Source: Pristiophorus japonicus (taxonomy: Eukaryota). Taken from it: 64,000 nucleotides of DNA. The translations under genes and the position numbers were made by a program. A model generated the notes under the pieces. The model was not told the DNA's origin and made no database searches. It saw only the letters and a program-made list of their open reading frames with translations. How positions within the stretch are numbered: the first letter of the stretch is position 1; each line of letters begins with the position of its first letter. Of the stretch, positions 1-64,000 are shown piece by piece. The stretch spans positions 72,540,001 through 72,604,000 of the forward strand of contig NC_091993.1 of assembly GCF_044704955.1 (NCBI RefSeq), read 5' to 3'.

Positions 1-587
1 CACACATTGCTGAAAATGCACAGCAGGTCCATCAACATCTGTAAAGAGAAAAGATGGGTTCACTTCTGGTGCAGACCATTCGCCAGTTATTTTTAGTTTT
101 CCCCCAACCTCCTTTAGCCCAGAAGCGCCATGGCCAATTCTAGCACTCTTTAACTGCTGCCTGATCCCAGATCAGCTATCTGCATAGACCAGGGGTAGAG
201 CCACAGCAGTGGTCAGTGTGTGATCAGGAGTGGAACCCTCTTTCTTTTTTTTTCCCCCCCTCCATCTCTTTCCTTTCTCTTCACCCCCTGCCCCGCCACC
301 TCCACCCCAACCGCCACCATGAGGGTGCTGAGATCAGCTAACTGCTCATAAACCAGGAATCTGTCACCTTCCTGACCTTTATAGCTCCGTACTGCAGTCT
401 GTGCACTGAGCTATTGATGGGGCTGCTGCCCTCCTTATGTTTTTGGCCTGTATCCAGAGTGGCTCCCAGGTGCCTGCAATGCCATCCTGACCTAGTGGTT
501 AAAGATGCTACTGTATTCCTGCAAGGATTAATGCTGGACCTCCCAATATTTAGGTTCTCATTGCTTTATTCTTTCCTTGTCTTTCAG

Positions 588-680
588 GCAGCTGCCCTGG
601 TGGAGGAAGAGACCAGACGTTATCGACCCACAAAGAATTACCTGAGCTATTTGCCTACGCCTGACTATTCAGCATTTGAA
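588..680 (+). CDS. BCAS2: BCAS2/SPF27 internal coding exon (equivalent to human exon 2)
   Basis: Encodes [31 protein letters not shown], near-identical to vertebrate BCAS2. Preceded by a polypyrimidine tract plus CAG (581-587) and followed by a GTGAGT donor (681). 93 nt, phase 0/0. Confidence 0.96.
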
Positions 681-984
681 GTGAGTACATTAAACTTCTG
701 TTAACTGGATGCCTGAAGCTTGTGGCTCTAAATTGCCTTTTCAGGTGTTCATTAGAGTACAGTCAGAGAATATTGTGCAGATGTTAAGTGCACAGAAATA
801 AGGGTGTAGGAATACAAACCGAAATTTGCCAGCAGCATTTTGCTATTTCATCCATTCTTTGTGTGAGCTTGGGCAGTGAATGCTGCAGGCTGTATTTATT
901 GTGAAGGACATCATTTCTGGGGTTGACCCTGTTGTCCAAACATGCTTACTAAATGCTGCCCTGCTTAAATCAGCACTGGGCAGG

Positions 985-3900
985 ATCGGAACCATTGTCC
1001 TAGGGGGAGTGTTTGCTAGTGCTGTTGGGGAGGAGTTAAACTAATATGGCAGGGGGATGGGAACCTATGCAGGGAGACAGAGGGAAATAGAAGGGGGGCA
1101 GAAGCAAAAGATAGAAAGGAGAATAGTAAAAGTGGAGGGCAGAGAAACCCAAGGCAAAAAGCAAAAAGGGCCACATTACTGCAAGATTAAAAAGGGGCAA
1201 AGTGTGTTTAAAAAGACAAGCCTGAAGGCTCTGTGCTTCAATGTGAGGCGTATTCGGAATTAACTGCGCAGATAGCAGTTAATGGATACGATGTGATTGG
1301 CATCATGGAGACATAGCCCCAGGGTGACCAAGGCTGGGAACTCAACATCCAAGGGTATTCAGCATTTAGGAAGGATCGACCGAAAGGAAAAGGAGGCGGG
1401 GTGGTGTTGCTGGTTAAAGAGGAAATCAATGCAATTGTAAGGAAGGACATTAGCCTGGATGATGTGGAATCGGTATGGGTGGAGCTGCGAAATTCCAAAG
1501 GGCAGAAAATGCGAGTGGGAGTTGTGTATAGACCACAAAATAGTAGTAGTGAGGTTGGGGACAGCATCAAACAAGAAATAAGGGATGTGTGCAATAAAGG
1601 TACAGCAGTAATCATGGGCGACTTTAATCTATATATAGATTGGGCTAACCTAACTGGTAGCAATGCGGTGGAGGAGGATTTCCTGGAGTCTATTAGGGAT
1701 GGTTTTCCAGACCAATATGTCGAGGAACCAATCAGGGAGCTGGCCATCCTAGACTGGGTGATGTGTAATGAGAAGGGACTAATTAGCAATCTTGTTGTGC
1801 GAGGCCCTTTGGGGAAAAGTGACCATAATATGGTAGAATTCCTTATTAAGATGGAGCGTGACAAAGTTAATTCGGAAACTAGGGTCCTGAACTTGAGGAA
1901 AGGTAACTTCGACGGTATGAGGTGTGAATTGGCTAGAATAGACTGGCAGCGGATACTTAAAGGGTTGATGGTGGATAGGCAATGACAAACATTTAAAGAT
2001 CACATGGATGAACTTCAGCAATTGTACATCTCTGTCTGGAGTAAAAATAAAACTGGGAAGGTGGCTCAACCATGGCTAACAAGTGAAATTAAGGATAATG
2101 TTAAAACCAAGGAAGAGGCATATGAATTGGCTAGAAAAAGCAACAAACCTGAGGACTGGGAGAAATTTAGAATTCAACAGAGGAGAACTAAGGGTTTAAT
2201 TAAGATGGGGAAAATAGAGTACGAGAGGAAGCTTGCAGGGAACATAAACTGACTGCAAAAGCTTCTATAAATATGTGAAGAGAAAAAGATTAGTAAAGAC
2301 AAACGTAGGTCCCTTGCAGTCGGATTCAGGTGAATTTATAATGGGGAACAAAGAAATGGCAGACCAATTGAACCAATACTTAAGTTCTGTCTTCACAAAG
2401 GAAGATACAAATAACCTTCCGAATGTACTAGGGGCAGTGGGTCGAGTGAGAACGAGGAACTGAAAGATATCCTTATTAGGCAGAAAATTGTGTTGGGGAA
2501 TTGATGGGATTAAATGCCGATAAATCCCCAGGTCCTGATGGTCTGCATCCCAGAGTACTTAAGGAGGTGGCCATAGAAATAGTGGATGCATTGTTGATTT
2601 TCCAACAATCTTATCGACTCTGGATCAGTTCCTATGGACTGGAGGGTAGCTAATGTAATGCCACTTTTTAAAAAAGGAGGGAGAGAGAAAGCGGGTAATT
2701 ATAGACCGGTTAGCCTGACATCAATAGTGGGGAAAATGTTGGAATCAATCATTTAAGGATGAAGTAGCAGTGACAGGATCGGACCGAGTCAGCATGGATT
2801 TATGAAAGCGAAATCATGCTTGACTAATCTTCTGGAATTTTTTGAGGATGTAACTAGTAGAATGGACAAGGGAGAGCCAGTGGATGTGGTGTATTTGGAC
2901 TTTCAAAACTCTTTTGACAAGGTCCCGCACAAGAGATTGGTGTACAAAATCAAAGCGCATGGTATTGGGGGTAATGTACTGACATGGATAAAGAACTGGT
3001 TGGCAGACAGGAAGTAGAGTCGGGATAAACGGGTCTTTTTCAGAATGGCAGGCAGTTACTAGTGGGGTGCCGCAGGGCTCAGTGCTGAGACCCCAGCTCT
3101 TTACAATATATATTAACGATTTGGATGAAGGAATAGAGTGTAATATCTCCAAGTTTTCAGATGACACTAAACTGGGTGGCGGTGTGAGCTGTGAGGAGGC
3201 TGCTAAGAGCTGCAGGGTGACTTGGACAGATTAGGTGAGTGGGCAAATACATGGCAGATGCAGTATAATGTGGATAAATGTGAGGTTATCCATTTTGGAG
3301 GCAAAAACACGAAGGCAGAATATTATCTGAATGGTGGCAGAATATTATCTGAATGGCGGCAGACTAGAAAAAGGGGCGGTGCAACGAGACCTGGGTGTCA
3401 TGGTTCATCAGTCACTGAAAGTGGTGGGCACGCAGGTACAGCAGGCGGTAAAGTAGGCAAATGCTATGTTGGCCTTCATAGCTAGGGGATTTGAATATAG
3501 GAGCAGGGAGGTCTTACTGCAGTTGTACAGGGCCTTGGTGAGGCCACACCTGGAATATTGTGTTCAGTTTTGGTCTCCTAATCTGAGGAAGGACGTTCTT
3601 GCTATTGAGGAAGTGCAGCGAAGGTTCACCAGACTGATTCCAGGGATGGCTGGGCTGTCATATGAGGAGACTGGATCAACTGGGCCTTTATTCACTGGCG
3701 TTTAGAAGGATGAGAGGGGATCTCATAAACGTATAAGATTCTGACGGGACTGGACCGGTTAGATGCGGGAAGAATGTTCTCGATGTTGGGGAAGTTCAAA
3801 ACCAGGGGACATAGTCTTAGGATAAGGGGTAAGCCATTTAGGACTGAGATGAGGAGAAACTTCTTCATTCAGAGTTGTTAACCTGTGGAATTCCCTGCCG

Positions 3901-4100
3901 CAGAGAGTTGTTGATGCCAGTTCATTGGATATATTCAAGAGGGAGTTAGATATGGCCCTTACGGTTAAGGGGATCAAGGGGTATGGAGAGAAAGCAGGAA
4001 AGGGGTACTGAAGGAATGATCAGCCATGATCTTATTGAATGGCAGTGCAGGCTCGAAGGGCCGAATGGCCTACTCCTGCACCTATTTTCTATGTTTCTTT
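985..4100 (+). mobile_element. CR1-clade LINE (HER1-like), near-complete ORF2 with stops and frameshifts
   Basis: APE motifs (GVVYRP, IMGDFN, LGKSDHN), RT motifs (KSCLTNLL, YLDFQ..FDKVPH), C-terminal RPHLEYCVQFWSP, 3' tail ttctatgtttc. Confidence 0.93.
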
Positions 4101-6189
4101 GCCTTGAGCCTTTTTGGTCAGTATGGCTTAGTTTTGGACTAGACATTGCATTTACCAATTGGCCCATTTAAAATTCCTTCCCCCATCCCCCACGCAGGCG
4201 GTGGAGACAAAATGGGGTTGTGAGGGATGGAGGTTGGGTTGACAATCGAATAATCTCCCTTGGTGTTGCTGATGGGGAGTGAAGATGCGCTATAGTCCTC
4301 GGGTGTAGTGGGCGCTAACCTGGAGGTGGGGGCGGGAGACCAGACGTCTTTGCTAGCAGCTTTCAAAGTGTTCGAGGTTCTGATTGAAAGCACCTAAATA
4401 AAAGTACATTCCCCACTGCGTATAGTGGGTGCAGTCAAACAAACTCAATTTGTCCTATACGCGATGGCCAGTATAATGTGGTGGTGTTACTTAATTTTTT
4501 TTAAATAATTTTGTAATTTTATTTTTATCTTTAAAAGCACAACAGTGATCTTCATCCTCTGACTACTCACTGTGTACATGTACTCAATATATAAATGACA
4601 ACTGGCACATGATCCAAATGGGAAATTGCTCATGGAGGGATTTGACGATGTTGGTGAGAATTTTGAAATCTCACTCTCAGCTCTTCCTCAGAAAAGTGGG
4701 TTGGAGATTAAAGACTTGGATCGCTAAAGGGCCATCAGACTGTCCGTGTTAATTTTAAAATTGAGCTGCAAGATGTCCAGCTTGGCAAGAAGGACTTGTA
4801 ACAATGGCATGAGTTCCAGAGGTCACAGGGAGGTTAGAACTTAATGATAGGGAATTGTACTTTAACAAAGTGTGAACGGTTGCTTGAACTGCCCGAAATA
4901 CTTGGCGCGCTTAATTTATTATAAGCAGCGCCTTTGTAATTGACACCTATGGCAAATGATTAGTGCCATTAGCCTGATATAATCAGCTGTCTGGAATAAG
5001 TGGTGGGAATTGTATTAAAATATAGGAAATTAAGAGTGGCTGGGGAACTGGTCCAGGAGTCCCCAAAAAATAAAATAATGGCACATAACGATGGCCTAGC
5101 AGGAGACCAGAGAAATAGGCAGTCGAGAACAGGCAGCAACATGGTGGTTGGACCTGCATGTAGGGCACCGCAGACCACAGTGTGTCACAAGCTGACAATC
5201 AGCTAGGGAATAAAATGCTGAAATGTGAATCTGAAGAAGGGAAAAGAAAACTTTAAAAATTGAAATACTTACCTAGAGGATCATTATTGTTCAGTCTAAT
5301 AGTCATTATAAATATCTAATGGTTGTGTCTGTACTCCTAATAATCACTAACTATTGATCACTGTTCAGAGTAACAATCCATGTAAATATTTAACAGCAAG
5401 GCCACTAATTCTGGCCTGACTTTTATGCTCTAGCCAATCGGCAACAGTGGCTCAAAGCGCCAGCTCTTCCTGAGTACCCAGTCATGGTTCTCTTGCTGAG
5501 TGCCGCCAAGCATCCATCAACCACACCACCTACATGCTGAAAGCCACTGTCTTATAGTGGTTGGTTAAAAAAATTAAATGAGAATCCCTAGTGATGGCAT
5601 AGAAGTGAAAACCATCTCTAAGAATCAAGTCGTGATGTCTGCTCAGAGCATTGGGGTTAAGGAAGGGAGGCAAACCCGACTGCTAGCTGACCTGTTTGGA
5701 GCACTGGCTGTCAACAAAGGGAGAGTAAAGAAACATCCTTTGAGGCATGAAGAGCAACAATGTGAGGAGTCATGGCAGAGAGGCAGGGTGGGGGATGAAT
5801 CACGCAGGAGTCCCAGTGATAGGAAACATCAAGGGCTGAGGCACAACTGGGAACAGGCCTTTGGCAAAATAAAATGTTATCTTTGGATGAAAGTGGGGCT
5901 GAAGACCCACAGAAAACTGTTTTTTAAAAATAATTAAAATCACACCAAAATTTCACTAACGAAGCAGGAATTCAATCATGAATGTGAAAAGGATAGAGAA
6001 AAAGACCAGCTCATTGCAACTAAGCAACATAACCTCCAATACGCCCCACCTCCCAGCAGCCATGTAATATCCTGGGAGACGCCAAAGAGATTTAAAATAA
6101 AAACCCAGATCAGTTCAGACAAAAAATAATTCTGGGAAGTTCCTCTCCGATCCTCAGTATCACAACTACCTTTTGTACGCAGCAATATT

Positions 6190-6720
6190 GGCCTCGTTCT
6201 GGAACTCACCCAATTCCCTTTTGAATGTTTGCAGGGAGTCTGCGCTCACTGCATGACCTGGCAACGTTTTCCAAATGTTAGTGACCTTCTGTGAAATGAA
6301 AAACCACCTTGCATCTAACCTAGTTCTATGCTTTTATAATTTAAATATATGTCCCCTTGTTCTCCGTAACTTGCCTAATTCAAATAATCTCTCCACATGG
6401 ACGCAGTCGAGACCCTTCATCATTTTGTATATTTCAATCGGGTTACCCCTGAAGTCTGTATTTCTAGACTAAAAAGACCCAGCTCCCTGAGCCTATCATG
6501 ATAACAAAGGTTCTTTTAAACTAGGTATTAATCTAGTGGCCCTCCTGAATTTTTTCCAGGGTTTCTATTTTTTCCACCATGTGACAGGATCATAACTGAA
6601 CACCATATTCTAGATGGGGCCTAAACGAGGTCTTGTACAGGGACACTATAGTGCTCTGTTTTATATTTGGCTATATATCCTAAAACTCTATTTACTTTCA
6701 CTAACACTGGTCGTGGACCT
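6190..6720 (-). mobile_element. Old CR1-type LINE 3' fragment
   Basis: Reverse strand resembles the CR1 C-terminal region (RPHLEY.VQ-like near 6590-6630); heavily decayed. Confidence 0.55.
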
Positions 6721-6739
6721 TGAGACTTTTGCATTATAA

Positions 6740-7110
6740 AATAAAGACTTGCATTTATATAGTGCCTTTCTCAACCTCAGGACGTTGCAAAGTACTTTAC
6801 AGCCAATGAAATACTTTTGAAGTGTAGTCATAGTTGTAATGTAGTATACTCAGCAGCCATTTTGTGCACAGCAAGGTCCCACAAGCAGCAATGTGGTAAT
6901 GACCAGATAATGTGTTTCTGTGACATTGAGAGATAAATATTCACCAGGACACTGGGGATAATTCCTTTGCTCTGCTTCAAAATAGTACCATGGGATCTTT
7001 TACGTTCACCTGAGAGAGCAGTTTAACATCTTATCAGAAAGACAGCACCTCCGATACTGCAGCACCTCATCAGTATTGCACTGGAATGTCAGTTTAGATT
7101 GTGCTTAGGA
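6740..7110 (-). mobile_element. tRNA-derived DeuSINE (SacSINE1-like) with L2-type tail
   Basis: Reverse complement of the element at 28270-28670 and 60405-60840; Deu-like core and tail aagacttgcatttatatag. Confidence 0.75.
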
Positions 7111-7354
7111 GTGAGACTATAGCACTTGGATATCTTTCCCTCTCAACAGACATTAATTCAGAGCCCAGCATGATATGCACTTACTTGGTGTTAGCCCCAC
7201 GTTAAATGTCATCTGCCAGATGCAGGGCCATTCTTCCATCTAGATCAGATTGTAATTTTTTAACTCCTTAAGGGTTCTGACACCACGTAGGTCTTTATGT
7301 CATCTGCAATTACTGGGCAATTCTAGTCCTGCAGGATGTCAGATTAATTGTTTC

Positions 7355-7585
7355 ACTCAAAGGGTTGTGAATCTCTGGACTTCTCTCCCCAAAGGGCTGT
7401 GGATGCCCAATCGTTGAGTATATTCAAGGCAAGGGATTGATTTTAAATTTTTGAATACTAAGGGAACCAAGGGACATGGGGATAGTGTGGGAAGCTGGAG
7501 TTGAGGTAGAAGATCAGTCATCACATTGAATGCGGAGCAGACTAGAAGAGTCAAATGGCCTACTCCTGCTCCTGTTTCACATGTT
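7355..7585 (+). mobile_element. CR1 LINE 3' end fragment
   Basis: Similar to the 3' ends at 3860-4100 and 29835-30065. Confidence 0.7.
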
Positions 7586-8807
7586 CTTGAAGAATGGGAA
7601 AATCCTGTGTAGAATGTGATGGGGCAGGCATCTCTAGAAGTGGGCCTAGTTAATGTTAAAATCTTCATGAAGGAATGCTGATTAATGCCAGGACTTGCCA
7701 AAATGCAGATTTTGTTCCCAAGACTTTACGTTGTTGTACATTTATTTAACCTGGTATGATGAGTGCAGATGATCATGCAGTAATGCTGTGTGGAGGGATT
7801 GTATTGAAGTGTGATGCTGTCCAGTAGCACTAATGTAGAAGCACTAGAGTTTGCCACTTGTTTCATTGATGCCCAAGTTCTCTGGCCCAAGCAAATGTGC
7901 AGTTCTGGCTGAAGACGACTGTCATTTAATGGAGCATTTGCTCCAATTGTTGAGAATGTGAGGCTGCAGTTATGGAGGAGAGCAAGGTTCCAATTATTGT
8001 ATACGAGTGTGACGTGCACAGGATAACCAGGTTCAGAGTGGTGCAGTTAAAATTGCAGCTGATAAATGGAAATCTCAACACCAGTAACAACAAGGGATGC
8101 TGGTGGTGACACTCCGCCAAATAGAAGTGAGATGGAAGGGCCTAACTGGTATAGGGGGAAGGAGCGGAGATGATTCACAGCACTGCAAGCCATCCACTAT
8201 TTCCTGGCACAGAATGAGGACAGCTGTCTGTGATGTGGTCTGTAGACTGTGCCCTCAATGATGCATTTGTTCCTGGGGTTAGTGCAAAATTGTAATGCAG
8301 AGAGCAGTTTTTCACTGGGGTGTGTTAGACTGCACTTTCACTGTTTTTCCTCAATTTTCTTCCTTTGAATTTTTATATGAAATTTTGGAAACGGGACAAA
8401 AATATTTCGGATAATTCTTGGTTAATAACAACCCCACCTTCCTACCCTCTTCCTATTGGGTTGAAATAGTTTGTCAAGTTGATCTGCAGCATTTCTAAAG
8501 GAGAAAACATCTCTTGGATCTGCCTCTGCCTATTCCATTTATTGACTTCTCATGTTTCTCTATCTCTAACACTCAGGCAATTTTTCTCGTCATTGTATCT
8601 ATCTCTGTCTACAATTCTCTCATTCTTCCGTCTCACTCTTTAAGTCTCCTTGCCTCTGTCTTGTCTCCGATGTGATTCCCACTCTATACGCCTCAAACTG
8701 CGTCTCTCGCTCTTTTTATTTCTGTAGGCTTCACTACCTGTCTCGTGCACAGTTACAGTTAAAGAATAAGACAAGCAATGTATTGCTTAGATACTATCAT
8801 TTTCAGT

Positions 8808-10085
8808 GGGCCTAAATTTCCCCAGGAGTAGCTCTGTTTTTTTTTGGAGCAACTTGATTTTTCTGGAGTATCTTTTTAGTTGCAATTCTGGCCATTTAAT
8901 TTGCACCAGTGTAAGTGAGTTAGTTAGGTTTTTTTTTCCAGAAGAGTGCTTTCCCAGTCACTTACGCCTGTTTTGGCCATTTAAGCGAGTTTGGCCAGCA
9001 AATAGTTGCTCCAAACTAACTTAGGCCAGCATATGTTGCCACCGAAAAACCTTACCTAGAGTTAAGGAATCGGCGCAAGTAACTACATTTAAAGCACCAC
9101 CAAGCACCAAACAAAGCACAAAAAGTAATAAGCATTCAATAAAAAATAAAGAACTGAAGTAAATCCTACCTTCAACTAAACTCGGTAGCGGCTGGACGTG
9201 CAAGAGTCCCTTCGGCCTGGGCTGGGGAGGGAGAATGCGGCATGTGGGGGGGGGTGGGTGGGGTGGGGGAGGAGGGAGAAGGCTCAACGCGGGAGGGTGG
9301 TGGGTGGTGAACGCAGCATCATAACGGGGGGGGGGGGGGATTTTTTGAGAGAGAGAGAGACACACACGCACGAAATGTATTTGATTTGGTCAACAAAATA
9401 ATGCCACGAACCAATAGTGGATTGATGCCAGCAGCTGTTGGTTGTTTGCCTTGGTTTGTTCAAAGTTTGCTTTTCTGGCCTCAGCCAGCTTGGTAATTCA
9501 GCTCGAGCCAGGTTCCCATCTGCCTCGCCCCCTCTTGGCCTGTTCCTTCGCTTTCACACGTTGCATGAAGTTCTCTGAATGCTTCATGTGCCCCACACGC
9601 ACATTGACCCTATTGCCGAGCATCTCCTGCCTTTGACTTGCTGATTGACAATAATGCCTTCAGCAAGTTATGCTGTAAAGATCGCAATCTTGTCACAAAA
9701 TATTCAAGATACTTTAAATCAAAGTGTGCGCCCACACATAGGCACAGCCACTGAAATAATGCTGCTAGGGCCATTGGGGGCCTGCTCACATGAACGCGGC
9801 ATCGGAGAGCCCATTCGGCCAGGGCTAGGGGCGGTGTGCTTCGGGCCCCTCCCACATAGCCGCAGAGGTTCGGGCTGCGAGGAGCTACTGCACATGCGCG
9901 CATACTCTAGCGTGCATGTGCAGAAGGAATGCTCCTCCCTCCACGCATTCTGCTGCGCTGTGCCAAGAGCCTGGATCGACCGGACTGTGGGGAGAATACA
10001 AATAATAGGCGCAGTTTCTGTTCTTAAAAGTTGCCGCACCACACGGAGGTGCGCTGTTCTAACCCTGGGGGCAAACTTGGGGCCC
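8808..10085. mobile_element. Non-autonomous TIR element, Harbinger-like ends
   Basis: Left end gggcctaaatttccccagg; right end reverse complement gggccccaagtttgcccccagg. Internal segments are shared with 10391-11090. Confidence 0.6.
9399..9700 (-). pseudogene. RPL21: Decayed copy of the 3' part of ribosomal protein L21, no introns seen
   Basis: Frameshift-corrected translation GIIVNQQVKG..MLGNRVNVRVGHMKHS.NFMQRVKAKEQ..GTWLEL..QLLASIHYWFVA is colinear with RPL21 [56 protein letters not shown]. Confidence 0.8.
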
Positions 10086-10390
10086 GTAGTCTCTGGAATT
10101 ATTTGTCTAAAATCACAGTATTCATGCAATAAATCTTGCTGCCTGTGGTGAGAGTAGAAATTCGCATTATTTATCGCAGGGTATTCTGTCATGGCTGGCC
10201 ACGTGTCCTGTTAATGCATTAAGCCATATTTACAGTCCAATCTTGGATAATTAATTATTCTGTAATCATAATTAAAATCATTTATTTCCTATTTACGATC
10301 CACTTTCAAATAATGAATACTTCCAAATGTTAATCACAAAGCTGTACTACAGAAAGCTCTATTTTCTAATTATGTAAATATCCTCTTCTA

Positions 10391-11090
10391 GGGCCCAAGT
10401 TTAGGGCCGCGCCTAGAACAGCGCAGCCCCGACCTGGACGCCCGTTTTTCGCACCACAAAGTGCGCCGAAAAAAGACTTCCAGATTCTCCCGCTCCCTGC
10501 TGGTCCTCTGGCTCTCGGCGCGGCGCAGCACGAGCTGTTGGGGGCGGAGCCAAGTCCCTGCGCTGAAAACAGTGCTGGGACCTCTGCACAGGCGCGCTAC
10601 AGTGAGCACGCATATGCAGTAGCTCTAGGCGCCCAAAACTGTGTGGGAGGGGCCCGAAGCACGCAGCCCCTAGCCCTGGCCGAATGGCCTCACTGGGGCT
10701 GCGTGGATAAGGCTTCTCCCACGCCCAGCTCCTGCTTCCTCCCGACTCTACTCTCGCTTCCCCGCCCCCGATACCGACCCGACTCCCACTAACCCCCTGA
10801 CCCGAACCGACCTCCCTCCCATCACCCCCCGACCCGACATGACCCGTGTTCCCGACCCCCCACCAGGACCGGACCCGACCTAACTTGACTTCCCTCCCCC
10901 TGCCCCCGACACGAATCAACCTGCCTCCCCCCCCCCCCCCCCCGCCCCAGACCCAATCCGACCCTCGCTCCCGACCCCGACCTGCGCCCGGACCCAACGC
11001 CACCTACCTGTAAATCTGGAGCTGGGGACGGGCCCTGCCCGAAGTCTTGGACCAGCCCGTTCAGCCACCCCCACCCCCACCCCCCCACCG
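10391..11090. mobile_element. Non-autonomous Harbinger-like element (one end visible)
   Basis: Begins gggcccaagttt, the same terminal motif as 8808/10085. Internal segment cccctagccctggccgaatgg is an inverted match to 9810-9830. Confidence 0.55.
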
Positions 11091-11094
11091 TTCA

Positions 11095-11411
11095 GCCTCT
11101 CTTCCCCCCCTTCTCCTCCTTCCCCCCTTCTCCTCCTTCCCCCCCCCTTCTCCTCCTTCCCCCCCTTCTCCTCCTTCCCCCCCCCTTCTCCTTCCCCCCC
11201 CCTTCTCCTCCTTCCCCCCCCTTCTCCTCCTTCCCCCCCCTTCTCCTCCTTCCCCCCCCTTCTCCTCCTTCCCCCCCCCTTCTCCTCCTTCCCCCCCCTT
11301 CTCCTCCTTCCCCCCCCCTTCTCCTCCTTCCCCCCCCCTTCTCCTCCTTCCCCCCCCTTCTCCTCCTTCCCCCCCCCTTCTCCTCCTTCCCCCCCCCTTC
11401 TCCTCCTTCCC
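11095..11411. repeat. Homopyrimidine tandem repeat, unit about ttctcctccttcccccccc
   Basis: Directly visible; runs into the gap. Confidence 0.95.
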
Positions 11412-11611
11412 NNNNNNNNNNNNNNNNNNNNNNNNNNNNNNNNNNNNNNNNNNNNNNNNNNNNNNNNNNNNNNNNNNNNNNNNNNNNNNNNNNNNNNNNN
11501 NNNNNNNNNNNNNNNNNNNNNNNNNNNNNNNNNNNNNNNNNNNNNNNNNNNNNNNNNNNNNNNNNNNNNNNNNNNNNNNNNNNNNNNNNNNNNNNNNNNN
11601 NNNNNNNNNNN
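11412..11611. other. Assembly gap (200 N)
   Basis: Run of N; the round length suggests a scaffolding placeholder of unknown true size. Confidence 0.99.
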
Positions 11612-12000
11612 GGGGGGGGAGGGGATGGTTAGACCAGTGGGGGGTGGGGGGGGTTGGTTAGACCAGTGGTGGGGGGGAGGGGATGGTTAGACCAGTGGGG
11701 GGAGGGGGGGGAGGGGATGGTTAGACCAGTGGGGGCGGGGGGAGGAGGGGATGGTTAGACCAGTGGGGGGCGGGGGAGGGGATGGTTAGACCAGTGGGGG
11801 GGGGGGGGGGGCGGAGGGAATGGTTAGATTAGATCGGGGGTGGGGGGGGGAGGTGATGGTTAGATCAGTGGGGGGGGGTGGTGGGGATGGTTAGACCAGT
11901 GGCGGGGGGGAGGGGATGGTTAGATCAGTGGTGGGGGCGGGGGGATGGGATGGTTCGATCAGTGGGCGGGAGGGAGGGAATGGTTCGATCAGTGGGGGAG
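11612..12000. repeat. G-rich minisatellite (gggatggttagaccagtg plus G-run), G-quadruplex-prone
   Basis: About 12 degenerate units visible. Confidence 0.9.
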
Positions 12001-14779
12001 GTGAGTGGAATTGCTTTTTGCAAAAAGGATACGTCTGTTTGCTTTAATATTGCACTAAGAGCGTGTTAGCGAGGTGGATACTGATGTGCGGATATTGTGT
12101 ATCCGACTGCAACTTGGGACTGGATCTTCCTGGCCATCTACTTTAGCAAATCCCAGCAAGATTACTTTCGGGATGCAATGAGTTGTGCGAGAACCAAACA
12201 TCGGAAGCTGGTGCCAGTAGCACCAGTTTCATGGAACATAAAAGCAGCTTTAAATGCTCTCCAGGTGCTTCTGGGTTGTGAAAAATAATTTATTTTATTA
12301 TAACCGTCTCCAAACTGTGCTGTATAGCAGTAGATTTACAGACCAACAGGCGCTAACTGTCTTCAGCAATATTTTAATTCTAGGAGTTTACATAAAATCT
12401 AGTTTCAAGGCACTACAAAATGATTCCACAGTTACATTTTATACTGGAGCCAGATGTCAAACCAGCTTCAGCTTTGTTGTTGCCATTCAAAATTTTATCC
12501 AGGCCCCTCAAATAATTAGCCTTTATTATATGCCTGTCGCCCTCCATAATGATGCACACGAATACATACGGCAAGGATTAGAAAACAATGACATGCTGCT
12601 TCCTAATGAAGAAGCAGTTTTTTTCTGTCAGACAACACTATATACAAGTCAAAATGGTTTTTATTTAGCCAGTCTTTTCCCCTTCTGTCCTCAGCACAAT
12701 CCCTTGTTGCGGTACAGTTCCATGGGCACCATTCACCCTTTGTGATAACACCCGAGTAGCAGTTCTTCGTGTATCCGACTCATCAGTCAGCACTGGCCGT
12801 TTACTCGACCTTTCTGGTCTGTATCACTCACTTATGTGAGCCTGACATAATGGTTGGTGCTGCATATTTACTTCCATCAAAGCCATCAAATTTGGCTCAT
12901 TATCACTGGTTTTTTAAAATCCTAATTTTATGCACGTGTTAGTTTGCAATACCTAAAGCTCTGATTGGGTCCCCTTGATCACAAGACCTGATTGCTGATT
13001 GGTCCCCTTGGAGGATAAGACTCAGCCTGCAGTTTCTCTGGAATGTGTACTTAGAACCGGCTTGCCTACATAATCGGTGACTTTGCAAAGTGTAATTCGA
13101 GCCATTCTGACTCCAGACAGAATAGATCTCACTTGGAACAGACAGGGCTCACTCTCACGGGTTAAGACCTCCTCCCACCTCCCCAAACAAGTTCCTGCCC
13201 CCACCGCCCAAGTTTCTGACCTCCCCCCCACCCCCCCCCCTCCCCTGCCTGAATTCCTGACCTTCTACTCTTGCCCAAGTTCCCGGCCACCTCCCCCTCC
13301 CATCCCGGGTACCTGACCTCCTGCCCAAGTTCCTCCCCCACGGATTCATGACCTTACTCCCCCCCCCCCCCCCCCCTCCCCCACACCTGTGCCATAGATA
13401 GGGCATTGTGCGTGGGTCGCGGATTGTTAACAGATTTAATTGGTATGAAGTGAATAGTGACAGTGTCATGACTTCTGGATTTCATCCAGTCCAATGATGT
13501 CACTTGCCGAGAAATCAGCCAGGTGTAAAGCGGATGGGTTTGGAAGAATGTGATCTGTTTTACCTTCTAGATCACGTTCTCGCTCTCAACCACCCCCCCC
13601 CAGCCTTTAGACATGGATCACGTTCTTCCCCCCCCCCCCCCCTCCCCATTGTGCTCTCCATGCTCTATGGATTTATAGGCTCCACGGGCAGTTTTCAGAT
13701 GACTTTCCCCATTTCCTTTTTTTTTTCCCCCAGTCTCCTGAATGCACTAGCTTCTGCTGGGTGCGTTTCCACAGTAATATTTTGCCCATGAGAAGTGAGT
13801 GTCCGTGGATTTGACTACAGAGGGTATCGCCGCCTGTCCTGACATCCACATTATCCAGCTGAAGATTCATTTGAAAGCTATCAGGAGTGAGAACTCTGAC
13901 AAGGTAGCGCCCCAACTGCTGCTCCAGATATGACCAGCTCACTTGGCATAGACTGGGAATCAAACTGAGGACATGCTAGTCCATTTGGTTTCATTATACC
14001 CCACGTAGTCCCAACCCATTGAGCCACTTTTTTGAATTCAAAATACCTTTAATGGTGCAGTGGAATAGCGGATTGGACTGTTTTTGTTAATTGCCCTATA
14101 ATTATCTATTTTCCCATCTTTCAGGCTCCCTTGTACTATTTCCCCAGCTTGGGGACAGGCAGTGCTACACAATAAATACTGGGAAATGCTGAAGATCAGC
14201 GTGTGGTGACCTATTTCTCTTTAGTTACTGATTGACACCACCTTCTCTGACAGTCTAACCAAGATCAGAAGCTTGCTGTTCGGAAATGGCTAGCCTAAAT
14301 CCAGCTCACACTCTGGTGTGAAGTTGGTCTCTGAACTTGCCTCTGGGGTGAGAAGGTTGTGATGTTGTGCCCTGTATTAGGGGGTTGAGCTTGATTCCGG
14401 TCTCCTATTGTTACTTCAAGAGGTACAATTGACAATCTGAGTAAAATTACATCGCAAACCACAAAGTAAATCTTTCACAGAATAAACATAAGTTGAAATC
14501 TAACCCAATATTACCAGCGTTATAAAATGCTGTACAGATGTTCCAATAAACTATACCCTGCATCCCCCAACTAAATAACTCCATAAACAGCACAAAGGTA
14601 CAATAAAAGCTTCCCTGTCCTACTCCTTGACTGAGCCAGTACCCCTATGTTCCGTGAGTGCAGGTGGGCAGTTTGTTCCAGACTGTGCAGGAGGAAGTCT
14701 TCCCCCATCCCAGCAGAAGAGTTTTGGTACAGAAACAAGACATGGAAGGGGCTGTTATTAGTATGCCTTTTCATCTTCA

Positions 14780-15220
14780 GGCTCGACTATTCCAAAGTTT
14801 TCCTGGCTGACTTCCCATCCTCTACCCTCCATTAGCTATCCAGAACTCTGCTGCCAGTAACCTACCCTGATCCAAGTTCTGCTCGCCCATCACCCCTGTG
14901 CTCACTGACCTACATTGGCTCTCGGTTCCTGAATGCTTCAAATTTAAATCTCTCAATCCAATGTTTAAATCCCTTCATAACCTTACTCTGTAACCTCCTG
15001 CAGCCCATCATTGGCAACAGTACTTTCAACTCTGGAAATTCCTCCATAAACCCCTCTGCCTCGCCACCTCTCTCTCATTAAGACCATCTGAAAACCCACA
15101 TCTTTAGCTTCCAAATAAATTCTCCTTTGGCTTGGCTTAGCGTTCAATTTTTTCCTTATGCCTTTGAAGCACCTTGGGACTTTTCTCCAAGATTAAAAGG
15201 CATTACATCAATGCAAGTTG
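14780..15220 (+). mobile_element. L2 LINE 3' fragment
   Basis: Similar to 21860-22420 (gactattcc..., catcacccctgtgctc.ctgacctacattggct). Confidence 0.7.
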
Positions 15221-15815
15221 TTGGAGAGGCTGATGTTGCCAGTCCTGTTTTAAATTTAACATTCCTGGTGGTCCAGTAGTAACAGGCAGTGCATGTTGAG
15301 AGACGAAGGCCTATCTCTCGGCTCCTACCGTTCATTCCTGTCTGTCTTGAGTTTGCTGGATACAGCCAATGCTCGGTCCCATGGGCTAGGAATGAGGATG
15401 GAGAACATTAGCCAGAATGCCAACTCCTGGTCATTATTAAGTGGCTTCCTTAGGAAAGTGGGTATATGTGGGTATTAAATGAGACTAGGATTGAGCTTAG
15501 CTGTGCCCAAATAGCCTACTGACACTCACTGTCTCAGCACATGATGGAAGAACGGTTAGTTGCTAGGGGAGGAGGCTGCAGCCCTCAAGTATATATTGTC
15601 TTAGAAATACTTGAAATTAGTCATTTGGTTTTGCACATGCTGAGAGAAACTGGATTCGGAGAATTGGCATCATCAGGAGACAAGTGTATCAGGCCAGTGC
15701 TTGCGCTGTCCTGTAAACAAATGGGTGGCCAATCTTGAACCCAGCAGTAACAATAAATGTTCTCATTTCAGCGCTTGATGAGTAATTAACAGCTCCCTTC
15801 ACTCTCCTTTTTCAG

Positions 15816-15942
15816 CTGGGTCGCATTAGTTAGCAAGAACTACGAGATCGAGAGAGCAATTGTCCAGCTTGAGAGTGAAATAAACAAGATGAAACAACAG
15901 CAAGGGGATGAGAACAAAGAAAACATTCGGCAGGACTTCTGA
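15816..15942 (+). CDS. BCAS2: BCAS2/SPF27 terminal coding exon
   Basis: After the acceptor ctccttttcag it encodes [41 protein letters not shown], matching the BCAS2 C-terminus. Confidence 0.95.
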
Positions 15943-16350
15943 GGGTGGAAAAGAAACTGCCAACCCCCTTTTGTTCAGAGCATGCTGTCTTCAAAGTGGA
16001 CTTACACTCCTGTTTGTACACTAGTTGCAGTAACGATGCAGGCAGGTTTTTTGGTTTAAGAAAATGTCGATGTTGTATTTCATGTATGCTTTGTATTGAG
16101 TAGAACAGTATTCTGTAATCCCAAGTTTGAAGTAGCCCAGACCCATTTTATTTGGCCTGCCGCCTTTCCCCCACACACTAGTTAACTGTCTAATATTATG
16201 TACATTTGGCAACTAGGGTCGTTAAACACTTTGTTTTTAACCAACATACCAATGGAGGTTTTCATACCAATCTATTCTCAGGACAAATTAATTATCTGTA
16301 GCAAAGTCTTAGTAGAGTTTATATTACATTTTTATAGTTGAATATTTACA

Positions 16351-16356
16351 AATAAA
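16351..16356 (+). promoter_or_regulatory. Candidate BCAS2 polyadenylation signal
   Basis: AATAAA about 410 nt after the stop codon, followed by GT/T-rich sequence. Confidence 0.55.
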
Positions 16357-17519
16357 ATGTTAGAGTTAAGTGTGCTAGTTATTTGGTTTTCTATCCGGTT
16401 AGGTGGCTGGTTATTTATTAACATTCTTTGTTCTAGTTAGGTTGCGTATTCATCTGGAAAAAGTCATGGTGTTCTTTTGATCAAAGTGTTTTTCAGAAAA
16501 CCTGGCTGAATACAGTCTTGGACTGCGCACATGCTTCTAGGAAGCCATCATCAATAGTCTCAGTAGGACTATGAATTGTCTTTTTCCCACAAGTACATCA
16601 AGCACCCATTGCTTCCTGAGGCACTGAAAGCTTATTGGAATCGAATGTCCTTAAGAAAACCTGATCTCCAATGCTCCCGATGCATATAGGACTATATAAG
16701 ATCCAATTAGCTGATCATTCTGACAGACCAAGAGTATACTCTACATGTTAGTGAGGGCCTATTCCATATTGATGAGCCCACAACCAATACAGCTGGGTCA
16801 GCTCAGTAAACCTCTAATAACTGTTAATGGCTTGAAATTCCACTTGTCACTTATCACTGTCTCTGACCAAGTTGGAACAGCACGATGGACTCTTCTGTTA
16901 CATCCTGTCCCTGTGAACTGTGAGCTGAGATGAGCTGTCTGCAGTAAATACAGACTCTTGACAAGCCACATCTCTTGGGACCATCTGAGCATTGTCTCCT
17001 TGAAATAGAAGTACTACATCAGAGTGATCTGCCACCACTCTGCGTAGGAGACTTTTTACCAGAGTAATTATGTTAGGAACAGTTTCTATCCCATGGAGTA
17101 AATTGCTTATTGCTCAAGCTAAGACAGCTGCTTGTTCCAGCCCTATTGCATGTTTGGTATACAATCAAGGTTACTTCTTTGCAAACACTTCCTTTAAAAT
17201 GCTTCCAGCAACCATTTGTAGATTTTAGATAGTGTCTAAGCAAATTGTTTGCATTCAAGTAATGTGATTGTCAGTTATCTGGCATTCCTTGTAGAATGTC
17301 TTCCATCTCTCCTCACTGACACTTTTACTGTGATGGCTAAGTTGGAGAAAAAGCATGAAAGCAGCATTTTGGTCACTACTTCTAAATGGATAAACAGGCC
17401 CGTAGAGTGCAAAGCAACACCAATGATGAAAAGAATAAAGAAAGATTTGCACTTACTTTTCATGATCTCAGAATGTCCCAAAGAAGTACTTTCGAAGCAT
17501 AGTGACTGTTGTAATTACA

Positions 17520-20500
17520 TAATATTTACAGCACTGAAACAAGCCATTTGGCCCAACAGGTCCATGCCGGTGTTAATACTCCACACGAGCCTCCTCCCAC
17601 CCTACTTCATCTAACCCCATCAACATAACCTTCTATTCCTTTCGCCCTTGTGTTTACCGAGCTTCCCCTTAAATGCATTTATGCTGGTCACCTCAACTAC
17701 CCCTTGTGGTAGCGAATTCCACATTCTAACTAGGTAAAGAAGTTCCTCCTGAATACCCTATTGGATTTATTCATGACTATCTTATATTTATGGACCCTAG
17801 TTCTGGTCTCCCTGCAAGTGGAAACATCTTCTCTAGGTCTTCTCTACCAACCTGTCAAGATCTCTGATAGGTCATCCCTTAATCTTTTTTCTCTGGAAAA
17901 GAGCCCTAGCTTGTTCAATCTTTCCTGATAGGTATAACCTCTCAGTTCTGGTATCATTCTAGTAATTATTTTTTGCACCTTCTCCAGTGCTTCTATAGCG
18001 TATCCATTTTATAATATGGAGACCAGAGCTGTTCACAATACTCCAAGTATGCAAGTATGGTCTAACCAAGGTTCTATACAAGTTCTATCCCTCTAGAAAT
18101 GAACTCCAGTGTTTTGTTTGCTTTTTTATGGCCTTAATAACTGGCATTGCTACTTTTAGTGATTGGTGAATCTGTACCCCAGCTATCTCTGCTCCTCCAC
18201 CCCATTATTTTCCAATGAGTATGTGGCCTCCTTATTCTTCCTACCAAAATGTACCACTTCACATTTGGCTATGTTGAAGTTCATTTGCCAATTACACATC
18301 CATTCTGCAAGTTTATTAATGTCTGCTGTATTTTGTCTCCGTATTCCTCCGTATCAACCCAAAAATATTCGTAAATTTTGAAATTGTACTTCCGATTCTT
18401 TAGTCCAAATAGTTTATATAAATGGTTCCAGCTAGGACGATTGTTGTGTAACACCACTTCTTACTTTTTGACAATCTACATAACTACCTTTAGTCCCTAC
18501 TCTCTGTTTTATGTTTTGTAGCCAGCTTGCTATCCATTCTGCTATTTAACTCCTGACTCCAGTTGTTCTTATCTTAGTCATGAGACTACTATGCGGAACC
18601 TTATCGAAGGCGTTTTAGAAATCCAAATATATTCAACTTCACTGCAGGAGTTCCTCACAGCAGTGTCCTAGGTCCAGCCATCTTCAGATGCTTCACCAAT
18701 TACCTTCACTTCTTCACAAGGTCAGGAGTGGGGATGTGCACTGATGATTGCAGTATTCCATTCCATTCACAATTCCTCATATAATGAAGCAGTGCATGCC
18801 TGAATACAGTAAGACCAGGACAACATCCAGGCTTGGACTGGTAAGTGGCAAGTAACTTTCATGCCACTCAAGCACTAGGCAATGTTGATCTCCAACAAGC
18901 GAGAGTCTAACCACCTCCCCATGACATTCATGGCATTATTATCATTGAATCTGCTACCAACATCTTTGGGATCACCATTGGCTGGAAACTTAACTGGACC
19001 AGCCAATAAATACTGTGGCTACAAGAACCGTGTATTCTGTGATGAGTGACTCATCACTTGACTCCCCAAAGCCTTTCCACCATCTACAAGGCACAAGTCA
19101 GGAGTGATGGAATACTCTCCACTTGCCTGGATGAGTGTAGCTCCAACAACACTCAAAAAGCTCGACACCGTCCAGGACAAAGCAGCCTGCTTGCTCGGCA
19201 CTTCATCCACAACCGGCACACCGTGGCTGCAGTGTGCACCAGCTACAAGATGGACTGCAGCAACTCGCCAAGGCTACTTCAACAGCACCTCCCAAACCTG
19301 CGACCTCTACCACCTAGAAGGACAAGGGCATAGGAACACCACCATCTCCCAAGTTAGGAAGGCAAAGAGAAACTACAAAATTAAATTATTGCGCATGGGA
19401 ACACCACCATTTCCATGTTTCCCTCCAAGTCGTACACCATCTTGACTTGGAAATCTATCACCGTTCCTTCATCATCGGTGGCTCAAAATCCTGGAACTCT
19501 CTACCTAACAGCACTGTAGGAGTACCTGCACCACATGCACTATAGCAGTTCAAGAATGCGGCTCACCACCTTCTTAAGGGCAATTAGGGATGGGCAAGTG
19601 CCAGTGACACCACAACCTGTGAAAGAATAAATAAAAATATGCATATATTATGTCTACTGCATTACCCTTGTCTACCCTTTGTTACTACTTCAAAGAATTA
19701 GTACGGATCATCAAGCATTATTTTCCCTTTTGAAATCCATGCTGACTTTTTTTATATTTTCAGTTTCTAGATGTTTCTCTTTTACATCTTTGAGTAAAGA
19801 TTCCATTATAATTTCTACCACAGACATTAAGCTAATTGGCCTATAGATCCTGGGACTTGTTCTATCTCGCTCTTTAAATATAGGATAACATCAGATTTAT
19901 GGCATAGAAACAGGCCATTTGGCCCAACCAGTCCATGCCGGCATTAATGCTCCACTCGAGCCTCCTCCAGTATTTCCTCATCCAAATCTATCAGCATAAC
20001 CTTCTAATTCCCTTCTCCCTTATATGCTTGTCCAGCCTCCCCTTAAATGCATCGATACTATTAGCTTCGTTAGGAATCTCATTATCTGTCCACCAGTCCT
20101 CTGGCACTATTCCCTTTTCGAATGAATTTTTATATTTATGTACTAGTGACTGCTGTCTCTTTCCCAACTTATTTTATTATGCACGGATGCAATCCATCCG
20201 GATCAGGGGACTTATCCTTTATAATCAATTATTTCCCGCCTATCTATCTTAAATGTGTTTATATCGTTTTTGATCTCTTCTGTCGTGTCCACCATGTAAG
20301 TCTCCCTGGTAAATACCGAGGCAAAGTAATTATTTAATATTTGAGTTTATCGTTTGTATCCGTTCGTGGCCTGTCCTGATTTTTCTTTTGCTCATTATGT
20401 AATTGTAGAATGCTTCACTCTTTTCATATTTCTTAATTTAATTTTGTCGTTTCTCTTTGCCTTCCTAATTGTTTTTTTGACTACTTTCCTAATCTTTTTG

Positions 20501-20650
20501 TATTCCCTTTTGTCATCCTCTCCTTTTATTGTCTATGTACTTAGTTATTTTCTTCAGTTTCAATTTTTGCCTTATTTCTTTCTTCATCCATGGTGTGTTG
20601 TTAGCTAGCTTGTTCGTGCTTTTTAGTGGGATATATTTCTCCTGGACTCA
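17520..20650 (-). mobile_element. Old CR1-type LINE, interrupted by a + strand LINE fragment at about 18640-19630
   Basis: Reverse strand shows decayed CR1 RT and 3' motifs. The nested + fragment has a GVP..SVLGP-like RT motif, MEYSPLAW and an A-rich tail. Confidence 0.65.
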
Positions 20651-20699
20651 ATTGGTCACTGTTTTAAATGTTTCCCCACTGCTGTTCTATTTCTGTTTG

Positions 20700-20890
20700 T
20701 CAGTAAATGTTTCCAGTAATGTAGGAAATACAGCCTCCAATTTGTGCACAGCAAGCTCCCATAAATGACAATGAAATAAATGATCACATCACCCATTTTA
20801 GGTGTCAGTTGAGGGATAAATATTGTCACGACACAGGGAGAACTCCCCTGCTGTTTGAATAGTGCTGTGGGATCTTTTACATCCACCTAG
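20700..20890 (-). mobile_element. DeuSINE fragment
   Basis: Matches the Deu core of the other copies. Confidence 0.65.
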
Positions 20891-21299
20891 TATCTTTCCT
20901 GTTAAAAGGGGCGAATTAAAATCAGGACTTAGTGGTTAGGTGACATCAAGCTTGTGCTTTTAAAGCCTGCCGATTGCAGCTGGCCGAGAGCCCTGGTGGA
21001 GGTTGCTTTTGTCACTTTAGAGATCGGTCTCTCTGCGTGCGTGGCCTGCCAACACATGCTGTCTCAGCTCATACACAAAGAGTGGCCATTTGTTTAAGAG
21101 GGAAGCTGGCACCTGGCTGCCTTTAGGAGAACTGTAAATCAATAACTTATTTCCATGCAATGTTTGGTGATGTGAGTACTAGAACAATCTCCTCTTGACA
21201 CTTGCTCATTTCTGTGGAGTACACTGGAACTTTTTCATGGAAAAGTGCAAATTGGCTTGATCAGAGTTTGATGCTGTATCCATCATTAAAACTCCAGCA

Positions 21300-22420
21300 G
21301 AGTCAAAGCAAATCTCTGCTCCCTCAACTGATCTAAAGTTTGATTACTATTTCAAACCTTCCTCGGTGCATGTATTGATACAGTTGACCACACATCCTCC
21401 TCTACCGTCCAGCTGGGCGGGACTGCATTCTTCTGGTTCCATTATCTATCCAGTCGTATTCAGAGAATGGCTTCTCTTCCTGCTCCTGCACTGTTACCTC
21501 TGGTGTCCCCCAAGGATCTATCCTTGGCCCCCTGCTATTTCTCATGTACATGCTGCCCTTTGGTGACATCATCCGAAACCACATTAGGTACGCTGTCGAC
21601 ACCCAGCTCTACCTCACCATCTTTCTCGACCCCTCCAGTGTTTCTAATTTATCACGCCGCTTTTCTGACGGTCAGTACTGGATGAGCAGAAATTTCCTCC
21701 AACTAAATATTGGGAAGATCGAAGCCATTGTCTTTGAGCTTCCAACTACATATCTGTGCCATCACCAAGACCACCTATTTCTACCTCAGTAACATCACCC
21801 GACTCTGCCATGCCTCTGCTCATCTGCTGCTGAAACCCACATCCATGCCATAGTTACCTCTAGACTTGACTATTCCAACGCTCTCCTGGCTGGCCTCCCA
21901 TCTTCCACCCTCCATAAACTTGAGCTTGTCCAAAACTCTGCTGCCCATATCCTAACTCACACAATGTCCACTTCACCCATCACCCTTGTGCACACTGATC
22001 TATATTGGTTTCCAGTCTAGCAACGCCTTCATTTTAAATTCTCATCCTCATTTTTCAAATTTCTCCAGGGCCTCACTCCTCCCTATCTTTGTAATCTCCT
22101 CCAGCCCTATAACCCTCAAAGATCTCTGTTCCTCCAATTCTGGCCTCTTGCACATCCCCAATTTTAATCACTCCACCATTGGCAGCCATGCTTTCAGCTG
22201 CCTCGGCTCTAAGCTGTGGACTTCCCTCCCTCAACCTCTGCCTCATTACCTCTCTCCTTTAGGATGCTTCTTAAAACCTACCTCTTTGACCAAGCTTTTG
22301 GCCATCTGCCCTAATATCTCCTGATGTGCCTCAATGTCAGATTTTGTTTGATAATGCTCCTGCGAAGCGCCTTGGGATGATTTACTACGTTAAAGCCACT
22401 ATATAAATTCAAGTTATTGT
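21300..22420 (+). mobile_element. L2 LINE, RT to 3' end
   Basis: [38 protein letters not shown] motifs; L2/SINE-type tail. Confidence 0.85.
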
Positions 22421-22808
22421 TTTATTGAAGGCAGAGTGCTGCTTGAAGGATAAATCATACTTGAGGGTTCTGGAATGCTGTTTGAGGTTGCATTATGATA
22501 TCTACAAGGACGGATATACTGTATTGGTTCTTTGGGACCTGGTCCCAATGGCTCATTACCAAACATGTCCGATTCTGTGATCCCACTTTGGGGATTTGCC
22601 AAAATTGGATTTTCCTAACCCACCGTCACTGAAGAATGTCCTTAACCTCCGTGAGGAATAAGATCTAACCTAAAAGTACGTGCAAGCATATGTGGCCACC
22701 TGCCAGGTGAATTTTCTGGAGCAAACTCATTTCATTGGTATGTGAGCGATTGTAGTCTGGTTAAAACATTACAAATTATCAATGCTGATAACGTGGAAAT
22801 CCACACTT

Positions 22809-23650
22809 TGTAATATTGCCTATGGAAATCTAAATCTTTGATTTGCTTTTTACTCAAGAATTTGTAGTAAAATGGAAGACGCCTCTTGAGAACGCATCTT
22901 TGATTTGGTATGAACAGTCAAACTATTGGCGTGCTTTCTAGGAACCAGTCCTTTTTTGTTTTGTGATTTTTTTTTTAGTGATATGGACCATATTAAAATG
23001 CTACTTTTAAGTTCAAGTTTGCGCTCAAGATTAAATTCACAGGACAGCCATGGCCTGGGAATGTCGATAGGAAGTCAAATGAGGTATCTCTCCAGATTGC
23101 TTGAGGCGATGGAGGATTGTTAACAGCACATTAGTGGCTGGAATATTCGCTATTGACAAACAGTAGGAGACGGTTTCTAGGCCGGGAAGTTGTAATCAGT
23201 TTAATTAGCTCCCCTACTGACCAACCTTGGACAAGGATAGGGTCAGAGGTCAACAGCTGGCTTCCTGTACAAGTAGGGAACAGAAGAACCGATTTAGTGT
23301 CAACTTAATGAGACCTGGGAAAGGCAGAAGAAGTCGCAAGAAAAAGCAGTGTCACCTTAAAATGGAGATGCCCAAGCCCAGAGAGTGCCTTGCTCACTGA
23401 CTGGGGAAGTGTGTGTGTATTGTATTATTTCCTTTGTTACAAGAATGATACCGAATTAAGTTGAAGTCCGGTGAGATTTACTACAAATTTTGCTCTTGCT
23501 CGTTCATTTGAGAATTGTAAAATAAACCAGTTTGCTGATTCGACCTTGTCACACTTGAAGTGTTGTTCTGTCCGTCTTTCAAAAGATTGGAGCAGCCCAC
23601 ATGGAGACTAGAGAATTTATCTCGCGTAGCAAGGGGTTTTCATTGTTACA
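22809..23650 (+). mobile_element. Possible old solo LTR
   Basis: TGTAATA...TGTTACA termini and internal AATAAA near 23521; TSD not convincing. Confidence 0.35.
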
Positions 23651-26600
23651 ATTCCTTGGGTCACGCTATCATATAACTTGATATTGGGCACCGAAAGTAA
23701 ACTCCCAATCATAATGAATGCGGGATCCACTTATGGGAGAGACCAGTGTGGCTGAACCCTAAGGAATATCTAGAGCAAACCTGAAATTTTAAGAGCACGC
23801 TTTAAATAATAGCAGGCCAGGCCTCCAGGATGCTTGTATGATTGATACAATAATGTCCACTCCCAGTGCCTTCTCTATGAATACTGACGCCAAGATCCCA
23901 ATATCAGAGCTCCAATGTAGCCAGTGATAAGGAAATAGTGGTCATATTCTCTCAATAGTTTCTTGATTTTTCCCCCAGCTGTCTCCCTGTCTGAATGCAG
24001 AGAAACAATATAACTACACTTTATCTTCTTGCCTAGTACATTCATTGTAGAGTAAAATATTTCACATTGTCAGTAAACCTGTACCATAACGCTGTGCACT
24101 CTTGCTGGCGGGCAGCTTTCTAGGCTGCTAGTGCCCACGCCCACCATTACCTCACCCGCTAGTGTATTAGCCTAGACGGTGAATGCTGGTGGGCTATTCA
24201 ACCATGTTGGGCACTGCGAAGGAGCCTAGTCCTGCCCTCACCATGAAGTCGACACTTTCCAGCAAAACGGTTGCTGAATAGTGTTCAAGAGCCGTGGTTG
24301 GTGTATTTCCTGCCTGGCGCAAGGCCATGGCGGCCAATACCGACTGCAATCATGCAATTCAGAATAGACGAGGAGTTCCACCCGAGACCCACTGGCCCAT
24401 GCAGCTAAATAGCGCGGCAGCTAGTGAGTTTACCCAGTAAAGGGATCAACCAAGCTGAGTTGATTTGAAGTATATCTACCGCACTTTCATGTCACCCTAG
24501 TTCAAGGAGATTGTCACCCCTCTCTTCCCCTTCCTATTCACTGTCCCAGCAGTCCCCATTCTCCAGTTAGAAGCCAAGCTACTAACTCTAGCAGAGGTTC
24601 ACAAGACCTGTGATACAAAGTGCCGCTGGAATAAGGTTGGCCGAGCTGTCTGTTCCCAAGCATAGCCAGCAGTGGGAGAACCAAGGGTTGGCTGCTGACC
24701 TATGCTCAGTACAATAACATCACGGTTACTCGTGGCAACGCACCACAACACAGTGAGGAAACAGGCGTCCACCAATGCTCTTGGAATACAGGAGTGGGCG
24801 AGTCAATGGATTTGGATAATGAAACCCTTCCCGTGGTACTGTTCAGATAGCTGACTGCATGCCATTTAAAAATGGGTGCACTTAAGTGAAACAGTGAAGG
24901 GGGAGGTTCAGTGTAAGGTCACTTCTAATTGATGACTTTCTCAGTCCAGATTCAGAGATGAATTCTTGGCGGCTAAGCCTGTGTTGACATTTCACAGGGA
25001 CAAGCCTGTAACACAACCGTGCTGTAGAAGCTGGCCACAGTGTTAACACAATGGCAGCAGGGTAAACATTTTTAATTAGCGCTTTCAATACGTGCAGATG
25101 GCCAACAACTCGCTTGCCAGGTTTGCCCTATGTACCACATGTGCAACTGGGTGAGCATGTGCCAACCAGCGGGTTTATTAAACATTGACATCAACTATTT
25201 TTCAACAGTGAGCAGGCAATAAAATCACTCTGGGAGGAATGGAAAAAGACCCAAGACTTGCCGGGCGTCAAAGACCTCCTGATAGCAGTGATGAAGTAGC
25301 AGGAGGCATAAATAACGGAGATCAGAGAAGCTTGTTGCAATAGCAGAGGGGTTATAATGGGAGACTTTAATTTCTACATGGACCATCCAGTGATATCAAG
25401 AAGGACTTCACACAAAGGGTAGTGGAAATCTGGCAATCTCTCCCCCAATAGCCTGCTGAAGCTGGGGGTCACTTGGAGCTTTCAAAACTGATTGTTTTTA
25501 GATAAGGTTATCAAGCGATTTAAAACCAAGGCGGGTAAATGAAGTTGAGGTACAGATCAGCCCTGATCTAATTGAATGGCAGAACAGGCTCGAGGGGCTG
25601 AATGGCCTCCTCCTGTTGCTATGTTTTATTTTAAAGCTCCCCTGCTGGCCAGACAGAACAGATGGTCCCACCTTTAATTCTTGGCCTGCTGTTTCCTGAT
25701 CTCAGTCAGGGATGCAGTTTGGGTGCGAGAGTTGGCCTCACTGTTTCTGGCTCTAGGAAGGTGCTCCATTCCTGGTTGCCACCCATTTGCCCCCATTGCA
25801 CGTATGCGAACACTGGGTGAGGACGAGAGCAGCTGTGATGTGTTGTGGTTGAATAGCCTGTCCACACTCTCACTGTGCTTTCCCATGGCCGCTTGGGTGA
25901 AGCAGCAGACAGTAGCTGGCTCTTGTCTGGAACTGAACCCTAGAAAGACCAGTGCCTTTAGGAGAAGAAGGGTGAAACATTAAGTCGTGTGCGTGGCTGC
26001 AGTCTCCTGATTCCGTTTCCCTTTGCAGTCTGCGACGAGCTGAATATGGAGCCCGCAGAGTCCCCATAGCAACCTTATTCAGTATGACTGGACTGTCCTG
26101 CTATTAATAGCGGCGCGCCATTAAATTGCCTGAATCGACTCCCTTCAGTGATCAAAAGCTAATTTGGAAAATAGCGCCAAGATGTCCCGTTTACACAGCA
26201 TGCCCGCAGTGAAGAAACAGCAGGAAATATTAAAGTGAGACACAGTTCGATTACAATACGAACATAGTCCCTTATTAAAAACCCAGTGCTCAAAAGTTCA
26301 ACATGCCAAATGTACTCCACAAGTGTTCTTAAATAGTTGCCAATTCTCTCATTTCAAATTCCACCGAATGTTATGAACTGCACATGGTTTGAGGAGAATG
26401 ATTTAAGATTCAACCCAATGATGACAGGAGGAGTCACAACATAATTTTCACAAGAGAATTTCAGGAATCGATTTAACGATACGACATTGCAGGATTTAAC
26501 AAGTGGACTATTTTCAGAATTTTTAAAGATTAAGTTTTGGGCCACAGATTATATGTATGTTAAATGAATTATTCAGTGTTTAATTTGTTTGCTCTTCTCG

Positions 26601-26689
26601 GGATGCGGAGCTTCTGAGAAATACCATTGCCACATAAACTAAAACTGAAAAACTTACTCTATAAACTGTCTGCATCTCTCTACCTGCCA

Positions 26690-27075
26690 AATTGTCTGCA
26701 GATTAATGAGCTGCTGATCCCCTGTTACTTGTTAGAAACTGGACAATTAAGCTCCCTAGTCACTCCTTATAGAGGACCCCACAGTACAACCTAAAGGATC
26801 AAACCTTGCTGGCAAACAGTGGACAACCATAAACCACCTCAGAACTGGTTACGGTCGATGCTGCCACCTTCGCCATCGGTGGAAGATTAAAGCCTCCCCA
26901 TCATGTGACTGTGGAGCTCCTAATCAGACCCTGGGGCCCATCATTGAGCACTGCCCTCAGGGAATTCGCAGGCAGCCTACAAGATATCCATGCTGTTACA
27001 CTAGAAGCTTTGGCCTGGATATCTGACTTAGATATTGACATTTGATTTGCTTTGCTACTACCATAGAAAGAAGAA
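26690..27075 (+). mobile_element. Vingi/Ingi-like LINE 3' fragment
   Basis: Translates as KQWTTINHLRTGYGRCCHLRHRWKIKASPSCDCGAPNQTLGPIIEHCP (C-terminal zinc knuckle); ends in a (gaa)n tail. Confidence 0.7.
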
Positions 27076-27100
27076 GTGGCTCTGTTGGTAAGTGCAATGC

Positions 27101-27648
27101 TGTAAGAAATCGTGGATTGTAAGAAATAGTCTTATAAGGGTTCCCTCGCTCAGCAGTCTGCCCAAGTTGATGACACTGAAGGATTCCAATCACATCAGAT
27201 AAGGGATTGCACAGACAACTGAGTTAGAAGGGCATAACGCAAAAAAAAAGGTTCAAGCACGGAACCTTGAGATTAAAAACTGTCCAAGAGAAGGTGTGAT
27301 CTCATAGGAAGGGGAGGGTTTTTCACTGAAGAGGTGAGACAAAGAACTCAACATATAGGTTAAATGGTTCTGTCCATATTCTACACCAGGCCCACCCCTA
27401 AAAAGAGAATAAAAGAAAGACATAGAAGGCATTTCAGAGCAGATGGTGAAGATAAGAACTGTTTGTACCACCAGTCGTTTTCTGATCGGAACTAACAACA
27501 GCTGCTTGTCACGGTCGTATGTCTGCTATGTCTATCCTGATTGTGTGTTGTGTTTGACTATATTTGAACTACTGCTCCTTAATAAAATGCCTTATAACTC
27601 CTAAGACCCTTTGGGTATCTGTGTGTGACCAGTGATCCTAATCTTACA
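27101..27648 (+). mobile_element. Solo LTR
   Basis: Perfect 7-bp inverted termini TGTAAGA...TCTTACA, 4-bp TSD atgc/gtgc (3 of 4 match), AATAAA near 27581. Confidence 0.7.
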
Positions 27649-27739
27649 GTGCCTACTGTAACAGAACCAGCTTCCATCCCCAGTCTGTGGTAAATTAGTT
27701 GTTCTTAACCAGAACTACTGCAGTTCACCAATACCAAAG

Positions 27740-27892
27740 TAAAATACTGCAGATGCTGAAAATCTGAAATAAGAACAGAAAATACTGGAAATACTCAGCA
27801 GGTCAGGCAGCATCTGGCAGAAGGTCATCGATCTGAAACGTTAACTCTTTCTCGCTCCACCTGCTGAGTGTTTCCAGCATTTTCTGTTTTTA
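27740..27892. mobile_element. Palindromic repeat, probably derived from a Penelope-like element terminus
   Basis: Arms acagaaaatactggaaatactcagcagg and cctgctgagtgtttccagcattttctgt; related to 63490-63590 and to older copies at 1-60 and 28700-28850. Confidence 0.6.
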
Positions 27893-28269
27893 CTGAAGCA
27901 TGGGAGAGGTTCCTGGGTTTCTGCAGCACTTGTGTTGGGTGTCCAGGGGTTTAGCAACACTGAGGTCATAGTTTGGCAGATTTGTGCAGGTAGGGATGTT
28001 CCTGGAGTTTGCTAATACTGAGGGCTTGGTCCTAGGTTTGGCAGCACTAGGGATGACATGTGGTTTCCTTTCCTGGGGAATTGCTGAGTCTTGACACTGG
28101 TGGACGGAGGGTCCTGTGTCCCGAGACATCGGGGGTGCCTCAACTGGGTAGGGCTAGGGATACAGTTCATCGCTTTGTGGAACATATTTGCTCAAAATAC
28201 TGTAGCTTGCTTTCTTTTACCTAGATAACCCAGGACCCCCTTCCTCGCAGCTACCCCTCAAGATGCACA

Positions 28270-28670
28270 CACTCGCCTCTGAGTCAGCAGGTCGTGAGTT
28301 CTAGTCCCACTCCAGAGACTTGAGCGCATAATCCAGGCTGGCATTCCAGTGCAGTACTGAGTAAGTGCTGCACTGCCAGAGGTGCCGTCCTTCGGATGCG
28401 ACATTAAACCGAGGCCCTGTCTGCTCTCTCGGGTGGATGTAAAAAGAGTAGGAGAGTTACCCCGGTGTCCTAGCCAATATTTATGCCTCAAAAACATTAC
28501 TAAAACAGATGATCTGGTTATTATCACATTGCTGTTTGTGGCCGCTTGCTGTGTGCACATTGGCTGCCCCATTTCCTATATTACAACAGTGACTATATTT
28601 CAAAAAGTACTTCATTGACTATAAAGCATTTTGGGTGTCCTGTAGTTGTGAAGGGCGCTATATAAATGAC
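28270..28670 (+). mobile_element. DeuSINE (SacSINE1-like), near full length
   Basis: tRNA-like head with B-box-like gagttctagtccc, Deu core, tail aagggcgctatataaatg. Confidence 0.8.
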
Positions 28671-29547
28671 CTACTGCAGCTGGATAAATAAATAATACAA
28701 AATAAAACTAAACTGCAAAAGCTGGAAATCTGAAATAACATTAGAAAATGTTGGAAATGCACAGTGCGTCCATCAGCAAAGGAAAATGGTGGGGCAGAAG
28801 AAAATGTAAGACATTAAATAAAAACAGGAAATGCTGGGAAAATGTCAGAGACTCATATAGCTGTAACATGAAATATTTCTGTGCACGATTGTTTTAGGAT
28901 GATGACAATAACCAAAGCTGTGCTGTTAATCACAGCCTTTGTCTATCGGCATTTATTTCTGAAGCAAAACCTTTCTCTGAAACTTTACCAGTAAAACTTT
29001 TCAGATTCACCTGTTACCTCATTTTTAAAGCACTTGGAAAAACAAAGAAACAGAGAAATCCTGGTGCAGCAAGAAGAAAGACCTTTGCACTGAGAAGAAT
29101 AATATGCATTTTCCTAAACACAATCATTGTTTATGAATTCTAAGTATTTTCCTATAGTCTGTTGTGTTCCAATTAAAACTATGAACAAAGCTTAGGTTTG
29201 TTAATTATGTCCTTTGTCTGACTGTGTCTCTCTTGCACTCTCTGCCTCTTTTTGAAGTAGAAGATGAACAATCAAATTCACATAAAAATTTTTGCTTGAA
29301 ATGTCTTTTAAAAATTCCTTTTCTAGATGGTTTGTAAATGACTTGGGAAACAAGCAAACCAAGAAATATGATTAAGGACTGAGTAGGGTATGCTTGCAGT
29401 TAGACATTGACAATCCTGCTGAAGAACGCTGGCAGACTCTATACACTTGACATTTTCAGGCTGTGGGATTCTAGGAATTACAGGCACAAGTTAATTGCTA
29501 ATTCCCTTCAGCTCAAAGAATGATCATTGTGGGAAAAATATTAACTC

Positions 29548-30065
29548 CAACCTAAGGAACAATATACTTGCCATGGAGGGAGTGCAACAAAGATTCACCA
29601 GACTGACTCCTGGGATGGGGGGATTGTCCTATGAGGAGAGATTGAGTAGACTAGGCTTGTATTCTCTAGAGTTTAGAAGAATGAGAGGTGATCTCATTGA
29701 AACATACAAAATTCTTACAGGGCTCCACAGGGTAGATGCAGGGAGGATGTTTCCCCTGGCTGGAGAGTCTAGAACCAGGGGTCACAGTCTCAGAATAAGG
29801 GGTCAGCCATTTAGGACTGAGATGAGGAGAAATTTATTCACTCAGAGGGTGGTGAATCTTTGGAAATCTGTACCCCAGAGAGCTGTGGAGCCTCAGTCTG
29901 AGTATATTGAAAGACAGAGATCGATAGATTTTTGGATATTAAGGGAATCAAGGGATATGGGGATAGTGCAGGAAAGTGGAGTTGAGGTAGAAGATCAGCC
30001 ATGATCTTATTGAATGGCAGAGCCGAATGGCCTACTCATGCTCCTATTTCTTATGTTCTTATGTT
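29548..30065 (+). mobile_element. 5'-truncated CR1 LINE
   Basis: EGVQQRFTRL..GLYSLEFRRMRGDLIETYKI; tail ttcttatgttcttatg. Confidence 0.9.
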
Positions 30066-31469
30066 CCAACCTTAGGCTTTGGAGAAAGGCCAAACTAAAA
30101 TGTTAATGAAGACACTAAAAGATTGAAAAGACAATTTTACAATAAAGTTTAATCATGCTATATGTAATTTTTTAATGAATGATCTTACTAATCTTATTTG
30201 GACATTGCAAAGATCAGTTACACTGGCAGAAGTGTGATTTTTTGGGGATGATTTGCTTCAGGTTCTACTCTATTTGTAAATATTCAGTTGAAATTAAATG
30301 AAAGAAAAAAAGAAAGACTTGCATTTATATAGCACCTTTCACAACCATTGGACATCTCAACACACTTTACAGCCAATTAAGTACTTATTGAAGTGTAGTC
30401 ACTGTTGTAAATGAGTGAATTAAAAAAGTGTGATGCCAAAGTGAGATGCAGAAAGTGACATGACAGACACAAAGTGTGCACTGTCATGCTGTTTTTGATA
30501 ATATGTATCTATATCTTACTAAAGATCATGTTTCGCGCACACAGTCCATTGAAACCTGCTGTGTAAATTTTCCAATGGGAAATCCAACGTTAAAAAGTCA
30601 ACACTTACCTGTCACTCCACCAGGTGGCACTATGCTGTCTTTTACCAAGAAAATCGCTCAATATATGTCCCAGATTTCAGGATCCTTCCCACATCCCTCA
30701 TCAGTGTTCCCAAAACCCTGGGACTGCCCTCAAAATACTGTCGGATCCTGAGATCCCATCCAGTACTATCAGAACTCAGACCCAGTTTCCAGTGCTCCCA
30801 AATCCCGGGTGTTATAAATCAGAGTCTCTGGTGTTACTACTTGGTATAAAACCTTGAATGCATCATAAGCTATGCCTGGTGAGATCTAGTTATATATAAA
30901 AGTCCTGCATCCAGTGTGTGCCCATCACTCTCCAGATAGTTCACTTCTAAACTTCACTCTTTGTTGCACATCTACAATTCGTTGTCATCTTTAGCCGTAA
31001 CTTCAATTCTGATCAATTAGTTGAATCGTTCCTGTTTAAATGCAAGAGTTTCAGATGTTTTAAATTCTATTTCTGAGGCTGGCCTGTATAACTCACTGTA
31101 CTTAAGCAGCGGTATCTTGTGGCATTGTTGATGTTAGCCACTAAAATGGAATTGTGTTTAACCTGGCCTGCTCCAATTCTCCCCGTGGCCAAGTCCTGGT
31201 AATGGCAGCTATTTGTAAGTTGCTGGCTCCAGGGCAGACCAACCCAGTTCCAATTTTGTGGCTAACATCAACATTGGTACAAGATACTGCTGCTTAAATA
31301 CAGTGAGTTATAAAACAAATGCCTTTTCTATTTTTTTTAATTTTGGATTTGTGTGGAAGATTTCACATTATAAATTTACTAAAGGAGATAGAGGTAGGGC
31401 CAGGGACGGATTAAGGGGGGGGGGGGGGGTGGAGGGGGGAGCAGATAGGGCAGTCGGCCAGGGCCTATG

Positions 31470-33011
31470 GCTTCCACAGAGGAATCTCCCTGTTATCAGC
31501 CACTGGGAAAGTCGTCGCTAGAGTCCTCCTCAACCATCTTCTCCCTGTGGCTGAGGAGCTCCTCCCGGAGTCACAGTGCGGATTTCGTCCCCTTCGGGGC
31601 ACAACGGACATGATTTTTACAGCGTGACAGCTGCAGGAAAAATGCAGGGAACAGCACCAGTCCTTATACATGGCCTTCTTCGACCTTACAGAGGCCTTTA
31701 ACACTGTCAACCGCGAGGGTCCGTGGAGCATCCTCCTCCGTTTCGGATGCCCCCAAAAGTTCGTCACCATCCTCCGCCTGCTCCACGACAACATGCAGGC
31801 CGTGATTCATGCCAATGGATCCATTACAGACCCAATCCACGTCCGGACCGGGTTCAAACAGGGCTGCGTCATTGCCCCAACCCCCTTCTCAATCTTCCTC
31901 GCTGCCATGCTCCACCTCACAGTCAACAAGCTGGAGTGGAACTAAACTACAGAACCAGTGGGAACCTGTTCAACCTTCGTCATCTCCAGGCCAGCTCCAA
32001 GACCACCCAACCTCTGTCGTCGAGCTACAGTACGCAGATGACGCCTGCGTCTGTGCACATACAGAGGCTGAACTCCAAGTCCTAGTCAACGTATTTACTG
32101 AGGCATATGAAAGCATGGGCTTTACGCTAAATATCCGTAAGACAAAGGTCCTCCACCAGCCTGTCCTCGCCGCACAACACTGCCCCCCAGTCATCAAGAT
32201 CCATGGCGCGGCCCTGGACAACGTGGACCATTTCCCATACATCGGTAACCTCTTATCAACAAGAGCAGACATGGACGACGAGATTCAACACCATCTCCAG
32301 TGCACCAGTGCAGCCTTCGGCCGCCTGAGTGCTTGAAGACCAGGCCCTCAAATCTGCCGCCAAGCTCATGGTCTACAGGGCTGTAGTAATATCGGCCCTC
32401 CTGTATGGTTCAGAGACATGGACCATGTACAGTAGCTACCTCAAATCACTGGAAAAATACCACCAACGATGTCTCCGCAAGATCCTACAAATCCCTTGGG
32501 AAGACAGATGCACCAATGTTAGCATCCTCATCCCCAGCATTGAAGCACTGACCACACTTGATCAGCTCCACTGGGCAGGTCACATTGTCCGCATGCCAGA
32601 CACGAGACTCTCAAAGCAAGCGCTCTACTCAGAACTCCTTCATGGCAAACAAGCCAAAGGTAGGCAGAGCAAACGTTACAAGGACACCCTCAAAGCCTCC
32701 TTGATAAAGTGCAACATCCCCACCGACACCTGGGAGTCCCTGGCCAAAGACCACTCTAAGTGGAGGAAGTGCATCCGGGAGGGCGCTGAGTACCTCGAGT
32801 CTCATTGCCGAGAGCATGCAGAAATCAAACGCAGGCAGCGGAAGAAGCGAGCGGCAAACCTGTCCCACCCACCCCTTCCCTCCGCGACTATCTGTCCCAC
32901 CTGTGACAGAGACTGTGGTTCTCATATTGGACTGTTCAGCCACCTAAGGACTCATTTTTAGAGTGGAAGAAAGTTTTCCTCGATTCCAAAGGACTGCCTA
33001 TGATGATGATG
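31470..33011 (+). mobile_element. 5'-truncated RTE-clade LINE
   Basis: PESQCGFRP, FFDLTEAFNTV, GFKQGCVIAP, LQYADD, LLYGSETW, zinc finger CPTC..HLRTH, (atg)n tail. Confidence 0.93.
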
Positions 33012-33165
33012 AAGCCTAGAGTGGGGCCCATACAGGCTCAGATTAAGGGTAAGGGTAAACAGTATTGATATAAGTGACGTAGTAAGAGCAGAGCGAAGCC
33101 GTGAGGGCTCAGGTGCATGTTATTCTCGACGATGTAAACAGACTCTAGATGCCCTTTTTCTAGAG

Positions 33166-35988
33166 ATGCATTCTACACACAAATCGGGGGCGAAATAAAG
33201 GAAAGAGCACCAGCGACTCGAGGAGCAAGAGACGAGAAGTAGCTAAACTGCTTGAACTAGATAATTTTTTCCAAGTAAAAATTCAAGATCATGAAGATGA
33301 AAGCCAAGACGACACTGTGCAGTCAACTTCAACAACGAAACCACAAGTGGCACCAGACCCGGAGTTGGCCGAGTTGGAGCTCCAAGTCCAAAAAGTTGAA
33401 GAAGATGAAAACCAACTGCCGCATATTGCACTGAAAGAGGCGCAACTTCCGAGTGACATTGGGCTGTGCGGAGACAATATCTCAGAAGACAAGCCATTGG
33501 ATTGCAAAAGGTAGTGAGGACTGCCGAAATTGTGATAAAGACTTCCAAAACTTCGGCCAAGGAAGGATGTCGCTGATACTGCTCAAAGTCCTTCTTTACA
33601 CGTGTGTACCCACTGACAGGGGAACATGTGGAGCCAACGTGACTGTTATTCACCTGCGAGCACCATCGGAGCAGGCCGGGGAGCGGAAGGAGCAGTGTGG
33701 CGGCATACCACTCCAGGGAGCAGCACGTGCTGGAGCAGGAGAACGTCATCAAGGTCCAGGCCAATGATGGGAGCGTGGGCAGGAACAGCAGGAGCGGCGA
33801 GGTCGGGGCGAAGGAGCGACGAGGTCAGGGTGAAGGAGTGGCGAGAGATTGTAGAGGAACATGATCGGGGCCCAGGAGAGGCGCGAGTTCGGGGCCCAGA
33901 AGATGCGAGGGCCCAGGGGCAGCACGGGCCAGCCCACACTGCGCACTAGGTCCGTGCAGCAGAGCTGGTCTCCAGTCGTCTTGGTTAATCCTTGCCACTG
34001 GACCAAGACCTAGCTCTGTCAAGCCCGTGTGGTGGCTGATGTGCAACGGTCACCACACATTAAAAAAATCCACTCACAGGCATCTTCCACCTTTCAAGGC
34101 TTAGTTCGGGACCTGGAATTTTAGGTCCTTCATTGAAACACCTATGAACTTTTTGACGTGGAAGCAAGTCATCCTCGACTCGAGGGACTATCTATGATGA
34201 TGATGATGTTATTCACCTTCAAACGGTAGAGTATACTGCTTTGCTTGCAAGGTCACAACACGAACAAGTAGCCACTTTACTCATGGGTTTAATGACTGGA
34301 AGCAAGGAGATGAGAGGATTTCATCTCACGAAAACATCCACCAGCTTAGAGAAGCCACGGTAGTAATGTGCACTAGACAAGCAGGCACTGGTTGTGTGGA
34401 TGGTCATATTGTCTTCCAGTTTGTAAATGAATGGCAGTACTGGCACAAGGTGCTAGAGCGGGCTGTCTGTGTGATAACGTTTCTCTGTGAACGAGGTCTT
34501 TCATTACAAGGCAGAGATGAAATTGTTGGGTCTCCAAGTAATGGTAATTATCTGGGTGTGTTGGAGGTTCTCACAAACTACAATGCATTTCTTGCTGAAC
34601 ACATCAAGCGGTTCACCAACAAAGGCAAGGGGCATACTTCATACTTGTCTTCCACCATTTGTGAAGAACTGATTAGACTGATGGGTGGCAAAGTACTTGA
34701 GATGATTATCCAGGAATTTAAATCAGTGAAGTTCTATTCAGTATCTGCTGATTCACGCCAGATGTCACACACTCAGATCAGTTGACATTTGTCGTCCGTT
34801 ATGTTCTACCGACTGATCCTGAGGAAAGGTTTCTGAAGTTCTTGTCGATAATCGGTAGTACTGGACAAGAAATAACAGAAATAATACTGGCCTTTCTGGA
34901 TGAGAACGTGGATCGACATAATCTTATGATAATGCTTCAAATATGAGTGGGAAATACATTGGTGTCTAAATTATCATCAAAGAGCAATGGCGATATGCGA
35001 CATTTATACCATGCGCAGCACACTCACTCAACCTTGTGGGGAAAAACAGTGCCGAATGCAGCCCAATGATCATCAGATTGTTTGACATTGTACAAAAGTT
35101 GTACAATTTTCACTCTGCATCGATATATCGCTGGTGACGGCTTTATGAAAAACTAAGGACTGTCTGTTGTCAAACAGCTTTCTGCTACTCGATGGTCAGC
35201 AAGGCATGAAGCACTGTCAGCCCCGCTCAAAGGTTACACTCACATATGCAAAGTGTTGGAATCCCTGGCAAATGACGTGGAACAGAAAGTTGAATGCCAA
35301 AATTAAGCTCAGTTGATCCTTGACAAATTGGATTCAGCTATTCTCATTGTTATTTGCAATACACGTCCAGGTACACAACCGCCACTATGCTGATGCTGAA
35401 ACCACTGCTGTCACTCAAGGAGAAATTCAAAACTGAAGTGTTCCTTGTCATCATTGACCAACTAATCAGTACCTTGAAACACCACCGTGAAGCATACAAG
35501 GAAATCAACTGTAAGTTTGGATTCCTGTCCAAGCTAGCCACTCCCTCGACTCAAGAGATCAAGCAAACCGCAGCAAATCTTGCCCGCTCCTATCCCAAAG
35601 ATCTGGAACCTATGATTGAAAGTGAATTCATCCAGTTTTCTAGCTTGGTGGCATCCTCAACAGAGCTTCAAACCTCAATTTGTGTCAAACAAACCAAGTC
35701 AGCAGAGCTGAGAATGTACCAATTCCTCCATACACACACCCTCACCCAAACCTTTTCTAACATTGAAATAGCTCTTCGGATATATCTGTCGATGATGGTA
35801 TCAAATTGCAGTGGTGAGCGGTCCTCTTGAAACTAAAATGCATCAAGAATGAGGTCAGGAACCAAATGGGACAAGATCAACTTAATACTCTTTCAATCAT
35901 GAGCATCGAGAGCGAAGTACTGAGAGGACTTGACTCGAAAATCATTGATGAGTTTAGCCGACAAAAATCTAGGAAAAGACCAATGTAA
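33166..35988 (+). pseudogene. hAT transposase (DUF4371/ZMYM1-like), disrupted
   Basis: SGAK*RK start, GNYLGVLE..HTSYLSSTICEELI, FYSVSAD, YDNASNMSG, CAAHSLNLVG, TRWSAR and dimerisation motif ALRIYLSMMVSNCSGERS. Confidence 0.88.
33656..34206 (+). mobile_element. Non-autonomous RTE-derived short element
   Basis: 12-bp TSD tgttattcacct (33644-33655 and 34207-34218); 3' end and (atg)n tail shared with the RTE LINE at 32960-33011. Confidence 0.85.
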
Positions 35989-37413
35989 TGTTATACTTCT
36001 AGTTGCCTCTATGGAGAAAATGGAATGCAAATGACAAATGATGGTCTTCCAAACAAATTGCGCTGTCTTGTTCTAAATTGTTGTCATTGTCGATTTAGTT
36101 TCAAAATGTATGGATTTTTTTAAATTAAAGAATTGTTCACTGTTTATACAGGGTTTCATCAAGGTATCAGTTTGATTGTTTGGAAACATAATAAAATATT
36201 AAATGAGTGTCGTCATAGTATCAATGAGAACATAACCTGAGATGTAGACCTGACCTGACCCTGACCCGATGCATATTCAGTATAGTGCCCTGTGACTTGG
36301 CTCATTAATGGCATCTACTGCAGGATGTGAATGGGAGAAGGGGGCCCATGGCCAGGGTACTGCCCAGACCCTGAGGCACCCTTAATCTGTCCCTGGTTAG
36401 GGCCATGGATTTTAATGAATAAAAATGACAGGAAAGCTGCAAACCTGAAATGCACAGCAATGTGGAAAGAGAAAAGATTGCTTTATGTTCAGGGGGTTAT
36501 CATCCTCAGAATCGAGCCTCTTCGGCCCAGTTCATGAAATGCTCTAAAATAAATGAGGTGTTACAGGTTTTTATTCTCACCCAAGATCTTGTATCAGGAT
36601 TTCCCTTTGAGAGGGGAAACTCTGAGCACTGGTTATGTTGAACACACTGTAACTGTTCAGTGGCTTGAAACAGTGCTCACCTTGTCACATAATATTCAGG
36701 TAAAGAATAATCTCTATATATGCACATTAAAACTCACATCTGGAGCACCAACCAATCTATCTGCAATATCGCTTTCGTTATCTCTGCACGGACTGACCTC
36801 CCTGAATTATATAAAGTAGATCTGGTGCGAAAGCTCTTGTATCACCTCTGTATCAGGGAAATTCTTATCGGGAGCATTGCATCTTTCTCATTTGTTTTCA
36901 GAGCTGTAGCTCAATAATCTAATGTTCTCTTACAACTCACAGATGATCTTTTATATTGCTTAATCAAAGATTTAAAACAATAAAGTGCCAAAAATTGCCA
37001 GTTTATGAAAGTGGAAGATGACATGAGTGACAACAATATTATGGAAAAACAGAGATTAGGTTGGATTTATTATTGCAACCAATGCATTGCTACAGGTCAA
37101 GACACTCGGTTAGAGACAACGGTGAACATATTTAAGATAAATAACGTTAGAACTAATATACAGTTATGTGTTGCTATGGAAACTGTCAACACTTAATACG
37201 TTTTTCTTTCAATTGGATATTAAATTTATTTTTAGAATCAATACTCATAGCTCCCCAAAGGATGAATAGATGCAATACAGACAAGGAAGTTGCCGGCTTC
37301 AATCATTGGACTGTGCTGAGTTAGCTGATCGTGGTTCCTGATTGGATCCATGGACCAGCACTGGAAATTGTGTGTGTGAAAGCCAGGTAGGGCTCAGCTA
37401 TCTGACCAGCCAT

Positions 37414-37700
37414 AGAAAGAAAGAAAGGCTTGCATTTATACAGCGCCTTTCACGACCACCGGACGTCTCAAAGCACTTTACAGCCAATGAAATACTTCTG
37501 TAGTATAGTCACTGTTGTAATGTGGGAAACGCAACAGCCAATTTGTACACAGCAAACTCCAACAAACAGCAATATGATAATGACCAGATAATCTCTTTTG
37601 GTTATGTTGATTGAGGAATAAATATTGGCCAGGACACCGGGGATAACTCCCCTGCTCTTCTTCGAAATAGTGCCATGGGATTTTTTTACGTCTCATCCAA
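37414..37700 (-). mobile_element. 5'-truncated DeuSINE inserted at the edge of the minisatellite
   Basis: Deu core and tail; agccata duplicated on both sides. Confidence 0.8.
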
Positions 37701-37701
37701 A

Positions 37702-39996
37702 AGCCATACCCACTCACTGTCTAGCGCTCACCTATCTGACCAGCCATGGTCACTCACTGTCTCGTGTTCACCTATCTGACCAGTCATGGTCACTCACTGT
37801 CTAGCGCTCACCTATCTGACCAGCCATGGTCACTCATTGTCTCTCACTCACCTATCTGACCAGCCATGGTCACTCACTGTCTCGTGTTCACCTATCTGAC
37901 CAGCCATGGTCACTCACTGTCTCGTGTTCACCTATCTGACCAGTCATGGTCACTCACTGTCTCGTGTTCACCTATCTGACCAGTCATGGTCACTCACTGT
38001 CTCTCACTCACCTATCTGACCAGTCATGGTCACTCACTGTCTCGTGTTCACTTATCTGACCAGCCATGGTCACTCACTGTCTCGTGTTCACCTATCTGAC
38101 CAGCCATGGTCACTCACTGTCTCTCACTCACCTATCTGACCAGTCATGGTCACTCACTGTCTCGTGTTCACCTATCTGACCAGTCATGGTCACTCACTGT
38201 CTCGTGTTCACTTATCTGACCAGCCATGGTCACTCACTGTCTCTCACTCACCTATCTGACCAGTCATGGTCACTCACTGTCTCGTGTTCACCTATCTGAC
38301 CAGTCATGGTCACTCACTGTCTCGTGTTCACCTATCTGACCAGTCATGGTCACTCACTGTCTCGTGTTCACCTATCTGACCAGTCATGGTCACTCACTGT
38401 CTCTCGCTCAGCTATCTGACCAGTCATGGTCACTCACTGTCTCTCACTCAGCTATCTGACCAGCCATGGTCACTCACTGTCTCTCACTCAGCTATCTGAC
38501 CAGTCATGGTCACTCACTGTCTCTCACTCAGCTATCTGACCAGTCATGGTCACTCACTGTCTCTCACTCAGCTATCTGACCAGCCATGGTCACTCACTGT
38601 CTCGTGCTCAGCTATCTGACCAGTCATGGTCACTCACTGTCTCTCACTCAGCTATCTGACCAGTCATGGTCACTCACTGTCTCGTGCTCAGCTATCTGAC
38701 CAGTCATGGTCACTCACTGTCTCTCACTCAGCTATCTGACCAGTCATGGTCACTCACTGTCTCGTGTTCACCTATCTGACCAGCCATGGTCACTCACTGT
38801 CTCGTGTTCACCTATCTGACCAGTCATGGTCACTCACTGTCTCGTGTTCACCTATCTGACCAGCCATGGTCACTCACTGTCTCGTGTTCACCTATCTGAC
38901 CAGCCATGGTCACTCACTGTCTCGTGTTCACCTATCTGACCAGTCATGGTCACTCACTGTCTCGTGTTCACCTATCTGACCAGTCATGGTCACTCACTGT
39001 CTCTCACTCACCTATCTGACCAGTCATGGTCACTCACTGTCTCGTGTTCACTTATCTGACCAGCCATGGTCACTCACTGTCTCGTGTTCACCTATCTGAC
39101 CAGCCATGGTCACTCACTGTCTCTCACTCACCTATCTGACCAGTCATGGTCACTCACTGTCTCGTGTTCACCTATCTGACCAGTCATGGTCACTCACTGT
39201 CTCGTGTTCACTTATCTGACCAGCCATGGTCACTCACTGTCTCTCACTCACCTATCTGACCAGTCATGGTCACTCACTGTCTCGTGTTCACCTATCTGAC
39301 CAGTCATGGTCACTCACTGTCTCGTGTTCACCTATCTGACCAGTCATGGTCACTCACTGTCTCGTGTTCACCTATCTGACCAGTCATGGTCACTCACTGT
39401 CTCTCGCTCAGCTATCTGACCAGTCATGGTCACTCACTGTCTCTCACTCAGCTATCTGACCAGCCATGGTCACTCACTGTCTCTCACTCAGCTATCTGAC
39501 CAGTCATGGTCACTCACTGTCTCTCACTCAGCTATCTGACCAGTCATGGTCACTCACTGTCTCTCACTCAGCTATCTGACCAGCCATGGTCACTCACTGT
39601 CTCGTGCTCAGCTATCTGACCAGTCATGGTCACTCACTGTCTCTCACTCAGCTATCTGACCAGTCATGGTCACTCACTGTCTCGTGCTCAGCTATCTGAC
39701 CAGTCATGGTCACTCACTGTCTCTCACTCAGCTATCTGACCAGTCATGGTCACTCACTGTCTCGTGCTCAGCTATCTGACCAGTCATGGTCACTCACTGT
39801 CTCTCACTCAGCTATCTGACCAGTCATGGTCACTCACTGTCTCTCACTCAGCTATCTGACCAGTCATGGTCACTCACTGTCTCTCACTCAGCTATCTGAC
39901 CAGTCATGGTCACTCACTGTTTCGTGCTCAGCTTTATGACCAGCCATGGTCACTCACTGTCTCTCACTCAGCTATCTGACCAGTCATGGTCACTCA
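37702..39996. repeat. 40-bp minisatellite, about 57 units
   Basis: Consensus cagtcatggtcactcactgtctcgtgttcacctatctgac with a few variable positions. Confidence 0.98.
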
Positions 39997-41786
39997 ATGT
40001 CTTGACAGGCTTAACTGCTGTTCCTGTCAAAATGCCCAACAGTATAAGTCAGGATAGGAAGAGAAAAATAAGCAATGCAGTTGTGCAAGAGGAAAGCTTT
40101 TGTTAGATCACCAAGACACACGATGCATAAATTGGTTCCACAACACCTTCACTGTCAGATATGAAGCAGCATGATCCTTACACATTACCTTCATCTGACA
40201 GAAACTGAATTAGGTGCAGGTATTCTGCTCTCAGCTTACATTCCACGGGCTTAGCCAGTTTGAGCTGGATGAGATACAGGGGCTCAGTTCAAATTACTGG
40301 CCCATCTCTGAATGTCACTGAAGTGCAGAGGTCTGATTCTAATTGATTCCCAGGTGTCCTGCCAGCTTAGTTCTGTTTCAATGGAACAACCCGAAGTGCA
40401 TAAGCTAGACGCTGATTGCAATATCTTCGCCTATCAAATGGATCAAACCATCTCACTGCCTTAAATAAGGGATATCAAATCTTTTGCAATGGTGACCAGA
40501 TATACAAGCACAGGCAGTGAGTGGATCAAGCACGATGACACAAAAAAATCCAAGGATTTGTACACACAATTTCATGTCATACACACAAAATATCAAGCCA
40601 ATGCTCCACTTGAAAACTTCAGCCTCAGCTCTTTGAACTTCCTGAGCTTGGAGGATGGGTCAAGAAAGGTCGATTCCTGATTGGTGAATTTCGACAATCA
40701 GAGAGCAGTTTTTGCACCAATCAAGAAGCCGTCTTTCCCAAATTAAAAAAACCTGAGATTGAACAGCAGTGAAAAAGGCAATGGAATCTGCACAACAGTC
40801 AGGAAAGGAATTTCACAATATCTGCCGTGAAAAGAATGTGACAAGGGAACAATCCCTGGGACTTCACAATTTAAAAAACATTCTCAGGGTGTGGGCATCA
40901 CTGGAAAGTCTGGAAAATTATTTCCCATCGTTAGTTTCCCGTGAGAAGGTGGTGGTGAGCCGCCTTCTTGAACTGCTGCAGTCCGTGTTGTGAAGGTTCT
41001 CCCACAGTGCTGTTAGGGAGGGAATTCCAGGATTTTGACCCAGCGACGATGAAGGAATGGCGATCTACTTCCAGGTCATGATGGTGTTTGACTTGGAGGT
41101 GATGCTGTTACAATTAGAAGCTCATGTGTCCAATCCTGGAATACTCCCTCAGTACTGCACTGCAATGACTGTTTAGATTATGAACACCAGTCACAGATTC
41201 ATTGGATGGGTGATTTTCTTTTCCTGACTTACGGCAGCAATGAGAGGGAGGATGTTTCGCTGAAAGTCCTGACCCCTGTATTAAATCCAAAGTGAGGTTT
41301 GCTTTTAACCACTGGGCAGTTGCCCATTTTAAGCCCTACTTTCCTTCCTGATAGTCCTTTAAAAGCTTACCACAACAATGAAAGGGTGGCCATCCTGCCG
41401 GAACGTTCCGGCCCCTGTAGGGTTTTCTCATTAACCCTGTGAGGCTCAGCTTAAACAAGCTACAGAGTGGAATGAGAAACATAGCTACAATCCCATTTTT
41501 TACAACAGTGTTTAACAAGACTTCCTTTTTCCACGTGATGGGCGTGCCTGTGTATCCATAGTGAACTCCCTGGTCTGGATCAGCAGCTTGTGAGAAAACA
41601 TTGGGATCGGAGCTGGATCTGGACATTTACATTTTAGCTGCAAAAGATGGATCCAAGGGAAGGGGAAGAGGAAGAGGAAGGAGAAGGACAAGGAGAACGA
41701 GAAGGAGAAGGGCCAACAGATTTCTAGCAGAAGAAATGGAGCCCCTGGTGGACATCATTGAGAGGAGATGGGATGTGCTTGAGAAC

Positions 41787-44202
41787 TGTAGGATCCGTTC
41801 CTCCTCCCCCCAATGGTAAAAATTGGACTATTGAATATAAAAATGCAGAACTGCATTACAGCTTAAAGAAAGAACTGGACAGGAAAGGGTTAATTCTTAC
41901 ATTGCAGCCAAACCATCAAATATCATGAGGGACATTCACCAGAAGAGAGCTATTCACACCTTCAATGGTTTTCTGTGGAAAAGATACAGGAATATTCATA
42001 TATTCGTTTACCTTAAGGGGTTACATTGTTTCTGGACTGTGGCTCCTGAATGGCTGGTATAAGGATAGGCCTAGACAATGGACCGGACCCTGAGCCATTT
42101 GGATATGAATGCGACCAGAAAACCAACCATTGTCACCTTGAGAAGGTAATCATGAACAATGACTCTGGATGGGGGACAATTCATCATAGGCAATCCCTTG
42201 GAATCGAGGAAGACTGACGTCCGCTCTTAAAATGAGTCCTTAGGTGGCTGAACAGTCCAATACGAGAACCACAGTCTCTGTCACAGGTGGGACAAACAGT
42301 TGTTGAGGGTAAGGGAGGGTGGGACTGGTTTGCCGCACGCTCTTTCCGCTGCCTGCGCTTGGTTTCTGCACGCTCTTGGCGATGAGACTCGAGGTGCTCA
42401 GCGCCCTCCCGGATGCACTTCTTCCACTTAGAACGGTCTTTGGCCAGGGACTTCCAGGTGTCAGTGGAGATGTTGCACTTTATCAGGGAGGCTTTGAGGG
42501 TGTCCTTGTAATGTTTCCTCTGCCTACCTTTGGCTCGTTTGCCGTGAAGGAGTTCCGAGTAGAGCGCTTGCTTTGGGAGTCTCGTGTCGGGCATGTGGAC
42601 AATGGAGCTGATCAAGTGTGGTCAGTGCTTCAATGCTGGGGATGTTGGCCTGGTCGAGGACGCTAATGTTGATGCGTCTGTCCTCCCAGGGAATTTGTAG
42701 GATCTTGCGGAGACATCGTTGGTGGTATTTCTCCAGCGACTTGAGGTGTCTACTGTACATGGTCTATGTCTCTGAGCCATACAGGAGGGCAGGTATTACT
42801 ACAGCCCTGTAGTCCATGAGCTTGGTGGCAGTTTTGAGTGCCTGATCTTCAAACACTTTTCCTCAAGTGGCCGAAGGCTGCACTGGCGCACTAAAGGCAG
42901 TGTTGAATCTCCTCGTCAATGTCTGCTCTCACTTAAGTGCATTCACTTAAATCCTTACTTTAAACCCAACCCTGCGAATCCCACAAGTTCGGGCCTACCT
43001 CAGGCTTCCCACCACACCACCCATCGGCAACGACAACCGGACTGCCAGCGACGACCGGGCCTTCTGTGGCGACGACCTGGAACTCTTCCCCCCGATTCGG
43101 CGGCCTCCTCCTCGGCGTCGACTCACCTACTTCACCCGATCCTTGATCCCCGACGACGCCCGGCGAGCCAGGTGAGCCTCCGACCAGGCGATCGGGCTCC
43201 TCCCCTCCAGCAGCGATCGGGCCCCATCCAGCGGCGGCAGATGGGCCTCTCCTCCACGATGGTGTCTGGGCCTCCTCGACGACGGCTGGACCTCTCCTTC
43301 CCCACAGGTGACCTCCTCCTCAATGGCGACCGGGCCCTCCTCTCACATGTCGGCGACTGGCCTCCCCTCCTCCTTCAGCGACGACTGGACCTCTCCTTCC
43401 CCACCGGTGACCTGGCCTCTTCTTCTCATCCAGCACGTGGTGAGTAACATGGCTGTGACCCCCCCCCCCTTGACCTTCCACTCTGAACCCCAGTGGGCCA
43501 CTGACCCTCCCAATGCCTGCTCCCAACCAAGCCTCGGGCCACCTACCATCAAGGGCGCTACTCAGCGCCGAGCTTGCGGCCAACATCTAGGCCCACCTAG
43601 GCCCATAAAGCAGTGCCAGGTCTCCAGTCGTCTTGGACCCCCTTGCCACTGGATCAAGACCGTGCTCAGATGGGGGACAATTAGCCATCAAAAGTTCACA
43701 TTTGATGTGGCCATCGTGTTAACTCGGTTTCAAGATTGCAAGTTGGTTTTTGGTATAAAGAAAACCCATTTTTCGAGGGCAGAAGGCAGCAGAACACAAT
43801 ATTACAGGAACAGCAACAGAGGCCAGCCAGTCTTCGGGACTCAAGCTGCAACCAAGGAAAGGGCCTACAGTCAACTTCAGAAGACAGCCGAGGAATTGGT
43901 GATTGTAGGTTTTGTTCCAGCCAAATCATAGACAGGTTTTGTGTTTGGGTCTGGGTAACTTTATGTGTAACAGTCAAATCGCGTACGAGTTTAATTTTGT
44001 CCAATTGTGCCGATGCAAATGACCTTTTCTTAGGGGTTTGTATTGTGGGCTTGTTCATCCCACATCGATCGTAGGGATTTATACTCAGGAGGTAGTTGTG
44101 GGTATGTTCAATAAAACGTACGAACCTTGGTTGAGCCAAAGACCCTGTGCTGTGAAGTCAAGAACTGTGTAACGGGGAACTCGGCATTTAGTAACCCTTA
44201 CA
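41787..44202 (+). mobile_element. Solo LTR (about 915 bp net) inserted in the Myb exon
   Basis: TGTAGG...CTTACA termini; perfect 4-bp TSD gaac (41783-41786 and 44203-44206); AATAAA near 44110; the Myb frame rejoins across it. Confidence 0.85.
42182..43668 (-). mobile_element. RTE insertion with an inverted 5' segment
   Basis: 14-bp TSD gatgggggacaatt (42168-42181 and 43669-43682). RTE C-terminus on the - strand at 42182 to about 42930; 5'UTR-type sequence on the + strand to 43668. Confidence 0.85.
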
Positions 44203-45879
44203 GAACAAAGGGAGAATGGGAGAAAAGAAACTGAAACCCTCTCTACTAGCAAAACTTTGGGAACAAGTTGCAGAAGGGTTCAATGCAGTGGCCATGACCC
44301 CGAGAAGCAGCGTGCAGGTCAAAAAGAAATGACAGGACCTTGGCCAAGCAGTTACTGTAAGTAATATTTTTATTTATGCACTGCAATTACATTTGTACAT
44401 GTGTGTGTGTGTGTGTCTGTGTGTGTCTGTGTGTGTGTGTGGTCACCACAGCAGAAGGACCCGCTCTTAAAAAGTTCTATTTTCATCTTTGCAGATCAAC
44501 CGAGAAAGGTCACAAACTGGAGGAGGTGCGCCAAGTAGGCTGCAACTAACAGTTGTGGAACAGAGGATCGCTGATATGATTCAATCTCGCAAGAGAAGAT
44601 CAACTACCAATGTGGATCCAGGTTACCGACAGAGGGTAGGCCCTGCCGTGTACTCATGTCACCCTGCCCCCTCCCCTGCTGCTAACCAAACATCTGCTCT
44701 GTTATGTTTTTCAGATGTTGCACATCAGGATGAGACAGAAGCTGAAGCAGAAGATCAGGAAGCCAGCAGTCCAGATATTCTTCATCACCTTCAGGACGAG
44801 GATGAGCTGGAGAATGAAAGGCAGCAGGAAGACCCCAATACTGAGATGGTTACATTGCAATTGGAGCTGGTGAACCCCCAGAGGATGCCAAGCCCTTTGC
44901 TGAGCAATACAACCGACGTGACATTTCATGGGGTACAGTCTGAGACTGCGTGTCCCAGTGGGATGCAGCCGAGGAGGGTGGGAAGGAGAGCTCAACCTGA
45001 AATGCAGGATGCAGGGGACATAGGACAGCTCATGGGAATGAGTAGGGAGAGCACTGAGCTAATGAGATCGCTCCTGGACACATGAGTGGGGTGAGGGTAG
45101 AATTAGCGGGACTGTCAGTAGAAGTAGCAACACTGCCTGGAGGAATAGGAGCAGTGTCGGGACAGATGAGGGAGGGGATGTCGGAGATTGGAGAGGGAAT
45201 GTTGGAGATTAGGGAGGGAATGTCGGAGGCAGCTGATGCAGTGTTGGGACAGATTAGGGAGGGAATGTCGGAGATAGCTGCTGCAATAAGTGGACACACC
45301 CAGTCTGTCATTGCCCAACAGCAATTGGCAGCATCAACTGCTGACACTCACTTACCAATCCCCAGACCAACCTCAGGTCGTGTGTCGCGGGTTGATCCAC
45401 AGCTGAAGAAGAGTCCGACGATGAACCCGGGCCTTCCACAATGCTGTCTGCTAGGTCTGCCCCTGTCCAACCCCACCAACAACAAATGCGCCTTCGCGCA
45501 GAAAACAAAAAAAACCTTGGGATCAGGATGAGGAAGCAGAAGTCTGAGACAACGGGCATGGGTAGGGGTAGAGACAACAACAGGGGCAAAAGGTCTTTGA
45601 ATAAGGGGGAAGAGAGATGGCTGCAGCTAGAGTTTGTTTGTTGCTGCTACTTGTTGTTTTCTTCATTGAAAAGTTTACAGTTTGATACAAAATGTTTTAT
45701 TAAAGTTAAGTAAAACTATACAAATGTTTAATAAACCTAATTATTTTTAAAATTTAAGCAGAATCCTGCACATTATTTATTGAATTAAAGCCACATAAAT
45801 CAACACAACATTACGTACGTTATTATGTATATTATTTTTTCACACTAACAGGTGCAAAGAGTCAACCGTTTAGTCGTCA

Positions 45880-47000
45880 GGCAGCAAAGCGATCAGGGAT
45901 TAACCGCTGATGCAAGTCTCTAGCTACGGCTATAGGTGCACGAGGCCGCCTCCTCCGCTGTTGTCCTGTGGGTTGAGGTGGTGGCATGGGTTCATCATCG
46001 TCCTCCTCCTCCTGCTGCTGGTCCTTCTCGTCCTCCTGCTGCTCCTCCTCCTCCTCGTCCTCCTCTTCCCCCCACTTCTCCCCTCAGGAGGATCTTCAAT
46101 CATGGCCACGTTGTGCAGCATGCAGCACATGACAGTGAACTGACCGACGTGGTGAGGGGCGTATTGCAAGTAGCCTCCAGCGTGGTCCAAGCATCGGAAA
46201 TGCTGCTTCAGTATGCCAATTGTCCGCTCTATGATGCTCTGTGTCATTATGTGCGACATGTTGTACTGACACTTTGGCTCAGTGCGGGGATTGCGTAGGG
46301 GGGGTCATAGCCAGGTGGCGAGCCCGTACTCTAGGATGAAAGCATCATGGATGCTACCTGGGTATTTGGCATCCACTGCCATGATCCGATGCAGATCGCT
46401 GCAGACGAGCTGCACATTTAGGAAGTGGAACCCTTTCCTGTTGCAATAAACCACGGAGTCTTCCAACGGTGCTCGCAAGGTGATGTGGGTACAGTCGAAC
46501 ACACCCTGTACCTTTGGGAAGCCAACAATTCTGGAGAACCCCACAGCCCTGTCTCGCATTGCCTGCGTGGTCTTAGGGAAATTGATGAACATCCAATTTG
46601 GCATCCAGTGCAGCAGTCACCTGTCGAATGCAGCAATGTGTGGTGTGCTGCGAGATGCAGCATATGTCCCCAGTTGCTGCTTGAAATGAGCCAGAAGCAT
46701 AGAAGGCAAGTGCTGCAGTGACCTTCCCTTCCACAGCCTGCCATTTCTTGGCTGTATGTCTGACCTGACTAGCTGGCAGGTCTCGGTGATGACCTCCTTT
46801 CTAAATCGCAGCCTGTGAATGCAGTCTGCCTCACTCGGGTGTAGGTATGAGCGCCTGTCTCTGTAGATTCGATCAGGGTATGGCCTCCTCCCCATTAATG
46901 CCTGAGCGATCTGCTTTCTGCGATCGTGGCGTTGTATTATCCGTCGCCTCTGCATGGCCTGCATGTAAACCAACCTTACTACATAGTACTATTTGCACCC
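45880..47000 (-). pseudogene. Harbinger DDE transposase (HARBI1-like), frameshifted
   Basis: GFPKVQGVFDCTHI, YCNRKGFHFLNVQLVC, KYPGSIHDAFIL, IIERTIGILKQHFRCLD, CCMLHN. Confidence 0.92.
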
Positions 47001-47045
47001 ATAATTATTATTCCTAATTTTGTTATTCTTGTCATTGTGAGAGAG

Positions 47046-47450
47046 TCATCATCGTCATAGGTGATCCCTCGAAGCGAGGATGACTTGCTTCCATGCCAAA
47101 AAGGGATCAGTTCACAGGTGTTTCAATGAAGGACATAATATTCCAGATCCAGAACTACATCCTGAAGATGCCTGTGCGTGGATTTTTTAACATGTGGTGG
47201 CCGTTGCACACCAGCCACCACATGGGCCTGACAGAGCTAGGTCTTGGTCCAGTGGCAAGGATTGTCCAAGACAACTGGAGACCTGCTCTGCTGCACGGAC
47301 CTAGTGCGCACACATATCGCAGTATGGGCTGGCCCGTGCTGCCCCTGGGCCCTTGCCTCTTCTGGCCCCGAACTCACGCCTCTCCCAGGTCCCGATCACC
47401 TCTCTACAATCTCTCACCGCTCCTTTGCCCCGACCGCCTGTTGTACCTGT
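47046..47450 (-). mobile_element. Non-autonomous RTE-derived element, truncated by the ERV insertion
   Basis: Reverse complement of about 33820-34206. Confidence 0.85.
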
Positions 47451-49591
47451 TGTCGAAATCTCGACCTCCGATAAACGACTCAGACACCTTCAGCTCCGGC
47501 AGAAGTTTCTTTAATTTACTTGCTGGCAAGGGAAAGGTCACACTCAGTCAATGGCAAAGTGAACACCTCCGAAATGGTACAGTTTCATGAGATATTTATA
47601 CAGTAAAACCCAAGTTATGGCCTCTCCCTGTGTATTGGCTCTGTCTCGCAGTCAGTGAAGACAGATAAAGAGTTAATTACTACATCCTTGTCCTGACGTG
47701 GTTTCCAGATATTTCCTTTTGTCAGGGTTATAAGTTGGCCAACCGGCCATTACTTGATGAGAGTGTGGTAATGAGCTATTACCTGCCTTGCATTGTGTCA
47801 GGATGGTCCAGTTTTTAAAAAGGAGGGAGAGAGAAAACAGGGAATTATAGACCGGTCAGCCTGACCTCAGTAGCGGGTAAAATGATGGAATCAATAATTA
47901 AGGATGTCATAGCAGCGCATTTTGAAAGAGGTGACATGATAGGTCCAAGTCAGCATGGATTTGTGAAAGGGAAATCATGCTTGACAAATCTTCTGGAATT
48001 TTTTGAGGATGTTTCCAGTAAAGTGGACAAGGGAGAACCAGTTGATGTGGTATATTTGGACTTTCAGAAGGCTTTCGACAAGGTCCCACACAAAAGATTA
48101 ATGTGCAAAGTTAAAGCACATGGGATTGGGGGTAGTGTGCTGACGTGGATTGAGAACTGGTTGTCAGACAGGAAGCAAAGACTAGGTGTAAATGGGTACT
48201 TTTCAGAATGGCAGGCAGTGACTAGTGGGGTACCGCAAGGTTCTGTGCTGGGGCCCCAGCTGTTTACATTGTACATTAATGATTTAGACGAGGGGATTAA
48301 ATGTAGTATCTCCAAATTTGCGGATGACACTAAGTTGGGTGGCAGTGTGAGCTGCGAGGAGGATGCTATGAGGCTGCAGAGTGACTTGGATAGGTTAGGT
48401 GAGTGGGCAAATGCATGGCAGATGAAGTGTAATGTGGATAAATGTGAGGTTATCCACTTTGGTGGTAAAAACAGAGAGACAGACTATTATCTGAATGGTG
48501 ACAGATTAGGAAAAGGGGAGGTGCAACGAGACCTGGGTGTCATGGTACATGAGTCATTGAAGGTTGGCATGCAGGTACAGCAGGTGGTTAAGAAAGCAAA
48601 TGGCATGTTGGCCTTCATAGCGAGGGGATTTGAGTACAGGGGCAGGGAGGTGTTGCTACAGTTGTACAGGGCCTTGGTGAGGCCACACCTGGAGTATTGT
48701 GTACAGTTTTGGTCTCCTAACTTGAGGAAGGACATTCTTGCTATTGAGGGAGTGCAGCGAAGATTCACCAGACTGATTCCCAGGATGGTGGGACTGACCT
48801 ATCAAGAAAGACTGGATCAACTGGGCTTGTATTCACTGGAGTTCAGAAGAATGAGAGGGGACCTCATAGAACCGTTTAGAATTCTGACGGGTTTAGACAG
48901 GTTAGATGCAGGAAGAATGTTCCCAATGTTGGGGAAGTCCAGAACCAGGGGTCACAGTCTAAGAATAAGGGGTAAGCCATTTAGGACCGAGATGAGGAGA
49001 AACTTCTTCACCCAGAGAGTGGTGAACCTGTGGAATTCTCTACCACAGAAAGTAGTTGAGGCCAATTCACTAAATATATTCAAAAGGGAGTTAGATGAAG
49101 TCCTTACTACTCGGGGGATCAAGGGGTATGGCGAGAAAGCAGGAAGCGGGTACTGAAGTTGCATGTTCAGCCATGAACTCATTGAATGGCGGTGCAGGCT
49201 AGAAGGGCTGAATGGCGTACTCCTGCACCTATTTTCTATGTTTCTATGTTTCTATGTTTCCTGGTCAGTTATCTTTTTGCATCAAATGGATGAGGTCTCT
49301 ACAAGAGATAATGGCTAGTGGTTTGAGTACTTCGAAAAGGGTGGAGTGGAGTGGAACTGGTGTTGTATAGACAGTAGGAGAGCACCATGGGGGGGGGTAC
49401 TTGTCTTCAACAGGACTTGTCTTCTAGCTGTCTGGTGGCTATCAGCCATTTCAATCCAGGTTTAGCTGTTCATGCTAACCGACTGCTTGTTGCAGAAATT
49501 CCTGGAAGGACCAGGACTCCAATTTTGTTTTATATTAAAAAGGGCACAAAACTACAGTGTGGTACAGCTTAGATAAAAATACATTTCCACA
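47451..49591 (-). repeat. ERV 3' LTR (about 690 bp net, split by a CR1)
   Basis: PPT aaaatgggggaa followed by TGTGGAAAT...ATTTCGACA; TATAAA at 47595-47600 and ATTAAA at 47510-47515 on the - strand. Confidence 0.85.
47812..49260 (+). mobile_element. Young 5'-truncated CR1 LINE inside the LTR
   Basis: Uninterrupted 424-aa RT/C-terminal ORF (47882-49156, KFADDTKL); (ttctatgt)n tail. Confidence 0.95.
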
Positions 49592-50967
49592 TTCCCCCAT
49601 TTTGTCCTTCACAAGGACAACTTAATCCATTCTGATCTTGTACAGTCTCTATTTCCATTTCCACACAAGAGCCTTCAGTAGTTGTTGCTACCATAACTCT
49701 AGCCGTGGTCTCGGTAGGTAACATGGTTTTTCCCGCCCTGGCACAGCAACACTTAACCAAGACAAGTAATAGATATAGGGCGAAGCCTATCAGCAGGAAT
49801 ATGATCAAACCCTGTACCACAGATCTCCCTGGGGATCCCAACCATCCCAATGCCCAACCCCACAAGGTGATACCGTCCTGGCTTATACTCTATTATAATG
49901 TATTCAGCTAGACTGCCGATTTCTTCTGATTTATCCGGGATATACGTACAGCATTCTCCACCTATTAATGCGCAGGTTCCTCCTTCCTTGGCTAGGAGAT
50001 AATCTAAGGTCATACAATTTTGGAAAGCCACTGTTCGAATAGCTACCATTTTATCATTCACCCCTTCGAAGGCTTGGGAAGTTGCATTGGCTACTGATTC
50101 GACTAAGTTAGCCAGTTCCCGTAACTGCCATTCGGTTGATGCTATTCCATAGTGTGGCACCATTACCTTGAATATTCCATTTAGCCATGTCAAATCCCGT
50201 TTAACTCTATGACTTCCATAGGCATCCCTTAGAGTCTTTATTGGTCTGATAAAGGGTACCACATATCCTAAGTAACAGGACCCTGTCCAGTTGGCTGGTA
50301 ACCATGGGTAGGCTTTATGGCCACAAATAAAGTAGGTGCAATTATAGGACATCAGCTCCTGGTCCTTTCGCGCCATCCATACTCGAGTGGTCTCACCTTC
50401 CCACTCTTCACCTGGGGCTTTGTTATGGACCATCGTCCAGCCAACGGTTGCTATCTTTCTCCCATCAGTGGGATTAGTTGTGGCTTGCCATTTAGTCATT
50501 TGGGAACACTTGCTGCGTCCTATTTCTGGTCCTTTAGTCTCATTACTCACTAGGCATATTATACCTTCAGGATTTCCTATTCCGGGAGTAATACTTAGGA
50601 AGGGAGGCTGACGGTTATTATTATAATTTGGCTGGTACCATCCCTGGAAGGTTGTAAGTTTATACCCTGCTGACCTCCATTCTGTTTGCTCCTTCATTTC
50701 TGACACCTTGGTTAGGTTTGTCCTATTTTGCACTATCAACCATTCTACCATTTCTGATTTGTTAAAGGGGACAGATCTCAGGGGAATACCCCCTTCGGAG
50801 TGGACAGGTACATGGGAACATATCCAACAACTCGACAAGTTTCTTTCTTGAGCATACTTATGACTCAGTGCCATAAATACGTTTACTTGCAGTTCCCTTC
50901 GGTGGCGTGTCTGTACCCCTGATATAATCAATAATGCAAAGTAAAACTCTGTCAAGCCCAGCACCAT
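49569..50967 (-). pseudogene. env: Gamma-type retroviral Env with one frameshift before the membrane anchor
   Basis: Signal peptide, CWIC, furin site RVKR, ISD-like QNCMTLDYLLA, CX6CC (CALIGGECC); membrane anchor in another frame (49569-49865). Confidence 0.92.
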
Positions 50968-50996
50968 CAGTCGTCATTGTCCGTACAGTTCCTTAT

Positions 50997-53335
50997 TCAG
51001 TCTTCCTTTTTCTGTTCCTCTGGTTCCTTCTTCCCTTCCTCCTGGTCAGGTGCCCTTTTGCAATGGGATGCGTGGATCCATGTTGGTCTTTCCTTTACCT
51101 TGATTGCAGTATTGGTCGCCAGCAAGACCTGGTATGGTCCTTCAAATCTTGGCTGTAGACTGTTTTTTCTTTTAAAGATTTTGATGTAAACGAATTCTCC
51201 GGGCTCCAGGTTATGACACTTCCCTTCCGCTGGCTTGACTTGAGCTTCCTTTACCTGTGAATGAAAGCTGGAAATACATTTGGTTAGTGCAATACAATAA
51301 TTCAACATATTTTCCTCCATTTTGTGGATGTCCATTTGTTTTGCAGTAAATGGTGCTGTAAAAGGTAGTCATTGGGGACGTCCCATAACTATCTCATGCG
51401 GTGACAGGCCTGTTGTTCTGTTGGTTGCAGATCGCATTACCATCAAAGCTAAGGGCAGCAGTTCTGTCCATTTCAGTCCAGTGTCATTGCATAATTTTGC
51501 CAGCTTATTTTTAAGCATTCCATTATATCTTTCAACAAGTCCAGCTGATTGTGGATGATAACTGCAATGAAAACGTTGATTAATCTGTAAAGCTTTACAC
51601 ATTTCTCTTATAACAGTTCCCGTGAAATGTGACCCGTTATCACTAGAAAGCTTCGCAGGGATTCCAAAGCACGGTACGATTTCTTTTAACAAACATTTAG
51701 CAACAGTAGTGGCATCGGCCTTTTTACATGGAAAGGCTTCAATCCATCTAGAGAACACATCTACAATAATGAATAGATACTTGAATCCCATACACATAGG
51801 TAATTCAATAAAATCCATTTGTAAATGTGCAAAAGGCCCCACTGGATTTGGGTGGGAGGCATATTCTACTTTTTCCGTCTTACCCGGATTCATTGTCTGA
51901 CAGGTAACACAATTTTCACAGATTTGTTTTGCAATTGCCGAAATACCTGGTGCATACCAAGTTGCCAAAATATAATCTGCCATCCCCCCTTTGCCTGCAT
52001 GTGTGAATGTATGAACACATCGGGCAATCCATGGAAGTAAGGATCTGGGCGCCACCACGCGGCCGTCGTGGTGAGCCCATATTCCTTCTGGATTTTTATA
52101 ACATTGATCCTTCGTCCAGGTCACCACCTCCTCCGTACTGTCCTGTGTCTGAAAGGTCAGCACGTCATTAATAGTGGGTGGCGGGTCTGAGCAATTATTT
52201 TTCCTTAGTGGAAACAATGACACCTGCATATCCCCCCTTTTGACAGAGCTGCTGACTTAGCTGCATTATCAGCTCTGGCGTTCCCAAGTGCCACCTCATT
52301 CGACTGGCCTGTATGTGCTTGGCATTTGATAATGGCAAGTTTCAAGGGGCATTGAATGGCTCGCAGGAGATTTTCCACTTGTTCTGCATTTTTGATAGTG
52401 GTTCCTGAAGAAGTCAGGTACTCGCGAATCTTCCAAATTTGTCCATCGTCCATCCCAAAAGCATACCTGGAGTCAGTGTAGATATTAATTGTTTGTCCTT
52501 CAGCCAGAATACAGGCTCAAGTTAACGCAAACAATTCGGCTTGTTGGGCTGAAAAGGAGTCTGGAAGAGAGGCTGTTTTGACAACATTAAACTGGGTTAC
52601 AATTGCTCTAGGTTGGCCCCTATCAATTCGTAAGGCTGATCCGTCAACATAGTACACTAGATCAGGGTTACACATTGGTACATCTGTTAAATTGATACGT
52701 GGTTTAGTCACTAATTCAGTTACCATTTTACATTAATGGGGTTCGCCGTCTTCTTCCGTGGGTAGTAGAGTGGCTGGATTTAAGGTAGTACATCTTTTGA
52801 TGATAAGGTTTGGATTTGATAACAGTTCGACCTCATACTTAGTGGTTCTTGTAGAAGTTAGGTGTGGGGTGGCACATTTAGGAAGTAAAATCTCGACAGG
52901 GTGTGGGATATATAAAACGGTTTGATGATTTAGAGTTATTGTCTGAGCCTGTTGTATAGCATAATAAGCTGCTGCCAACGAAGGAAGACATCCTGGTAGT
53001 CCGCGTGCCACTGGGTCTAGTTGGGTACTGAAATACGCTACCGGCCGCTGCCTATCCCCATGTAACTGAGTCAAAACAGATTGTGCAAAACCCAACTTGT
53101 GATGAACAAATAAGTTGAATGGCTGAGTGTAATCTGGTAATCCCAAGGCTGGTGCTGAAGTGAGGGACTGCTTAAGATTCTGGAAAGCATTCCGGGGATA
53201 CTTCATTCCAAATCCTTCTTTAAGCATTGTGAGAATATAGTAGATTCATTCACAGCTCGTAGGTCTTGGACAAACCTCCATTTGTCACTGTTGGGCTTCT
53301 GAACCGGAAGAATCGGTTTGTTACACGGACTTCTC
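50997..53335 (-). pseudogene. pol: Retroviral pol remnant (RT start, connection, RNase H, integrase)
   Basis: SPCNKPILPVQKP..WRFVQDLRAVN then a deletion; APALGLPDY, RPVAYFS, YVDGS, SAQQAEL; IN HHCC, QMDFIEL, SSDNGSHF, YHPQSAGLVER, FEGPYQV; in-frame stop at 51369. Confidence 0.93.
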
Positions 53336-54139
53336 ATTTATGCTTATAGTGATTTACAGATCACAGAATGTAAAGTATTTGTTTTATAATTTTATTAAAA
53401 GGCTTCCAAACCCAAGATTTTTCCTATACACCCAAAATGTTGATCAAGGAGATCACCTGAAATATCTCAAAATCCCAATTCAAATATTGTACTCCCACTC
53501 TTTATCTAAAAACAAATCCTCTTACTGAGCTAGAAGCTTTCGCGTCAAGATTTTACACCAAGGACAATGGGAGCGTACTCCCCCAGCCTGCAGCCGCGAG
53601 AGACCCACAAAGGCTTTTAAAAAAAAAGGCATTACAACTTCCCTTCCCTGTTCTCTATCTTACTCCTGGGCTAAATTTATGTCTTTCATACCATTATAAT
53701 CAATGATTGCGTGTCTTCTTTCGACAAGTAAGTGAGCGTGTCAAATAAATTCTCTTTTTTTTTAAACCACCGGGACCATGTCTCAACAAACCTACGCTTT
53801 GTGCATTTCCTAGCTCCGTAACTTCTCATCCGAATAAATCCACACTTGCGTTTCTAACTTAAAATTTCTTAAACTTCCCACATACAGGACAACACTATGA
53901 AGGGTTAAAAAAAAACTTCACTCTGTTTGAAAAAGTGGGTGGAGCTAAAACAAACAGGCAGTTGTACCACCTTTCCAAACAGGCTTCCAGACACATGAGA
54001 AAAAAAACACAGATGCACTCTCATTCTAAGGCAGACATTCACAAAAGTCTCTCTTCATTCAATAAAGCTTTTTTTTTGTTGGCCAGCTTTATTTTTTTTT
54101 TAATCCATAAGTCACTATCAGGTTCTCTTTATTTTTACA

Positions 54140-54438
54140 TATTGATTTACTGCCTCTGTTAATTTTACATGGGCTTGAAGAATCGGAACCCAGGCCTTTT
54201 CTATTACTTTCCTTTTTTTTTTACCTCTTCTACCTGGATCTCTGTTTATAAGACACTCCTCTAGACATGTTGTTCTCTCTAAATTAAATGAACCATCGGG
54301 TGGAAATGGCCTGTTTTCACCCTTAGTCCACTTTACCGGTTTTTGTTTCTTTGGTCAATTGAAGACTGACCACAATTCTGGAGCGTAACATAGGCTGGTG
54401 TGGCCTTTTGTGGTGTTTTAACTTGCTCCGGCACCCAT
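54140..54438 (-). pseudogene. gag: gag matrix remnant
   Basis: MGAGAS* (myristoylation-type start) ... TPAYV ... KWTKGENRPFPPDGSFNLE, resembling class I MA; frameshifted. Confidence 0.6.
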
Positions 54439-54857
54439 TCTGAATGATTAAGATTTTCCACAGTTTCTGATCTCACAATCCTTTCGGCCAAGAGTTCTCT
54501 ACGCCCACTTCTCCTGGCCGTTACATGGCCTGAAAAGGCTCTTAATTCGGGCTCAGTCTGGGTGTGTGAGATATGTTGGCACGAACCAACCGTAGTTGAT
54601 CAATCAGTTACTGTTTCTTTTCTCAATCAATCCTTGTTTTTCTGAATCACAATTTTCCCTGGTGACTCTTCCCGTTTCCCTAATTGCAATGTCGCACAAA
54701 AGTATTGAACACAACAGTATAACAAGGACAACTAGGACAATCAACATTCACGCCAGTACACAAATCATAACCTTAAACTCTATCTAAACAAATAATCAAT
54801 TCTCAGTCTGCATTGTACGCCACTACAGACCGAGTCCTTAACTTATCTTAATAAAAC

Positions 54858-55560
54858 TGTTAGTGTGAATGTTTTCTCAGAAGAATCACTCAACACTCAG
54901 AGTCGGTTCCAATGCCGTCGCGGCCTTTATTACGCTTAGCGGGGAGGAAATCTCAGGACTGTATCCAGGTTTCTCTCCACAGAACAAAGGGTTACATGCA
55001 CCTTTATATGTTTCACAACAGTTACAAACAGTTTACTACAGCTACACAGCCCATCATGGCTGGACACAAGCCAATCACAACGATTATAGATTACATATAG
55101 GTTCTTTTAACCCAATAGAATTCCCCTAGTGTCTCGGGAACCATATGTTCGATTATTGTCAGCTTGCGCTGCTTGATGACTTTACTATAGGAGATAGGTT
55201 CTCTCCCTAGTTCTTTCATCTGGGAGAAATAATTGGTTTATAACCTTGTTTACAGGAGATGGATTCCCTCTTATCTTTCTTCCTGGGGAATTAATTGGTT
55301 TATGGCCTTGTTCACAGGGGATGGTTTTCCTCTTATCTCTTTCTTCCTGCATCCAAGGCATTCCTATAGTCTGCCTCACAGGGTTATTGCTCGGTCATTG
55401 AACATTCAACAGTTCACAGCTTGACTACCTGATTTCCCATCATGCTTGGGCAGCCAATTTATGTGTGGCCACTTTAAACTTATATGCGTTTAGATATATC
55501 TAGCAGGTGCCTAATGCCTAGTGTTCTGGTATATTCAAAAGGTGCCTACCTCCTACAACA
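54858..55560 (-). repeat. 3' LTR (703 bp) of a second, different LTR element
   Basis: PPT aaaagggggagt followed by TGTTG...TAACA; TATAAA at 55003-55008 and AATAAA at 54926-54931 on the - strand; no visible similarity to the LTR at 47451. Confidence 0.85.
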
Positions 55561-55697
55561 ACTCCCCCTTTTGGTAAAGGGTCTAGTCCTAGTCCCCTTT
55601 TAACCGACCATTCGACCTTTATTAGATTTTGTGCACGGCTCGGTACTCCCTGCCTCAACGTGCTGGCCAGTCACGCGGTTTCAGGAGTCCCGGTTGC

Positions 55698-57826
55698 TTA
55701 AATCAAATTGACAAAGGCTAAATCCTCCTTCCCCCTTATCAAACAGGCTTGTTTAGTATCCGGGGAACGGTGATTTGTCCGTCTTCGTTGTGCGTGGTGT
55801 CTGCATGCCTGGCAGGCCATTACGCCCCATGTTATTGCTAAGATCAATTGTATCCTGACCAGTATATGTGAAATTATTCGAATCCATTGGTGGATGTTCA
55901 CATTTATTCCCCAGTCCCAGACCTTTCTCCACCAACTCTGACTTTGTAAGTCTACCTCGGTATCTTCTTCCAGTACTTTGATTTTAGTTTGTAGTTGGTG
56001 GTAGAGCTTTACGGATTGACCCACTCTGAGCCTCTAATACTTCGGTTAGATGTGGGATAGGGACCTGATCTAGTTTGTCATAATCCTGTAAATGATCATG
56101 GAGCTGATCGGTTACCTCAATAACTTCGGACTTCCGGCGCCTAACCTGGGTGATATGCGCTTGCCCGATCGCGACAGGTCGTAGTGGTGTAAAGCAAAAG
56201 TTTGGCTGTGGTATAGGGCACTGCAGGTCATTATACTGGAATGAACGCTCAGTAGTAGAGACGCAGTATCTTCCCTTCCCTCCGTAGCCTGCCCTCGCGA
56301 AGTGCATGTGTGCGGGCACTATTTCTAGTACACACCCATCGGTTCGGTTAAACCCGCACTCGTCTAGCTCCCCTCGGCCCACCGGGTGAGGGCATACTGT
56401 GATTTCCCCCTTTTGCTTGCAATCTGCTAGGGAAATCCCGGTAAGTATGTTGTTTCGACGAACGGCAGAGGTGGTGGTCAGGTAGTAGCGTATGGAGACA
56501 TTTTCCCGTATTACTCCGATATTCTCTAGTTGGTATAGGGAGAACGGCCCTGAGTCCGGCGTGGCTATAGGGATCATCAGGACTATCCCTATCCCGGTAG
56601 TCCTACCCATCTGGCAATCTGGAATTGCTGGGTATACTCGGGTCAGTCCCTTCAGAGCACAATTATCCAGTGTCCCCCTTTTGTTAGCTAACTGAGCTAA
56701 ATGTGAACTGTCTATCCAATCGGGTACTTCCCCGCGTTGGATCTGGTCGAGATTGTGGCGGATCTGTCCCACCATCCACAGACCATAAGCGTGACAGAGT
56801 TGCCCCTGTCTTTGCTTTCCGGTATCTTCTTTTTCTCTATCAATGAGGTGATTGATGGTTTTGTCGTGAGCTTCCAGGACTGAGATGCCATCCAACTGGA
56901 TTTCGGCACCCTCCTTTCCTAGGTTGGCTTGGTCTTCCTGGTTTTGCTCCACCCTCTCTAATAACCCCTTCATCACCCCTCTAAGCTGTTCCACCCTCTC
57001 ATTTAACCCTTGTATGTCTATCGAGTTCACTATGGAGGTCCCTGTATTGAAAACGGTAGCAACATCATTAACTATTTCCCTCTTCATCCTGGGGGCTAAC
57101 CCCTGTCCCCGGAACCTACTGGCACCCATTGCATCGGCAGCCTGCTGCATTACAACTTTACTTAATACATTATACATTTTCCTTGACTGTTCGGTACAGT
57201 ATTCCGGCATCTGGATGCCTGAAATATTGATCAGAACAGGCACAATTTCATGTTTAACATTATCATACAACAGTTCCCCTTCGTTGTACATTACAATCCC
57301 ATTCTCTGGTCCCTTAGTAGTTATGGGACAAGGCAGTTCCTCGGGCAATGTAGTGGTTCTTATGGGGTGCGGTGTTGGAGGGGGTGAGAAACATACATAC
57401 AATGATATTGCAGCCGCCCCCGCCTCCTCGTAATACCCACACAGCCCCACTCCCTTCTTGCGGATGACCGATTGCTGGGATTGTCCCGGAAGCACGCAAA
57501 TTATGCCGAAAGTACATTCATCGGGCCCTTTAACATCCCTCCGTTTAATGCATCTGCTCCTTATACCCGTGGAGCACTGTACACATACTCTTATTCTTAT
57601 TAGGATTCTTATTAGGATTCACTTGTAACCATGCATTAAAATAAGTCCTGTCCTTGCTCCAGTCCTTGGCTGCTGGGATGCACATTCCGTCCGTTAAATT
57701 AAACAAGACTCCATAGTTCATGTAGTTGTTTATTTCCAGCGTGCTCTGCTGTCCGTCGGTGTTGCCCAGGGTACGTGCATGTCGCAGGGCTATCCATATT
57801 ACGAGTAGCGCCGTTCGTATTCCCAT
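55698..57826 (-). pseudogene. Class I fusion glycoprotein (F-type env), about 710 aa, two frameshifts
   Basis: Signal peptide MGIRTALLVIWIAL, furin site RMKR (57079-57090), long heptad helix, Cys-rich region, second heptad, Trp-rich membrane-proximal segment and TM, directly upstream of PPT/LTR. No CXXC/CX6CC pair or ISD. Confidence 0.8.
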
Positions 57827-57935
57827 TCCGGTAAGTATTATCTGTAATTTTAAACAGACGGCCTGGTCGTCACCAGGGGTTAAGTTTTTTGCTCTACGAG
57901 TGTCCCTGTCACCCTGCAAAATCAGAAGCACAAGG

Positions 57936-58046
57936 TTATAATCGAACCATTTCGAGCTGAATCTGTAGGGTGTGCGCCCGTGTCTTTACCCACTTAAATA
58001 TTACCCAAACTCCTATGACCAAGGCCAAAGCTATTCCTCCAAACAT
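57936..58046 (-). CDS. Putative 36-aa single-TM accessory peptide
   Basis: MFGGIALALVIGVWVIFKWVKTRAHTLQIQLEMVRL*; stops just before the candidate env splice acceptor. Confidence 0.3.
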   Translation of the reverse strand: MFGGIALALVIGVWVIFKWVKTRAHTLQIQLEMVRL

Positions 58047-59776
58047 CGCTGTCTGCTTTACCGTTAGGTTGGGTTTGTGGACTACACCTACCCACCGTGG
58101 GGTACATTGGCTCTATTGCTGTAGGTGATGGTGCTATGGCTGCGCACTGCACTATCCGTCTAGTCCCGTTATCTCTTCCAGCCTGTTTATCTTAGCTTTT
58201 AACTCTTCAATTTGTTTTATTGAGTATCTATTTCTTTATTGTATCAGGCAAGTATTATTACATAAGCTAGTTCTGTTTTTATTTTTGTTTCCTCTGTTAG
58301 GTGAGTCTTTTTTTCTATTAAGAAATCCAAATTAATAATGTTCAGTATAAAACGGCTGTCAATGGAAAGGGTTAACTCCTTTCCAGGTTTGTAAGAAGAC
58401 CTGATGTCATTACGTGACTTCACGTAATCATCTGAAAAAAAAGTCTTTGTGCCTTCAAAACTGGCTTCGAAATTAGGAATCCGTTAAACAGCATAAATCA
58501 TTAGAGCAAACTCCAATGTTTTCTTAACTTCTAATTCAAGTACTTGCCAAAGAATTTTTTTTAATTGTTTTAAAACAAGACCACACATACAATAGCAATT
58601 TTGTTTACTGAAATTCAATTCTGTTTTTTTTTATTTCTCTCTTTCTCCTCGTTATCTTCAAAACCCTCCTGCTTGTTTAGACTGTTCGGGACATTTTTGA
58701 TAAACACTGTCCATTTTGGAAATCTTTTCAAACTGCATTGAAACTTTTTCATAATTTAAAATTTGAATCCATGTAGAGTGTTTTTTACCTATTCCAATTT
58801 TTTTTTTCTTCTAATTAAACCAATATCTTTTTCACAGCAAACATCAGCTAGTATTTAGTAAGTTATGTCTTTTTCCATTTAGTCCGTTACATCTTTTTTT
58901 TCTTTCTTCAAATTAGGTTTTGTATTTTACACGGAGGGTTCATAACTCCATAAAGTTGTTAATTTAAAATGATTTGTTTACTTTCAAAGTGGCGTCTTTA
59001 TCTTTTTCTTTTTCTCCCTAACTGGAATGGAGTCCAGCTTTGAGAGTTTGAGGACTGCCTTTCGTTATCTCAAAATGCTCCAGTTTCAAAGTCGATACTA
59101 AAGCTTGCTGTTTTTAACATTTTCCAAAAGTCCCTTTTACACCTTTGCAGATAGCTCGCCACTCGCCCAGAAGTTTGACCTGATCAGATTTAGTTTAATA
59201 ATTTTTTTTTTTTGAATCCACCTCAGTATTTTCTGTGCCTTCTCTGAATATCTCAAAATCCCAATTCAAACATTGTAATTTCAATCTTTATTTAAAACCT
59301 TTTTTTTGCTAGAAGCTCTTTTTTTTTAAAGCATTCTTTATCTCATTCCGAGACTAAATTTATGTCTTTCAACCCAATCAATCATTGCATGTTTTCTTTC
59401 GGCAAGTAAGTGAGCGTGACAAATAAATCTTTTGCTCAACAAACCTATCCTTTATATATTTGTTTACTTTCCTAGCTCCATAACTTATCATCCGAATAAA
59501 TCCACACCTGCGTTTCTAACTTAAATGTCTTAAAACTTCCCACATACAGGACAACACTACAAAGGGTTAGCTAAAATAAACAGTCACTTGCATTCCTCTT
59601 CCAACCAGGCTTTCAGAAAAATTCATTCCGCAGTCACAAAATCACACAGGGACTCTCACTCAACGACCAGACATTTACAACAGTCTCTCTTCTTTCCTAT
59701 TAATTTTTTTTTTTTTGATCCATGACCTTTCAGGGAATTCGTAGTTTTATCTAAATAATTCCTCACATAACTTTTA

Positions 59777-60124
59777 TGACCCAGTGAGGGGCCTTCTCCC
59801 AGGGACCCAGTGAGGGGTCTTCTCGCACAGATCCAGTGAGGGCCTTCTCCCCCCTGGACCCAGTGAGGGGCCTTCTCCCAGGGACCCAGTGAGGGGCCTT
59901 CTCTCCCCCGGACCCAGTGAGGGGCCTTCTCCTCCCTGGACCCAGTGAGGGGCCTTCTCCCAGGGACCCAGTGAGGGTCCTTCTCCCCCCTGGACCCAGT
60001 GAGGGGCCTTCTCTGCCCCGGACCTAGTGAGTGGCCTTCTTTGCCCCGGACCCAGTGAGGGGCCTTCTCCCCCCTAGACCCAATGAGGGGCCTTCTCCTC
60101 CCTGGACCCAGTGAGGGGCCTTCT
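59777..60124. repeat. Minisatellite, about 28-32 bp unit ggacccagtgaggggccttctccc
   Basis: About 12 units visible. Confidence 0.93.
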
Positions 60125-60404
60125 TGCACAGAGCTGAGGAAAGCATGGCCCGTGCTTTCTGCAGCTGTGGGGTACTGTGCATGCGCAGCCGGACCTCGGT
60201 GGCAATGTGCATGCGTAACTGCTGAGGCCCTAAGCTCTGGAATTCCCTGAACCTCACCGCATCCCTACCTCTCTTTCCTCCTTCAAGATGCTCCTTAAAA
60301 CGTACCTCTTTGACCAAGCTTTTTTGGCACCTACCTTATTTATAACGTGAAGCGCCTTGGGACATATTACTACATTAAAGGCGCAATAAAAGTGATAGCC
60401 GCTG

Positions 60405-60840
60405 ATCAGTTAGTAACACCCCCCGACTCAGAAGGTTGTGGGTTCAAGATCCACTTCAGAGATCTGAGCACAAAAATCTGGCTGACACTCCAGTGCAACA
60501 CTGAGAGAGTGCTGCTCTGTCGGAGGTGCCATTTTTCGGATGAGGCCCTGTATGTCCTCTCAAGTGAACATAAAAGACTCCATGGCAATATTTTGAAGAA
60601 GAGCAGGGGTGTTATCTCCGGTGTCCTGGCCAATATTTATCCCTAAATCAACATCACTAAAACAGATTATCTGGTCATTATCACATTGCTGCTTGTGGGA
60701 GCTTACTGTGCGCAAATTGCCTGCTGCGTTTCCTACATTTCAATCATGACTACACTCCAAAAAGTGTTTAATTGGGTGTAAAGCACTTTGGAATGTCGGG
60801 TGGTCGTGAATGGTGCTGTATAAATTCAAGTCTTTTTTCT
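60405..60840 (+). mobile_element. DeuSINE, near full length (preceded by an L2 tail at about 60228-60390)
   Basis: tRNA-like head (ggttcaag), Deu core, tail. Confidence 0.8.
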
Positions 60841-60987
60841 TTTATATAAATAAAAGTAGTTGTTGTTGTATGGTCTGTACTGCACCCTGAACCAAGAAGT
60901 GATCATCTCCTTCGATCTCTGAAGGTTCTCCCATGCACGGAGACGGTTTCTTCATCTCCGCCATCGGTTAACAACCTAGGTGGACCC

Positions 60988-63393
60988 TGTTGTGTATCTG
61001 CAAAGCACGCACTTCCATGTTCCGCCACCAGGGAGTGCATCCCCTGAAGTCTCAAGGGATCCCAGCATCCCTTGGGAGCACTGTTATAAGCAGGCCCCTA
61101 AGGCCTGCTTATTCTGGAGTGTCTTAATAAACCCTGAGGTCACTGTTACTTTAACCTCCCTGTATGCAATCTCATCTGTGTTAGCAACACAACAACTGGC
61201 GACGAGTATACGAATCCACGCAAAGATGCAGCAAACTGTGGGCATCCTGGAGAAGTTCTCAGAGGGTGAGGACTGGGAAGCCAATGTTGAACGGTTAGAC
61301 CAGTACTTTGTAGCCAATGAGCTGGACGGAGAAGGAAGCACTGCAAAAAGGAGAGCGGTCCTCCTCATGGTCTGCACGGCACCAACCTACAACCTCATGA
61401 AGAATCTTCTGGCTCCAGTGAAACCCACAGATAAGTTGTATGAGGAGCTGTGTATACTGGAGCATCTTAACCCGAGGGAGAGCGTGCTGATGGCGAGGTA
61501 TCGGTTCTATACGTGCCAGCGATCTGAAGGTCAGGAAGTGGCAAGTTACGTCGCCGAGCTAAGGCAACTTGCAGGACAATGTGAGTTTGATGGCTACCTG
61601 GAGCAAATGCTCAGAGACTTTTTTGTACTGGGCATTGGCCACGAGACCATCCTATGAAAACTTTTGACTGTAGAGACACCAACCCACAGTAAGGCCATTG
61701 CGATAGCACAGGCGTTTATGTCCACCAGTGATAACACCAAACAAATCTCTCAGCACACAAGTGCTAGCAATGTTCATAAATTAACTGGAACTGTGTTTGC
61801 GAGCAGAAATGTACAGGGCAGAAACCACGAGTCTTCAACTGCCAGCAGGCCTCAGGTGACCCAGATGACTCAGAATCTGCAACAAAGGATGAATGCAAGG
61901 CAATTCACAACTTGTTGGCATTGTGGAGGCTTCCATTCAGCCTATTCATGATGCTTCAAAGGATATGTTTGCAAGAGCTGTGAAACAATGGGGCACCTCC
62001 AATGAGGCAGACGAGCTGCAAGCTCTGCAAAACCTGCTAACCACCACGTGGCAGAGGAAGATCGGTCCATGGTGGACCAAAGCAATTTCGAGCCTCAGAG
62101 AGAGGAGGCAGGTGCTGAAGTACACGGGGTGCACACATTTTCGATGATGCTAAACGTAAAATTGAATAGCTTACCCGTAGCCATGGAACTGGACACTGGC
62201 GCTAGCCAATCCATCATTCGTAAAAAGATGTTTGAGAGACTGTGGTGTAACAAGGCATTCAGACCAGCCCTGAGCCCCATCCACACGACACTGAGAATGT
62301 ACACCAAAGAGCTTATCACTGTCCTGGGCAGCGTTATGGTCAAGGTCACCTACGAGGGCACAGTGCACGAACTGCCACTCTGGATTGTCCCGGGCGATGG
62401 CCCCACACTGCTTGGAAGGAGCTGGCTGGGCAAAATCCGCTGGAACTGGGATGACATCCGAGCGCTATCACATGTCGATGAGGCCTCATGTACCCAGGTT
62501 CTTAACAAATTTCCATCCCTTTTTGAGCCAGGCATTGGAAACTTTTCCGGGGCGAAGGTGCGGATCCACTTGGGCCCAGAGGCACGACCCATTCACCACA
62601 AGGCGCGAGCGGTACCTCACATGATGAGGGAGAGAGTGGAAATCGAGCTGGACAGGCTGCAACACGAGCGCATCATCTCCCCAGTGGAATTCAGCGAGTG
62701 GGCCAGCCTGATTGTTCCAGTACTCAAAAGTGATGGCACGGTCAGGATTTACGGTGATTATAAAGTAACTATTAATCGTTTCTCGCTACAGGACCAATAC
62801 CCGCTACCTAAGGCAGACGACCTATTTGCGATGCTGGCAGGAGGCAAGACATTCACCAAGCTCAACCTGACTTCGGCCTACATGACGCAGGAGCTGGAGA
62901 AGTCTTCGAAGGGCCTCACCTGCATCAACACGCACAAGGGACTGTTCATCTACAAGATGCCCATTTGGAATTCGGTCGGCTGCAGCGATCTTCCAGAGAA
63001 ACATGGAGAGCCTACTCAAGTTGGTACCACGCACAGTGTTTTTTTAGGACGACATATTGGTCACGGGTCGGGACACCGTCGAGAATCTACAAAACCTGGA
63101 GGAGGTCCTCCAGCGACTGGATCGCGTAGGACTGCAGCTGAAGAGGTTGAAATGCGTCTTCATGGCAACAGAAATTGAGTTTTTGGGGAGAAAGATCACG
63201 GCGGATGGCATTCGGCACACAGATGCCAAGACAGAGGCTATCAGGAATGCGCCCAGGCCACAGAATGTCATGGAGCTGCGATCGTTCCTGGGACTCCTCA
63301 ACTATTTTGGTAACTTCCTACCAGGATTAAGCACCCTCTTAAAGCCCCTACATGTGTCATTGCGTAAAGGTATGAACTGGGTATGGGGAAAAA
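60988..63393 (+). mobile_element. Mag-like Ty3/Gypsy LTR retrotransposon, 3'-truncated
   Basis: LTR 60988-61194 TGTTGTGT...ACACAACA; PBS TGGCGACGAG at 61197 (tRNA-Ser(GCU)-like); gag GILEKFSEGEDWEA..; protease ELDTGAS; RT EWASLIVPV, QYPLPK, FLGRKI, ELRSFLGLLNYF; contains stops and frameshifts. Confidence 0.92.
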
Positions 63394-63394
63394 A

Positions 63395-63590
63395 CCCTGC
63401 CTTCCACTCTATCACAGACCTCCCTTTGTTCTTTCTTCCCCTCCCCCTTTCAGTGCTTCTTAAGAATGTGTTCTTTTTGAACATTCACCAGTTCTGACGA
63501 AGGGTCATCGACCCAAAACGTTAACTCTCTGTTTCTCTTCACAGATGCTGCCTGACCCGCTGAGATTTCTAGCATTCTCTGTTTTATTAC
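63395..63590 (+). mobile_element. Penelope-like terminal repeat with a degenerate hammerhead core
   Basis: agttCTGACGAagggtcatcgacccAAAACGTTaact followed by acagatgctgcctgacccgctgag. Confidence 0.6.
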
Positions 63591-63629
63591 AGAGAATTTA
63601 TTTCCTTGTGGGAAAATCTAGAACCAGAT

Positions 63630-64000
63630 CATGCAGCTCTGGTCACAACATTACAGGAAGGATGTGATTGCACTAGAAAGGGTGCAGAGGAGATTTAGAA
63701 GGATGTTGCCAGGACTGGAACATTTTAGTTATGAGGAAAGATGGGATATGCTGGGATTGTTTTCCTTGGAACACAGGAGGCTGAGGGGAGGTTTCACCGA
63801 GGTGCCTAAAATTATGAAGGACCTAGATAGAGTGGATAGGAAGGATCTATTTCCCTTAGCAGAGGGGTCAATAACCAGGGGGCATAGATTAAAGTAGTTG
63901 GTAGAAGGACTAGAGGGGAGATGGGGAAATATTTCTTCACCCAGAGGGTGGAACTCACTGCCTGACATGGTGGTAGAGGCAGAAACCCTCACCACATTTT
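63630..64000 (+). mobile_element. CR1 LINE 3' fragment
   Basis: QLWSQHYRKDVIALERVQRRF..LGLFSLEHRRLRG. Confidence 0.88.

Follow-up and report, generated by a model that had tools for sequence, protein, structure and literature searches.

The window, the whole stretch of 64,000 nucleotides that was analysed, contains at 54858..59776 a copy of an endogenous retrovirus (ERV) with an F-type envelope gene; the copy is 5′-truncated and without gag-pol, its parent family (the F family below) is present in high copy number and the host is likely a shark. All features of the element are read on the minus strand. The 3′ LTR (54858..55560) has a length of 703 bp and TGT...ACA ends, and matches both LTRs of genomic copies at 87–97%. 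Directly before it lies a polypurine tract (55561..55572), read from the sequence and found at the same position in genomic copies, and further upstream follow the env gene (55698..57826) and a candidate env splice acceptor composed of a pyrimidine tract and AG (57914..57935). The order of env, purine tract and LTR (55560–54858) bears out the initial annotation. The same holds for its description of a non-autonomous copy: gag and pol were not found in the window copy, and their place is occupied by an AT-rich (66%) non-coding stuffer (58046..59775), which gag-pol copies do not carry. A sequence comparison placed a module shared with the adjacent element within this stuffer (59247..59714). The stuffer matched none of the fetched proteins, and an Rfam search over 53000–60200 yielded no match at E ≤ 1. 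A 28-bp minisatellite with 12.7 copies (59778..60124, unstranded) is located at the 5′-truncation point of the element, and a 5′ LTR of this copy was not found, including in the 15 kb beyond the window.

The env ATG lies at 57826 and the gene runs through three frames (57826–57620, 57591–56035 and 56033–55701), with frame changes near 57600 and 56035. The three pieces are 86–95% identical to an unaltered genomic copy, which encodes 707 aa and has 462 aa downstream of the RMKR furin-type site (57079..57090 in the window); the earlier estimates, made from the letters alone, were ~710 aa for the frameshifted glycoprotein and ~460 aa after the cleavage site. Signal peptide and splice acceptor (near 57914) likewise come from a reading of the letters and stand as candidates. 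RMKR is followed by a putative fusion peptide, which is weakly hydrophobic (window score up to 0.87), and by HR1 helices; a transmembrane segment is predicted at residues ~645–673 of 707 (hydropathy peak 1.9; 55803..55889, coordinates mapped from the HSP). The order of elements is that of F-type proteins: basic cleavage site, fusion peptide, HR1, Cys-rich beta domains, HR2 and TM. A gamma-type CX6CC motif is absent from the three env frames, as had been stated, and ISD and TLV_coat were not detected either. The env of the neighbouring ERV served as a positive control for these gamma-type tests and gave TLV_coat at E 2e-11, CX6CC and an ISD-like stretch.

Sequence profiles gave little indication of the protein family. 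Pfam yielded no family match for the three window env pieces or for the Env of the genomic copy, and phmmer and profile searches against the PDB gave no route to F, with foamy Env at no better than E 0.4–1.3. Among 33 of 64 Env homologs Pfam found a single weak Baculo_F match (E 0.0011, below cut-off); Atlas features of the window's own ORF gave 0.96 for Baculo_F clusters. The structural matches are those of the predicted Env, modelled from the unaltered genomic copy. Foldseek against the PDB placed RSV F at the top (E 7.5e-10), with 255 matches at E ≤ 1e-3, and in VIA ranks 1–12 of 48,161 chains were all F proteins or foamy Env (Z 7.3–10.5; 7.8 to foamy Env and 8.1–10.5 to F proteins). The model is of moderate quality (pLDDT 64.8, pTM 0.39, residues 1–160 poor), and its TM-scores are 0.2–0.33 with high rmsd. 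Foldseek, VIA and BFVD all point to the F core fold in this moderate model. The matches to RSV/paramyxovirus F and foamy Env, obtained by the AlphaFold/Foldseek-style check that had been suggested, support the earlier view that the window Env is predicted to fold as an F-type (paramyxo/pneumo/baculo/foamy-like) fusogen and not as a gamma-type one. Fusogens of the foamy Env/F type carry the label ‘Ib’. Homologs of this Env occur in several sharks and in frogs, among the latter Mantella, Pelodytes, Bombina and Xenopus. The dN/dS of env is 0.08–0.21 (17 pairs, with one reference copy common to all), and because purifying selection on env is as strong as on pol, the F-Env lineage has presumably spread by infection.

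The adjacent element, also on the minus strand, was described before as a class I ERV with an ordinary gamma-type env, and its RNase H/integrase remnants, its TLV_coat env and an RT inside gamma+epsilon confirm this. Its internal region (49593..54857) begins ~490 bp into the leader and comprises the rest of the leader, the gag start, the shared module, RNase H/IN remnants and the gamma env (50973–49630); its 3′ LTR of ~700 bp (47451..49592) is split by a LINE-type insertion at ~47815–49255. The LTRs of the two elements are unrelated, and copies of the neighbour family have their own LTR ~490 bp upstream of the junction. The median LTR mismatch is ~1.2% in the F family vs 2.6% in the neighbour family (18 pairs each, worked by hand). 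It is thus likely that the F-Env element entered the leader of a class I ERV that is older and unrelated to it; since the window copy is without its 5′ end, this nesting is not proved by a target site duplication (TSD). A tandem of two elements with a shared LTR was considered as well and rejected, as the LTRs differ.

The initial annotation regarded the internal regions of both elements as homologous. A shared segment does exist (59714–59247 vs 54077–53461; three pieces, 72–88% identity, best E 9e-51), but it covers only ~0.5 kb of the internal region. The neighbour's copy of the module (53461..54222, minus strand) starts at 54222–54124 with codons 61% identical to F-family Gag 55–87. The module was found in 0 of 13 gag-pol loci of the F family and in 0 of 4 gag-pol copies of the neighbour family; deleted derivatives belonging to at least four families do have it, other families accounting for 17 of 30 sampled loci. 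With this distribution the module gives no sign of class I ancestry, and we rejected it as evidence of common descent. It is no evidence that a class I-related lineage captured the F-type env, and the adjacency of the two elements reflects the nested insertion. Against this stands a 63-bp leader stretch in which gag-pol copies of one family are 73–79% identical to those of the other.

The parent family is abundant: exact env 24-mers matched the genome 1,633 times, and the same pol was joined to the same env in 4 of 20 env-selected loci and in 9 RT-selected loci. These gag-pol copies carry the same LTR and env as the window element, and the leader of a deleted copy is 90% identical to that of a gag-pol copy. 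They are arranged as LTR, PBS, gag (two CCHC knuckles), TAG, pol (PR-RT-tether-RNase H-IN), env and LTR, where the PBS is one that we take to be complementary to serine-tRNA. Gag and pol share one frame with a stop codon between them, an arrangement that is not exclusive to class I. Among 20 F-family loci (6 of them without two ends) the TSD had 5 bp in 11/14 and 4 bp in 3/14, and in the neighbour family it had 4 bp in 14/14; a 4-bp target duplication is the rule for class I ERVs. The TGT...ACA ends and the 5-bp TSD of the F family agree with those given for class III in the available part of PMC8278194.

A class I backbone had been suggested, and we sought gag-pol copies via env and RT and placed their RT in trees. 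From the first RT tree 13 short sequences were left out and 204 were thinned to 71, the second kept 58; the RT of locus L145, a long-branch gypsy-like insertion, was left out before the AU tests, and the integrase (IN) tree was built without L139 and P0008, whose sequences were too short. The F-family RT falls outside the gamma+epsilon clade (100/99), which includes the neighbour RT, and a position inside is rejected (AU p 1.07e-7), so that the backbone is not class I. The RT lies among canonical retroviruses, within the clade of foamy, MLV and WEHV1 (100/97), and apart from gypsy and bovine foamy virus. In raw score, MLV RT was best in the PDB (405 vs 205 bits for foamy), and the pol showed a weak MLVIN_C match (E 0.003). 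Of 20 distant F-env loci that had some pol match, 18 had a best-scoring reference that was not from class I. Named SnRV, ERV-S and lokiretrovirus references were not found, and viral contigs gave one weak locus. As the RT trees hold no snakehead retrovirus reference and their deep nodes are not firm, the class III/SnRV grade of the F-family Pol is putative.

Nine loci with ~60% identical Pol carry a gamma Env with ISD/CX6CC. They are sister to an F-Env locus, L120 (RT 100/99, IN 98/90), a single, degraded locus for which no LTR pair was found, and F-Env monophyly is rejected (p 0.0098, in a test named after the tree was seen). The gamma-Env family likely nests among F-Env lineages. The proposed envelope exchange across deep viral lineages is therefore retained in so far as an exchange took place in this Pol clade; its direction was more likely from F-type to gamma-type, the reverse of the first proposal. 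The same backbone could have had the opposite Env history, with a gamma Env first and repeated captures of an F-type Env, the donors being Mononegavirales, lokiretroviruses or foamy-like viruses. Many fish ERVs carry gamma Envs, PMC9967133 makes the case that in the walleye viruses an ancestral gamma Env gave way to the present one, and a branch of the IN tree joins three shark lineages without resolution. However, F-Envs from four Pol lineages of this genome are homologous, with ~30% identity among them vs ~12% to any viral F, and F-Env occurs in 3 of 4 shark-clade lineages and outside the clade, where one loss is simpler; we consider repeated capture unlikely. A lokiretrovirus in a cartilaginous fish is very improbable. 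Lokiretroviruses are the vertebrate lineage known to have an F-like Env, and the RXKR site in such an Env and the dual RNase H are as in PMC7947760, but the RT lies within the foamy/MLV/WEHV1 clade (100/97), and an unnamed sequence, P0153, sits outside instead, where a lokiretrovirus would. Less probable still is the capture of an F-type envelope by a class I ERV-related, non-autonomous lineage, as proposed initially, which draws on the ~0.5 kb in common with the adjacent class I ERV, the 63-bp leader match, the class I-like gag-pol readthrough, the MLV RT score and the match of walleye epsilonretrovirus Envs to the model (which makes an F-like Env on a class I Pol probable elsewhere), but which has against it the rejection of the RT as class I, the 5-bp TSD, the unrelated LTRs, a module missing from gag-pol copies of either family and found in other families, and the F-family gag-like codons that open the neighbour's module. 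This element is not a case of a class I ERV capturing an envelope across deep lineages.

We regard it as probable, with good confidence, that the element is a gag-pol-deleted, 5′-truncated copy of a high-copy ERV with a Pol outside class I and its own Env of predicted paramyxovirus/foamy F-fold, likely inserted in the leader of an older class I ERV. The parent virus carries gag, pol and env between its LTRs. Its Env would be translated from a spliced RNA and cleaved at RMKR by furin, and would fuse membranes like an F protein, with HR1 forming a core against which HR2 packs back. In the derivative, gag-pol was replaced by the AT-rich stuffer, whose module may travel when defective ERVs of several families recombine. 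Most sampled deleted copies have one env break in common, which suggests that they are copied in trans by helper copies and do not need an Env of their own. F-type Env would be ancestral in the Pol clade, one sister family having switched to a gamma-type Env. A wider reading, for which we would give somewhat less than even chances, is that retroviruses originally had an F-fold fusogen as their envelope, which persists in lokiretroviruses, foamy viruses, the shark/frog lineage and walleye epsilonretroviruses, and that gamma-type Env is a later replacement spread by recombination, once between sister families in this genome.

Cartilaginous fish are known hosts of SnRV-related, clade Huo or class III ERVs, including CmiERV lineage I of the elephant shark, which share with the F family an aquatic host and a canonical Pol that groups neither with gamma+epsilon nor with foamy virus (PMC4422223, PMC6001957, in part). 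The available parts of both papers contain no description of an F-type Env, and kinship with clade Huo is suggested from trees without SnRV or CmiERV sequences. In a literature search of mostly non-subscription main texts, no paper was listed that describes a class III-like shark ERV with an F-fold Env; the fish and amphibian Env survey in the accessible part of bioRxiv 2021.11.23.469661 used gamma and beta queries only. According to the parts seen, XtERV-S (PMC8278194) and ERV-SA (bioRxiv 2021.11.23.469661) combine a class III Pol with a class I Env, and the gamma-Env sister family is the same kind of chimera. They resemble the F family in a TGT...ACA LTR of ~700 bp, a 5-bp TSD and a serine-tRNA PBS (presumed for the F family); in contrast, XtERV-S is described there with a Gag without zinc knuckles and a gamma-like Env TM, whereas in the F family Gag has two CCHC knuckles and Env the predicted F fold. 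Lokiretroviruses, as far as the sections consulted of PMC7947760 and PMC9040795 go, share LTR-gag-pol-env, dual RNase H and a Mononegavirales-F-like Env with RXKR, fusion peptide, coiled coil and TM. They differ in an RT that is sister to all canonical retroviruses, where the F-family RT lies inside these, in an Env that matches Pfam Fusion_gly, where the F-family Env matches no Pfam family, and in hosts listed there without cartilaginous fish. Foamy Env and paramyxo/pneumovirus F (PMC11468914, in part) share a predicted common core with the F-family Env. However, foamy virus Env has ~990 aa and a long leader vs 707 aa and a short N-terminal signal in the F family, and unlike spumaretroviruses the F family has a Gag with CCHC and an RT not grouped with bovine foamy virus. 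The Envs of walleye epsilonretroviruses, which are without gamma-type hallmarks (PMC9967133), were the top BFVD predicted-structure matches (WEHV1 and WDSV, E 4.8e-14 and 4.5e-11), but they are much longer (1,159–1,317 aa), show 12–14% identity and low TM-scores (0.28, 0.14) and accompany a class I Pol. PMC9040795 favours separate Env origins for canonical retroviruses and lokiretroviruses on the ground that the Envs of the two did not look related. This premise is weakened by a family of >1,600 copies that joins a canonical, non-foamy Pol to an F-fold Env, the Env being under purifying selection and having homologs in several sharks and frogs. Sister families in which Pol is ~60% identical but the fusogens belong to two unrelated classes make the direction of exchange testable with Pol and Env trees.

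On the minus strand of the window, the F-type element carries an env-like gene (57826 to 55701) spread over three frames, with frame changes near 57600 and 56035, a furin-type RMKR site (57090-57079) and, downstream of env, a purine tract followed by an LTR of 703 bp (55560-54858). CX6CC is not present in this gene. The initial annotation had described this anatomy correctly, as it had the ordinary gamma-type env of the adjacent class I ERV, hereafter the neighbour (TLV_coat by Pfam, E 2e-11). No Pfam family was matched by any of the three window env pieces. The 5′ LTR is missing from this copy, at whose 5′ end a 28-bp minisatellite begins (59778).

A protein search of the 5.9 Gb genome scored 102 loci of this F family, all except the window copy at 96–97% identity, and an env 24-mer had 1,633 exact genomic matches (control 0). 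Twenty env-selected loci were fetched, a non-random sample with some chosen for long frames: 16 are deleted copies composed of LTR, leader, gag start, AT-rich stuffer, env and LTR. The genome-wide search proposed earlier also yielded fuller copies, as in four of the 20 the same LTR and env accompany gag-pol; a pair among the four, with common flanks, is one insertion. The leader is 90% identical between one deleted and one gag-pol copy. Searching with RT gave 141 scored loci; identity was 89–100% for the first 81. In the F family, two CCHC knuckles occur in Gag, gag and pol are separated by a TAG, and Pol runs PR-RT-tether-RNase H-IN; the PBS presumably resembles tRNA-Ser. Paired LTRs show 0–2.9% mismatches. 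Pairwise dN/dS was 0.08–0.21 for env (17 pairs) and 0.06–0.32 for pol (7 pairs, one further pair being saturated), all against one copy. The first env break has a signature found in 13 of the 16 deleted copies, so this subfamily likely spread without an Env of its own. The deleted element also forms a tandem array with a spacing of 5,653 bp (G000 C7 near 121.29-121.32 Mb).

The Env fold was predicted with AlphaFold2 from an unaltered genomic copy and a 33-row alignment (pLDDT 64.8, pTM 0.39; residues 1–160 poor). Foldseek against the PDB gave RSV F as top match (E 7.5e-10) and 255 matches at E≤1e-3, the best 40 of which, those listed, are F proteins only. VIA ranks 1–12 of 48,161 chains were the F proteins of NDV, hMPV, RSV, measles, PIV5, GhV and PIV3 together with foamy Env (Z 7.3–10.5 across 261–361 residues). 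The best BFVD matches include Env of the walleye epsilonretroviruses WEHV1 and WDSV, lispivirus glycoproteins and baculovirus F; in the Atlas, the window's own frame matched Baculo_F clusters at 0.96 with a low recognition value. These predicted-structure matches to RSV/paramyxovirus F, foamy Env and baculovirus F support the F-type glycoprotein of the initial annotation. The TM-scores were low and the rmsd high, as might be expected from a mixture of prefusion and postfusion forms, and this limits the claim to a common core: by its predicted fold the Env is F-type, sharing the F core with viral F proteins rather than being their close relative. Within BFVD, WEHV1 Env ranks 1, WDSV Env 5, and A0A384ZVF2 (928 aa) 2.

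Mustelus and Chiloscyllium supply the nearest Env homologs (52–61% identity). A profile search returned 64 homologs; 20 were looked up, and the 18 with names are all from sharks or frogs. The N-terminal part is different and beta-rich in distant shark/frog homologs (P0235, P0249, P0254, P0256, P0277); P0235 is Ig-like by UniRef name and P0256 has a weak V-set match (E 0.045). Shark host gene models (P0251, P0247, P0264; fbxo15, Niban-like, cadherin-like) seem to contain Env fragments, through either exonization or annotation error.

The element had further been assigned a class I ERV-related backbone, which the Pol data contradict. RT trees place the F family alongside sequences of shark, minnow and herring (96/88 and 95/89) and not in the gamma+epsilon clade (100/99), whose members include MLV, WEHV1 and the neighbour. 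A gypsy RT, envisaged earlier for full-length copies, was not found in them; the family lies within the canonical retroviral crown, separate from bovine foamy virus and gypsy. Constraining it into class I was rejected (AU test, p 1.07e-7). Eleven of 14 F-family loci have target duplications of 5 bp, versus 4 bp in 14 of 14 neighbour-family loci; 5-bp duplications and TGT...ACA ends are given for class III in the consulted sections of PMC8278194. Two points count against a non-class-I placement: the best PDB match of the RT by score is MLV RT, and the deep nodes of the trees are weakly settled. Judged by sequence, the backbone is nevertheless not class I, and we regard anatomy and backbone, taken jointly, as highly probable. 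'Class III/clade Huo' (after excerpts of PMC6001957 and PMC4422223) is the likely label for this Pol, in trees drawn without the snakehead retrovirus (SnRV) sequence.

Nine of 20 RT-selected loci carry a gamma Env (ISD/CX6CC), with RT ~70% identical to the F family; ten carry an F-type Env and in one none was seen. This gamma-Env family (L111–L119), with Pol ~60% identical to the F-Env family and its own LTR of roughly 400 bp, joins a class III-like Pol to a class I Env. The gamma-Env family is sister to F-Env locus L120 (RT 100/99, IN 98/90), a single locus at which an LTR pair was not found, and three F-Env lineages fall within the 19-row IN clade. Monophyly of the F-Env group, named after the tree was seen, was rejected (p 0.0098). 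A pol match was present at 18 of 20 distant F-env loci (three of the matches being probably unrelated insertions), and at none of the 18 did a class I reference score best. Instead of the proposed capture of an F-type envelope by a class I lineage, the simplest reading is a single F-to-gamma Env replacement in a sister family, of the known XtERV-S type. That the swap ran from F-type to gamma-type is fairly likely; an F-type Env ancestral among retroviruses is a tentative idea that we rather doubt. Four loci (L135, L137, L138, L144) form a second, distant F-Env lineage with RT among canonical retroviruses, whose IN groups (96/97) with lokiretrovirus-like row P0153 and a coelacanth protein.

The internal homology with the neighbour is real, covering ~0.5 kb (59714-59247) at 72–88% identity, but it fails as a sign of common class I ancestry because this module recurs in deleted derivatives across families. 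It is found in 16/16 deleted F copies and in 0/13 F-family gag-pol loci; 15 of 20 neighbour-family loci have it, the exceptions being four with gag-pol and one truncated. The AT-rich module (59247-59714, 53461-54222; loci L067-L108) takes the place of gag or gag-pol in deleted derivatives of at least four ERV families, and in the neighbour's family it entered at two different gag positions (L073 and L084 versus L047). A module 27-mer has 3,458 exact genomic matches (control 0), the first 30 falling in the neighbour family (7), the F family (6) and others (17, mostly another class I derivative). The module is a piece exchanged among defective ERVs and no mark of descent; for its role, RNA export or packaging is a guess. 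In the neighbour, a class I gag is interrupted and continues as codons 61% identical to F-family Gag 55–87, which points to a donor on the F-family side. The neighbour represents a separate family with its own 700-bp LTR, and the junction ~490 bp inside its leader fits nested insertion of the F element. Median LTR-pair mismatch, worked by hand on best matches, is ~2.6% in the neighbour family versus ~1.2% in the F family; the neighbour-family pairs are older. Overall, the initial interpretation was half right.

A 63-bp leader stretch (54512-54574) is 73–79% identical between gag-pol copies of the F family and those of the unrelated neighbour family. Elsewhere in the window, a frame of 390 aa (62006-63178) includes an aspartyl protease of gag type and is likely a gypsy element; there are also a tandem array of ~57 or more 40-bp units (37582 to ~39900) and broken minus-strand frames (45900-47000) that we take to resemble Harbinger-type transposase.

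F-like Env has been published for lokiretroviruses (PMC7947760), foamy viruses (PMC11468914) and invertebrate errantiviruses (PMC13524379, where vertebrate ERVs are deferred); PMC9040795 prefers separate Env origins and PMC9967133 treats walleye Env as non-gamma and recent, all according to the portions consulted. The corresponding portions of PMC12690878, PMC12193657, PMC12583693, PMC11521997 and bioRxiv 2021.11.05.467493 hold nothing on this type of Env, and no published account of an F-fold Env on such a shark ERV was found in the main texts searched. What would be new here, on sequence and model evidence, is a canonical non-class-I Pol combined with a predicted F-fold Env, together with a probable swap to gamma Env in a sister family.
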